A stretch of 35,106 nt of DNA from a virus (Duplodnaviria; Caudoviricetes): positions 1-35,106 of IMG/VR virus record IMGVR_UViG_3300035561_000135. The stretch is one strand, 5' to 3'. A program made the position numbers and the translations under genes. A model generated the notes under the pieces. It was given only the letters and a program-made list of their open reading frames with translations. It had not been told where the DNA came from and made no database searches. Of the stretch, positions 1-35,106 are shown piece after piece. Position 1 is the first letter of the stretch. Every line of letters begins with the position of its first letter.

Positions 1-12
1 CCCGCTGAATGA

Positions 13-885
13 TCAGCTTACATTCGATAGTAACTTGCTTTCATTGTAATTTTCGATAGTTTTGCGTATGAACGCTAATCCTTTTTGATAAACGACAGTC
101 TTGATCGAGATTCTCGTCTCTTCACGAACAGTGTATTTCTGTTCAATCGTACGAAAATAGCCCCTGTCTATAAATTCCTGATAGGGCTGATTGTTTTTCA
201 TCAGGATTTTTTTCTCTCTTAAAATTTTAAAAAGATTGTTCTGTCCGATTCCCATATTCAAAACTTTAGCAGATTCACCGATGGAAATTGTTTCCCGGGA
301 GCCGGTGACAGCTTTATAAAATTCAATTTTGGGTTTATCCAATTCAATTCTTTTCTTCTGCTGTTCGATCAGTTTTGATTGAAGTTGGAGTTTGTCATGC
401 TGATCTGCGGCAAGGCGGAGAGCATCTGCAAAAGTGCCGGGTAATTTGTAGCCGCCGGTTTTGCGAATCGAGGGAAGAACTTCATGAGTTACCCAGCGTT
501 TGAATGATTCTAATTTTTCAACACGTTTTTGGACTGAAGGGCTGACGTATTTGCCATTTTCTTTTCTTGCTTTCTGTGGATGCATTGAAAATAGCAATGA
601 ATACAAGCCGGGTTCATTTATAACAATCATTTGTTGTTTTCCGCCTGGAGTATCAAACGGCATTTTTAACTTATCAACATCATCCAATCTTGAAAGTGAT
701 CTCAAATAGTTTTTATCATTGAAATAATCACAAACATCTTTGCCTACAAACCAAACTTCATCATTGAAAAAACAAGTTCTAACCTTGACGTCATCTTTCC
801 GGAAAATTTGTAATTGGTAAGGACCTACATTATCTGTCATATCCTTTTGATCTTTTCCTTCAAAATTGATAATTGATTTTTCCAT
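13..885 (-). CDS. Phage antirepressor (Bro-N + ANT/KilAC domains)
   Basis: Bro-N motifs WFVGKDVC, INEPGLYSL, FKRWVTHEVLPSIRKTGGY; linker LPGTFADALRLAAD; ANT motifs KPKIEFY, IGQNNLFKILRE, PYQEFIDRGYF. Confidence 0.93.
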   Translation of the reverse strand: MEKSIINFEGKDQKDMTDNVGPYQLQIFRKDDVKVRTCFFNDEVWFVGKDVCDYFNDKNYLRSLSRLDDVDKLKMPFDTPGGKQQMIVINEPGLYSLLFSMHPQKARKENGKYVSPSVQKRVEKLESFKRWVTHEVLPSIRKTGGYKLPGTFADALRLAADQHDKLQLQSKLIEQQKKRIELDKPKIEFYKAVTGSRETISIGESAKVLNMGIGQNNLFKILREKKILMKNNQPYQEFIDRGYFRTIEQKYTVREETRISIKTVVYQKGLAFIRKTIENYNESKLLSNVS

Positions 886-893
886 AACTACCT

Positions 894-1718
894 CTATGCT
901 GAATTCTCTTTCGTTTCGGTTTCGGGTGCTTTCGTGAATGCCAGGGGATTATCTTCATACGGACAGAATTTATTATGGCTGAAGAAGATTCTTTCAGGAT
1001 AGAGTCTCGTGAAATCTTTTGTGCAGTATTTTTTATAGGCCCCATGTTTATATTCGTGGAAGATATGAGAATGGAATGCTAATGGGCAATCATGGCACTC
1101 TTTATCGGGGACATCCTGATTCAATCGTAAACCTTCTAACGTAGGAATTTCAAACTCCCTTCTGCCAATCGGTTCATCGAAAAGGACGTCAACCACGATT
1201 TTATTTGGCTCAAAATTCTCATCCGGCTCAAAAGGATTTCCGGAAATAAACTGATCGATATTAGGAAGCACGATCGGTTCTGTGAAGTAATCTTCATTCT
1301 GGAGATAACTATCGAAAGCATACATCAGGGTTCCAACGTTTTCAAAGTCTTTTTCGAGACAATGAAGTTCTCTTCTTTCATTTGTTTTGCATTTGATAAC
1401 ACCTTCACGCTCGGCTGCATAAATGTAATTCATTCCGGTGGAATCCAGAACGTTAATTACTGATGCCTGGGTAGTAAATTGACCTTCCGGTGTCAGTAAT
1501 ATCCAACCACTCTGATCACGCATCCTTTCTGAAAATTCCTTGAGTTCTTTTTTTGTTTTGAAATCTTTGTTGAATAACATTCCCTGCGGATTGTATTTAT
1601 CCCAAACGATCAGTTTTTTATGATCTGCATCTGCGACCATCAACGTCAATCCGGCGGCGATTTTTTCATCGGAAGTCTGCTCGATTTGATCTTCCGGGAA
1701 AAGTTCATTTTCATTCAT
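894..1718 (-). CDS. Hypothetical phage protein with C-terminal Cys/His cluster
   Basis: 274-aa ORF tightly packed in the left operon; CHDC...YC...FCP near C-terminus. Confidence 0.75.
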   Translation of the reverse strand: MNENELFPEDQIEQTSDEKIAAGLTLMVADADHKKLIVWDKYNPQGMLFNKDFKTKKELKEFSERMRDQSGWILLTPEGQFTTQASVINVLDSTGMNYIYAAEREGVIKCKTNERRELHCLEKDFENVGTLMYAFDSYLQNEDYFTEPIVLPNIDQFISGNPFEPDENFEPNKIVVDVLFDEPIGRREFEIPTLEGLRLNQDVPDKECHDCPLAFHSHIFHEYKHGAYKKYCTKDFTRLYPERIFFSHNKFCPYEDNPLAFTKAPETETKENSA

Positions 1719-1720
1719 GA

Positions 1721-1954
1721 TTATTTCTCCTTAATTTGGTTAAGCAGATGTTTAAAACCTCTGCCATCTTGAATAAAAGAACCGGAATGCCAGCCAGAAT
1801 ATGGCCATAAGGAAACAGTTGATCCGTTAAATTTAAATTGAATCATATTATTATCTCGAAAAGTAATTCGGAATCCTAATGCTTCAATTTTCTTCACAGC
1901 ATATTCCATTCTTTTGGGTTCCAATTTTTTTTGCCTTGCGGTATTCAATCTCAT
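1721..1954 (-). CDS. Hypothetical phage protein
   Basis: 77 aa, GAGG RBS upstream, motif WPYSGW...DGRG..L; packed in operon. Confidence 0.8.
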   Translation of the reverse strand: MRLNTARQKKLEPKRMEYAVKKIEALGFRITFRDNNMIQFKFNGSTVSLWPYSGWHSGSFIQDGRGFKHLLNQIKEK

Positions 1955-1962
1955 CTTTACCT

Positions 1963-2112
1963 CTAAGGTTTTTCTTTTCTGGCTTTTGCCAATCTGGCAG
2001 CGCAGATGATGCAGTAGCCATTGCGTTTTTTGGCAGTGTATTTGGAAATCATTGCTCCACAGAGCCGGCAGGGGATTCTGGGATCTTTTTCTGTTGGTTT
2101 AGTTCTCATCAT
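1963..2112 (-). CDS. Small zinc-finger protein (49 aa)
   Basis: CRLC...CIIC; likely start MMRTK at 2112 overlapping the end of the upstream gene. Confidence 0.6.
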   Translation of the reverse strand: MMRTKPTEKDPRIPCRLCGAMISKYTAKKRNGYCIICAARLAKARKEKP

Positions 2113-2302
2113 CTTGCTCCCGGGGATCAGCTCCCTTTTCCACAATTTGAAACTCATTATGGAAAGGCACGAAAACAGATGATTCAATTTGATATTCTTC
2201 ATTGAATTTTGTATAAATCCAGCCACCTGGTACGCGAGTTATATCATTGTAACCAATGCAGAAGGATTCATGTAATTTCATTTGATAAATATCTTTTTCC
2301 AT
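2099..2302 (-). CDS. Hypothetical phage protein (RVPGGWIY motif)
   Basis: GGAGG RBS before ATG at 2302. Confidence 0.7.
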   Translation of the reverse strand: MEKDIYQMKLHESFCIGYNDITRVPGGWIYTKFNEEYQIESSVFVPFHNEFQIVEKGADPREQDDEN

Positions 2303-2312
2303 TGATTCCTCC

Positions 2313-2364
2313 AAAAACAGGCCGGGCTTTCTGTCGGTCGCCGGAGCTCCTTCCGCCCAGCCTG
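2313..2364 (-). terminator. Terminator-like hairpin with 27-nt loop in left operon
   Basis: Minus strand CAGGCTGGGC...GCCCGGCCTG then TTTTT; the single non-canonical pair is G-U only on the minus strand. Confidence 0.55.
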
Positions 2365-2436
2365 CCGTTTTATGTGCAGTGCTACCTGCCTACTTCGAAC
2401 TCGATTTTTTGATCATAAAGGAACAATTTAACATTT

Positions 2437-3156
2437 TCACAGCTCTATCCGGTTCTGTTTGATGATTACTGAGATATCGAATTTTTTTTCGATGGTGGAT
2501 TTGATTGTGTAATTATTTCCGAATCTACTCGAAGTGTGAATTGGGATAATCATTTCAGTTGTTTTAGTATCGGTTTTTTCCAGAAACTGAATTATTCTTT
2601 CCAAATTGAAATGTGATTTACGAATGCGATTGGCTCCAGCTTCATTGATTTTGCCATCCTTGATTGCCTTTTCCAAATCTTCAGTGATGTAATTCACTTC
2701 GAGCATATAAGCATTAACTTTGTTGAATCTGTATCTTAGGAAGTAAGTATCAGTAGCAAACACGATCTTTTTGTATTCAATTTTAGAAAATATTATGAAA
2801 CCAAGAGGTTCTGGACAATCATGTTCAGTTTCAAAGGCTTTGATGCGGAATTCATCTGTTTCAATCAAACTACTGGAATCTATTTTAATTGCGAAGTGAT
2901 CATTGATATTCAAGGCATCAAAGGTTCCTGCAGAAGAATAGACTTTGATTCCCAGTTTGAGAATATGCTTAATCGATTTGGCATGATCGCCATGATCATG
3001 AGTAAGCAGGCAGCAGGCAACATCGGAGAAATTAAAGTTCATTTTTTCTTTGATTAACTTGAAAAGAATTCCTGCTTCGATCATGATTTTCTCCTTTAAT
3101 CCAGAAATCACGTAGCAATTCCCTGCAGAACTGCTGGCCAGAATATCAATTGTCAT
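2437..3156 (-). CDS. MBL-fold metallo-hydrolase (putative exonuclease partner of RecT)
   Basis: SSSAGNCY, THDHGDH (HxHxDH), TEHD, ATDT, LEVNY, SHF, IHTS motifs; adjacent to RecT. Confidence 0.92.
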   Translation of the reverse strand: MTIDILASSSAGNCYVISGLKEKIMIEAGILFKLIKEKMNFNFSDVACCLLTHDHGDHAKSIKHILKLGIKVYSSAGTFDALNINDHFAIKIDSSSLIETDEFRIKAFETEHDCPEPLGFIIFSKIEYKKIVFATDTYFLRYRFNKVNAYMLEVNYITEDLEKAIKDGKINEAGANRIRKSHFNLERIIQFLEKTDTKTTEMIIPIHTSSRFGNNYTIKSTIEKKFDISVIIKQNRIEL

Positions 3157-3158
3157 AA

Positions 3159-3974
3159 TTAATCTAAATCCTCAGGGATCTCAGATGTTTTATTCTCAGG
3201 TTCAGCTTCTTCTTTTTCTTCTGTAACTTCATCGACATCAATATCAATAGTAGAGGCATGTGTATCCGCTTTTTCAGCGGGAGATTGGTTATCCGTATCG
3301 CCTGTAAATGCGTTAACCATTTCAATTGAAAGATAGCCATATTTACCTAATAAATGCGAGAGAACCGTTTTTACTGCCATTCCATCGAAATCTTTTTTCC
3401 AGGGAGAATAACCGGATTCATAACCTTTGGCATATTCCTGCATGTGTTTTTCCATCCATTCCCGGGATCTGTAGATTGCTTTTTTGAAGCCGTTCAATAA
3501 TTCAAAATAAGCAAAGTAACCTTTTGCGGGTTCATCTTCTTTGGAATCTCCTGGAATAAAATTGATTTCACCGGAAGGAAATATCGTTTCAACTTCCCAA
3601 CCTGCTGGAATTATATCGGCATTGATAAATTTGTATTTTCCAGTTCGCATTGCAAGTTGAATATAACCACGATAACCAATTTGAAAGTTTGGTCTCAAAA
3701 CTCCCTTTTCTTTTCTTGGAATTATCCAAGCATAACCCAGATTTTTATTGATCGGAAGTTTGAGACTGGCAGCTTTCAAAGCTTCCATAATCAAATCTTT
3801 ATGATTACACTGCTGCAGCATTTCATCTGCAGAGAACATTTCTACCAAACTGGCAGTAAACGGTCCGGCTTGCTGTTTCAAAGCATTCTGAAACTGTTCT
3901 GAAACGGATTCCATGTTCAGAACAGATTTGAATTTTTCAACAGTTTTATTTTGCGGTGCTAATTGATTACTCAT
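3159..3974 (-). CDS. recT: RecT-family single-strand annealing protein
   Basis: ALKAASLKLP..LGYAWIIP, FQIGYRGYIQLAMRTG, SPW..DFDGMAVKTVL; acidic C-terminal tail. Confidence 0.93.
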   Translation of the reverse strand: MSNQLAPQNKTVEKFKSVLNMESVSEQFQNALKQQAGPFTASLVEMFSADEMLQQCNHKDLIMEALKAASLKLPINKNLGYAWIIPRKEKGVLRPNFQIGYRGYIQLAMRTGKYKFINADIIPAGWEVETIFPSGEINFIPGDSKEDEPAKGYFAYFELLNGFKKAIYRSREWMEKHMQEYAKGYESGYSPWKKDFDGMAVKTVLSHLLGKYGYLSIEMVNAFTGDTDNQSPAEKADTHASTIDIDVDEVTEEKEEAEPENKTSEIPEDLD

Positions 3975-3986
3975 TATTCATTCTCC

Positions 3987-5900
3987 TTATTTTATTGTTA
4001 ACTCAGTGTGTGATTTAACAGCTTCCAGGCAGATCAGCTGGTTATCACAATCAATTTTATCGGTTACGCTTTCAGTATTATCTACAAATACAGGGAGGCA
4101 CAATTTGAAATGTTTCGATAGGATATTTATCATCTGGATTCCAGTAATTATCTGTGAACCAGTATTTGCATATTGGTACGGAACCAGTGAACCAGCTTTG
4201 TTCAAAATCAAAACGTCACATGTTTCGCGGAAGCCGCCGTTCATTTGTTGATCAAATAGCTTAACCTTGATTTTTCGATCAAACAGTGAATTGATTTCAC
4301 CTTCTACAGTGTTGATATATTTGATTTTCAATTTATTGATCAGGTCAATTTTCTGTTCAATCTTCATCAGGTTGTTATTGGCATCCTTCAGTTTAGTTTC
4401 GAGTTCTGCAAGGCGTTGCTTTGCCCTTTGGGAATTTTCAAAACCGGCAATATTCTGATTGATTTGATCAACCTGTTTTTGAAGTTCTTCAATTTCTTCA
4501 TCTACAATGCCAGTTAACCCGAGATTATTCAATTTGATCAGGAGATCGGTTTTCTTATCAATCAGTGATTTTTTTTCTGAAGATCGATCTTGAGTATTTG
4601 AAACATTTTCCAGTTTGATTGATAATTCTGAGATTTTTGTTTCAATATCTTGCAAGGATTGTTTTTTAAGCTCGTTCTCTTTTTCGATCGTTTCGAGTTG
4701 TTTTCGATTGTTGGTAATTGCTTCTTTTTGATTTTTAGATTCCTGCAGGATATTTTTCAAGCGTTTTTCTTTATCATCTTTCCAATTTGAAACTGCAGAA
4801 CTTCGTTGATCTGCAGGAAGTTTCTGTTTACAGGCTGGACAAATCGTTAAATCTTCAGGTTGCTTTTGATCATTTAGTTCTATGTAGGCTGCTTTGAGTT
4901 TCGCTCTTGAAGTTGTTAACTCATAGATTTTATCTTTGATTGATGAAATCTGCTGAGAATTGGTTTGAATTTCTGAAGTGATGCGTGATTTTGCCAGTTT
5001 AGCTTCTGTTAGTTCACTGTTTACTTTCTTGTAAATTGTATCATCATTAGAGTTTTCGATTTCAAGAATTTGGTTGTTGATTTCATTAACCTGTTTTTTG
5101 ATTTTTTCGCTTTCTTCCTGATATTTTCGATTGTTTTCAATTTTCAGATCATTGATTTTCTCATTGATACTTTTCCTTTTATCTTGAAGATCTTTTACTG
5201 TTGCTTCATAGTTTGAGTTTATATTTTTTGATACTTCATCGATTCTGGGAGGAATTGTTTCAATTTGATGTTTGAGTTCTTTCCTTTGATATTTATATTT
5301 TGTTTCAGTATCCTTTATGCCGTTTTGCAGAACATCATCTTTGATCAAACCAAAACCATATTCAACTACCAGATCTTCATAAGTATAGTTTTTGATTAGG
5401 TTAGTAAGAAGTATTCTTCTATCTTCCCATGACATTTGTTCATTGAAATAGGTTTGCGAAGTTAGCAGTTTGAAATTTTCTTCAGAAACAATCTTTCTGA
5501 TAAATTCATCATATTCCATCTTTTTAAGTGGGATATCATCGATAAAATAGGTTGTTGTGGTTCCGGTAAGTTCTTCGGTTGTTTCACCATGACGCTTTGT
5601 CCATTTTTCTTCCAGAACTCTTTTTAGGACATGCAGATCTCCATCGATCGCTATTTCTGCTTTTACTGAAGTTGTTAGACGATGGATTGGATTGTTTTCC
5701 TTATCCAAAGGAATTATGTCAAATTTCGATCTGAACTGGGAATCCTTTCCAAACAATAACCAGAAAAAAGCATCGGCGACTGTGGTTTTTCCTGTTTCAT
5801 TTCTTCCAGAAATTATCGTTTGATCGTGATTAAAAGGAATTTCAACAGATTTTATTCCTTTGAAGTTGTTAATTTCCATTTTCTTCAAAATTACTTCCAT
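3987..5900 (-). CDS. SMC/Rad50-like AAA ATPase of phage recombination module
   Basis: N-terminal NNFKGIK, Walker A GRNETGKTT, long coiled coil, Walker B VFVDNTE. Confidence 0.9.
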   Translation of the reverse strand: MEVILKKMEINNFKGIKSVEIPFNHDQTIISGRNETGKTTVADAFFWLLFGKDSQFRSKFDIIPLDKENNPIHRLTTSVKAEIAIDGDLHVLKRVLEEKWTKRHGETTEELTGTTTTYFIDDIPLKKMEYDEFIRKIVSEENFKLLTSQTYFNEQMSWEDRRILLTNLIKNYTYEDLVVEYGFGLIKDDVLQNGIKDTETKYKYQRKELKHQIETIPPRIDEVSKNINSNYEATVKDLQDKRKSINEKINDLKIENNRKYQEESEKIKKQVNEINNQILEIENSNDDTIYKKVNSELTEAKLAKSRITSEIQTNSQQISSIKDKIYELTTSRAKLKAAYIELNDQKQPEDLTICPACKQKLPADQRSSAVSNWKDDKEKRLKNILQESKNQKEAITNNRKQLETIEKENELKKQSLQDIETKISELSIKLENVSNTQDRSSEKKSLIDKKTDLLIKLNNLGLTGIVDEEIEELQKQVDQINQNIAGFENSQRAKQRLAELETKLKDANNNLMKIEQKIDLINKLKIKYINTVEGEINSLFDRKIKVKLFDQQMNGGFRETCDVLILNKAGSLVPYQYANTGSQIITGIQMINILSKHFKLCLPVFVDNTESVTDKIDCDNQLICLEAVKSHTELTIK

Positions 5901-5901
5901 A

Positions 5902-6159
5902 TTATTCTCCTGTAATTTCCTTTTTGATGGACCAGACAGCTTGTTTGAGGTTGCCTTTGATGTGAGCTACATTGCCGGAATGAAGGCGGTCTATCATGTT
6001 TTCCAGTTGTTCAAGTTTTTCGATCAACTCATTTTTAGTTGACAGAATTTGGTTTGATTTTGAAATTCTAATTGTTGGTGGTCGAGATGGTTGTGGATTT
6101 TGGAAAGGTCTCGAAACATACAATCCAAAGTCTGCAACCTTTTTCATTTTATCCGACAT
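5902..6159 (-). CDS. Hypothetical protein
   Basis: 85 aa, overlaps upstream gene, abuts ATPase. Confidence 0.65.
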   Translation of the reverse strand: MSDKMKKVADFGLYVSRPFQNPQPSRPPTIRISKSNQILSTKNELIEKLEQLENMIDRLHSGNVAHIKGNLKQAVWSIKKEITGE

Positions 6160-6568
6160 TTTCGACTTCCTTTTCTAAAAAATCGTTTTTCAGTTCTGCG
6201 AAAGCTTTTTCGATCATTTCGTTTGAAGAATTTTTGACTTTGAAATCTTCCGGCAGTTTGACTATGCTGCAGATATTATTGTAATGAGTAAGTAATTCCA
6301 GATACCTTACTTTAAGATCATGGAGTTCGCAGGTTTGTTTTTTTACATCTGAAATAAGAATTTTGTAATCATTGATAGTCTGATTTAATTCTTTTTTCAA
6401 ATCCGATATTTGCTTTTCAATTTCCACTTCAGCAGTTCTCATATTTGAGATGTAGTCTTTTAACCTGGTAATTTCGTTTGTGAGTCCTTTGATGTTTTGT
6501 CTTCGGACATAATCCAGGACAGTGGAACCCACAACGAGGATAATGATGATTCCAACAGCAACAACCAT
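6149..6568 (-). CDS. Membrane-anchored coiled-coil protein
   Basis: N-terminal hydrophobic helix VVAVGIIIILVVG followed by heptad-rich region; GGAG RBS. Confidence 0.7.
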   Translation of the reverse strand: MVVAVGIIIILVVGSTVLDYVRRQNIKGLTNEITRLKDYISNMRTAEVEIEKQISDLKKELNQTINDYKILISDVKKQTCELHDLKVRYLELLTHYNNICSIVKLPEDFKVKNSSNEMIEKAFAELKNDFLEKEVENVG

Positions 6569-6828
6569 TATAACGCTCCTAATTTTCGTTTAGCTTCATC
6601 CGGCAGATCGTCGATCGGGTTTTGCACACTGCCGTTTCTGGTTCTGATGAGTTCTTTGAAGTATTCGGTGACAGCGATCTTGAAAGCCAGAGAAGCATTT
6701 TCATCATTTATAACCCGGTATATCTGCTTTCGGTTGGTTCCTAAAGCTCGGGCTATTTCCTCAATTTCGACACCATAAGTAGCCTTTAAAGCTCTTAACT
6801 GTTTTTGATTATAGATATTAAATTTCAT
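6568..6828 (-). CDS. XRE/Cro-like HTH protein
   Basis: LRALKATYGVEIEEIARALGTNRKQIYRVIN; AGGAG RBS before ATG at 6828. Confidence 0.75.
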   Translation of the reverse strand: MKFNIYNQKQLRALKATYGVEIEEIARALGTNRKQIYRVINDENASLAFKIAVTEYFKELIRTRNGSVQNPIDDLPDEAKRKLGAL

Positions 6829-6841
6829 TTTTGCAGCTCCT

Positions 6842-7213
6842 TTAAACATAATATTGAATTTGATTAACTGCGACGATCATGACTGTGATCATCGGCAGGA
6901 TAGCTACCCGGACCATGCTGAAAAGAAGCTTTGTATTGAGTTTGGGATGCTTTTCCTTTACCTTGATAACGATTTGCTGGATCAGTTCTTCTCTGATAAG
7001 CGGATCAGAAAAGTATTCTTTGATGGAATGGATGATTTGGTTGAAGCTGATAATTTTGGGTTTTGGTTTCTCGATGGTAACGATTACAGTTTTAGTTTTG
7101 ACGGGTCTATCGGCATTCTTCTTTTCAATCAAATTCAGATTTTCAACCTCGGATTCGCCGTGGAAATTTTGAGGCTCATAATCTGTAACGACATTAGCAT
7201 TTCGATAAATCAT
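6842..7213 (-). CDS. Hypothetical protein, first gene of left operon, C-terminal hydrophobic helix
   Basis: GGGAG RBS before ATG at 7213; C-terminal VRVAILPMITVMIVAV. Confidence 0.6.
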   Translation of the reverse strand: MIYRNANVVTDYEPQNFHGESEVENLNLIEKKNADRPVKTKTVIVTIEKPKPKIISFNQIIHSIKEYFSDPLIREELIQQIVIKVKEKHPKLNTKLLFSMVRVAILPMITVMIVAVNQIQYYV

Positions 7214-7234
7214 TTTAAATACTCCCACAATTAT

Positions 7235-7316
7235 TTTGACACTAAGACAAACATTACTAAATTATCTTTTGTGTCTCATGTGAGACAATTAGCATGAGAG
7301 TACAAAAAGTGTCAAA
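7235..7316. promoter_or_regulatory. Lysis/lysogeny switch: opposed TTGACA boxes flanking a palindromic operator
   Basis: TTGACA plus at 7236-7241 with TAAATT at 7258-7263; TTGACA minus at 7315-7310; palindrome TGTCTCA-TG-TGAGACA at 7272-7287. Confidence 0.65.
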
Positions 7317-7362
7317 CATTTTTTTTACTTTTGTGAAAATTTAAAGAGTGCAGGGGGGTAAA

Positions 7363-7743
7363 ATGGTCGAGAAGCGTGTAGATAAGGAACTATGTGATAG
7401 AGTAAAAAAGATTAAAGAAAAACTGAGATTTCGAACAACGCAAGAAATGGCGGATTATTTTAAGGTAAGTAAAAGCTCGATTGACCAAGCATTTATTTAT
7501 AGGAAAAATCCCCCCAGGAAGCTTATTGATGGGTTAGTTAAAAAGGCAGAAGTAAATTACGAATGGTTAATAAGCGGTGAAGGTGAAATGTTTGATAAAT
7601 CAGCCGAAGAAGACAGCAATATTAATGTTTTATATGGGAAGGACGTAAAGAAGCTGATTGAAAGCAACCATCAGCTAACTGTAACGAATTCTAAAGTTGT
7701 GGAAGAATTACTGAGAATTTTAAAGGAGGAAGAAAAGAAATGA
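7363..7743 (+). CDS. CI-like XRE-family repressor
   Basis: HTH TTQEMADYFKVSKSSIDQ, signature VNYEWLISGEGEMF; divergent from early operon; no S24 peptidase domain visible. Confidence 0.85.
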   Translation: MVEKRVDKELCDRVKKIKEKLRFRTTQEMADYFKVSKSSIDQAFIYRKNPPRKLIDGLVKKAEVNYEWLISGEGEMFDKSAEEDSNINVLYGKDVKKLIESNHQLTVTNSKVVEELLRILKEEEKK

Positions 7744-7958
7744 TTGAGTTTGTAGCTGGAATTATATCTTTAATTCTTATTATAGTATTTCTTTTAATAT
7801 ACGTGCGATTAAACGGCATTTATAAGATCCTTCGATTTTTTAAAGAGCAGCATGAAATAAAGAAAAAGATGGATATGTATTGGACTTGTCCAAATTGTGA
7901 GACAAAGGTTCAAAACACAACTTATGAGTGTATAAATTGCGGATATAGATTAAAATGA
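7740..7958 (+). CDS. Membrane protein with C-terminal zinc ribbon
   Basis: N-terminal TM helix; WTCPNC...ECINCG; ATGA overlap with repressor. Confidence 0.8.
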   Translation: MIEFVAGIISLILIIVFLLIYVRLNGIYKILRFFKEQHEIKKKMDMYWTCPNCETKVQNTTYECINCGYRLK

Positions 7959-7984
7959 AATAGTTTTTTTTATCATGAATCATT

Positions 7985-8116
7985 ATGGAACCATCGATTT
8001 GGGATCAGATGTACAATTCAGACGGCGGTACCGGCGGGGCGGTATTATTTTTGTTAATGATAATTATGATATACATTTTGTCGGTAAATAGGAAGCGGGA
8101 TGATGAGAATAAATGA
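7985..8116 (+). CDS. Putative small membrane protein (43 aa; not in ORF track)
   Basis: Hand translation MEPSIWDQMYNSDGGTGGAVLFLLMIIMIYILSVNRKRDDENK; one TM plus charged tail; no clear RBS. Confidence 0.45.
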   Translation: MEPSIWDQMYNSDGGTGGAVLFLLMIIMIYILSVNRKRDDENK

Positions 8117-8440
8117 TTAGTTACAATATTTTTCTAAATCAATCTTAATCCACTTTTTATATTTTTCAATAATTGTTAAACCATCCTCAATAAGTTTATA
8201 AATTTTCCTGAGATATTCACATTTTAAAAATCCAATAACTTTTAAATTCTTATTATTTTTTAAACATTGAAAACTAACAGGTTTAAGTTTATGTCGGCTG
8301 ATATCTTTATCGAAATGAACATTATTGTTAATAAAACAATCATCTACCTTTTCAATCATTAATTTACCCAGCATGGAAAAAATTGGCAAAATAGCAGAGT
8401 AAAAAAACATTATCACAAAAATACAAAAATAATTTGACAA
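8117..8440 (-). CDS. AT-rich hypothetical ORF, possibly degraded
   Basis: 107-codon ORF on opposite strand, TTG start, no RBS seen. Confidence 0.3.
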   Translation of the reverse strand: MSNYFCIFVIMFFYSAILPIFSMLGKLMIEKVDDCFINNNVHFDKDISRHKLKPVSFQCLKNNKNLKVIGFLKCEYLRKIYKLIEDGLTIIEKYKKWIKIDLEKYCN

Positions 8441-8506
8441 AAATCTAATAATAAAAAATTCATCGCACAGAGGTAGGAATGAAATGTATGATGAGAAAAA
8501 TATTAA

Positions 8507-8553
8507 AGCCGGATTTTGAATGGGATAAAATCCATTCGGATTCGGTTTTTTTT
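8507..8553 (+). terminator. Intrinsic terminator-like hairpin in leader of replication operon
   Basis: AGCCGGATTTTGAATGG...CCATTCGGATTCGGTT ending in a T8 run (8546-8553). Confidence 0.7.
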
Positions 8554-8597
8554 ATTTCGCTTAAAATGATTTTGGGAAAAATTGAAAGAGGCAAAAT

Positions 8598-8798
8598 ATG
8601 AAGAACGAGTTAAAGACGATTCTGCGAAACATGGAACCAAGGCGTAATCTGAAATGGTTTTGGAATGAGTACATCCGGTTTATACGACCAGATCAAGAGA
8701 TTTGTTATACTTATTTCAGCAATATGATGAATGAATTTTGTGTAATGTGGCCGGAAATCGAAACAAAAATCAAAAAATTTATAAATGAAAACAAATAG
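8598..8798 (+). CDS. Small hypothetical protein, possibly HTH
   Basis: GAGG RBS; 66 aa; first gene of the rightward early operon. Confidence 0.7.
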   Translation: MKNELKTILRNMEPRRNLKWFWNEYIRFIRPDQEICYTYFSNMMNEFCVMWPEIETKIKKFINENK

Positions 8799-8894
8799 AT
8801 TAATCAGCGGGACAGTCTCTTTGCCAGGAGATTTCCGGACAGCCTTCCCTGCTGGATTACCGCTGAATAATTACAAACCTGGAAGGAGGTGATT

Positions 8895-9845
8895 ATGGCA
8901 CGACCGGCAAAGAACAATTTAGAATATTTCTCTCATGATAATAAAATGAGAAATGACCGGAAAATAAAGGCACTAAGGGCGAAGTTTGGTTTAACTGGCT
9001 ATGCTGTTTATTGCATGATGTTGGAATGTTTAAGTGAATCAGATTTGCTTATTATTGAGTGGAATGAAATTGAGATTGAATTAGTTTCCGGAGATTTTAC
9101 TATAGTTTCCGAAGAATTAATTCAGATAATTGACTATTGTTGTTATTTGGGATTACTAAATCGATCGAATGGCTATCTTTTTTGTAAAAAATTAGATATT
9201 AGAGCAGATCAGGTTTTTGGGAAGCGAGTTTACAATTTAGATCAATTACGAACCGAAAAAGGGATTAATGTGACGGAAACCCCTGTTTCCGAAGCGGAAA
9301 CTCCTGACTTGCAACCGGAAACCCCTATTTCAGAACAGAAAACTCCTGACTTGCAACCGGAAACTCCACAAAACAAAAGAAAAGAAAAGAAAAGTAAAGA
9401 AAAAGTTTATAATAAGACGAACATTAATAATAATAACAAATCTACGATAGATAAAATGACTAATAATAATTATATTAATAATAAAGGGCAAGTTGATCAC
9501 GATAATTCAAAATCAGCTGAACCTGATATCCCCGTTCGTTCGTCTAAAGAAAAAACTGTTTTTCAAATCAAGTGTGAATATCTCAGGAAGAATTTAACAG
9601 GGAAACCATTTAAACCAGATTCGGATAAAAAGGTTCGTATAGTAAATGACAAGACTCTCGATCGGATAATTGCCAAATACAGTATCGATGATTTATTGAA
9701 ATGGTATTTTTATACTGTTCATCAATCAGCGAAGAAAAAGATAAATCACTTTGCTTCATATTATTTTCTGTGCCTGGAACATAATTTTACGATCGATGAC
9801 AGTCTTTTGCATAAAATAAAAAAACAGATCAAGGGAGTAGCATGA
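8895..9845 (+). CDS. Replication initiator (DUF4373 / Lin1244-like N-terminal domain)
   Basis: MARP....LEYFSHD..MRNDRKIKALRAKFG..GYAVY; internal repeat linker then KRKEKKSKE; GGAGG RBS. Confidence 0.85.
   Translation: MARPAKNNLEYFSHDNKMRNDRKIKALRAKFGLTGYAVYCMMLECLSESDLLIIEWNEIEIELVSGDFTIVSEELIQIIDYCCYLGLLNRSNGYLFCKKLDIRADQVFGKRVYNLDQLRTEKGINVTETPVSEAETPDLQPETPISEQKTPDLQPETPQNKRKEKKSKEKVYNKTNINNNNKSTIDKMTNNNYINNKGQVDHDNSKSAEPDIPVRSSKEKTVFQIKCEYLRKNLTGKPFKPDSDKKVRIVNDKTLDRIIAKYSIDDLLKWYFYTVHQSAKKKINHFASYYFLCLEHNFTIDDSLLHKIKKQIKGVA
9274..9368 (+). repeat. 21-bp tandem iterons (putative replication origin)
   Basis: cggaaacccctgtttccgaag / cggaaactcctgacttgcaac / cggaaacccctatttcagaac / agaaaactcctgacttgcaac / cggaaactcca, followed by an A-rich tract. 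Confidence 0.8.
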
Positions 9846-10003
9846 TGGAAAAAAAATCTTATCGCTATCGCTGTGCAAGAACCGGCAGATATGTAACGAA
9901 AGAGTATGCAGAGAAAAACCCTGATACAACCGTCAGGATCACTGTGAGAAATAAAGGGAAAAGCAAAAACAAATTGGCAGAAAAACCTGGCTTTGATCAA
10001 TAA
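9842..10003 (+). CDS. Small basic protein (53 aa; not in ORF track)
   Basis: ATGA overlap, AAGGGAG RBS; MMEKKSYRYRCARTGRYVTKEYAEKNPDTTVRITV... Confidence 0.7.
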   Translation: MMEKKSYRYRCARTGRYVTKEYAEKNPDTTVRITVRNKGKSKNKLAEKPGFDQ

Positions 10004-10055
10004 TCACAAAAACCAAGAGATAATAAATTTTGTGAGGGATTATCAGGAGGATAAG

Positions 10056-10424
10056 ATGCAAATAAGTGAACTATGTAAAAAGGCACACAGATGTGCAAGC
10101 GATAAGGGATTTTGGAAAGAAGAAAGGGAGACAGGAACTCTTCTAATGTTAATCGTGTCTGAGCTGGGGGAAGCACTCGAAGCAGACAGAAAAAACAGAA
10201 ATGCAGCTACAATAACATTTAATGATCTTACGCAAAATCAAGGGATAGATTCTGATATTGCTTTTGAAGAATGCATAAAAGATTCATTTGAAGATGAACT
10301 TGCTGATGTGTTTATTCGGCTTGCTGACCTATGCGAAGGCAGAGACATAGACATAGAAACTTTTATTGAACTCAAAATGGAATACAATAAAACTCGTGAT
10401 TACAAACATGGTAAAAAATACTAA
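10056..10424 (+). CDS. MazG-like (all-alpha) nucleotide pyrophosphohydrolase
   Basis: AH..A..KGFW, LIVSELGEALEADRK, EDELADVFIRLAD, KMEYN..R.YKHGKKY; AGGAGG RBS before ATG at 10056. Confidence 0.88.
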   Translation: MQISELCKKAHRCASDKGFWKEERETGTLLMLIVSELGEALEADRKNRNAATITFNDLTQNQGIDSDIAFEECIKDSFEDELADVFIRLADLCEGRDIDIETFIELKMEYNKTRDYKHGKKY

Positions 10425-10484
10425 TGCCTATAACGCCCCTCTGCCCCGTAAACCGGGGAGAGCGGTGTTATTGAGGTATAAATA

Positions 10485-10763
10485 ATGCCAAAAAAAGCAA
10501 AGATAATCGAATTTCCAAAATTCACACAGGTCTTGAATGGGCATGTTTATAAATGTGAATCAATAGAAGCTGGTTTACCAGGGCATTTGAAGATAATCTC
10601 GCCATACGCAATATTCATTTGTGAAAAAGCAGTTGGAGTTTTTGACGTGAAAGATATTTCAGGAGCGTTCAAATTAGTCGATGATATAACTAACCAAGCC
10701 TACGTAACTTTTGGAATTGAAAGCAAAGAGACGTTGCAAATTATTCAATATGTGAGAACATAA
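10485..10763 (+). CDS. Hypothetical protein
   Basis: GAGGT RBS; 92 aa. Confidence 0.7.
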   Translation: MPKKAKIIEFPKFTQVLNGHVYKCESIEAGLPGHLKIISPYAIFICEKAVGVFDVKDISGAFKLVDDITNQAYVTFGIESKETLQIIQYVRT

Positions 10764-10949
10764 ATGAGATATACCTATTTAGGCGATAAGCTTACTGATC
10801 AATCATTGAAAGGAATTCAATGTAATCCGATTCGCAGAGCTGATGGGAAATGCATTGTTTCTATGCGGATGGGTTCTGCATTGGTTGAAACTGAAGATGG
10901 TCAAAAGATCATCGTAAACCGCAGAAGGTTAAGATTGAATGTCAAATGA
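10764..10949 (+). CDS. Hypothetical phage protein
   Basis: 61 aa, abuts upstream stop; YTYLGD.LTD..LKG..C..IRR.DGKCI. Confidence 0.7.
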   Translation: MRYTYLGDKLTDQSLKGIQCNPIRRADGKCIVSMRMGSALVETEDGQKIIVNRRRLRLNVK

Positions 10950-11244
10950 ATCGATAACAATAGAAAATCTGATTCGTGAATTGAAGCTGAAAAGTTACAA
11001 TCAGAATGAGTATATTTTTTTCCAGGAATTGATCGATGAAATTTACAAGTTGACAAAAAATAGGAAAATCTATCGAAATGGAATTGTGTTTTTCGGAAAG
11101 AAAAGATGTGTGATTAATAATCTTGATCTGGCTCTGCATTGTTCGGGCGGAACTTTCAGCCATGTAGAACAGATCGAGCCGGACGGATCATCACAGACTT
11201 TCCGGAAAGATGATTTTAGTTATAGTTCTTTAAAACAGATTTGA
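10939..11244 (+). CDS. Hypothetical protein
   Basis: 101 aa, overlaps upstream gene. Confidence 0.6.
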   Translation: MSNESITIENLIRELKLKSYNQNEYIFFQELIDEIYKLTKNRKIYRNGIVFFGKKRCVINNLDLALHCSGGTFSHVEQIEPDGSSQTFRKDDFSYSSLKQI

Positions 11245-11286
11245 TAAAAAGCTGAGATAATAAAGCTTTTTGGTATTGGGAAAACC

Positions 11287-11335
11287 AGCCGAACTTAGCG
11301 ACATGCTACAAGTATGTCCGGGTTCGGCTTTTTTT
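11287..11335 (+). terminator. Intrinsic terminator-like hairpin ahead of terS
   Basis: AGCCGAACT...GACATGCT-ACA-AGTATGTC...GGTTCGGCT ending in a T7 run. Confidence 0.7.
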
Positions 11336-11359
11336 GCAAACAGAAAAAAAATGGGAGAT

Positions 11360-11902
11360 ATGAAGAAGTTAACGAAAAAGCAGAATATATTCTGTCATGA
11401 GTATATAAAAGACTGGAATGGGACCAGGGCAGCCATAGCCGCCGGATATTCCAAAAAGACGGCAGCGCTAATTGCTCATGAAAATATAAGAAAACCAAAT
11501 ATTCAGGCTTTTATTAACAAAATAGAAGAGAATATCGAAAAAGAAGCCGGGCTGAGCAAACTCCTGGTTCTTTTGGAGCATAAAAAAATAGCTTTTTCTT
11601 CAATATCTCATTTGCATCAAACCTGGATAGAAAGAACAGAATTTGACAAATTGACAGGCGAGCAGAAAGCCTGTATCCAAGAGATAAGCACTAAAACAAT
11701 CAAAAAAAACACAGGGACTAACGAGGTGCCGGAAATTTGCGAAATAGAATATGTGAAGATCAAGCTTTATGATAAACAGAAGTCTTTGGACAGCATAACA
11801 AAGATGTTGGGTTTTGAAGCGCCACAGAGTGTTGAGATAAAAGGGTTCCAATCATTTGCAGATTTGATGATGGAAGTAATGAAAAATGAGAAAAATAACT
11901 GA
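11360..11902 (+). CDS. terS: Terminase small subunit
   Basis: LTKKQ..FC.EY..DWNGTRAAIAAGYSKKTA...ENIRKPNIQ; KIKLYDKQKSL; GGGAG RBS before ATG at 11360. Confidence 0.93.
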   Translation: MKKLTKKQNIFCHEYIKDWNGTRAAIAAGYSKKTAALIAHENIRKPNIQAFINKIEENIEKEAGLSKLLVLLEHKKIAFSSISHLHQTWIERTEFDKLTGEQKACIQEISTKTIKKNTGTNEVPEICEIEYVKIKLYDKQKSLDSITKMLGFEAPQSVEIKGFQSFADLMMEVMKNEKNN

Positions 11903-13367
11903 TAATGATCTTAACCTGATCCACGAATACCGGCAAGACTGGAATAAATATGCCTGGGATGTGCTGAATGTGCGTCTTGATAAAAAGCAGCAGGAAGTGC
12001 TCTTTACAATACAGGTGAATAAAAGAACGACCATAAGAAGCGGACATAAACGAGGAAAGGATTATACAGCAGCAACGGCGACTTTGTGTTATTTTTATTT
12101 GAACCCGCCTTGCAAAGTTATTCTAACCGCACCTTCCGGCAGGCAGGTGGAATCGATCATGATGGCAGAGATCGCCAAAATACATGCCAATGCCAAGATA
12201 CCTTTGGGCGGCAGGGTGCTGAATGATATGATCAAATTCGATAAAAAGGAATATGCCGACTGGTATCTTCTGGGATTCAAGGCAGATCATTATCATCCAG
12301 AAGCCTGGACCGGTTACAACTCGCCGAATAACATGATCGTGATGACAGAAGCAAGCGGGATCGATGATGCTATCTTCGATGCCATCGAAGGAATGGACGC
12401 TAAAATGGTGATTGTATTTAACCCGCGCTATACAATTGGCAGAGCTTATGAAACTTCTAAATCCAAATACTGGGAATCGGTGAAATTATCCTCTCTGGAT
12501 TCTCCGAATGTGGTAGCAAAAGAAGAAATCATTCCCGGGCAGGTGACTTATGACTGGGTGAAAGAGAGAATCGAACGCTGGTGTGAAGAAATCGATAAAA
12601 AAGAAATGAACATCGATTATAATGATTTTGAATTTGAAGGCAGATGCTATCGACCGAATGATGATTTCCGCATAAAAGCGTTGGGAGAATTCCCACGAGA
12701 AAGCGAAGACATCTTAATCCCAATGACCTGGATAGAAGCAGCAGTAGAACGATGGAAAACATACAAAGGGAAATTTCCGGAAAGCCCAAAAAGGATCGGC
12801 ACGGACGTTGCCGGCGAAGGCAGGGATAAAACCGTGCATGTGATCAGAGTGCAAGATGTGATTCCTGAGATAAAAAGTTATTTGAAACAGGATCATATGG
12901 TTACAGCCGGTCAGATCAAGGTGATGCTGGACAATCCCAAACATGAAAGTTTCATCGATACGATCGGAGAGGGAGCCGGTGTATATTCCCGCTTGAAAGA
13001 GCAAAACGTTCCCGGAATACATTCGGCAAAATTTTCTCATTCGGCAAAATATCATCGAGATCTAACCGGAGAGAGAACATTTTACCAGATGAGAGATTAT
13101 TGCTTCTGGGCAATTCGGGACTGGCTGAATCCTCATTATGATTCCCAAGCGGCAATCCCGCCGATCCCGGAATTGATCGAAGAACTTAATTCCATAAAAT
13201 ATGCGTATCAATCTAATGGAGATATAAAAATAGAAGCCAAGGATGATATCAAAGAGAGGATCGGCAGATCACCGGACTATGCCGATGCACTGGCTTTGAC
13301 ATTCTATCCATCTAAAAGAAGAAAAGACATAAAACCACAAACAAAATCGAGTTTGGGAATATATTAG
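11886..13367 (+). CDS. terL: Terminase large subunit
   Basis: Walker A RSGHKRGKD, TAPS.RQV, Walker B variant IVMTEASG, FNP coupling motif, nuclease GTDVAG.GRD, IDTIGEGAGV, RSPDYADALAL. Confidence 0.95.
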   Translation: MRKITDNDLNLIHEYRQDWNKYAWDVLNVRLDKKQQEVLFTIQVNKRTTIRSGHKRGKDYTAATATLCYFYLNPPCKVILTAPSGRQVESIMMAEIAKIHANAKIPLGGRVLNDMIKFDKKEYADWYLLGFKADHYHPEAWTGYNSPNNMIVMTEASGIDDAIFDAIEGMDAKMVIVFNPRYTIGRAYETSKSKYWESVKLSSLDSPNVVAKEEIIPGQVTYDWVKERIERWCEEIDKKEMNIDYNDFEFEGRCYRPNDDFRIKALGEFPRESEDILIPMTWIEAAVERWKTYKGKFPESPKRIGTDVAGEGRDKTVHVIRVQDVIPEIKSYLKQDHMVTAGQIKVMLDNPKHESFIDTIGEGAGVYSRLKEQNVPGIHSAKFSHSAKYHRDLTGERTFYQMRDYCFWAIRDWLNPHYDSQAAIPPIPELIEELNSIKYAYQSNGDIKIEAKDDIKERIGRSPDYADALALTFYPSKRRKDIKPQTKSSLGIY

Positions 13368-13379
13368 GAGAGGTGAGAA

Positions 13380-14819
13380 ATGAGAATTCAAGAAATTATG
13401 GCTTTAAATGATCCGAAAAAGATCTTTGATAAATTGTGTGTTGATAAAATTGATTCCAGGGATTTATCCAAAAACCTGAATGAATTTGCTGGACAGCACA
13501 AAATTCTGGAAAGACCGGATAAGATGATAGGTAAAGATGCAGAGGTATTGGCTGACGGCAAACGCATTCCAAGCACAAAGAAGATAGTTTCACAGGCAAA
13601 GCTGGTGTTAAGGATCCAGGATAAAATAGTGAGAATGGCAGCAGCGTTTTTATTTGGGAAGCCGGTGAAGATGATATTGGAGGAAAGTTCTAATGAATTG
13701 GATAACAGCTTTGAACTATTGAAGAAAACTTTGCGCGATGTGAAAATAGATTATTTCAACAAACGGCTTGCACGGCAAGTATTCATAGAATCAAAAGCAG
13801 CGGAATTGTGGTATCTGGTGCCGAAGATGAAAGCAGATGAGAAAGGCGATCTGCAATTGGAAGGGGCAGAAATAAAGGTGGTGCTGCTCTGCAAAAAGCG
13901 TGGAGATGAGATTTATCCGCATTTCGATGAATATGGAGACATGGACGCCTTTATTCGCAGATATTCGGCTTTGGACATTAAAGGCAGAGCCATTGAATAC
14001 ACCGAGATCTATACAGCTGAGAAAATCTATTATTATAAAAAAAGCATTTCCGGAAATTCTTATGAAACTATGGTGAGAAAGAACCTGATCGGAAAAATCC
14101 CGGTGGTTTACTATGATCAGGAAGAAACCGAATGGGCGAAAGTGCAGAGATTGATCGAACGTCTGGAACTGGTGATAAGCAAACATGCGGATACAAACGA
14201 TTATTTTGCATCACCATCGGTAGTGGGAAAAGGTGAAATAGAATCCGCTCCCACGAAAGAAGAAGTTGGGAAATTCTTCCAGATAAAGGCAGAGTATGAT
14301 GAAGCGGGAAAGCCGGAATATGGCAGTCTGGAATATCTGACCTGGGATCAATCACCGGAATCTTTGAGACTGGAAATTCAGAATCTTTTGAAATTCATTT
14401 ACAGCTTGACTGAGACTCCTGATCTGAGCTTCAATAATTTGAAAGATATAGGATCGAATCTTTCCGGAATAGCAATTCAAATGATGTTCTTGGATTCGAT
14501 CTTGAAATCTTATGAAAAGCAGGAGATCTTCGGTGAAGGATTGGACAGACGAGTGAACATTTTAAAAGCAATGCTTTCACAGATAAACGTGAAAGAAAAG
14601 GCAGGTCTGGATAAAATGGTTATCAATCATGAGTTTGGCTCGATAATGCCGGAGAACGTGAAAGAGATAATCGAATCACTGGCGGAATCACGCCCGGGAG
14701 CAAACCTGATAAGTGAAGAAACAGCCATGAAACATCATCCTTTTGTGAGCAATCATGAAAGTGAGGGCAAGCTTATGGCTGAAGAAAAAAAACAGGATAT
14801 GGGAGAAAGTTATGAATGA
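13380..14819 (+). CDS. Portal protein, SPP1 type
   Basis: AAFLFGKPV, GKIPVVYY, DTNDYFASP, LSGIAI; follows terL. Confidence 0.93.
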   Translation: MRIQEIMALNDPKKIFDKLCVDKIDSRDLSKNLNEFAGQHKILERPDKMIGKDAEVLADGKRIPSTKKIVSQAKLVLRIQDKIVRMAAAFLFGKPVKMILEESSNELDNSFELLKKTLRDVKIDYFNKRLARQVFIESKAAELWYLVPKMKADEKGDLQLEGAEIKVVLLCKKRGDEIYPHFDEYGDMDAFIRRYSALDIKGRAIEYTEIYTAEKIYYYKKSISGNSYETMVRKNLIGKIPVVYYDQEETEWAKVQRLIERLELVISKHADTNDYFASPSVVGKGEIESAPTKEEVGKFFQIKAEYDEAGKPEYGSLEYLTWDQSPESLRLEIQNLLKFIYSLTETPDLSFNNLKDIGSNLSGIAIQMMFLDSILKSYEKQEIFGEGLDRRVNILKAMLSQINVKEKAGLDKMVINHEFGSIMPENVKEIIESLAESRPGANLISEETAMKHHPFVSNHESEGKLMAEEKKQDMGESYE

Positions 14820-15207
14820 AAAAAAAGCGATCGAAGTTTTGAAAGAATATCTGAAAGCATGGAAAAACAGGGATTATGAGCTGATGTTCCGAAAATCCCA
14901 GAAGACTTACAGGGCAGTACATCGGGATAGAAAGGAAGCGGATATCGAAGCCTTTATCGGATCGAAGGAGCTGACATCCTACAAGCTGGGAGATCCGCTG
15001 GAACTGGGTGAAGCGATGGTAGAAATTCCTGTGGAGATTTACTACCAGCAGCAGAAAGAGAAATATCACAAAATGATTAAGGTGAGAGTGATCAAAGAGA
15101 TCGAAGCATACAAACCAAGCGTGAACGGAACCTGGGGTGTGAATCCGATCTCTGCATTCAGAGAAGAAGAACCAAAAAAGGTGAAGGAGAAAAAAGATGA
15201 AAGCTAA
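14812..15207 (+). CDS. Hypothetical protein (alpha+beta, NTF2-like pattern)
   Basis: GGAGA RBS, overlap with portal stop; EYLKAWKNRDYELM...WGVNP. Confidence 0.65.
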   Translation: MNEKKAIEVLKEYLKAWKNRDYELMFRKSQKTYRAVHRDRKEADIEAFIGSKELTSYKLGDPLELGEAMVEIPVEIYYQQQKEKYHKMIKVRVIKEIEAYKPSVNGTWGVNPISAFREEEPKKVKEKKDES

Positions 15208-15808
15208 TTTTGTAGTTGCAAAATCATTTATCGAGGAAGGTGATCCCAAACTCGATCAGTTATTTTCGATGATGATCGTGAACGAAAAGACAGAAAACGG
15301 AGACGCCGTGAATTATCAGGCAACTTCCAGCATATTTGACGGCAAGGATTCACTCAATTTTGTAATCGGATATAAAGACGGAGCATTCGAAGCCTTCCCA
15401 GCAGAAAAAGAGCTGCCGGCAGGCTGGCTATATCTGAACAGGAAAGGCGGAAGGTTCGGAGCAAAAATCCAGAACACAGAGCAGAAAACAAAAGAACCTG
15501 AAAAGCTATCCGGCTATGAAGATTTGAAATATCATGAGCTTCTGGCACAGGCAAAAGAGAAGGGATTTGATCCGAAAGAACATGCAGATAAAAAGAAAAA
15601 CACTTTGATAAACTTCCTGGAAAAAGAACCGGAAGAAGAGCCTGAAATCGACATCAATGAGATTAATTTCTTTGAAGTGCAGGTGGATAACAAAGTGAAA
15701 AACGCAACCGGATATTTGAACATCGGGGCTGTGATAGGTGATAATAAAGAATTTGAACATTCATTTACCGAGATGCTGGAAAACGGCTGGATAAAACCAG
15801 TTGAATAA
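15197..15808 (+). CDS. Hypothetical protein with Rho-N/HeH-like segment
   Basis: YEDLKYHELLAQAKEKGF...KKNTLINFL; AAGGAG RBS. Confidence 0.65.
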   Translation: MKANFVVAKSFIEEGDPKLDQLFSMMIVNEKTENGDAVNYQATSSIFDGKDSLNFVIGYKDGAFEAFPAEKELPAGWLYLNRKGGRFGAKIQNTEQKTKEPEKLSGYEDLKYHELLAQAKEKGFDPKEHADKKKNTLINFLEKEPEEEPEIDINEINFFEVQVDNKVKNATGYLNIGAVIGDNKEFEHSFTEMLENGWIKPVE

Positions 15809-16836
15809 TGGATATATTTGAGCAGCGATTACGGAATTTGATCGGGCAATATGAACGATTGGTCGAGAAGATATTGCTGCAGGCAGATAAGGAAATAGCC
15901 GGAAGGATCACAAAACATAAAGCTAAATACCCGGGCAGTTATTCGGAAGGTTTGTTTTACAGCAGGAACAGGCAGCTTGAGAGGGAAATCGATGAGATAC
16001 TTGGAGCTGTGCAACAAAAAATTGAAACAGGTATAACCAAATGCAGTGAGAGCAGTTGGAAATTGGCAAATGAAAAAAGTGATGCGATTGTGAATGATTT
16101 TACCGAAGGATATGCGCTAAGTGGAACTTTGAAGGCGAGTTTTCATCAATTGAACCTGGAAGCAATGACATCTTTTTTGCAGCGAGCAGTGCAGGGAATG
16201 AACCTGAGTGAGAGGATATGGAGATTGACCAAGATAAAGAAATATATGCTGGAAAAATATCTGGCTTCCGGGCTTTCCGTGGGTAAAAGCGCAGCAGCTA
16301 TCAGCCGGGACATAAGAAGATTCGAGATAAATCCGAATATGCTGTTTCGGCGGGTGAGAAATGCAGATGGTGATCTGAAATTATCCAAATCTGCATTGGC
16401 TTATAATCCGGGGCAGGGAGTTTATAGATCTTCTTATAAAAATGCAATGAGATTGACGCGAACTGAGATAAACATGGCTTTCCGGACCGCTGAATTTCAC
16501 CGGAGAAAACAACTGCCATTTGTGACCGGCATTCGGGTGGAGCTGAGTGCTTCTCATCCCAGACATGATATTTGCGATGCGATGGAAGGAGAATATCCGC
16601 CGGATTTTTTATTTATCGGCTGGCATCCGCAATGTTTGTGTTTTACAACCGCTATAATGCTACCGAAAGATGAATTTGTGAAATACCTGGATAGCGGGAA
16701 TGTGCCGGCTGAAAGATACGTAAGTTCAATTCCGGAGAAAGCAAAGAATTACATCGAAGATAATAAAGGCAGGTTCTTGAAAATGAAGAATCTGCCGTAT
16801 TTCTTGAGGGAAAATAGGAAGTTTATTGAGGTGTAG
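15808..16836 (+). CDS. Head morphogenesis / minor capsid protein (SPP1 gp7 / Mu F-like)
   Basis: LSERIW, RLTRTEINMA, HP..DICD...G.YP...WHPQCLC. Confidence 0.88.
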   Translation: MDIFEQRLRNLIGQYERLVEKILLQADKEIAGRITKHKAKYPGSYSEGLFYSRNRQLEREIDEILGAVQQKIETGITKCSESSWKLANEKSDAIVNDFTEGYALSGTLKASFHQLNLEAMTSFLQRAVQGMNLSERIWRLTKIKKYMLEKYLASGLSVGKSAAAISRDIRRFEINPNMLFRRVRNADGDLKLSKSALAYNPGQGVYRSSYKNAMRLTRTEINMAFRTAEFHRRKQLPFVTGIRVELSASHPRHDICDAMEGEYPPDFLFIGWHPQCLCFTTAIMLPKDEFVKYLDSGNVPAERYVSSIPEKAKNYIEDNKGRFLKMKNLPYFLRENRKFIEV

Positions 16837-16842
16837 GAAGGA

Positions 16843-17073
16843 TTATATGAGAATTCTTAGAAGTTTTTCTTCAGGGAATGTGTGTTTTAAGGTTATTCTG
16901 ATCATATCCGAAAGTTCATTTTTTTGTAAAGAATCCATTCTAATATTATTTCCAACATCAATTTTGCCATACATTTCATGAAGATTATCGCTTTGAACTA
17001 ATTCAAACCTTCTTTCTTGGATTTTGTCATCGTTTGATTTTGTTTCAATTTTACAGAAAATTAATAAATACAT
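16843..17073 (-). CDS. Hypothetical protein (moron)
   Basis: Opposite strand, GAGG RBS; 76 aa. Confidence 0.55.
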   Translation of the reverse strand: MYLLIFCKIETKSNDDKIQERRFELVQSDNLHEMYGKIDVGNNIRMDSLQKNELSDMIRITLKHTFPEEKLLRILI

Positions 17074-17081
17074 CTTTCCTC

Positions 17082-17535
17082 CTATTTTATTAAAATCATT
17101 TTTCTGCTTGCTAACACGTTTTTACCTGAATGTAATCGATAAATATACACACCGCTGGAAACGGAGTTATTATTTTGATCTGAGCCATCCCAAGTAATTG
17201 AGACAGCGGTATTGGGAGACTTTGGAACAGAAAGAATTTTTACTTTTTGCCCCTTGACCGTTATTGTATTCATCCTCTGCATTGAAATACTAGCCGGTGT
17301 AAATGCAGATAACGCTATCCGGGCTATCGGGAGCTTGATCAGTTACTTTGAGAATATCCCAGACATCGGTATATGAGCTGGTGTAAGGGAAGGTGTTATG
17401 ATCTTTAATTATCTGATTTAAAGCATATTTAAGACTGTCATCAGTTAAGCCATTAGCGCTGTCATAATATCCGGGCGGGATCTGGGCGTGTAAAAGAGAA
17501 GAAAGAATAAAGAAAATGAGGAAAATTGATTTCAT
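17082..17535 (-). pseudogene. Captured host secreted endonuclease I gene with C-terminal FlgD-Ig domain; nonsense codon plus large internal deletion
   Basis: Signal peptide + QIPPGYYDSANGLT..LK.AL..II..H...PYTSS.TDVWDIL; TAG at 17290-17292; same frame continues YFNAEDEYNNGQG; frame then switches to KGQKVK...WDGSDQNNNSVSSGVYIYRL...RKMILIK. Confidence 0.85.
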
Positions 17536-17817
17536 AACTCTCCTTCAGATAAAAAACTTATCAATTAAAATTTTACACTTCAGTATATTTCAAGGCTCAT
17601 CGGACTAAATAAAGCCTGTTTTTATATCGAAAATCTAATTATAATTGTCAATAAAAATCTAATAATAATGAATAAAATAACAAGTTAAGTAAATTTTATT
17701 TGACAGAAAAAGCGGTAGTGACATTAAATTGAACCAGATTTAAAAGAGTTCTTTAGAAAGCTGAAAATGTGGCTGATATAATAAGCAGCCGCGATTGTAT
17801 TTAGTAGCGGAAAAACC

Positions 17818-17868
17818 GAGCTGAATATGTTAGAATGGATGTTCTAACCTATTCGGCTCTTTTTTTTT
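17818..17868 (+). terminator. Intrinsic terminator-like hairpin in leader of head operon
   Basis: GAGCTGAATA-T-GTTAGAA [TGGATG] TTCTAAC-C-TATTCGGCTC then T9. Confidence 0.8.
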
Positions 17869-17926
17869 GTTCATTTCGCAGAGAAATTAACTGGATAGTT
17901 AAAAAAATTAACAAAGTGAGGATCCA

Positions 17927-18586
17927 ATGAAAACACTCAAAGAAAGGTTGGATGACCTTTTTAGGAGATTGAAAGAGGCAAAAACCCTGGAAGAAGCGCA
18001 GAAGATCTACCAGGAAATCGAAGATATTGGTGCGGATGCTGAGAAAGTCGCTTCTGCTTTGGAGAAAGCGAACAAAGAAGCGAAGGAACATCGGGAAGCA
18101 AAGGATAAACTGGAAAAAGACATCAATGACCTGAAAGCCAAGATCGAGAAGAAGACGAAAGCAGGTGATGACGATGATGCGGATGATGATGCGGATGAGG
18201 AAAAAGGAAAATCCAAAACCGGAGCTGATTCTGAATTATTGAAAACACTGGAGAAATTGAACGCTCGATTGGATAAGATTGAAAAAGACAAGGATTTGAA
18301 AGCTATATCTCAAGAAGTAAGCGGAAAAGTGGAGAAAGCATTGGAAGATGCCAAGCTGCCGAAGAAACTTGCTAAAGTGTTCAAATTCAACGATCTGGAA
18401 AAGGTAGATGATGAAATTTCCGAGTTTGTTCAAACATTGAAAAACGAAGAGCTGAAAGATGTGATCGTTCCCAGGAAATCGGATGATAATGGGGATGGCA
18501 ACACAGAAACTATCAAAGATTATGCCAAGAGCAAATCTTCTGAGAGCAGTTCTTCGGGAATAACCGGAAAAACTTTAGAGATTTAA
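17927..18586 (+). CDS. Capsid scaffold protein
   Basis: Charged coiled-coil protein with acidic linker, upstream of decoration and capsid genes. Confidence 0.75.
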   Translation: MKTLKERLDDLFRRLKEAKTLEEAQKIYQEIEDIGADAEKVASALEKANKEAKEHREAKDKLEKDINDLKAKIEKKTKAGDDDDADDDADEEKGKSKTGADSELLKTLEKLNARLDKIEKDKDLKAISQEVSGKVEKALEDAKLPKKLAKVFKFNDLEKVDDEISEFVQTLKNEELKDVIVPRKSDDNGDGNTETIKDYAKSKSSESSSSGITGKTLEI

Positions 18587-18596
18587 TGGAGTAATC

Positions 18597-19214
18597 ATGA
18601 ATTTACAAATAAGAAAATCCCAAGAGACGCCATATCATCCAATTTTCTTGAAGATATTGGAAGATATTCCGGGTGGAGTGACCTTTTGTGTGGCAGATTT
18701 GAAAACCGGCACGGAAGAGATCAAAGCCGGGGCGCTTCTGGGAGAGGACGGTTCTACCGCCGGATTATTTCATCTGGTAAAAGTGGCTGAGCTACATGCA
18801 GATGCAGCAAATGACGCAACAGAATATCAGGTGAAAAAAGGACATCAGTTCAAAGTAGGCGATATCATCGCAACGAAAGATGTAGCAAGCTGCAAAGCAT
18901 ACGCAATCAGCGAGATCGACACTTCCAATGAGGATTATGATGTTTTGACAGTGGGAACGAGCCTGGGAGTAGCGATGACAGCCGCTGACGGAGTCTATCT
19001 GATTCAGGCAGCAGCTCAGGACACTTCGGGGGGAGCATTTTCCGTGAAATATCCGGCAGAAGCAATTCTGAATGCCAACCTCGATATATCGGGAGATAAT
19101 CCCAATGTGATTGCAGCGGCCGTGGTGAGAGGAACCGTGAAAGAATCGCTTCTTCCCTATCCTGTATCTGATGCACAGAAAACCGCATTAACCGATCGGA
19201 TAAGATTCGCATAA
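18597..19214 (+). CDS. Head decoration protein
   Basis: Between scaffold and capsid; DIPGGVT...IKAGALL...VVRGTVKESLLPYP...IRFA. Confidence 0.7.
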   Translation: MNLQIRKSQETPYHPIFLKILEDIPGGVTFCVADLKTGTEEIKAGALLGEDGSTAGLFHLVKVAELHADAANDATEYQVKKGHQFKVGDIIATKDVASCKAYAISEIDTSNEDYDVLTVGTSLGVAMTAADGVYLIQAAAQDTSGGAFSVKYPAEAILNANLDISGDNPNVIAAAVVRGTVKESLLPYPVSDAQKTALTDRIRFA

Positions 19215-19224
19215 AGGAGGCAAC

Positions 19225-20322
19225 ATGGAACGATCAATAATCAAAGAAATCAATGAGAAGAATCTGCAGGTGTATCTGCAAACGATGGATTATGGGAAAG
19301 AACTCTTTTTCCCGAATTTCTTTCCATTCAAGGACACCTACAAACTGGATTACAAAACGCTGATCGGTTCGGAAGGACGACCAGTAGCAGCTGACGTTGT
19401 AGCTTATGCTGCCTCCTCACCGGAAAAAACCCGTCAAGTAGTCGGTAAGCTGGAAGGCTCAATTCCGGCAATCCGCATTAAACGTAAGATGGATGAGAAC
19501 GCCTTGAATGATTATAACATCTTGAAGCAGCTGGCAAACACAGAGCAGAAGCAAATACTGGATCTCGTATTCAATGATGTGGATTTCTGTGTGGATGGTG
19601 TGCTGGCACGGCTGGAATGGCTATGCTTGCAGGCACTGAGCCAAGGTTACATCACATTAAGCAAAACCAACAATGCCGGGATCATCACTGAGAACAATAT
19701 CGATTTTCAGATGAAGGCAGCTAATAAGCGTGTGATCAAATCTTCATCCTCTAACCGGAAATGGAATGATGCAACTGCGGGCAATCCCAAACCAATTACC
19801 GACATCGAAGACATTGTTGACGTGGCCAGAACAAACGGACAGAGGCTTCGTTATCTGCTGATGGATCTGACGAAATGGCAGCAGATGCGCAAAACAACGG
19901 AAGTGATCCAACTGATCGGCGGAACAACTACGCACATCGTGAAACCCACCTTGAAAAGCGTGAATGAGTACCTGATTTCTCAGGGACTGCCGAAGATCAT
20001 CGTGATAGATTCCAACGTGGCGATCGAAAATGAAAATCATGAGATTTCCAACGTGAACTGCTGGACGACCAAATATGTGACATTCGTTTCCGATCTGAAG
20101 CAGGGCAATGTGCTGAGCGGACCGGTAGCAGAAGATACGAATACACCTAAGCAGTGCATCAAGGCGAAAAAAGACAGAATCATCGTATTGAAACATTCTG
20201 AAACCGATCCTGTGGTTGAGATCACCAGAGGACTTTTGAACGCCTTCCCGACATGGCCAACAATCGACGGCTGCTACAGGCTGGATACTGAAAACAATGC
20301 CGCCGATGGTCTGGACGATTAA
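19225..20322 (+). CDS. Major capsid protein (lambda gpE-like)
   Basis: 365 aa; AADVVA..A.SP.KTR, G.IPAI, ARLEW.C.QALS.G, KW....PITDI; AGGAGG RBS. Confidence 0.9.
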   Translation: MERSIIKEINEKNLQVYLQTMDYGKELFFPNFFPFKDTYKLDYKTLIGSEGRPVAADVVAYAASSPEKTRQVVGKLEGSIPAIRIKRKMDENALNDYNILKQLANTEQKQILDLVFNDVDFCVDGVLARLEWLCLQALSQGYITLSKTNNAGIITENNIDFQMKAANKRVIKSSSSNRKWNDATAGNPKPITDIEDIVDVARTNGQRLRYLLMDLTKWQQMRKTTEVIQLIGGTTTHIVKPTLKSVNEYLISQGLPKIIVIDSNVAIENENHEISNVNCWTTKYVTFVSDLKQGNVLSGPVAEDTNTPKQCIKAKKDRIIVLKHSETDPVVEITRGLLNAFPTWPTIDGCYRLDTENNAADGLDD

Positions 20323-20341
20323 TCCGCTTGGAAGATGAACA

Positions 20342-20638
20342 ATGACTGTTTTAGAAGCTCTTCAAAGCCTTGCTGAGTATGATAATGAAAATCTGCTCAG
20401 CAAGGTTCTTGCTGATAACAGACTGAGCGGAACCGATACTTATGATCCTGATGATCATCAAGTAAAAATCGATCTTGCCTGTGCTGATCTATATGAACAT
20501 CTGGCAACGCATCCGGAAATGCAGGAAGGAAAGTTCAAGCTGAAATACAACGCCGGGATTCTGCTATCTATGGCAAAAAAGCTGAGAAGAAAGCACGGCA
20601 TCGAGCCTGCACTGATAAGCGGAGAATCGAAATGGTGA
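20342..20638 (+). CDS. Head-tail connector/adaptor
   Basis: Small helical protein directly after capsid; DLACADLY...EG...A..LRRKHG. Confidence 0.7.
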   Translation: MTVLEALQSLAEYDNENLLSKVLADNRLSGTDTYDPDDHQVKIDLACADLYEHLATHPEMQEGKFKLKYNAGILLSMAKKLRRKHGIEPALISGESKW

Positions 20639-20964
20639 AACGCTATCCTCATGCTATCAAAATCGCTTATAACAATGGCAGTTTTGTAGATGGAGTATGG
20701 GTTCCGGGAGAGGATACAGAAATAGAAACCGACTGCAGAATAGAACCCCTGGAAGCGAAGAACGATTATAAAGCCGGAGCAGCCGGAGATATAATAACAG
20801 CAGAATGGGAGATATTCTGTCCTTTATTTGAAGGGGCAAATAACGTTCCTGATAAAGCGAAAGTGTTATCTAACAGTTTGAGTAATCCGGCAGCATTTCG
20901 GGCAAAAGACCGTGTGATTTTACGTTTTTCAGTCTATCAGAAGCATATCTCGATAAAGGTGTGA
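20632..20964 (+). CDS. Head closure protein (putative)
   Basis: Position; RYPH...DG.WV.G....CRIEP. Confidence 0.65.
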   Translation: MVKRYPHAIKIAYNNGSFVDGVWVPGEDTEIETDCRIEPLEAKNDYKAGAAGDIITAEWEIFCPLFEGANNVPDKAKVLSNSLSNPAAFRAKDRVILRFSVYQKHISIKV

Positions 20965-21401
20965 TGATGAAAGGGATGCTGAAGCCGGTATTTACCAATG
21001 CAAGTATCTTTACGGCAATCGATGATTTTGAGCGAAACAAACATGAACAGATCCTGCATAGTCTGGCTTATGTGGGTGAAGGCTTTGTAAATGATTCAAG
21101 AATGGTTCAATCCTATAAAGATCAGACAGGTAATTTGAGATCTTCGATTGGCTATGCAATTGGCTTGAATGGTAAAATCAAAAAGATCGATCTGGAAGGT
21201 AAAAGTGAAGGTAAGAAAAGAGCGAAAGAAGTAGCTGAGGAGATCTGCAGAGAAAACAACGAGGGATATGTGTTGATCGGATTTGCCGGGATGGAATATG
21301 CCGCAGCGGTTGAAGCGAAAGGATATGATGTGATAACCGGAAGTGTGCCGGCAGCTGAGACAATGCTGAGGATATTGAAGCAGGAATTGGGTGTGAGCTG
21401 A
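20961..21401 (+). CDS. HK97 gp10-like neck/tail completion protein
   Basis: YKDQTGNLRSSIGY, AGMEYAAAVEAKGYDV. Confidence 0.8.
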   Translation: MMMKGMLKPVFTNASIFTAIDDFERNKHEQILHSLAYVGEGFVNDSRMVQSYKDQTGNLRSSIGYAIGLNGKIKKIDLEGKSEGKKRAKEVAEEICRENNEGYVLIGFAGMEYAAAVEAKGYDVITGSVPAAETMLRILKQELGVS

Positions 21402-21802
21402 TGAGAACGACCTTTGACGTAGCTGATATGATCTACAATATTTTGAATGCAGCTGCTGTGAATAATGCCATAGACGGCATGATATACAAAGGGAAAAAAC
21501 CTGTGAATTCCGAAAAGCAGGACATTGTGATCAACACATTGCCGATAAGCAATGATGATACACAACGGATTACTGTGATAATCAACTGCTACAGCAAGAA
21601 CTTTGAGGCAACCGGCACACAGGATATTGCAACGATGAAGATCATCGCCGAGGCTGTGATAACAGAGTTGGAAAGCTATTCTAAAACAGAAGGAACTTAC
21701 TTTCAATATGATGTGATCAATCAAATTGTGATGAACGATAATGATCAGAAGAATATGAGCTATGTATCGATCCGGCTGAACTGCTGGATTGAGAACAATT
21801 AG
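21401..21802 (+). CDS. Tail terminator (putative)
   Basis: Position immediately before tail tube; 133 aa alpha/beta. Confidence 0.65.
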   Translation: MRTTFDVADMIYNILNAAAVNNAIDGMIYKGKKPVNSEKQDIVINTLPISNDDTQRITVIINCYSKNFEATGTQDIATMKIIAEAVITELESYSKTEGTYFQYDVINQIVMNDNDQKNMSYVSIRLNCWIENN

Positions 21803-21811
21803 GAGTTAACA

Positions 21812-22339
21812 ATGGCAAAATTCAGAGTTTTAGGCTTAGAAAAAATAGAGATCGGCAATTGCGGAGCCGATGGAGCAATGGGCAGTTCTTTGACCGAAAT
21901 CAAGAAAATAGTTCCCGAATCAGTGATATTCGATACAGAAAAACCGGAGGTAATCGAACTTTTCGTGGAGGGAGTGGACGCTCCTGACATTCAAAAGATC
22001 TCGAAATCCGGTTTGAAAGCAGTTTCGCTGAAGACACGCGATCTAGCGACAGGTAACCTGGAGCTATTCGACGGCGGAACGACAGAGACCGGCAAATACA
22101 GCGCTCCGGTTCAAACTATCGAAAAATACCAGAGTGTGAAAGTGACCGGGAAATATGTGAGCGGTAAGCGGGGAGTACTGTCGATTCCCAGAGCATTGGT
22201 AATCGCTAAAATCACGATGCCGTTCCATAAGGGTGAATCCGGCATGATCGAAGCAGAAATGCGGGTAGCAACGCCGGAAAATGCAACCGGAACCGCTTTG
22301 TCTCCCTGGCAATTTGAATATGAAGATGAACCGGCATAA
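21812..22339 (+). CDS. Tail tube (major tail) protein
   Basis: GLEKIEIG....DGAMG; beta-rich; AGGAG RBS; upstream of chaperone and tape measure. Confidence 0.8.
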   Translation: MAKFRVLGLEKIEIGNCGADGAMGSSLTEIKKIVPESVIFDTEKPEVIELFVEGVDAPDIQKISKSGLKAVSLKTRDLATGNLELFDGGTTETGKYSAPVQTIEKYQSVKVTGKYVSGKRGVLSIPRALVIAKITMPFHKGESGMIEAEMRVATPENATGTALSPWQFEYEDEPA

Positions 22340-22344
22340 ATGAA

Positions 22345-22377
22345 CTTCCCTTCTCTTTTTTTTATTGAGAAGGGAAG
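22345..22377 (+). terminator. Perfect 11-bp hairpin after tail tube gene
   Basis: CTTCCCTTCTC...GAGAAGGGAAG followed by CATTTT. Confidence 0.55.
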
Positions 22378-22395
22378 CATTTTAAGGAGGATATT

Positions 22396-22899
22396 TTGTA
22401 TTCTGTGAAAAGTACGATATTGCAGGAAGGGATCGATTTTACCATTTCGGTAATTAATAAAACCTTCTGGCATAAAATAAAGCTGAAAAAGCCTTTCAGG
22501 AAGTTTGTGATGTATCCGATCTGCCTGGGAACGCTACTGAAGATATCTGAATTGATAATGCAGATGGATGCAGTGACGGCGGAAAACCATGAAAAAGATA
22601 ATTTCATGGATTTTGCGGTTGGAAAGATCAAAAATAATGCTGAGAAATTTGCTGAGATCATCGCTTTGGCGATAATAAACAAGCCATTTTCCGATAATCG
22701 GATAATTCGATATATTGAGAAGATCGGCTTCAGGAGACTGGTCAAGTTCATCAATAGCAATGTGAATGATAAAGAGGCTCTTGATCTGATAAACCTGGTA
22801 GTGAAACAGATGGATATACAGCATTTTTTAGCATGTATGGTCTCGATCAAGGGGATGGATCTACAGATCGAGGCCGCAGCCCAAACTTCTGGGGATTAA
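22396..22899 (+). CDS. Tail assembly chaperone (gpG-like)
   Basis: AAGGAGG RBS with TTG start; between tube and tape measure. Confidence 0.75.
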   Translation: MYSVKSTILQEGIDFTISVINKTFWHKIKLKKPFRKFVMYPICLGTLLKISELIMQMDAVTAENHEKDNFMDFAVGKIKNNAEKFAEIIALAIINKPFSDNRIIRYIEKIGFRRLVKFINSNVNDKEALDLINLVVKQMDIQHFLACMVSIKGMDLQIEAAAQTSGD

Positions 22900-23081
22900 T
22901 AGGCAACATATCGCACTATTTCGGATTTGAGATCCAAGATATTCTCTGGAAACATTCCTGGAGAAATATAAAAATGTACAGTTTGAGTATTCCTGAATAT
23001 AAAAAGAATGATGCGGATGCAGTAGATGGCGTGATCGATTTTTCCCAACCCGGCTCATTTGAAAGATCACTGGGGAGCTGA
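22824..23081 (+). CDS. gpT-like extension reached by -1 ribosomal frameshift
   Basis: T TTT TTA heptamer at 22824-22830 in gpG frame; -1 frame open to 23081. Confidence 0.7.
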   Translation, partial: FFSMYGLDQGDGSTDRGRSPNFWGLIGNISHYFGFEIQDILWKHSWRNIKMYSLSIPEYKKNDADAVDGVIDFSQPGSFERSLGS

Positions 23082-23083
23082 TT

Positions 23084-26000
23084 GTGCCATTAGACGTTTC
23101 CGGCAGCAAATCCCTTTATTGGAAAACAGGCATAGATACGACCGGACTGAAGACCGGCTCCATGAAAGCCAAGGGCATTCTGGCAAGTTTATCCCAGAAT
23201 GTGACGAAAATGGATGTATTTGCCGGACTGGGATTATCTGCAACACTCGCTTTTGCAAAAGTAGGCAAAGAGGCTTATAACTTTTCAAAGAAATATGAAA
23301 CAGCAATGAAGGAAGTGCAGACGATTTCCGATGCTGTGAAAGCGAACTACAAAGGTGTATCTGACGAGATAATCAACTTAAGCACAAAAGTACCGGATGC
23401 AGCCGATAAACTGGCAAAAGCATATTATCAGATCGTGAGCGCCGGTTATGACGGTGCGGAAGCGATGAAAATGCTGGAACAAAGTGCAAAACTTGCCACC
23501 GCCGGAGTTACCGATACATTTGTGTCTGCAGATGCAATCACATCGATAATGAATGCCTATGGCGCTGCTGCCGGCAATGCAGAGAATATATCGGATAAGC
23601 TCTTTAAAACAGTTGAGCTTGGCAAAACGAAAATGGAAGAGCTGGGACCGACAATCGGAACGGTGACCGGGCTTTCCGCTCAGGCGGGACTGGCTTTTGA
23701 TGAACTGATGGCGATAATTGCCAAAGGTGTGAAAACAATGCCGACCGACATCATGATGACCGGCATAAAAGGGATGCTGAACTCGATCATCAAGGGACCA
23801 ACAAAAGAAGCGGCTGAACTGATTGAAAACCTGGGACTTGAATTTGATATTGCCTCAATGAGATCTAAAGGATTTAATCAATTTATGACCGACCTGATGG
23901 AAAAGACAGGCGGCAATATTGAAACTCTGCAAAAACTTTTTCCGAATGTTCGTGGACTGGCCGGACTTTTGGCTGTTGCAACCGAAGCAGGCGGAGAATT
24001 CAAAGACATCTTAGATGAAATTCAAAACAGCACCGGAGCAACAGAAGAAGCTTTTCGAATCATGATGGAATCTACCGATAATCAAATTGCAATTTTGAGA
24101 AACAACATTACAGCAAAACTGAAACCTTTGGGCGATGCAATATTGGGACAGGTGAACGAGATTGCGGGAGCGTTGAATAGGGGATTTGCCAATGCAGTGA
24201 AAGAGGCAACGAAAGCTTCTGCCCTGGAAAGAATGGAATTTGAGAAAAATGTAGTAACATTACAAACCCTGCTGGATAAGACCGATAAAACCAAAGTAGA
24301 AAAAGAGTATCTGGCAAAAGCAATTAAAACGCTTCAAGATCAATATCCCGATTATCTGGGAAATATCGATGCGGAAACAACGAAATATGAAGATCTGAAA
24401 ACAGCAATCGAAGAAGCAAGGCAATCTCTTCATGATAAGATCGTTCTGCAAATGAGTGAAGCTGAAATTAGCGTATTAACTCAAAAGAAGATAGAATTGG
24501 AATTAAGAGAGAGAGAATTAATAGAAAAGAAAAATGAGGCTTTAGCAAACAGTAAAATAATAATCGAAGATCTAAAGGTTGATCTTGAAGCTGCCAGAAG
24601 TCGATGGGAAGAAATGATCGGCGGAGGCGTCAAATGGTCTGAATTAACTGAAGAACAAAAAAGAAGAACAGGGTTGTTATTAGAAGATCAAGTTGAACTT
24701 CTTGCAGCACAGAAAAAAATCGAGGTTGCTTCACAAAAAGTTACAGAAAATCAAGAAGAACAAAATGAACTCCAGGAAGAAATCAATCAAGTAAGTGAAA
24801 AATATAACAATATTTTAAAAGGAATAACTGAAAATTTAGATGGTCATAATAACGAGCTTGATGAGACAAAAGAGAAAGTTGCAGGAATAGCAGAAATCGG
24901 AGAAGCGTTTAAGAATGCTATATCTGAGATCGATTTTAAACTTCCTGAACTGGGAAATTTTGAACTGCCTGAATATGATTTTTCGAGTGCAACAAAATCC
25001 TTATCTGAATTGATGACAATATTCGGCAATCACACAAAACAACTGGAAGATCTGAGACAGGCTGGAATAGACACAACAGATCTGCTGGATAAAGAATGGA
25101 AAGTTTTCACGGATAATATAAAACAATACTATGGAGAAGAATCGGCTACCTATCTGGCTGCATTGAATTTGAAAAAAGATGCAGATCGCGAATATCTGGA
25201 ATGGAGACGAGCCAAATGGGAAGATGAGAATAGGTTCTGGAATAACATTCTGGATACAAGTTTGAATTCATATAAGGCGTTCGCTAACTCTTTGATCGAC
25301 ATGGATATGACCGGCAAAGAGCGCAAGGAAATGATCTGGGAGCAGACGAAATCTTCGTTTGTATCGATGCTGGTGAATATGACAGCGGAAGCAGTGAAGC
25401 AAATGATAGTTCAGAAGGCAATATCGGCAAGCTCTCAGGCAGCTTCTGTGGCTACTGCAACAGCGACCGGGCTATCGATAGCTTCGGCATATTCCGGGGC
25501 TGCAGCACTGGCATCTCTGGCAAGTTTTGGAGCAAATGCAGTGCCGGCAAGTGCGGGAATGATCGAGACGGTAGCTCTGGGCAAAATGCTGGCAAAAATG
25601 CAATTCAATAAAGGCGGAGAGGTCGACTGGAAAGAGATCACTCAGCTTTCCCAGGGCGGAGAACTGCAGAGTGGATCTGACATGAACATGGATTCGGTTT
25701 TAACTATACTCACCAAAAAAGAAATCGTGAATAATCGAGAAAGTTCTCAACACAAAAATCCCGGTTCCTGGGAAGATAACAGAGACTTCCTATTGAACCT
25801 GAATAAGAATAAGTATCATTTAGTTGAAAATTATATCCCAAAATCTGAAATCTGGGAAAACATAAAGAATCTGGCAAAAATGAATTCCGGCGGAGAAGTG
25901 TGGGACAGCATCAAAATTCCTGATATTAAGGTTCCGTATGCCGGCTTGCCGAACTATGAACGCCTATTCCCAAAAACAATGAATGTGACTTCCGGGCAAT

Positions 26001-26176
26001 TGGATAGAAAATTAACCGATCTCATTAAAGCTGTTAAGGCTCAGACGATCAATCAGATGAGTAGGGATGTGAGCCCACAGATCGTGATAAAATCCGATTT
26101 GGATATGGAAAGTTTTGTAATCGAGATGGATAAAACCAAAAATCGAATGAAGCACAGAGGATATATCGGTGAATAA
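23084..26176 (+). CDS. Tail tape measure protein (TP901 type)
   Basis: 1030 aa; YE.AM.EV.TIS, AYYQIVSAG, SDKLFKTVELGKT..EEL, long helical region. Confidence 0.95.
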   Translation: MPLDVSGSKSLYWKTGIDTTGLKTGSMKAKGILASLSQNVTKMDVFAGLGLSATLAFAKVGKEAYNFSKKYETAMKEVQTISDAVKANYKGVSDEIINLSTKVPDAADKLAKAYYQIVSAGYDGAEAMKMLEQSAKLATAGVTDTFVSADAITSIMNAYGAAAGNAENISDKLFKTVELGKTKMEELGPTIGTVTGLSAQAGLAFDELMAIIAKGVKTMPTDIMMTGIKGMLNSIIKGPTKEAAELIENLGLEFDIASMRSKGFNQFMTDLMEKTGGNIETLQKLFPNVRGLAGLLAVATEAGGEFKDILDEIQNSTGATEEAFRIMMESTDNQIAILRNNITAKLKPLGDAILGQVNEIAGALNRGFANAVKEATKASALERMEFEKNVVTLQTLLDKTDKTKVEKEYLAKAIKTLQDQYPDYLGNIDAETTKYEDLKTAIEEARQSLHDKIVLQMSEAEISVLTQKKIELELRERELIEKKNEALANSKIIIEDLKVDLEAARSRWEEMIGGGVKWSELTEEQKRRTGLLLEDQVELLAAQKKIEVASQKVTENQEEQNELQEEINQVSEKYNNILKGITENLDGHNNELDETKEKVAGIAEIGEAFKNAISEIDFKLPELGNFELPEYDFSSATKSLSELMTIFGNHTKQLEDLRQAGIDTTDLLDKEWKVFTDNIKQYYGEESATYLAALNLKKDADREYLEWRRAKWEDENRFWNNILDTSLNSYKAFANSLIDMDMTGKERKEMIWEQTKSSFVSMLVNMTAEAVKQMIVQKAISASSQAASVATATATGLSIASAYSGAAALASLASFGANAVPASAGMIETVALGKMLAKMQFNKGGEVDWKEITQLSQGGELQSGSDMNMDSVLTILTKKEIVNNRESSQHKNPGSWEDNRDFLLNLNKNKYHLVENYIPKSEIWENIKNLAKMNSGGEVWDSIKIPDIKVPYAGLPNYERLFPKTMNVTSGQLDRKLTDLIKAVKAQTINQMSRDVSPQIVIKSDLDMESFVIEMDKTKNRMKHRGYIGE

Positions 26177-28016
26177 CAGCAAAATATTCTATTATCGAGA
26201 TCATAATAACGGTGGTCTATTTGACGGGAATACAGCAGTTGATACTCAAAGGGCTTTTGGTTTATATTCAGCGGATCTGGGTGTTCGCGTAAGATTCAGA
26301 GCAAACGAGCTGGAATCAGGTTCAGGAACAATCTGGGGAGTAGGTAGAGAAGCTGAAAATGATAAATTTCAATTAAAGGTGGTAAAATGTTCAGAAGAAT
26401 ATTATTTAAGAGTAAATTACTTAGATAAATCCTACAATTTTTATGAATATAAAATTAATTGTGAAACTATTTATGAAGTAAAAGTAAAAATAAGTGGTAA
26501 TGGTTCTGGTAATGGTGAAATTAGATTGGAAATATTTGATCGATACCACACTGCATTATATTCAGAAAACAAAACTAATAACTCAGATAAAGACAATTAC
26601 AGTATAACTGAAAACAATGTATATATAGGTGCAACCAATGATTCAGGCAACCCGACCGAAGGATTTTGCGGATTTATATTTGATTGGGATACTGTATATG
26701 CTGACACATCTGATTTTTCTCATTTCATATTTTATAAAAATTTTAACGGAGTAGAAGATAATGAAGTAGCTGAAAGCTCTGGATCATATACCGGAGAAAT
26801 CATTCCTTCTGTACCAGATAATTTCTGGCCGGAGAAAACAGAGATAACAACTTATCTTAAAGAAAAATCCAGACTAAATATAAACTGGAAGACCGATAGA
26901 TACAAAGCACCTGTAAGATATGAAATGAAACTAAATATAAAAAGTGAGAGCTTAGATATTAAAGAAAATGATACAATAACAATTCAAATAGGAGAAGATG
27001 TAACTAATAATGAAATATCTGCAATTTTCAATATTAAGGAGCTAAAGTATGGAGATTATTATGAGATTACAATAATTTGTGAAGATATTTTACAATCAAC
27101 AGAAAAGATATTAGCAAAGCATATCGCTTATTATTACAAAACATATTGGACTTATGAGGATCCTAAATGGTGGTCCCTTTATTATCCTACTTCGGGAATA
27201 AGTGGAGATTATTATTATGATGCCAGTAATGAAAGCAATCGTTGGTTCAATATAGAGTATGTTTTAAAAACTATATTGTATATGCTACAATATGATAATC
27301 TAATATCCTTTGATACGGCAACTTTAAAAGCATCTTCTTCTGATCTTTATGAAGAATATGGCGGTTCATCTACTTATATTACTTATCGATATTTAATTTT
27401 TCATCAGGGTATGTTTAAATATCTTGGAATTAATGACAGTTCTAAAAATTCATTGCAGGATATGAATGAGATTTTGCTTACCATGTTTCGGACTTTGAGA
27501 ATAACTTATTACTTTTATAATGGTAAGATAACATTTCGCAAGATAGGCTACTCTCATGTAACTCATCCGGTAAATTATGGGAGAAAACACTGGAAGGAAC
27601 GGAATTATAAATTTACTCAGATAGACACTTCCATCATAGAAAACGGCGTGACCGGCAGACCTGATCTAACTGCTTATTATAGTTCATTTGTTTCTGATGA
27701 TTTTAACGATCAAACAGGCAGTGTAGTAAATTCAAACTATAAGCTGCCGGAAAAGAAATTGCTAAACAATTTAAATTTACCAATAAATTTTTGGATATTC
27801 TGGAGAGAATCATCATCCAATATGCTTCACACTTTCGGTTCAGCAGGAACGAGGTGGTTGGAACAGGCTGCTAAATCGATTGATACAGGCATTCGTGGGC
27901 TAAAAAAAATAGAAGAAATCGAAGTAATGCTAACAAAAGACAACTCCCGGCATTACATTTCGAAAACAGATAATCTGATTGAAAACAGGTCAATAATTAC
28001 GCAGGAGTTTGAATGA
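26169..28016 (+). CDS. Tail tip/baseplate protein, N-terminal LamG-like region
   Basis: 615 aa after tape measure; NVYIGA.......F.G.I motif; Y/N/S-rich. Confidence 0.6.
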   Translation: MNNSKIFYYRDHNNGGLFDGNTAVDTQRAFGLYSADLGVRVRFRANELESGSGTIWGVGREAENDKFQLKVVKCSEEYYLRVNYLDKSYNFYEYKINCETIYEVKVKISGNGSGNGEIRLEIFDRYHTALYSENKTNNSDKDNYSITENNVYIGATNDSGNPTEGFCGFIFDWDTVYADTSDFSHFIFYKNFNGVEDNEVAESSGSYTGEIIPSVPDNFWPEKTEITTYLKEKSRLNINWKTDRYKAPVRYEMKLNIKSESLDIKENDTITIQIGEDVTNNEISAIFNIKELKYGDYYEITIICEDILQSTEKILAKHIAYYYKTYWTYEDPKWWSLYYPTSGISGDYYYDASNESNRWFNIEYVLKTILYMLQYDNLISFDTATLKASSSDLYEEYGGSSTYITYRYLIFHQGMFKYLGINDSSKNSLQDMNEILLTMFRTLRITYYFYNGKITFRKIGYSHVTHPVNYGRKHWKERNYKFTQIDTSIIENGVTGRPDLTAYYSSFVSDDFNDQTGSVVNSNYKLPEKKLLNNLNLPINFWIFWRESSSNMLHTFGSAGTRWLEQAAKSIDTGIRGLKKIEEIEVMLTKDNSRHYISKTDNLIENRSIITQEFE

Positions 28017-28516
28017 TCTTTGGTAAAGGCTGGCCGGTAGTAAGAATAATTCCCACAGGTTATGAAGTACCTTTGGAGATAGAAATCCGTCATGCGGGAG
28101 TTCTTCCTACATTCAAAGATAAACATCAGCTGGAGAATATGTCTCCGATCAATGGAATGAGAACCTGGATCGATCTCTGGGATCATGCTGAATTCAAAGT
28201 TCGGGTTTATCTGTTTGAACATTCCAAACCGGTGAGATATTTTAATCTACTGGCGAGTATCGAGAATAAAATGGTCTGGTTCAAGCCACATAAATACAAG
28301 CTGGACGGATTGACGGCGGCACCCTGGATAAAGGATGCAAATTTTAACAATGTGCCATTTAAATGCACAGAATTCCGACCATATTATTTGAATGATTTCA
28401 ATAAATTCGATATTTTGGAAATGACCTTTAAATCGAGCCGACCGGTAACGATAGCAGCTTATGATGTGCCGGAGAGCATTGTGACGATAATAATAAATAA
28501 CCAGATTTGCGCATAA
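28013..28516 (+). CDS. Minor tail protein (hypothetical)
   Basis: ATGA overlap; position in tail module. Confidence 0.65.
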   Translation: MIFGKGWPVVRIIPTGYEVPLEIEIRHAGVLPTFKDKHQLENMSPINGMRTWIDLWDHAEFKVRVYLFEHSKPVRYFNLLASIENKMVWFKPHKYKLDGLTAAPWIKDANFNNVPFKCTEFRPYYLNDFNKFDILEMTFKSSRPVTIAAYDVPESIVTIIINNQICA

Positions 28517-28529
28517 ACAGGAGAGGAAG

Positions 28530-29435
28530 ATGAATTACATTTTATATATAGCAGGCAGCGGAGTGAGAGCTTTGAAATTGAAAGCAGTTGAAGGAGCTAT
28601 GACCAATGCCAACAGCGGATTAACAGCAGGAGAAGAATACATAGCAACCTGCAACGAAGGGGCAACTTCGATAAACTTTGAGCCGGAAGCGGGAAATGTG
28701 CCGGCAAGCGGAGTTCCAACCGGAAATTATCAGGTTTATAAAAGCGAAACTATTGAAGATCCGGTTTGGGATTTGATCGAAGGAATGGGATTGATCTCGA
28801 TAGCTAATAATGATCTGGGAACGATATTGGACGGCAAAGCTGCTGCGGATCATAATCATAACTCTGTATATGCGACAATCGGACATAATCATAACAGTGT
28901 ATATGCGACCATAACATCAGTCACAGCATTATCGGATGATGTAACGGCATTGGAAAACAGTTTATTGGCATTGATCACAGACATATCTTCCGGATATTCA
29001 TTAACTGCGGGAGCATTTCAAAGCAGCAGCAAGGTAAAGGTATATGCCCAGCGTCCGAATGTAACGATCGGCGGCGAAGAGATACCTCTTCTGGGATTAT
29101 TTAATTTTCAGTGGGTACTGAATAATATAGCGGATTGGACGGCGAACTGGGAAGGCATCAGCCAGACGCTATATCAGGGAGAGATTTCATCTTACAGCAA
29201 TGAGGTATGGATAACGAAACCACCGGAGGGCGACAGCATTTATAATAAACCTGTTTATCTTCATTTCAGGGTAAAGCTGAGCAATGCTGTGAGTCAGACC
29301 GGCTGGACTGAATTTTTGAATTTTGGAGAGATCAACGAACCGCATGATGTGACAGTGGAAAATCTGGCAGCGGCAATGCTGGAGAATACGGATCTGATGG
29401 AAGATTTGGCGAATAGAGTAGCATATCGTCTATGA
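28530..29435 (+). CDS. Tail fibre-like protein with tandem HxH motifs
   Basis: LDGKAAADHNHNSVYATIGHNHNSVYAT, then coiled coil VTALSDDVTALE. Confidence 0.65.
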   Translation: MNYILYIAGSGVRALKLKAVEGAMTNANSGLTAGEEYIATCNEGATSINFEPEAGNVPASGVPTGNYQVYKSETIEDPVWDLIEGMGLISIANNDLGTILDGKAAADHNHNSVYATIGHNHNSVYATITSVTALSDDVTALENSLLALITDISSGYSLTAGAFQSSSKVKVYAQRPNVTIGGEEIPLLGLFNFQWVLNNIADWTANWEGISQTLYQGEISSYSNEVWITKPPEGDSIYNKPVYLHFRVKLSNAVSQTGWTEFLNFGEINEPHDVTVENLAAAMLENTDLMEDLANRVAYRL

Positions 29436-29462
29436 GCCAAAAAATAAAGGAATAAGGAGATA

Positions 29463-29684
29463 ATGATGGATGTTAAAAAAATCGTGAAGTCAATAATGAA
29501 GGAAATGCAGGAGCAGCAGGAAATGGATATGGCCATCGTTCGAAAACACCAGGATAAAGTGCTTCGTTCGGAAGGGGCTGTGCTGGCATTGAGCTATTTT
29601 ATGCAGAAAGTGGACGAAGCAGAAAAGGCAGAGAAAAAGAATGATAATCCTAAAAAAACCGGCAACAAAGCTAAGCGAAGTTAA
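29463..29684 (+). CDS. Small coiled-coil protein
   Basis: AAGGAG RBS; 73 aa. Confidence 0.7.
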   Translation: MMDVKKIVKSIMKEMQEQQEMDMAIVRKHQDKVLRSEGAVLALSYFMQKVDEAEKAEKKNDNPKKTGNKAKRS

Positions 29685-29907
29685 ACCTGCTGTCAGACCT
29701 GTTCAGATCATCCGGCGAAGCAGGAATCGTTCCTGGGTTCTGCTTGATTCTCATCACAGCAGCGAGAAAGCAATTGATGAGGGGATTGCAAATATTGCGA
29801 TAGCCGAAGGGGAGGCGTTTCCGGAAAATCCGAAGCCGAATCAATTGTTTGTATATCAAGGAGATAATAAGAGAAAAGGGCTTTATAAATATGAGCCAGA
29901 CGAATAA
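29641..29907 (+). CDS. Small fibre-associated protein
   Basis: C-terminal GEAFPENP.PNQLF...GDNKRKGLYKYE resembles the C-terminus of the next gene. Confidence 0.65.
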   Translation: MIILKKPATKLSEVKPAVRPVQIIRRSRNRSWVLLDSHHSSEKAIDEGIANIAIAEGEAFPENPKPNQLFVYQGDNKRKGLYKYEPDE

Positions 29908-29922
29908 AACAGGAGGTACAAA

Positions 29923-30561
29923 ATGAGTGCATGGAAACAGTTGATCGATACGATCCAGATAGGTGATTTACCGGGTGATATTCCCAAAACGAAAATTTCA
30001 TCAACCGGACAGTGGCCGACCGGAGACATTCCAGACCTGAACGCCAGCAAAATTACAGCTGGAGAATTTCCCAGTGCCAGAATAGAAGATGGAGCTATAC
30101 TGGAAGCTAAAATCGGTGCCGGCGCTGTGACGGAAGCTAAGATCGGAGCCGGAGCGGTGACTGTGAACAAAATCGGTGCTCTGGCGGTAACTGCTGCTAA
30201 GATCGCAGCTGGTGCTGTGGAAGAAAATAAAATAGATACTGGTGCTGTAACAGAAAACAAACTCGGCGCTCTGGCGGTGACTGCTGCCAAGATCGCAGCT
30301 GGCGCAGTGACGGAAGATAAGATCGGTGCTCTGGCAGTAACGAATGGCAAAATAGGAGCCGGCGCAGTGAATGTGGCCAAGATGGATATCGATGCTGATC
30401 TGGATATGGGATTGAATCAAGTGGAAAATTTCGTTATTGAATTGGTTTCCTCGCTTCCAACGGTAACCCAGGAAGCAGCGAGTGACGGCAGGATAGTGAT
30501 GCTGACCACCCAAGATGGTGATAATAAGCCAGGTTTGTATCGTTACGAATATTCGGCGTAA
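29923..30561 (+). CDS. Fibre shaft protein with decapeptide repeats
   Basis: DIPDLNASKITAG motif and ten repeats of consensus IGAGAVT.AK; AGGAGG RBS. Confidence 0.85.
   Translation: MSAWKQLIDTIQIGDLPGDIPKTKISSTGQWPTGDIPDLNASKITAGEFPSARIEDGAILEAKIGAGAVTEAKIGAGAVTVNKIGALAVTAAKIAAGAVEENKIDTGAVTENKLGALAVTAAKIAAGAVTEDKIGALAVTNGKIGAGAVNVAKMDIDADLDMGLNQVENFVIELVSSLPTVTQEAASDGRIVMLTTQDGDNKPGLYRYEYSA
30082..30381 (+). repeat. Ten degenerate 30-bp coding tandem repeats
   Basis: IEDGAILEAK IGAGAVTEAK IGAGAVTVNK IGALAVTAAK IAAGAVEENK IDTGAVTENK LGALAVTAAK IAAGAVTEDK IGALAVTNGK IGAGAVNVAK. Confidence 0.92.
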
Positions 30562-30571
30562 GGAGGTATAG

Positions 30572-30886
30572 ATGGTGACAATTCGGATAGGACAAAAACC
30601 CTCGAAAGCTATGAATGTACTCGATGAAATATTGGATTATGACGACATATATTCCAACTCTAACGCAAAATTCAGAATGAAGAAACCTACCCTTGCACAT
30701 GAATACAAAGGACATTACAAATTCCTAACAGCCGATAAAAGTCCCAAGACAGTAGTTGTAATGCAATCCGCCACAAAGGATAACAAGAAACTGAAATATT
30801 CTCTGGATATCACAGAAGACGGCAAAAAAGCAGACGTGAAAGTTTTGGAAAAGCTTTTGGAAAAGCTAAAAAAAGAAGATGAGTAA
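30572..30886 (+). CDS. Hypothetical basic protein (possible fibre chaperone)
   Basis: AAGGAGGT RBS; 104 aa between fibre genes. Confidence 0.7.
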   Translation: MVTIRIGQKPSKAMNVLDEILDYDDIYSNSNAKFRMKKPTLAHEYKGHYKFLTADKSPKTVVVMQSATKDNKKLKYSLDITEDGKKADVKVLEKLLEKLKKEDE

Positions 30887-31514
30887 CTGGAAACAGATAT
30901 TGGACGGCGGAATCATTCCGCTGCCCAATGATGCTTATAAAAGCAATTTCCTGCGGTTAAATTCAGACGGCACAGATTATGAATTCGGACCTGTGGAAGA
31001 CGTTCGAGATGAAATTTTCAACAAAACAGCGATTGGCACTCCAACTTCTGCTGCGCAGGCGTTGGTCATAGATCTGGCAGATCATGGTGTTATTTCTGAT
31101 GCCCCGACCGCACGAGAAGCATTCTATGTAGAAGTGCTCATCACAATATATGCAGATCATTATGATTCTAAAACGATTCATTATTTACTTCATGCCCACA
31201 GAAAAGTAGTATTTAATGTTGTGTTCAATGACAGTTACGTTCCAAAACTATATCCGGCAGCACCCTCTGCAAACGATTTTGTGATTGATCACGGGGGGCT
31301 ATATTACAACTTGAACGATACGGATTTTGGCGAAATTCCGTTAGGAGAACTGCCGGTAACGGTGGGAGAGGACAGCGGTGATCTGTTCGTGCGAGTAAGC
31401 AACGCATTAGGCACGCTCACATCTGGTATGGATGATGAAATCCCTGTAGAACTATATTTCACGTATGAAGTGAAAATAACAAAAAATGATTTTGACACAA
31501 CTTATTCGCCATAG
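30879..31514 (+). CDS. Fibre tip-like protein
   Basis: N-terminal MSNWKQIL, fibre-type motif FLRLNSDGTDYEF, beta-rich acidic C-terminal domain. Confidence 0.65.
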   Translation: MSNWKQILDGGIIPLPNDAYKSNFLRLNSDGTDYEFGPVEDVRDEIFNKTAIGTPTSAAQALVIDLADHGVISDAPTAREAFYVEVLITIYADHYDSKTIHYLLHAHRKVVFNVVFNDSYVPKLYPAAPSANDFVIDHGGLYYNLNDTDFGEIPLGELPVTVGEDSGDLFVRVSNALGTLTSGMDDEIPVELYFTYEVKITKNDFDTTYSP

Positions 31515-31548
31515 ACAGGCTGAGGTTAAGGTTAAGTAGGAGAGACAT

Positions 31549-31902
31549 ATGGCTACAAGATTAAATAAAAATTTCACGCATTTCAAAAATACAGGGGTGG
31601 ATATAGAATTTGTATTCAGCGATATTGCAGATCTTTCTGAAGCCAACGAAATTGAATGGGCTTTTGGCGTGGATGAAGATTCTGAGCCGCTTATAACAAA
31701 GTCCACAGCGGATGGGATAACTATAAATGAAGTTGATACTGAAAAATGCACAGTGAGATTAGATCCTGGTGATACTGAGACGCTGACGGCAGGATCCTAC
31801 TATCATCAGTTAAGATGGCAGGATGATGACATGGTCTGGCACGTTAGCGCTGCCGGCACGATGACACTGCTGAATACGATATTCGACATCGAGGGGGCGT
31901 GA
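31549..31902 (+). CDS. BppU N-terminal-like Ig-fold adaptor
   Basis: DLS.A....W......LITKS...GITI......TVRL.P.DT..L.AG.YYHQL; upstream of DGR target. Confidence 0.65.
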   Translation: MATRLNKNFTHFKNTGVDIEFVFSDIADLSEANEIEWAFGVDEDSEPLITKSTADGITINEVDTEKCTVRLDPGDTETLTAGSYYHQLRWQDDDMVWHVSAAGTMTLLNTIFDIEGA

Positions 31903-33371
31903 TGTCGCTGGGTGCATACAGTAAAACTAAAATTACGCTCGGAGCTGCTGGCGGCAACTATGCATTAGCAAAGATATACGGCATCCGAATAACAGTATCA
32001 GATGGCACGGTCACAAGAGTAGAAGACGCAGTCGGGCTGACGTTTAATGCTCATGCTGGATCGTATAATTCTGAATTGGTGAATGACTTTAACACATGTT
32101 ATCCCTGGAGTGCTATCCGGCAGGTGAAAACAGATAGCAACGGTAAAATATTAGCATATTTGGGCGATAATATTTATAGCGAAATAGAAGGCGAATATTA
32201 TACAAGGATCCCGCAGTTTTATTTTAGAGATTATGAGATTACGGAAGAAGAGGTTGATTATCGATATGTAATGATCTCAGATCGTCCATTGCCGAATTAT
32301 CAACCGGCTTTTCTTGATTCTTCCGGAAATAAAAAGCCATATGGTCTTTACGGTAGGACTCCAACGCATTGGGATGGCTCAGAGATGGTAACTAAACCAT
32401 CTTCTGTTACAAATAACAGACCGCTAAAAGTCAGTTATGCCTATGATGACTTCCTGACTGCTTTTGAAGCTAAAGGCGATGGCAATTGGACTGGATATGA
32501 CCTGATTGCCAGACATGCATTGTGGGCTCTTTCTGTGGTAGAAGCTGGTAGTTTAGATCATAAAACAAGCTGTGGTACTGGAATAAATTCTGGAATGCCA
32601 TATGGAAGTGGCAGCGAATATCAGGCTGTATCTGCAACGTCAGATGCAAACACAGTAACGCTTTCAGACTCTCCGTATTATGCAGAAGGAATGCTGGTAC
32701 AGGTAGGTAGTTCGTATTCCAACAACAGCGTTGCAGCTGATCGATATATTACAGATGTGACAGACAATTTGGATGGCACACAGACCCTTACACTGTCCGG
32801 CGATCCATTTAGCGTGAGTATTGGCGATTATTGTGTTACTTGGGGACAGCCAGTCCCCGAAGAACAGATTGACGCCCTAAATGGCGAAAGTGGGTATATT
32901 ACACAGTTTGGCAGTCAGAACAGATCACACGTTTCTTATCGGGGAATCTGGGATTTGTGGGGGAATATTTGGCAATGGAATTACGGATTTATTCGATATG
33001 ACGGTGTCTATTATATCTCCACCCAACCTTCCTATTATAATATAGGAGGAACTTTCGATCCCAGAGCGGAAACAGGCTGGACAGAAATATCTGGCACTGG
33101 ATATTTGGATAACGGCTACCAAAAAACCAGAAAACCACTAACAACCAATTTTGGTATAGTTGATTATCTTACTGAAACTGGCGGTGGAGCTGGCAGCAGC
33201 ACGTTCTACGCTGCCTATCTCTACAATTATAATTCGAGCTACACTGGAGTCCGTGTTCTGCTCGTGGGCGGTCGCTGGGGCCTTGGGTCTAACGTTTCGC
33301 CCGTGTGCGCGTATGGTCACTATGGGCCGGGTAGCTCGCACTTCAGCCTCGGGGCTCGCCTCATCCGATGA
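31899..33371 (+). CDS. DGR target protein: receptor-binding fibre with CLec-type fold
   Basis: YRGIWDLWGNIWQW motif; C-terminal VGG.W...G.R variable region matching the downstream template repeat. Confidence 0.92.
   Translation: MMSLGAYSKTKITLGAAGGNYALAKIYGIRITVSDGTVTRVEDAVGLTFNAHAGSYNSELVNDFNTCYPWSAIRQVKTDSNGKILAYLGDNIYSEIEGEYYTRIPQFYFRDYEITEEEVDYRYVMISDRPLPNYQPAFLDSSGNKKPYGLYGRTPTHWDGSEMVTKPSSVTNNRPLKVSYAYDDFLTAFEAKGDGNWTGYDLIARHALWALSVVEAGSLDHKTSCGTGINSGMPYGSGSEYQAVSATSDANTVTLSDSPYYAEGMLVQVGSSYSNNSVAADRYITDVTDNLDGTQTLTLSGDPFSVSIGDYCVTWGQPVPEEQIDALNGESGYITQFGSQNRSHVSYRGIWDLWGNIWQWNYGFIRYDGVYYISTQPSYYNIGGTFDPRAETGWTEISGTGYLDNGYQKTRKPLTTNFGIVDYLTETGGGAGSSTFYAAYLYNYNSSYTGVRVLLVGGRWGLGSNVSPVCAYGHYGPGSSHFSLGARLIR
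33255..33366 (+). repeat. DGR variable repeat (VR) including the 3' IMH region
   Basis: 112-bp ungapped match to 33455-33566 with 19 mismatches, 18 opposite TR adenines. Confidence 0.97.
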
Positions 33372-33381
33372 GTTCTGGGGG

Positions 33382-33406
33382 TGCAGGGGGCGAGCAGCCC
33401 CTTGCA
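33382..33406 (+). promoter_or_regulatory. GC-rich hairpin downstream of VR (DGR target-recognition element)
   Basis: TGCAGGGGGC-GAGCA-GCCCCTTGCA, 10 bp after the target stop codon. Confidence 0.8.
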
Positions 33407-33454
33407 AAAAAAAAAAAAGAGAAAAATAATGATAAAGGTACTTTTAGACGAATG

Positions 33455-33566
33455 GTTCTGCACGTGGGCGGTAACTGGAACAATGGGTCTAACGTTTCGC
33501 CCGTGTACGCGAATGGCAACAATGGGCCGGGTAACTCGAACATCAACATCGGGGCTCGCCAAATCC
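33455..33566 (+). ncRNA. DGR template repeat (TR)
   Basis: In VR frame reads VLHVGGNWNNGSNVSPVYANGNNGPGNSNINIGAR, with 10 AAY codons. Confidence 0.95.
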
Positions 33567-33676
33567 TTTAAAAATATGAAGTCTAAAAGAATACCTCCGA
33601 AAGGAAAATATGCTAACAAAAACCTGCCGGTAGGCCGAATATCGGGACGAAAGCTGGTGAGCATAAAGGATGAAAT

Positions 33677-34723
33677 ATGAGATCATGGAAAAACGTTAGA
33701 CTCGAAAGGATTGCCACTTTAAGCAATGCAAAAAGGGCAAGGCATGAGGCAGGCAGAGGTAAGCGCAACAGAAGCCATGTAAAAAGATTTAATGATGATT
33801 TGAAGCTTATGAAGATAATTGAAGATATTAAATCTGAAAATTATAAACCTCAAGAATTGCGAATAAAAAAAATATGGGACAAGGCTTCTCGAAAGGAAAG
33901 AATTATATCTTGCCCTGCCTTCAGGGATCAAATTGTACATTGGATGATAATGAATATTTTGAAACCTCATTTTGAACGCCATATCATCCAACATGCTGTA
34001 GCCAATATTCCAGGTAAAGGTTTAGAATATGGCAGAAAACTTTTAAAGCATTGGGCACATAAAGATAAACATGGCACAAAGTGGGTTGTAAAAATGGATA
34101 TTCGCAAATACTATCCGAGCATCGATGTGGAAATACTTCTGAAACAACTATCAAAACATATTCAAGATAAAAGAGTAATTGAATTGATCCGATCAGTGCT
34201 AAGTGTTTCTGAAGGATTAACGCTTGGCTCTTATTTTAACCAGTGGGCAGCAATTTTTTATTTATCAGATTTTGATCATTATATAAAAGAACAGATCAGA
34301 TGTAAATATTATCTCCGGTATGTGGACGATATAATTATGTTTTTCCCAAGCAAAAAAAAAGCAAAAAGAGCTGTTTTAGAATTAGAAAAAAAGCTGAATA
34401 ATTTGAAATTAGTTATAAAAAAAACAGGACCCGGAGCATTACAAATATATAAGTTTAAAGATAGATTTATAGATGCTCTGGGTTATCGAACTTATCGAGA
34501 TGGTAAGCAAACTCTTCGCCGAAGAAATTACCTGACCATAAAAAGGCTTTATAATAGAATAAAGAAAAACGGCTGCTGCCGGAGGCAAGCTCTTGCGATA
34601 CTTTCCAAACGAGGATTGCTGGTACATTCTAATTGCAATTTGCTATTATCAAAAATTGACGAATTGATCAATACTTGTAACATAAAAGGGATAGCTTATG
34701 AAAAACATTATCAGCAAATATGA
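33677..34723 (+). CDS. DGR reverse transcriptase
   Basis: 348 aa, basic; KERII..P.FRD, KMDIRKYYPSID, GLTLGSYFNQ, YLRYVDD, IDALGY; no maturase or endonuclease domain. Confidence 0.97.
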   Translation: MRSWKNVRLERIATLSNAKRARHEAGRGKRNRSHVKRFNDDLKLMKIIEDIKSENYKPQELRIKKIWDKASRKERIISCPAFRDQIVHWMIMNILKPHFERHIIQHAVANIPGKGLEYGRKLLKHWAHKDKHGTKWVVKMDIRKYYPSIDVEILLKQLSKHIQDKRVIELIRSVLSVSEGLTLGSYFNQWAAIFYLSDFDHYIKEQIRCKYYLRYVDDIIMFFPSKKKAKRAVLELEKKLNNLKLVIKKTGPGALQIYKFKDRFIDALGYRTYRDGKQTLRRRNYLTIKRLYNRIKKNGCCRRQALAILSKRGLLVHSNCNLLLSKIDELINTCNIKGIAYEKHYQQI

Positions 34724-34994
34724 AAAAGTGCAGGTATATGAGCTAAAAAATGGGCTCTATACTGTGGAACTAAACGAAAATCCTGTAGAAGTGACGCATG
34801 AAGATGAAGATGGGAATATTGTTACTAATTATGAGGTTGATTCCTATCGAATAGAAGAAGTGCAAAAGAAGTCGCTGGCAAGTGCCAAAGCAGAATATTT
34901 GAAATCCAGTGCAGCTTCTATCGCAGCTATAAAAAAGCAGGCAGCATATAAATGCAAAGAAAACGAAATAAATAATATACCAATAAAGAGGTGA
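34698..34994 (+). CDS. Hypothetical protein overlapping the RT 3' end
   Basis: 98 aa; beta-rich acidic N-half, helical basic C-half. Confidence 0.75.
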   Translation: MKNIISKYEKVQVYELKNGLYTVELNENPVEVTHEDEDGNIVTNYEVDSYRIEEVQKKSLASAKAEYLKSSAASIAAIKKQAAYKCKENEINNIPIKR

Positions 34995-34999
34995 GTGAA

Positions 35000-35106
35000 A
35001 TGGAATATCTGATATCGGGTATAATTTTTGTGATATTATGGGGAATTGTGTTGTATTTGGTCAAGAAATCTGATCGGGAGACTTCTTCCAGAATCAGTTG
35101 TTTGGA
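35000..35106 (+). CDS. Membrane protein, possibly holin-like (truncated by window edge)
   Basis: GAGGTG RBS; MEYLISGIIFVILWGIVLYLVKKSDRETSSRISCL... Confidence 0.55.
   Translation, partial: MEYLISGIIFVILWGIVLYLVKKSDRETSSRISCL

Follow-up and report, generated by a model that had tools for sequence, protein, structure and literature searches.

Our interest in this locus was aroused by the unusual ends of three small viral genes: how could proteins that each seem to carry only a part of one fibre domain be joined, and would they together build one fibre? The genes lie in what is here called the window, the whole stretch of 35,106 bases that was analysed, which is an entire linear IMG/VR record with a completeness estimate of 46%. 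A Pfam/PHROG scan found a terminase, an SPP1-type portal, a major capsid protein and a tape measure protein encoded in the window; the scanned ORFs gave no match to a sheath protein, so that the virus looks like a siphovirus. Its best capsid matches are from a faecal phage (35%) and from Riemerella and Porphyromonas phages (~29-30%). The cassette formed by the genes A, B, X and C has tail-end genes on one side and a diversity-generating retroelement on the other; promoter and terminator scans gave results at chance level only.

Genes of the cassette

All features of the cassette lie on the + strand. Gene A (29641..29907) encodes 88 aa, ends QGDNKRKGLYKYEPDE and is the predicted anchor; its C-terminus (~29776-29904) is the putative acceptor half, or socket, of what we call the joint domain and aligns weakly with the C-domain profile of the B family described below (hhalign 15.5%, E 0.0017). 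Gene B (29923..30561), preceded by the ribosome-binding site AGGAGG (29911..29916, -11.4 kcal/mol), encodes 212 aa (MSAWKQLID...QDGDNKPGLYRYEYSA) and is the predicted middle subunit, with a donor strand, a shaft and an acceptor. Its putative donor strand, or plug, is MSAWKQLID (29923..29949), of which M1, W4 and L7 are invariant in all six family members. The shaft (30091..30354) consists of nine GAVTxxKI-type decapeptide repeats at residues 57-144 and matches the fibre families phrog_892 ('tail fiber protein', E 1.2e-15) and phrog_21412 (E 1.5e-13), and the acceptor domain (30361..30558) stops six residues past LY, where unsplit relatives run on into a Trp strand. Between B and C lies X (30572..30886), an ORF of 104 aa that has a strong ribosome site of its own (-11.4 kcal/mol) and possibly encodes an assembly helper. 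Gene C (30879..31514; 211 aa), the predicted tip, opens with the putative donor strand MSNWKQILD (30879-30905), after which a beta-rich domain comes; its homologue P0122 (71%) retains the donor strand. A further ORF, s (29463..29684), encodes 73 helix-rich residues upstream of A. Its membership of the cassette is uncertain and it may be an assembly helper; it matched no Pfam or PHROG family above the cut-off, and no counterpart was seen upstream of A in the two other cassettes, L052 and vir530, described below. The sequence-only reading that drew attention to the locus had placed all five ORFs at these positions with these termini and frames, and our analysis agrees with it, as it does on the 15-nt, in-frame gap between A and B and on the out-of-frame relation of B to C with X in between.

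Among the 93 ORFs of the window (ATG starts, at least 60 aa, six frames), the plug start M-x(1-2)-W-x-x-[LI]-[LI] is found in two, B and C, and the socket end L-Y-x-[YF] plus 1-6 residues likewise in two, A and B. The per-ORF background of ~6e-4 for the plug motif and 1.6e-3 for the socket motif overstates their rarity, since both motifs were defined after the genes had been seen; the proper test is given by homologues from outside the window. AlphaFold2 monomer models of B and C were of low confidence (pLDDT 36 and 39, respectively). A fold search with the C model returned phage tailspike and fibre chains as its best rows at Z 5.0-5.5, values that are weak and within the range of common arrangements (top row Z 5.5, rmsd 5.3, 120 aligned), and Foldseek gave no match to this model at E<=0.001.

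The joint domain and the point at which it is cut

A profile was built from the last 66 residues of two proteins, B and P0002, the latter being the one full-length homologue of B. Searched against 1.84 billion proteins, it matched 15, the two queries and 13 others. One of the 13 was an unrelated repeat protein and was rejected. In 10 of the 12 related matches the joint domain is whole and its LY-type motif is followed by an aromatic strand (Trp; Phe in P0126); in the other two, P0131 and P0137, it is cut exactly as in B. To judge from the homologues, this is a small fibre domain of ~50-65 residues. In the unsplit copies 6 or 8 residues separate the LY-type motif from Trp (25 copies in nine proteins, found with a search pattern that demanded Trp), while the split proteins end 4-7 residues past LY and have Trp at position 3-4 of their start. 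This spacing, taken with the ends and starts of the split proteins, places the cut in the turn ahead of the last predicted beta-strand. The sequences show A and B to end with the front part of the domain, the socket, and B and C to begin with its missing Trp strand, the plug; from sequence, too, we infer that the segments are beta-strands of one sheet, and likewise the order of the strands.

A second profile of four sequences, run over 4,103 candidates, matched six proteins, of which four were in the query and two were new. All six full-length members of the B family are split at the same point, starting M-x(1-2)-W and ending just past LY; they fall into three sequence groups, and their shafts differ in sequence and length (150-212 aa). 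Among the outcomes that the sequence-only reading had counted against itself were terminal motifs that are not conserved and homologues that are usually fused. The motifs hold throughout the family, and fusion proved to be the usual state of the domain and of none of the six B-type proteins.

No Pfam family covers the joint domain, and for five of the six B-family proteins no locus was found. Locus searches with the B family and C in viral contigs, metagenomes and genomes gave no true relative and some shaft-repeat matches, L052 among them; a capsid-based search gave two short contigs, both without the cassette region. In tblastn searches of phage records, neither the B C-domain nor A had a match, and P0002 and P0131 returned shaft matches only. 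Searches of PDB sequences with our profiles A3 and A6 and with P0134 and P0136 yielded nothing relevant, the rows of a 'Cake' propeller being rejected as summed 2.7-bit repeats. The literature searched, which took in a minority of the subscription papers, contains no description of this split domain.

The same gene order in two unrelated viruses

The order acceptor, donor plus acceptor, small ORF, donor plus tip was seen in three viruses: the virus of the window and two unrelated ones, that of the IMG/VR locus L052 and vir530 (BK063674). The predicted division into an anchor, a subunit with both ends and a tip had been drawn from the window; across the homologous loci searched, its order recurs in L052 and vir530, just as the split point is kept in the B family.

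L052 entered the analysis via a shaft match to P0002 and was chosen from a 5.1-bit match among 176 loci. An acceptor/donor regular expression run over 177 loci found L052 only and missed the window's own pairs, so that its yield is no census. L052 encodes a portal and a major head protein, and its cassette (9361-9735 / 9752-10126 / 10132-10383 / 10380-10793) is downstream of the capsid gene. Gene 1 is a 124-aa ORF with the socket at its end; gene 2, the middle gene or B, is also a 124-aa ORF, starts (ACG)TTWKKILW and has the socket at its end; gene 3 is an 83-aa ORF; and gene 4, a 137-aa ORF, starts MTTWKKLVQ and has a beta-rich body. The ACG start of B is 6 nt downstream of a GAGGTGA site. 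An out-of-frame ATG stands 5 nt upstream of this ACG (9747-9760); the ACG may be a rare start, or one base may be wrong in the assembly. L052 also holds a second socket/plug pair (7314-7925 / 7929-9371) with a different plug, MVYKQVHRLLD; the 480-aa protein encoded at 7929-9371 has a B-like shaft start and an internal unsplit joint domain.

With the middle protein of L052 as the query, one full-length match was obtained among 30 records, that of vir530 (36% over 98%). According to its depositors, vir530 has a Methanosarcinales host and a double-jelly-roll capsid; the 'DJR fold' is the depositors' label, which our PDB and Pfam searches neither confirm nor contradict. Its 40 CDS include none that bears the name of a terminase, portal or tail protein. 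Its cassette (7798-7968 / 7971-8357 / 8369-8647 / 8651-) begins with a 56-aa ORF whose socket-like end was recognised by eye only and is absent from the 12 matches of at least 9 bits given by the seven-sequence profile described below. Gene 2 (B) is a 128-aa ORF that starts MTAATTKKFAF and has the socket at its end, gene 3 is a 92-aa ORF, and gene 4 starts MTAATTKKFAY, with a body like that of the L052 tip (24%, pairwise E 8e-4). The vir530 plug has Thr in place of the others' Trp.

The direct link from the window socket to the B proteins of L052 and vir530 is weak (hhalign 47.5% and 7.9%, respectively), and the probable homology of the window family with these cassettes rests on a bridge, the unsplit protein P0129. 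P0129 was matched by the window-family profile (E 1.4e-5, 1.84 billion proteins) and resembles both the end of vir530 B (41%, pairwise E 3e-9) and the end of L052 A (44%, pairwise E 1e-6). A seven-sequence profile made from window and L052 stretches gave vir530 B as its best outside match among 16,033 frames (25.6 bits), and the next were five unsplit copies. In all three cassettes a small ORF stands between B and C; these ORFs have no detectable similarity to each other.

Plugs, reading frames and ribosome sites

Within a genome, the plugs of B and C are identical at 5, 5 and 9 of 10 positions (residues 2-11; window, L052 and vir530), and across genomes at 1-4 of 10; these values are to be read against the 23 rows, 15 of them at exactly 5, that reached a 5/9 N-terminal match among 4,099 neighbour frame pairs, many of them involving spurious frames. 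Beyond the first 7-10 residues the plugs of B and C diverge. Synonymous differences were found at 7 of the 17 shared degenerate codons of the plugs, and the stretches of DNA upstream of B and of C bear little likeness to each other (6-8 of 20). Together these two results point to selection on the plug peptide rather than to a very recent duplication. As for the sockets, those of A and B are 23% identical in alignment A6, differ in loop lengths and could be selective for their partner.

A and B are in the same frame in one of the three cassettes, that of the window, and B and C in none of them. Ribosome-site energies were scored against a consensus 16S tail. In the window, the value given above for B compares with -3.3 kcal/mol for A, +1.1 for C and -10.0 for the major capsid gene. 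The B site scored -12.1 in L052 (A -0.9, C -4.1) and -9.4 in vir530 (A -6.7, C -4.0). Among the four genes, B has the strongest site in all three cassettes (in the window it ties with X), near or above that of the capsid gene, and the weakest site belongs to C or A. In L052 and vir530 the strong ribosome sites of B may be offset by its start codons, ACG and TTG, respectively. C overlaps X in two of the three cassettes, and translational coupling between X and C may raise C output.

Proposed assembly and its alternatives

Phage fibres with a decapeptide shaft are parallel homotrimers, and A, B and C would each form such a trimer. The three N-terminal strands of a distal trimer would supply what is missing from the three sheets at the C-terminal end of its proximal neighbour, with the strand polarity at the joint being that of the unsplit chain. 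Since B and C carry matching plugs in each genome, either would fit the B socket, and the chain would grow by B until C caps it. The B:C supply ratio, which would come partly from ribosome-site strength, would set the mean fibre length, with X serving as a non-structural assembly helper. A would bind the particle (capsid, neck or tail) and C a surface ligand. Judged by their sequences, these proteins are very likely linked by a strand-completed joint of some kind; that they form a strand-completed, head-to-tail fibre A-(B)n-C, with B repeated, is a reading that we hold with less assurance and still think probable. Given the decoration-protein match of GMA4 Orf66, an unsplit relative discussed below, and a vir530 without annotated tail genes, a capsid or neck position is as plausible for the fibre as a position on the tail.

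The split is real and conserved and is no artefact. The in-frame A/B junction of the window would suit one long fibre gene that was broken by a sequencing error or is joined by stop readthrough or frameshifting. However, in L052 and vir530 the frames of A and B differ, as do those of B and C in all three cassettes; B has its own strong ribosome site, and all six family proteins share their start and end points. Since A and B are in frame in the window only and B and C nowhere, readthrough, frameshifting and sequencing error do not explain the pattern; the sequence-only reading had dismissed readthrough and a single fission, rightly as it turns out, and we find a broken gene scarcely credible. 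Circular permutation within the protein, by which the N-strand of B folds into its own C-domain, or a three-stranded domain that is stable by itself, agrees with the presence of both halves in B. It would leave the socket-only A and the plug-only C unexplained in three genomes, with the halves of B set apart by shafts of varying length and sequence, and strikes us as highly improbable.

Two further arrangements retain docking between the proteins. If B and C both plugged into A, whether into one copy or several, and the C-domain of B were a free end knob, the identical plugs would be accounted for directly, and other phage gene pairs do share N-termini (MATVTK-type; L002, L136, L140, L153). 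Such branching or alternative docking seems improbable in view of a B C-terminus that is cut at the same point as that of A in all three cassettes, a B without a tip-like domain and a gene order A-B-x-C that is kept. The split-point and gene-order evidence fits equally well with a fixed fibre of three segments at 1:1:1, in which the joints are strand-completed and the sockets selective (A takes B, B takes C). The differing sockets of A and B and the divergence of the plugs after their first residues speak for it, as do the shaft repeats, which vary B-family length and could tune the fibre without polymerisation. What it leaves unexplained is the tracking of B and C plugs within genomes, with synonymous changes, and the placing of the strongest ribosome site on B in every cassette, though tied with X in the window; moreover, different plugs would suit a strict A-to-B-to-C order better, and the second pair in L052 does have a plug of its own. 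We regard the fixed fibre as unlikely and favour the fibre with B repeated.

A broader generalisation of the repeated-B fibre comes close to an even chance in our judgement. It would hold that a portable four-gene cassette, common to tailed phages and a tailless archaeal virus, encodes a ruler-less polymeric fibre of trimeric rods joined by triple strand completion; that fibre length follows from the B:C expression ratio; that shafts and tips are exchangeable; and that the plugs are genome-specific and orthogonal, with two in L052.

Comparison with known fibres and pili

In chaperone-usher and type V pili, the N-terminal strand of one subunit completes the fold of the previous subunit. By analogy, strand completion and the roles of anchor, shaft and tip would be common to these pili and the present proteins. 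Unlike pili, the present system is viral, and its trimers would probably exchange three strands simultaneously, where the Ig-fold monomers of pili exchange one. No usher, pilus chaperone or pilin family was found among the 29 window ORFs scanned with Pfam.

The unsplit relatives, among them Gordonia phage GMA4 Orf66 ('head decoration'), ChisanaKitsune gp120 ('tail fiber'), P0129 and P0134, have the Trp strand following directly and keep the joint domain in one chain, whereas A, B and C divide it between proteins. P0134, like P0129, was among the matches of the first profile. The joint domain is homologous to the N-terminal domain of Orf66 (hhalign 85%, E 6e-6). In Orf66 (L181 2992-4101) this unsplit N-terminal joint domain is followed by a YadA-stalk match and then by a C-terminal part that matches PDB 9NX3, a 'capsid decoration protein' (E 1.8e-28), on which a literature search found no relevant paper. 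The nearest named ESM Atlas look-alikes of B residues 147-212 are Mtd_N (PF18454) and PTL_trimer (PF26696), both small beta-rich fibre domains, at a feature score of 0.84 and a TM of 0.49 that are both under the tool's bar. PF18454 had no match in the window ORFs (E<=0.05) or in the L052 record (E<=1), and hhalign of the joint domain against BPP-1 Mtd 1-60 gave 0.1%.

The closest plan is that of the neck fibre of cyanophage A-1(L), in which gp82 is the anchor, ~14 trimers of gp81 follow one another head to tail and gp80 is the tip, a 1:14:1 ratio of anchor, repeat and tip; recombinant bead chains were seen as well (PMC10966104). Its genes are adjacent and in the order anchor, repeat, tip, as are those of the present cassettes in three genomes with their predicted roles. 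The trimers of A-1(L) are joined via N-terminal beta elements, as those of the present proteins would be, and the multiplicity of the middle subunit, which would apply to B, was measured in A-1(L). The A-1(L) protein gp81 is a globular bead joined by N-terminal beta-hairpins, in contrast to B, which would be a repeat-shaft rod with a short plug taken from a normally unbroken domain, and the present cassettes have an extra small ORF between middle and tip. No homology to gp81 or gp82 was detectable with our profiles, which are shallow and may miss a remote kinship of fold (hhalign of A4 against gp81 1.4%, of A6 against gp82 2.3%). The plan proposed by the sequence-only reading thus has a precedent in a phage, in proteins that are not detectably related to those of the window.

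If the repeated-B fibre is true, A-1(L) is not alone in its anchor/repeat/tip fibre, and the plan has arisen a second time out of another domain, through a cut at one turn of a common fibre-joint domain. It would also provide a sequence rule, a C-end socket and an N-end plug, by which many small 'hypothetical' virion genes could be read as parts of one long fibre. It would raise the question of what limits the length of a fibre that has no ruler, and trimeric proteins might be stacked with short orthogonal connectors of this kind.

Neighbouring observations

Residues ~21-36 of A (29701-29748) contain QIIRRSRNRSWVLLD, a stretch that to the eye resembles the final two strands of the joint domain, and A itself may plug into an upstream partner. 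A candidate for this partner is the 301-aa fibre-like protein encoded at 28530-29435 (phrog_19961 tail fibre, E 0.001), which has His-containing repeats; an unsplit-like stretch was seen by eye near its residues 60-85 and aligned poorly with the sockets.

The diversity-generating retroelement spans 31899-34723. Its target gene (31899-33371; phrog_5302 tail protein) carries the variable repeat (33255-33366), which is 83% identical to the template repeat (33455-33566), with 18 of the 19 mismatches at template adenines; the reverse transcriptase is encoded at 33677-34723. No match to Avd was found among the window ORFs scanned (Pfam/PHROG), and 34698-34994 carries no assignment. A 117-aa ORF (31549-31902; phrog_1084, E 0.0019) overlaps the start of the target gene and is possibly the adaptor of the second fibre to which that gene would belong.

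Adjacent fibre-like genes that share a MATVTKDF-type N-terminus were seen in four other loci (L002 2200-4544, L136 4648-7251, L140 1793-4395 and L153 7641-10242). In these pairs 6-8 of the nine N-terminal residues are identical and the bodies are not, which possibly reflects another plug-type docking system; a similar pair is present in L115 (12184-12977).
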